From positions 1 to 13,284 of the forward strand of contig NW_021826167.1 of the NCBI RefSeq assembly GCF_006345805.1: DNA of 13,284 nucleotides, in the 5' to 3' direction. Within the stretch, counting starts at the first letter, position 1. The number at the start of each line of letters is the position of its first letter. The position numbers and the translations under genes were made by a program. The notes under the pieces were generated by a model, which was not told the origin of the DNA, ran no database searches, and worked only from the letters and a program-made list of their open reading frames with translations. This document shows positions 1-13,284 of this stretch, piece by piece. This DNA is from Octopus sinensis. Its lineage: Eukaryota.

Positions 1-347
1 AATTGAACCAGCCAGGATCCCTGGTCTGGTGGTACGTAAAAAGCACCATCTGACTCGTGGCCGATGCCAGCACCGCCTCGTCTGGCTTCCGTGCCGGTGG
101 CACATAAAATACACCAATCCGACCGTGGCCGTTGCCAGCCTCGCCTGGCACCTGTGCAGGTGGCACGTAAAAAGCACCCACTACACTCACAGAGTGGTTG
201 GCGTTAGGAAGGGCATCCAGCTGTAGAAACACTGCCAGATAAGACTGGAGCCTGGTGCAGCCTTCTGGCTTCCCAGATCCCCGGTCGAACCGTCCAACCC
301 ATGCTAGCATGGAGAACGGACGTTAAACGATGATGATGATGATGATG

Positions 348-348
<1 letters not shown>
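1..348 (+). mobile_element. 3' end (3' UTR and (GAT)n tail) of an RTE-type LINE or RTE-tailed SINE, cut by the window start
   Basis: Ends CCAACCCATGCTAGCATGGAGAACGGACGTTAAAC(GAT)n. It is the diverged reverse complement of 2151-~2470, which is physically joined to an RTE ORF C-terminus. Confidence 0.85.
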
Positions 349-378
<30 letters not shown>

Positions 379-501
379 ATGTATGTATGTATGTATGTGT
401 ATATATATATATGTATATATATATATGTATGAATATATATATATATGTATGTATATATATATATGTATATATATGTGTGTGTATATATATATATATATAT
501 A

Positions 502-538
<37 letters not shown>
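349..538. repeat. Compound (TATG)n/(TA)n/(TG)n microsatellite
   Basis: Directly visible; explains the YIYI/MYVC ORFs in the track. Confidence 0.98.
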
Positions 539-540
<2 letters not shown>

Positions 541-543
<3 letters not shown>

Positions 544-1206
544 TAAATATATGGCACAACGAAGTACCGGTATTTACTGGAAATAGCGAACGTAATAATA
601 CGACGCTAATGTATAGCTTCACCGCGTATGTACTAGCAAAAATGCGTGTGTGCAACAAACTAGAAAAAAATTGTCTTACCTCCGGGGAGAACATCTGAAA
701 GATGAAATACCTGGAAAAGGATAATGTGGGACCTGCGCAGGTTTCAGATTTTTCAAGATATGTCTGCCACCCATAAACTTGATCTATCTTCATCAGCCAA
801 ACATATACCACGACAACCTTTCAGATGTTACCACATTAATGCCAATACACTCGACTGAAACGGCGAAACGCTAACAGCACAAGAACGGTGAAGAAGTTTC
901 AATAAATTAGTAATGCAATACTAGAGTATTGCTTTCCAGTAAAGAATAGCCCGTGAGGGAAAAATATACAAAGAAGTAAATATATGGCACAACGAAGTAC
1001 CGGTATTTACTGGAAATAGCAAACGTAATAATACGACGCTAATGTATAGCTTCACCGCATATGTACTAGCAAAAATGCGTGTGTGCAACAAACTAGAAAA
1101 AATACCGGTTCTTCGTTGTGCCATATATTTAATTCTTTGTATATTTTTCCCTCACGGGCTATTCTTTACTGGAAAGCAATACTCTAGTATTGCATTACTA
1201 ATTTAT
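541..1206 (-). mobile_element. Small non-autonomous hammerhead-bearing retroelement (retrozyme-like / Penelope pLTR-like): 433-nt unit, partial tandem copy and terminal inversion
   Basis: Direct repeat 541-668 ~ 974-1101 (offset 433, 2 mismatches). Inverted repeat 902-1008 / 1100-1206 (2 mismatches). Hammerhead at 724-804. (TA)n on both flanks. No credible ORF. Confidence 0.7.
724..804 (-). ncRNA. Type I hammerhead ribozyme
   Basis: The minus strand reads ATGTTTGG-CTGATGA-AGAT(36 nt)ATCT-GAAA-CCTGCGCAGG-TC-CCACAT. Both core boxes are intact, the cleavage triplet is GUC (cut between 730 and 729), and stems I, II and III all pair. Confidence 0.85.
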
Positions 1207-1272
1207 ATATATATATATATATAATATATATATATACATACATACATATACATATATATATATATATATATA
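1207..1272. repeat. (TA)n/(TACA)n microsatellite
   Basis: Directly visible. Confidence 0.97.
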
Positions 1273-1775
1273 TTAAGGTATGTAGAAAAATACAACATGG
1301 ACAAGAACGTATAACTCTTAGAAGACGATACAATAAACACGGACAGGACATTCGAAACCCTCAGTCTTCAGTCAAGAACCGGATCATCGTAGTAATTTCG
1401 GCTGATTAATCTTGAGATTACTAGATCACGGCCAGCCCTCCAAGAAAAACTAAGCAACGAGCATTAGAAAAACTAAGCTGGGAGCGTAGATTTCCTGGAA
1501 GAAGGATCGAATGCATACGGACACCAGGACAGCAAAAGGGACGAATATAAAAAAACAAAAAAATAATGGAATACAGAAACATGAAATACAGAAGCATTAA
1601 CGGTGTGAAAACAACAACAAGTGTCTTACGACTGATAACAAGCAAACAAATTTTTTCTCTGGCGCAAGGAAAGGAGCCTTATCGGAGATGCCTATAGCGG
1701 CGGACGAAAAACAACGATGTTAACACGACGCTGGTCAGAAGCGTGAAAGGCAGATTTCGGCCAGCAGTCACGTGA

Positions 1776-2068
1776 CAGAGAAGAGAGAAAAGAAAGAAAG
1801 AGAAGCAACGGAAAGAGAGAGAGAGAGAGGAGAGGGAGAAGAGGAGGGACAAACGCGACAAAGAGCGAGAAGAGAGAGAAAGAAGGAATCAGAGAGAAGG
1901 GATGGGTGTCGAAGAGCGACCTGTGAGTGCAGAGCGAGACAAAGAAATAGGAGGGTAGTGGAAGATTAGACCAAAGAATCAGAGGAAAGAGAAGAAGAGA
2001 AAAAGAGGATGAGTAGAGAGAAGGGGACAGATCAAGTAAAAGTGAGAGAGAGAGAGAGAAACAAAGAG
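1776..2068. repeat. GA-rich low-complexity / degenerate (GA)n tract
   Basis: Strong purine bias with (GA)n runs; produces the ERER/SLSL ORFs. Confidence 0.9.
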
Positions 2069-2150
2069 TCGTACCAGTTATTAAGAATATGTGCTCACAT
2101 TAATGTTAAGAGGGTACGTGGCGCCTGGAATATATGTTAAGGTAATATAT

Positions 2151-3112
2151 ATCATCATCATCATCATCATCATCATCATTTAACGTCCTCTTTTCATGCT
2201 AGCATGGGTTGGACACAGTTCACCTGGGGTCTGTGAAGCCAGGAGGCTGCATCAGGCCCAGTATGATGTGGCAGTGTTTCTACAGCTGGATGCCCTTCCA
2301 AACGTCAACCACTCTGTGAGTGTAGTGGATGCTTTTTACGTGCCACCTGCACAGGTGCCAGACGGAGCTGGCAGACGGCCTCGGACGGATGGTGCTTTTT
2401 ACGTGACACCGGCACGGAGGCCAGTCGGGGCGGTGCTGGCAACAGCCACGATTGGATGGTTCGCTTACTTGTCACTGGCATCACAGCTGCAATTTCCATT
2501 GATGTTGATCGACTTCAATTTTCGTTCTGCTTTCTGATATCTGATTTGATTTGGTTTGATTTTGATTTTGATTCTGATTTTCACTTGCCTCAACGGGTCT
2601 TCACAAGTGGTGTTTTGTGTCCCAAGAAGGAAAAGTATGTATAAGTCGACTGGCTACATACCAGGTAGAGGCCACGGGTTATGGTTTCACTAGTCTTGCC
2701 GGGTCTTCTCACGCACAGCATACTTCCATAGGTCTCGGTCTCTAGTCATTTCCTTAGTGAGACCTAAAGTTCGAAGGTCGTGCTTCACCACCTCGTCCCA
2801 GGTTTTCCTGGGTCTACCTCTTCTACGGGTTCCCTCAACTGCAAGGGAGTGGCACATTTGCACACAACTATCTTCAGCCATTCTCGTCACATGACCATAC
2901 CAGCGCAAACGTCTCTCTTGCACACCACAACTGATGCTTCTTAGGTCCAACTTTTCTCTCAAGGTACTTACACTCTGTCGATTATGAACACTGACATTAC
3001 ACATCCATCGGAGCATACTGGCTTCATTTCTTGCGAGCATACGCATATCCTCAGCAGTCACGGCCCATGTTTCACTACCATGTAGCATGGCTGTACGTAC
3101 ACATGCATCATA
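2151..3112 (-). mobile_element. 5'-truncated RTE-clade LINE (ORF C-terminus, ~510-nt 3' UTR, (GAT)n tail)
   Basis: (ATC)n at 2151-2178 is the tail on the - strand. The ORF carries the RTE C-terminal motifs MLHGSETW, LRWYGHV and RGRPRKTW. Truncated at the (TA)n starting ~3111. Confidence 0.92.
2690..3112 (-). pseudogene. C-terminal fragment of RTE LINE reverse-transcriptase polyprotein
   Basis: YDACVRTAMLHGSETWAVT...ERRLRWYGHVTRM...EGTRRRGRPRKTWDEVVKHDL...RDLWK, stop at 2690. The Met at 3088 is internal, not a real start. Confidence 0.92.
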
Positions 3113-3148
3113 TATATATATATATATATATACAGATATATTTATGTA

Positions 3149-3181
<33 letters not shown>
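3111..3181. repeat. (TA)n microsatellite
   Basis: Directly visible. Confidence 0.97.
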
Positions 3182-3353
3182 GGGGTAGAAAATATTTCAG
3201 TAGAGAAACACTTGGTGGATATATATAAAAAGAGAAAAGATGAAAAAATCAGAAGATTTGTTTCACAGGATTTAGGGGTATATTAGAGCCATGGAAAAAA
3301 AAGATTTATAATTTTGTACAAAATAAGGTTTTGTCCTTTCCAAATAATTGAAG

Positions 3354-3377
3354 GACCGGTTTCGAGTTGCTTATCAA
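3354..3377 (-). ncRNA. Minimal hammerhead-like core, copy 1 (U3-A8 variant)
   Basis: Minus strand TTGATAA-G-CAACT-C-GAAA-CCGG-TC: 1-bp stem II, palindromic stem III ACCGGT, GUC triplet. Stem I pairs poorly. Confidence 0.45.
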
Positions 3378-3448
3378 ACTGAGAGTTGAAAAAAAAAGAT
3401 ATATAATTTTGTACAAAATAAGGTTTTGTCCTTTCAAAATAATTGAAG

Positions 3449-3472
3449 GACCGGTTTCGAGTTGCTTATCAA
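3449..3472 (-). ncRNA. Minimal hammerhead-like core, copy 2 (U3-A8 variant)
   Basis: Identical to copy 1, 95 nt away. Confidence 0.45.
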
Positions 3473-4087
3473 ACTGAGAGTTGAAAAAAAATAGATACGG
3501 CAAGTGGAGATAATTGTTCATTCATATATTTTACAGTTAAGGGGAAGTAAATCTGTAAATTTTTATTTGTTCTCACTATTTTTTTTTTCTGGCTTTTGCC
3601 CTACATTAGATGGGGTAAGTCCTTTATTTTTAATATGGGTTTATATTTATTTATTTGGTCTGTATTTGGGGATAAATGAGTCTTCTTTATTCAGTCTTAC
3701 TTCTTGAAGATTCTCACCAATGCCAAACTATTCCCTAGAACAACAGATGCAAGAGTTGTAAAGTGTGGTTCACCTATTTGCAGAAAATCTTTTAGAAGGA
3801 TCGGAATTCCATTTCAGACAAGGGCAAATATTCAAAATCAAATCCAACGTCCCTTGCACACCCCAAAACCTCATTTACATAATCAGATGCTTGGGCTGCC
3901 TTCGAAACTAAATTGATTCGAGAGGAATTTTAATCCAAAAGAGCTGTATGGTCCACAAACAAAAAATTCCTCCCCACAATATCGCTGAGATACCTCAGTT
4001 ATCACACTGATAAATGTGCAGAACGATTAGAAGCACAATTCGTTAGATTCCCATTTCAGCAACTTGCCTTCTGGACCTCAACACAAG

Positions 4088-4450
4088 ACTAAACTCCTCA
4101 CAGTAACTTTCTTCCATGTTACTTTCGATCTGTGCTCTGGTAGACACAAGCTTTATCACAAGCCAAACCAGAGAATGTCTTGCATTAGAACTGGCACCAG
4201 CCCTATATTTTTCAAGAACCTAGTGAGAGGTGTAAGCAAGAGGATCTCGAATCTGTCCTCGAACCAAGATATCTTTGACGCTACTGCCCCCTTCTACAAC
4301 GAAGCACTGGCATGGAGTGGATTTAAGGACTGCCTCTCCTACATGCCAGGCCCTGACACCAGGAAAGGAAGCGCCGCAGAAATGTCTTTTGGTTTGCTCC
4401 ACCCTTCTCGCTTAACATCGATACTTGTGTTGGAAATATTTTCCTGAGGA
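4088..4450 (+). pseudogene. Penelope-like element reverse transcriptase C-terminal/thumb fragment (second PLE piece)
   Basis: VTFFHVTFDLCSG..YHKPN..KRISNLSSNQDIFDATAPFYNEALAWSGF then, after a frameshift, RKRRRNVFWFAPPFSLNIDTCVGNIFL. This matches the PLE pattern FLDVTFDL..Y.KPN..RIS.LSS..F....P.Y..AL..SG..RKR.IIWFNPPYS. Confidence 0.85.
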
Positions 4451-4473
4451 AATATTTCAGGGTTATTTTTCTA

Positions 4474-4524
4474 ATCATCATCATCGTTTTAAAATCTCTT
4501 TTTCCATGCTTGCATGGGTCAGAC
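4474..4524 (-). mobile_element. Very short RTE-type 3' tail fragment
   Basis: (ATC)n-GTTTTAAAATCTCTTTTTCCATGCTTGCATGGGTCAGACA resembles 2151-2215 and the reverse complement of ~292-348. Confidence 0.7.
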
Positions 4525-4569
4525 AAAAGCACATTAGGAGCACTCGGCCGGTTATGACAACATTTGTTT

Positions 4570-4702
4570 CTTTTGATCTGATCAATGGAACAGCCTGCTC
4601 GTGAAATTAATGCACAAGTGGCTGAGTACTCCACAGGCACACATACCCTTAATGTAGTTCACAGGGAGATTCAGCATAACATACACAATATGACAGGGCT
4701 AG
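4570..4702. mobile_element. SINE-like interspersed repeat fragment
   Basis: GATCAATGGAACAGCCTGCTCGTGAAATTAA..CAAGTGGCTGAG.ACTCCACAG..ACCCTTAA.GTAGTT resembles an abundant octopus repeat as I recall it. No tRNA-like head is visible, and the family is not verified. Confidence 0.5.
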
Positions 4703-4704
4703 AT

Positions 4705-4903
4705 GGGGATCTTTTCCGTTTGAACGGCAGTTTTTTAAAATAATTTCCACGTAACTAAACACTTTTAAACTTCATATACTGGTAGAATGTGTTTATAAAA
4801 CATCTTTTTCTCTTGGTTTTCTTGAGAAAATTCTATAGTTTGTAAGATATTTGTTGTTTTTTTTCTTCAATTTCTGCAATTTCAACCAATCAATGTCGTC
4901 TAT
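4705..4903. mobile_element. Probable non-autonomous DNA transposon terminal fragment
   Basis: GGGATCTTTTCCGTTTGAACGGCAGTTTTTTAAAATAATTTCC..TAACTAAACACTTTTAAACTT resembles a recalled octopus repeat. No partner TIR was found in the window. Confidence 0.35.
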
Positions 4904-5366
4904 AAATAAAACGAACCCTTTATTTTCCCTTTTTGCCACACAGTATATATAATACCTGTTTTTTTTTTTTGGGGGGGGGGGGTTAGCGCGGGAAATTTCT
5001 CTGAAATTTTATCGCCAAGAAACAAATCCGACCAGTTTGGGATTTTTGTGGAAACTCATCCCAACCCCTACGAATAGAAATAATAATGCGATATAATCGG
5101 ATTCTATGAATCGATTATGGAAAAAATAAAAATTTACAAATAGAAAAAAATGTGCGAAAAAGAGTTTGTGTGAGATTTGGCTGCTATTTCTAGCAGGTGA
5201 ATAGACTGCTTATTTAAGGTACGGCTGCGCCCAGTTTTGATTTCGAAGTATTTAAAAAAGCTTATTTGGAAATCAAAGAGAAAGGAAGGACGCATTTTAA
5301 AAGCGAAAATTAGAAAAACAAAATTTCCAAAAACCTCCGTTCCACCCGTGTCGCCCACCCAAGACG

Positions 5367-5706
5367 GGGAGAGAGAAAAATACAGTGTCAGAGGGAGAGA
5401 GGGTGAGAGAGAATAAGGAGAATGGGAGAGAGAGATGGTGAGAGAGAATAAGAGGGAGGATGAGAGAGAGGAAAATACAGAGAGAGAGGGAGAGGGGTAA
5501 AAGAATAAGAGACAGGAAAATACAGAAAGAGAGAGGGGGTGGTAAAAGAATAAGTGAGAGAATGAGAGAGGGGGAAAATACAGAGAGAGAGATAGGGTGA
5601 GAGAATAAAAGGGAGGATGGGAGAAGGGGAAATACTGATAGAAAAATACAGTGTGGAGGAAAAAGGGTGAGAGAGAGAGAGCATAAGGAGAATGGGTGAG
5701 AGAGAG
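5367..5706. repeat. Purine-rich degenerate minisatellite (GAAAATACAG / GAGAATAAG units embedded in (GA)n)
   Basis: AAAATACAG recurs about five times and GAATAA(G) several times between (GA)n runs. Confidence 0.88.
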
Positions 5707-5712
5707 TATTTC

Positions 5713-5718
5713 TTTATT
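5713..5718 (-). promoter_or_regulatory. Polyadenylation signal of the LINE
   Basis: AATAAA 6 nt before the element end, following a T-rich 3' UTR. Confidence 0.7.
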
Positions 5719-5889
5719 CACCATAAGGTTGAGAAAAAGAGGGGACAAAACAAACGTTGGGGTCAGGGTATCGAATGAGACGAAACGTATGAATAAACAA
5801 ACAATTAAAATATATCCAATTAAATGAGAATGAGTGATTAACAAAAAAATGAAGCGGAGGACGCGGTTGACCCCACAAACCACATCCTC

Positions 5890-8800
5890 ACACTGAAGAC
5901 TTTGATTTCTCCTTTTCTACATTCTCGATTAAACAGGTTCTTTCACTCGCAACATACTTGCTGTAGACTTCCATCTTTACGAAAACACTTTGCGACGGCA
6001 TTTCTTCTCCAGCCTTATTTTCCGTTTCATGTGGAAAACGAAAAAGTCGATTAGCTCGAGACTGGAGATAAACATGCCTGTTGCAATTCCTTTTACTCTC
6101 GTCTTCACACTACTTCTTTCGCCATAGCAACTACCGAGAGAAAACAGGCTCGCTCCTCCCTATTCAGGAAGGTCGGCGGAACTATCTTAATTACAGATTC
6201 GCTCGACAGTTGTACTCTTCTCGAATGCGACAGCAGGTGTTCGACATAAGTCCAGAGTTCAGTCACCTTGGGGCATTGCACAATCGCGTGCAGGACAGTT
6301 TCACTGTCCCTCTTACATCTTGCACAAACCGGCGAAGGTGCACACCCATGTCTAAAGAGCTTATCTCGAACCGGTAAAGTTCCTCTGTAACATTGCCAGG
6401 CCAGGGACTTTTGGTAATTATCCATAGGCCCCGGACCGAATGTTCTTTGGAAACAGCTGGCCAGTTGATTTTCGGCGAAGCCCAGAGTTTCTCCTAGGTC
6501 GTCGTCACACTTAAACTCTCTAAACCTCTATAGAAGAACACGGTAGTAGCCCTGCCACCGGCGTTGCCCGACTGGGAGAGAAGCACGAGTGCCTGATAGC
6601 ACTCTGCATGCCACATGCCCAACCTCGGTCTACACTTGATCCATGGGTTCAGTTCGTTTAAACGATGTGAACTGTGGAAAAAACAGCTTGACAAACGGAG
6701 ACCACACCTGCTCACCGTCCAGGTAAATCCAGAGGTGCCTTAGCCTGAGCGCATGTCTGCGCATTTTAGCCACGGCATCCCTAACCCACCGTTCAGCGGC
6801 TTTTGGCAGCAAATAGAGCGCCTTACAAGAGGTCTGCTGCCCCTCCATAAAAGCGAAAGAGCATGCGTTCCAGTTTGTTCAGCCACGAATCGGGGCAAGG
6901 CACTACGGTTAGGCGGTAAGTGATTACAGAGGCGATAAACACTTCTGCAACCTCCGCCTTCCTTTCAAGGACAGATTCCGTTCAGACCATGTCTGAGTTA
7001 GGAGAGCCACCTTTCTCGCCACCTCGCTCCAATCCTTCTCTATCTGGAGATCTGGACCTAACCAGATCCCAAGCATTTTCACCGGTCCTTCCGTCCAACG
7101 TCCTACGACGCTGTCGGAAGACATCGACTTGCCCCTCCAGGTGCCGAGTTGCAAGCCGACGATTTATCCCGGTTGACTTTCGCTCCTGCAACCGCTTCGT
7201 AGTCCCTTAAGGCCTCACCCACCCACTGTAGGTGCTCGACTCGGGAAACGATGACGGTGATGTCGTCCGCATACGCCGAAGCTGACTTTCCGCACCCTAG
7301 ATCTGCGGGGTGCCTCTCATAGTTTCCAACCTCCTCAGCAACGGCTCGAGGGCCAAAACGTAGAGAAGCGGGGAGAGAGGACACCCTTGACGTACCGAAC
7401 GTTCAATGCTGAACGGTTCGAAAGGAAACCATTTACCCGAACTACCGATTCGATGTTGCTGTATAAGCGATGATCCATCCGCGGAAGGTCGGGCCGAAGC
7501 CAGCCGCCGCGAGGACCGCCGCCAGATACTGATGGTCCACCCTATCAAACGCTTTCGATTGGTCCAAGTGGACCATAGCCCCACCCTTGCCAGGAATCCT
7601 ATTTACCCTTTCTAAGGCATAGCGTAGAAAGTGGAGATTGTCTTTGATGGTCCTTCCAGGGATGGCGCAAGTTTGCGCCTCGCCAACAAGTTCACCCACG
7701 ACCCTCGCCAACCTTTTTGCTAAGACCTTGGCCAAGATCTTCAACTCTGCGTTAAGCAGAGTGATAGGCCGGAAATTATCAATTAAATCCCCCTTGTTTG
7801 GGTCCTTTCTTAACAACGCTACCACCCCTCGGCTCACAGACTTAGGAATTCTCCCGTTCTGCTGCCAGTTGGTGTACACGCATGCAAGTAGGTGCCCAAA
7901 CAAGTCTGGCATGCTACTATAGAGTTCGTAAGGCAGACCATCGAGTCCCGGCGATTTGTCCCCGCCGCATTCTGCCAACATATCCTCGACTTCTTTGGCT
8001 GTGATCAGCGCCTCACAAGATTCCGCGTCCGGCCTCGATAGACGCGGCGAACCGGCTAGGAAGTCTGCGAGCTTCTCCCCGCGCTCCAGCTCGCCGCTCC
8101 TCCCGAATAGCTGGGCGAAATGATCATGAAACACCTTGCACATCTCCTCGGGTTCGTTTACTAATCGACCATTTGGGCCCGTCAAGGATCGAATGGTTGA
8201 GCTGTTGCCACGCTGGCCCTCTACCACCCGGGCCCATCCGGCTGCGTTGATCCCTTCCTGTCTCATTGCACGGATCTTAGCCCTGACAATGCACCCTTCA
8301 TGTTTAGCTTGGAGATGTTGGTCTAGTGCTAACCTCGCCGCTAACACTTTCGATGCACTGCCTGACCTCATTGCCTCCTCTATTGCCTTAACTAGTTCCT
8401 TTTCTACTTTGTTTCTAGCACTAGCTAGTTCTTGCTAACCTAATTGACTCAAATTTGATGGCTCTTTTCAGGGCGTACCACCATTTATTGTTGATAATGG
8501 ATCCGGTAAACGCCCTCATTACTAATTGTTTAATCCGATTCCTGTAGGCTTCACAGTCCAATAGTGACTTGTTTAGCTTCCAGTAACCGGTACCTCGTCT
8601 ACACATGCTATCTATGTCGAGCGTACAGGTCACTAATTTGTGATCGCTGTAGCTGACGATATGGTGTTGTGGACAGCTAAGTATTTCTTATCTTTCCTTC
8701 TAGTTATGATTCTATCGATATAAGATCTGGACGACCGTCGTTTCTTGCCCAGGTCCACTCTGGAGTGTCTGGATGGTCCAGTCTGAATCTATCTGCCAAT

Positions 8801-9329
8801 TCGAAACGACTTAGCATATCGTTGAGGTGAGGTAATCCCCTCGTATTCTTTCTCGAGCCAACAATCTACGCTTGCATCGCAAATTATGTTGAAGTCACCT
8901 AGCAATACTAACGTGTTCGACGTGCCAAGAAAATTCTCTAGGCTTTTGAAATACTCTTTCTGCCCGGCTTTTCCTGCGCAGGGAGCGTAGACAGCGACCA
9001 GCCTGAACACTTTACCACTGCTGTGCGTCACATCCAAAACGACCAACCTGCCTTCCGGATCTATAAAGACAGTTCTAATCTCTAAATCCAGGTTTTTCCT
9101 GACCAGCACTGCCACTCCTCCTCCCCCTCCAGGTCGACAGGGAGAAATGTATTTCTCGTAGCCGTTTAGAAGGGCCGAAAAAGCCTGCAGCCCACTCAGT
9201 CTGGATTCGGTAATTACCACTACATCCAAACGATGCGACCTAAGGTCGTTAAGGAGGTAGCCTTGCTTCCAATACGACCCCAGGCCGCGAGTATTTATAC
9301 AACCGAGTTTAAACGAGAATGTGAAAATT
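5890..9329 (-). pseudogene. LINE ORF2 (APE endonuclease, reverse transcriptase, zinc-binding C-terminus), multiple frameshifts and stops
   Basis: EN: KLGCINTRGL, DVVVITESR, VYAP, LLGDFN, YIDRI, YSDHK. Linker: GYWKLNKSLL. RT: KSPGLDGLP, NFRPITLLNAELKILAK, LDQSKAFDRVDH, VRQGCPLSPLLY, AYADDIT. C-terminus: CARC..ETVLHAIVQC. Split over at least seven ORF fragments; the 3' end is approximate. Confidence 0.95.
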
Positions 9330-9347
9330 TAGTCGAATGTTTAAAAC

Positions 9348-10930
9348 TTACTGTTTTAACGGAAGAGAGGATGTAGTTTCACCCTCATCTTTTCTGTCTG
9401 TGAGTGTTGTGTTTTGCGAGGTCAGTTTTTTTGCGAATTGCTTGTACAGATGGCTTGAAAAGTTCATCTGTAACGGGCCTACATCCTCCGCAAAAGATTT
9501 TTTAATTTCAAAATATTCCGCGTTATCTATCGTATAAAATTCTACATTTTCGGATATAATACTATTTATATCTGTTGCGATATATTTTTCGCCGATTTCA
9601 GTAAATTAATTTTCCCTTAATGGTTATTGTTTTTATTTATCGCCGTGAAGGTGTTTCTTTTTTTTTTGTTAGGTGATTGTGGAGGGGGCTGTGTGTGTGT
9701 GCTTGTAGAAGCGTGGGTGTTTGTAGGTGTTGTGCGTGCTTGTGGTAGGTGTGTGAGTGTTTGTGTGTGCTTTTCCAGTGTGTGTGTTTTTTTGGCTACG
9801 TGTGTGTTTGCGACTGTATTGTGGGTGTGGGTGTGCTTGTCTGTGTCAGAGTATAGTCCTGTGTATCCGAAGAGGGTGGATTTTTCCGTTTCCGTCTTCT
9901 TTTTGAAGCTTCCACGTTGACCCACTCCTGGATGTTGTTGATTGTTGTTGTCGTTCGTTTTCTCCCGTTGTCGGCTGAATTTCGGCAATTGGGGTGCGCG
10001 ACGTGGCTGCTATTTCTAGCGGTGAAGTTGTTTCGGCGTCGTGCTTGCCTCTGTAGTATTTTCTTTCGCTTGTTCTTGCAGCTCGACCGTATGTGGCCTT
10101 TCTCGCCACATTTATAGCATCTCGGTTTTCTTCCCTCGACTATTACCATCAAGGTGGTATCTCCAATGGTGAGGGAGCTTGGCAATTTTTCCAAGTCCGA
10201 GGGGTTCGCTTGGATCACAAGCTCTAAGTCCTGTCCATACCAGGTTGTGGGGCGATATCTTTTAGACTGAAGAATGGCAATTTCTTCCTCTTTGCCTAAG
10301 AGAATCGCTGCTGTTATAAAATCCACCTCGATTTCGGGCGGAATGTCCGTAACCGTTATTCTACTAGTTCTCATTCCTAAATAAAATGGTAAAAGAACTA
10401 CCTCTTCCGACTTCAACGTTCTTGTTGAATGTTCCCTAGCTATTTCTTCGCTAGGGAAACGCACCTCTACCGTGCCGAAGCGACTACCCCTTGTTATAAA
10501 TGTAGTTTGTTGCCATATCGGCCTCAAACATTTTTCTATGGCTTCTCTCTGTACGAAGTCAATTTTCTTATTTTTGACATTATAAGTCTTGTATATGACA
10601 GTTTTTCTCTCCGTCGCGTAAATCAATTCACTGGGAGGGAACAACTTCACATTATCACCTTCTTTTTTTAGTAGTCCTTGGTATTTCTTTAATTCTTCCT
10701 TGTTGATGACTATATTTTCACAGGGGCGAGTTGCTGCACTCGCAAACTTTATCTTTGCCTTTTCTTGTCGTTTACTAACTTCGCCAGACATATTGTGGTC
10801 TGCTTTTGTGAGGCTCGCGTGAGACGTCTCTTTACTTCTACATTCTTCCTCCCGCATTTTCGCCTTCATCGCCTTCAAACAAATTTTCAACGTTTTCCTC
10901 CGACTCGGAGGAGACTGGTTGCAAATTCAT
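9348..10930 (-). pseudogene. LINE ORF1 (RRM-like region and CCHC zinc knuckle), frameshifted
   Basis: ORF 9796-10890 contains RCYKCGEKGHIRSSC (CX2CX4HX4C) preceded by RITVTDIPPE. The likely true ATG is at 10930 (MNLQPVSSESEE..) in another frame. A Thr/Pro/His-rich tail and further coding-like sequence run to TAA at 9348. Confidence 0.85.
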
Positions 10931-11069
10931 GTCTTTTCGTCACTTCCCCCTTGAAACAAGGGGGACAGAACAGCAGAAAAGAAGTGGCCTCCACGACCAA
11001 AACAGCAAATTTTCAAACTTTTCAGCACAAAAACAATCTTTCACTGCGGAGCAAAGAATAACACGACCG

Positions 11070-11073
<4 letters not shown>

Positions 11074-11143
<70 letters not shown>

Positions 11144-11253
11144 TGTGTCGTTTGTATGTGTGTGTACGCTTATATATTAATTACTATGTGCTTGTGCAAA
11201 TGTATATGCATGTGTTTGAGAGAGAGAGAGAGTGTGTGTGTGTGTGTGTGTGT
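11074..11253. repeat. (GA)n followed by (GT)n/(GA)n compound microsatellite
   Basis: Directly visible; (GA)n 11074-11141 abuts the LINE 5' end. Confidence 0.97.
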
Positions 11254-11296
11254 CGTGCGTCTGCTATATTTCTTTATCAATATCGATAACGCAGCA

Positions 11297-11354
11297 ATGC
11301 TGGGATTTCATTGGTTAAAATTCGAAGATGCTGGGATTTCATTGGTTAAAATTC
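11297..11354. repeat. 27-bp perfect direct repeat with 4-nt spacer
   Basis: ATGCTGGGATTTCATTGGTTAAAATTC at 11297-11323 and 11328-11354. Confidence 0.95.
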
Positions 11355-11749
11355 TTAAAATAGAGAGGAGGGAGATAGTTAATGGAGAGGGGAGAAGGTG
11401 TCAGGGTTCGAGATCAGCGCCTAAACGGTAATGAAACAAGGTTATCTTAGCTGCACATTTCTGAAATCCAAGTTTATCATCCGAAGCAAAGCAATGAGGG
11501 ATCGAGTAGAGGCAGGAACCGAGCAAACACTGGTTTATATAGAGATTAGGGGTTTTTCGGGGGGGGGGGGTCGATTGGCGTGTTAGATAGAAGAGGGGGA
11601 AAGAGAGAGAGAGAGAAGGGAGACCCCACGAGGGAGAAATCTCTATGGCAGGACGAGGTTCGAAATAGAAAAAAAACTTAATGAAACAGGAAAGGCCGAA
11701 AACGCGAGACAGGCTTATATATATAAATATATATATGCGTCCATATGTA

Positions 11750-12462
11750 TAGGCATACCTACACAACTGGGCCCCACGACGAATTTGTTTCCTTATAACT
11801 TTGAGACAAATTGATATTTTTTAATGAAATTTCTTTGACAAAAATGCTTCAGATGATGAAGATTCCAATTATATCGGAAATTGTTGTAAAAACAAATTTT
11901 CAAACGTTGAGGAGTTGACTTTCTCAAAATTCACCCAAATCCGTTTTGTTTTTCTATAACTTTCAGAAAAGTGGATATTTTGTTTCTGTGAAAATTTCTA
12001 CAAATCCCTTTCAAATGGTGTAGATTAGGATTATATCGGAATTTAACATGAAAAAACTTTAAAAATTTGATGGTTTCGCACACATACATACTGACACACA
12101 TCACGGTTATTTTCCCAAAGTTCATCTTTTTATTTTCTGTTTTGTGTCAGTGTATATCTGTGCGAATCCACCAATTTTTATAATTTTCTTCATATTAAAT
12201 TCCGATATAATCGAAATCTTCACCATCTGAAACGGTTTTATTGAAAATATCTATTTTTTTGGAAAGAAAGCCGACTCGGGTGAACTTTCCTAAATTTCTC
12301 TCTCCACCCACCGAAAAGGTTTTTCTCACAACAAATTCCGATATAATTGGAATATTTGCCATTTGAATGATATTTGTGAAAGAAATTTCATTGAAAAACA
12401 TCCATTTTTCTAGAAGTTACAAGGAAACATTCGCCTGGGGCACATTTGTGTAGGTTTGCCTC
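11750..12462. mobile_element. Foldback/MITE-type non-autonomous DNA transposon, palindromic over nearly its whole length, TA-flanked
   Basis: Left AGGCATACCTACACAACTGGGCCCCACGACGAATTTGTTTCCTTATAACTT vs reverse complement of right AGGCAAACCTACACAAATGTGCCCCAGGCGAATGTTTCCTTGTAACTT. Symmetry continues inward (TTCCAATTATATCGGAA / TTCCGATATAATTGGAA; CTGACACA / TGTGTCAG) to a centre at ~12105-12135. TA at 11748-11749 and 12463-12464. Confidence 0.85.
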
Positions 12463-12613
12463 TACATACATACATATTTGCATATATAATTATATATACA
12501 CACACGAGGCTGTAGTATACATAGGTTTTTATGCATTTAATGGAACACGAGTGTATATTTGATGTAATTATTAAGTGAATGTGATGTTTTATGTTTGTTT
12601 TTCTTCCTTTCAG

Positions 12614-12770
12614 GGGTAAAACTGATGTTGTGGCCTTCTTAGTCTCCAGTGGAGCAAATGTTAATAAGCAGAACTCATTTGGCAACACACCTCTACATCT
12701 GGCTGTGGAGAATAACTATGAAGATGTAGTCAAAGTCCTGTTAAATAGCAAAGAAAATAACAATTTACAG
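12614..12770 (+). CDS. Internal coding exon of an ankyrin-repeat protein
   Basis: Polypyrimidine tract and CAG acceptor (12611-12613); CAG|GTCAGC donor. Encodes GKTDVVAFLVSSGANVNKQNSFGNTPLHLAVENNYEDVVKVLLNSKENNNLQ, with the ankyrin GxTPLHLA motif. Confidence 0.93.
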
Positions 12771-13220
12771 GTCAGCGAATATATATATATATGTGTGTGT
12801 GTGTGTATAATGATATGTATGTTGGTTTGTGTTATATGTATATGAAACAGTTTATATTTATATTTTTTTAATTAAAAACTTTTCTTCAGCTCACACAGAC
12901 CTGTACATACATACACAAATATACACACACATAAACGCATATATACACAAAAATGCATAAACAAATGATCCGTGAAGATATAAAACACGTATGTATATAT
13001 AGGTATTTATGTATATATGTATGTGCGAGAGTGTATATATACATATGCATACACAAATGTGTGTGTGTATAGATACATTATAAATCTCGTTTATTTTCCC
13101 CCCCACCTTCATTCCACCTGTTTAAATTAATCTGATTCTGTTTTTCTGACATTTTTCATTTTTTTCCTTCTTCTCCCAATAAACACCATCTTTAATGTCT
13201 TTATTGTTTATCTTTTTTAG

Positions 13221-13284
13221 GTTAATCTGCAAAATAGAGACGGTTGGACAGCTCTCCATGTTGCCTCGGGCTATGGAAGCAAGG
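13221..13284 (+). CDS. Next coding exon of the same ankyrin-repeat protein (runs to the window end)
   Basis: TTTTTTAG acceptor; phase-0 join in frame with the previous exon across a 450-nt GT-AG intron. Encodes VNLQNRDGWTALHVASGYGSK. Confidence 0.92.

What the first reader, a model, noticed from the sequence alone, without database searches (positions are those of the whole stretch)
541..1101. 433-nt non-coding unit present as ~1.3 head-to-tail copies around the ribozyme: candidate retrozyme / circular-RNA-derived element
Seen: 541-668 recurs at 974-1101 (offset 433; only two differences, both CG to CA). There is one hammerhead per unit, no ORF, and (TA)n on both sides. Known: non-LTR retrozymes are tandem monomers of a few hundred nt, each with one hammerhead, that yield circular RNAs and are thought to be mobilised by PLEs; PLE pLTRs also form partial tandems. 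Inference: a more-than-unit-length copy is what reverse transcription around a circular or multimeric RNA would leave. This may be an undescribed cephalopod retrozyme family or a solo PLE pLTR; I cannot tell which, or whether it is already catalogued.
Basis: partly seen in the sequence, partly recalled or inferred. Interest (0 to 1): 0.8.

Follow-up and report, generated by a model that had tools for sequence, protein, structure and literature searches.

The report
Ribozyme-bearing mini Penelope retroelement (retrozyme)
This is one copy of a scattered, protein-free 433-base repeat family that carries a hammerhead-ribozyme motif and sits in TA-repeat DNA with the end patterns of Penelope retrotransposons, so it is likely a small RNA parasite copied by their enzyme; the kind is known, but its copies hint at how the copying likely works.

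Summary
The repeat is real: 541-668 recurs at 974-1101 with two CG>CA differences. The sense strand is minus, with a type I hammerhead at 804-724 (predicted cut between 730 and 729).

The unit is a dispersed family of at least 136 distinct loci. None of them is the terminal repeat of an intact ORF.

Copies carry the insertion signature of Penelope-like elements (PLEs): (TA)n targets (197 of 212 ends), 5' truncation, partial tandems and two fixed 3' ends about 62-66 nt apart. All 74 head-to-head pairs have one end of each kind.

5' ends cluster 6-20 nt behind the predicted cut (15 loci against 4 and 4 in the flanking windows). Stem III varies between subfamilies but stays palindromic.

Verdict: a new family of a known kind, a non-autonomous PLE or non-LTR retrozyme, likely moved by a Neptune-type reverse transcriptase. 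The partner was not identified by homology. Cleavage and circular RNA are inferred, not shown (circle about 50%).

The parts
348..539 (.). (TA)n/(TG)n microsatellite; target at the 3' end of the long arm (end A)
   Evidence: 106 of 116 A ends in the family abut TA-rich DNA
541..973 (-). full 433-nt unit, sense on minus; unit position 1 = window 973
724..804 (-). type I hammerhead motif: stem I 804-797/729-724, CUGAUGA 796-790, extended stem II 789-746, GAAA 745-742, 12-nt palindromic stem III 742-731, predicted cut between 730 and 729
   Evidence: 97.8% of 503 cells paired and 3 pairs with two-sided change across 16 copies; cleavage not tested
974..1102 (-). 5'-truncated second pass of the unit (positions about 305-433); makes the long arm 572 nt, 1.3 units
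1100..1206 (+). inverted arm (unit 399-433 + 1-72), joined 5'-to-5' to the long arm over a few shared bases and ending at end B
1141..1206 (+). PLE-type tail between ends A and B, with a 7-bp hairpin at 1176-1193 just before end B
   Evidence: 96 of 212 canonical arms end here
1204..1273 (.). (TA)n microsatellite; target at end B
   Evidence: 91 of 96 B ends abut TA-rich DNA

Best explanation
The 433-nt unit is a dispersed, protein-free, hammerhead-bearing repeat family with Penelope-type insertion ends, likely a non-autonomous Penelope-like retroelement (non-LTR retrozyme) copied in trans by a Neptune-type RT/GIY-YIG protein.

Shown: many dispersed copies; (TA)n targets; 5' truncation; two fixed 3' ends (A and B); head-to-head pairs with one A and one B; arms longer than one unit that cross the predicted cut without indels; 5' ends clustered just behind the cut.

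Inferred mechanism: (1) the minus strand is transcribed; (2) the hammerhead cuts part of the RNA at GUC, probably as a dimer through the palindromic stem III; (3) the PLE protein cuts (TA)n DNA and primes two cDNAs, one from each DNA end, one at internal start A and one at internal start B; (4) the two cDNAs join 5'-to-5' by microhomology; (5) arms longer than a unit come from a re-ligated 433-nt circle (about 50%), or from uncut multimers and template jumps (about 50%).
For: Family: 128 and 183 exact motif matches, controls 0; 136 distinct loci, 235 arms.
Ends: 212 of 235 arms end at A (116) or B (96); 197 of 212 abut TA-rich DNA.
Pairs: 74 of 74 head-to-head pairs are A+B; 43 of 43 among loci not picked by the tail pattern (about 1e-13 if ends were independent). 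In 30 of 66 simple pairs neither arm lies within the other, so two RT events are needed. PLE papers describe partial tandems, inverted 5' copies and a one-sided tail (PMC8557442, PMC3846280, passages) and two internal RT starts bounding the tail (PMC11167929).
Cut site: 5' ends at 251-265 in 15 loci against 4 and 4 in the flanking 22-nt windows (binomial p 0.002); second pass 9 of 17 against 24 of 155 (p 0.001). 140 of 141 crossings have no true indel.
Structure: stem III stays self-complementary through a 6-nt length change and a G-C/U-A double change. Circular monomer folds at z -5.3, antisense at -2.0.
Helpers: three ORF-bearing Neptune-type families end in (TA)n, two of them visibly at two sites. 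One insertion fuses this family's tail to a Neptune-type ORF fragment (L145).
Against: No sequence homology to the 3' repeats of the three autonomous families examined (blastn, nhmmer), so the helper is not identified; L145 is a single chimera. The position-free scan test for the 5' cluster gives p 0.003 for all arms but 0.056 with paired ends collapsed. The cluster could be an RT stall at the 3' edge of stem I (two ends lie exactly there). The lowest-energy fold hides the core; the hammerhead fold costs 6.7 kcal/mol. In vitro, a PLE hammerhead was dispensable for insertion and no RNA-seq reads ended at its cut (PMC11167929); 8 of 9 Xenopus retrozymes did not cleave (10.64898/2026.07.22.740005). 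Only 5 of 136 loci hold two hammerheads in tandem and none is a long array. Rare variants shared between passes of one arm are few (7 in 7683 columns, some at ambiguous positions), weak support for a circle. The sample is biased toward long and young copies.
Confidence: 0.85

Rival explanations
1. Same element, but no circle and no role for cleavage: templates are uncut read-through transcripts of the few tandem loci, and the 5' cluster is an RT stall at the hammerhead structure.
For: Seamless crossings fit uncut RNA equally well. Cleavage was dispensable in vitro for an Anolis PLE (PMC11167929). No 5' end sits exactly at 245; two sit at the edge of stem I.
Against: Few ends at the outer 10-bp stem that RT would meet first (267-288: 4 of 159). 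In L078 the junction to another hammerhead family falls, twice, within about 7 nt of that family's predicted cut. A lineage copied only from linear uncut RNA should erode at its 5' end, yet subfamily changes occur throughout the unit (inference).
Confidence: 0.3
2. The copies are 5'-truncated ends or solo pLTRs of an autonomous PLE family not yet found.
For: The layout (hammerhead, splice-donor-like sites, two 3' ends) is that of a pLTR; the genome holds thousands of PLE candidates; only part of the family was fetched.
Against: 78 of 212 arms run past one unit into the unit's own 3' end. PLE protein hits lie in 7 of 136 loci, none as an intact ORF leading into the unit. No shared ORF-like 5' flank among 53 single-orientation loci; shared flank matches looked by eye like other repeats.
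Confidence: 0.08
3. Local DNA duplication or satellite-type amplification, with the hammerhead a relic.
For: 10.64898/2026.07.22.740005 proposes local tandem amplification of PLE termini. One duplicated segment does carry several copies, which were dropped.
Against: Copies lie on many chromosome-scale contigs with unrelated flanks, have fixed 3' ends and ragged 5' ends, reach at most 2.7 units, and keep base pairing through two-sided changes.
Confidence: 0.03
4. Inverted arms arise by fold-back self-priming on one cDNA or an antisense template (model in PMC3846280), not by two primed cDNAs.
For: Junction microhomology of 1-5 nt is common; both arms share the stem III type in 10 of 11 pairs, chance about 0.16; in 36 of 66 simple pairs one arm lies within the other.
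Against: In 30 of 66 simple pairs neither arm contains the other, 27 by more than 20 nt; L031 has arms of different subfamilies.
Confidence: 0.12

Closest known systems
Metazoan non-LTR retrozymes (coral, mussel, axolotl; PMC7229834)
   Same: Few-hundred-nt AT-rich non-coding unit, one type I hammerhead per unit, head-to-tail copies, highly self-paired predicted RNA, PLEs in the same genome.
   Different: Mostly dispersed single units, partial tandems and inverted pairs rather than arrays (maximum 2.7 units in 136 loci). Fixed PLE-type ends and (TA)n targeting are visible here. Stem II is extended and stem III is a 12-nt palindrome in the window's subfamily. RNA circles are shown there and untested here.
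EN+ Penelope-like elements, Neptune clade (PMC8557442, PMC3846280, PMC11167929, PMC4209133)
   Same: Partial tandem, inverted 5'-truncated copy, tail on one end, microsatellite targets, hammerhead with palindromic helix III about 190-260 nt upstream of the 3' ends.
   Different: No RT/GIY-YIG ORF; tail of 62-66 nt rather than 30-40 nt; no detectable homology to the three autonomous families examined.
Non-autonomous Chlamys PLEs such as MRC1 (PMC8557442, passage)
   Same: Non-coding PLE derivative with pLTR-like partial and head-to-tail copies.
   Different: Green algae; that clade lacks canonical hammerheads; those elements resemble their partners at the 3' end, which was not found here.
Xenopus retrozymes related to PLE pLTRs (10.64898/2026.07.22.740005)
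   Same: Retrozyme as non-autonomous PLE derivative.
   Different: There the link is sequence homology and co-occurrence; here it is the insertion anatomy. No mollusc was sampled in that study.

Membership tests
non-LTR retrozyme | type I hammerhead in the unit | tested here: met
   core and three stems present, pairing kept across 16 copies; no Rfam hit
non-LTR retrozyme | short (150-450 bp) AT-rich unit in head-to-tail copies, no ORF | tested here: met
   433 nt, GC 0.34-0.42, no credible ORF, 78 of 212 arms exceed one unit
non-LTR retrozyme | two or more consecutive units with complete hammerheads (the 'active' criterion of 10.64898/2026.07.22.740005) | tested here: inconclusive
   not met by the window copy; two hammerhead positions in tandem at 5 of 136 loci
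non-LTR retrozyme | self-cleavage of the RNA | not testable with these tools
   indirect only: 5' ends cluster behind the predicted cut
non-LTR retrozyme | expressed as a unit-length circular RNA | not testable with these tools
   only assembled contigs were available, which cannot separate circles from tandem transcripts or DNA
non-LTR retrozyme | target-site duplication longer than 4 bp; no PBS or PPT | not tested
   duplications cannot be read inside (TA)n; PBS/PPT not searched
Penelope-like element (structure) | 5'-truncated partial tandem and inverted 5' copy | tested here: met
Penelope-like element (structure) | tail on one end, two 3' end sites | tested here: met
   212 of 235 arms end at A or B; 74 of 74 head-to-head pairs are A+B
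Penelope-like element (structure) | AT-rich or microsatellite target | tested here: met
   197 of 212 ends
autonomous PLE | RT + GIY-YIG ORF between pLTRs | tested here: not met
   no intact ORF leads into the unit in 136 loci; many flanks reach only about 1.5 kb
derivative of a named autonomous Neptune family | pLTR homology to the helper | tested here: inconclusive
   none to three families; other PLE families were not sampled

The most novel reading that the evidence does not exclude
The family is a fossil record of the PLE reaction in vivo: hammerhead-cut and re-ligated 433-nt RNAs pair through a selected palindromic stem III, and a dimeric Neptune RT copies the two RNAs from two different fixed start sites, one for each end of a (TA)n break. 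The ribozyme would then set template ends, and its palindrome would be a dimerisation signal, neither of which has been shown for PLEs.
Probability: 0.25. Interest if true: 0.75.

Novelty: new member of a known kind. Interest (0 to 1): 0.5.

Why it matters
PLEs are proposed as the mobilisers of animal retrozymes from shared hammerheads, co-occurrence and pLTR homology, and the role of their hammerheads is open: one in vitro study found cleavage dispensable. This family shows the PLE insertion signature on a retrozyme directly, gives a strict one-A-one-B rule, and shows a modest excess of 5' ends at the predicted cut. At 433 nt, with natural short and long stem III variants, it is a compact substrate for testing cleavage, circularisation and two-ended priming. 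The class itself is known, so the surprise is moderate.

Tried and rejected
Rfam: no hammerhead hit, only microsatellite-driven miRNA noise.
A Pfam family search by an accession from recall failed: not in the library.
Helper search: three autonomous Neptune-type families were fetched; no homology to the unit. A minimal-hammerhead pattern gave 90 matches, almost all another family, with only weak core similarity and no ORF in front in the 30 loci fetched.
Intron removal: no deletion of 8 nt or more recurs across loci; none of the four runs shows a skipping joint.
Expression: no RNA holder listed. Contigs of four runs guessed to be RNA cover the unit in part and show head-to-tail joints, but genomic tandems give the same, so this says nothing on circles.
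Shared private variants as a circle test: too few to decide.
Earlier scan findings: none by sequence.
Rows dropped: 14 of 150 unit loci (same place twice, or copies of one duplicated segment); 23 of 235 arms with other 3' ends were left out of the end statistics; L145 was counted apart from the 74 pairs.
Literature: 7 searches listed no paper on a cephalopod retrozyme. Dfam and Repbase were not available, and supplements were not read (PMC7229834 Fig. S6 and the preprint's tables may list related repeats).

Full report
Observation. 541-668 recurs at 974-1101 with differences only at 588/1021 and 626/1059, both CG>CA. The hammerhead lies on the minus strand at 804-724, with the predicted cut after GUC between 730 and 729, unit position 244/245 counting from window 973. 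Rfam did not find it. An inverted arm at 1100-1206 matches 902-1008. The insertion is therefore 541-1206: a 572-nt arm on minus and a 107-nt arm on plus, joined 5'-to-5', each ending in (TA)n. No credible ORF overlaps it. The window is a whole unplaced contig of a 2.72-Gb genome; the host was not identified by any search.

Family. Searches of the own genome gave 117 matches from 40 of 1414 candidates, 50, 128 and 183 exact matches to three motifs with reversed controls at 0, and 93 matches from 40 of 1762 candidates for a copy about 84% like the window's. These are lower bounds. I fetched 150 unit loci, dropped 14 duplicates, and analysed 136 with 235 arms. Two leftover flank matches lie outside the set that carries the 5'-end result. 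The sample favours long and young copies.

No ORF. Two PLE proteins found hits in 7 of 136 loci. Six are separate neighbours. L145 is a chimera in which a truncated Neptune-type ORF is fused to the unit's last 84 nt. 78 of 212 arms run past one unit into the unit's own 3' end; 5 loci hold two hammerhead positions in tandem, the longest 2.7 units. In the subset picked by the tail motif, 32 of 127 arms exceed one unit.

PLE signature. 212 of 235 arms end at site A (about unit 6-10 of the next pass; 116) or site B (about 70-72; 96), and 197 of these 212 abut TA-rich DNA. All 74 head-to-head pairs have one A and one B, 43 of 43 among loci not picked by the tail motif. Junctions mostly share 1-5 nt. 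In 30 of 66 simple pairs neither arm contains the other, which a fold-back copy of one cDNA cannot give. Both arms have the same stem III type in 10 of 11 testable pairs, so the two templates are usually alike. Partial tandems, inverted copies and a one-sided tail are described for PLEs (PMC8557442 and PMC3846280, passages). Two internal RT starts bounding the tail, AT-rich cleavage of both strands and a predicted protein dimer are reported for an Anolis PLE (PMC11167929, parts 1-2 of 4).

Ribozyme. Across 16 chosen copies 97.8% of 503 cells pair and 3 pairs change on both sides; related sequences can inflate such scores. Among 119 hammerhead copies stem III is a 6-nt palindrome in 29-30, a 12-nt CCGG-type palindrome or near-palindrome in about 29, and the window's 12-nt CCTG-type palindrome in 38, the rest being rare variants. 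The direction short to long is inferred from the minimal form also occurring in other PLE families here. Minimal PLE hammerheads with palindromic helix III are thought to work as dimers and cleave poorly (PMC4209133, parts 1-2 of 4). The circular monomer folds at -117.3 kcal/mol, z -5.3 against 40 shuffles, antisense z -2.0; forcing the hammerhead costs 6.7 kcal/mol.

Does it cut? 5' ends fall at 251-265 in 18 arms of 15 independent loci, against 4 and 4 in the flanking windows. The binomial p is 0.002; the second pass gives 9 of 17 against 24 of 155, p 0.001. A position-free scan gives p 0.003, or 0.056 with paired ends collapsed. This suggests templates whose 5' end is the cut, trimmed to a microhomology, but an RT stall at stem I is not excluded. 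Where arms cross the cut, 140 of 141 do so without a true indel; 3 were flagged, of which I read 2 as alignment artefacts. That fits ligated circles or uncut RNA. L078 is a 508-nt chimeric unit whose junction to another hammerhead family falls twice near that family's predicted cut, which hints at template jumps from cut ends.

RNA. In contigs of run X5, guessed to be RNA, 11 of the 40 listed differences are A>G on the hammerhead strand; each is present in only 0-4 of 113-128 genomic loci, and none has a 5' G. This looks like A-to-I editing of double-stranded transcripts (editing preference recalled), but rests on a few contigs without DNA of the same animal. It is a weak hint only.

Helper. 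Three ORF-bearing families with a C-terminal GIY-YIG-type domain and a CxxxxCxxC linker, Neptune-type by the description in PMC8557442, end in (TA)n; two show two 3' ends and the third's continuing flank suggests the same layout. None shares detectable 3' sequence with the unit. Post hoc, all three and the unit carry CACG(T/G)G 10-16 nt after site A, a lead for a shared signal and not a test.

Comparison. It works like, and on sequence features is, a non-LTR retrozyme (PMC7229834, parts 2-4 of 6), a class argued to be non-autonomous PLEs (10.64898/2026.07.22.740005, parts 1-3 of 5). Cleavage and circles, the functional defining features, could not be tested. Seven searches listed no paper on a cephalopod retrozyme; PMC8967140 (passages) notes Penelope expansions in octopus without ribozymes. 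Dfam, Repbase and supplements were not seen, so prior cataloguing as an unclassified or Penelope repeat is quite possible.

Verdict. New member of a known kind. Non-autonomous PLE or retrozyme 0.85; use of cut RNA as template about 0.65; circular intermediate about 0.5; interest 0.5.

Noticed in passing
window 1274-about 1780, minus strand: A second repeat ending at the same (TA)n, with a degenerate hammerhead-like core near 1371-1335; related sequence flanks other loci (L018, L054, L078, L224, L242). Probably the end of another PLE-type family.
   Followed up: partly
window 3292-3497: 95-nt tandem (2.1 copies, 97%) with a minimal hammerhead-like motif on the minus strand whose first box is altered; near (TA)n at 3110-3181.
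   Followed up: partly
window 6105-10926, minus strand: Broken LINE with zinc-knuckle ORF1, endonuclease and RT domains (Pfam); L1/Tx1-like from recall.
   Followed up: partly
window 12585-12842, plus strand: Ankyrin-repeat coding stretch, probably a host exon.
   Followed up: no
window 1-330 and 2184-2470; 2690-3100: Two opposed copies of a common interspersed repeat (92% over 116 nt) and an RT-tail-like fragment without a Pfam hit.
   Followed up: no
L097:208-559, L041:4663-5104, L044, L096, L007, L037, L193-L222: Many other type I hammerhead families with long stem II and palindromic stem III in (TA)n, some in tandem (periods 351 and 441) or inverted; the genome seems to hold a zoo of such elements.
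   Followed up: partly
L078:1705-2720: 508-nt chimeric unit of this family and another hammerhead family, repeated 1.7 times; suggests shared machinery and template switching.
   Followed up: partly
L145:1790-3200: Truncated Neptune-type ORF fused over a few shared bases to this family's tail, between two (TA)n runs.
   Followed up: yes
L081, L091, L144: Three independent loci with the same 254/262 inverted junction over a 3-nt microhomology just behind the predicted cut.
   Followed up: yes
window 676-715, minus strand: Splice-donor-like sites and an ATG just behind the hammerhead, as in pLTRs that overlap an ORF start; no intron-less copy seen.
   Followed up: partly
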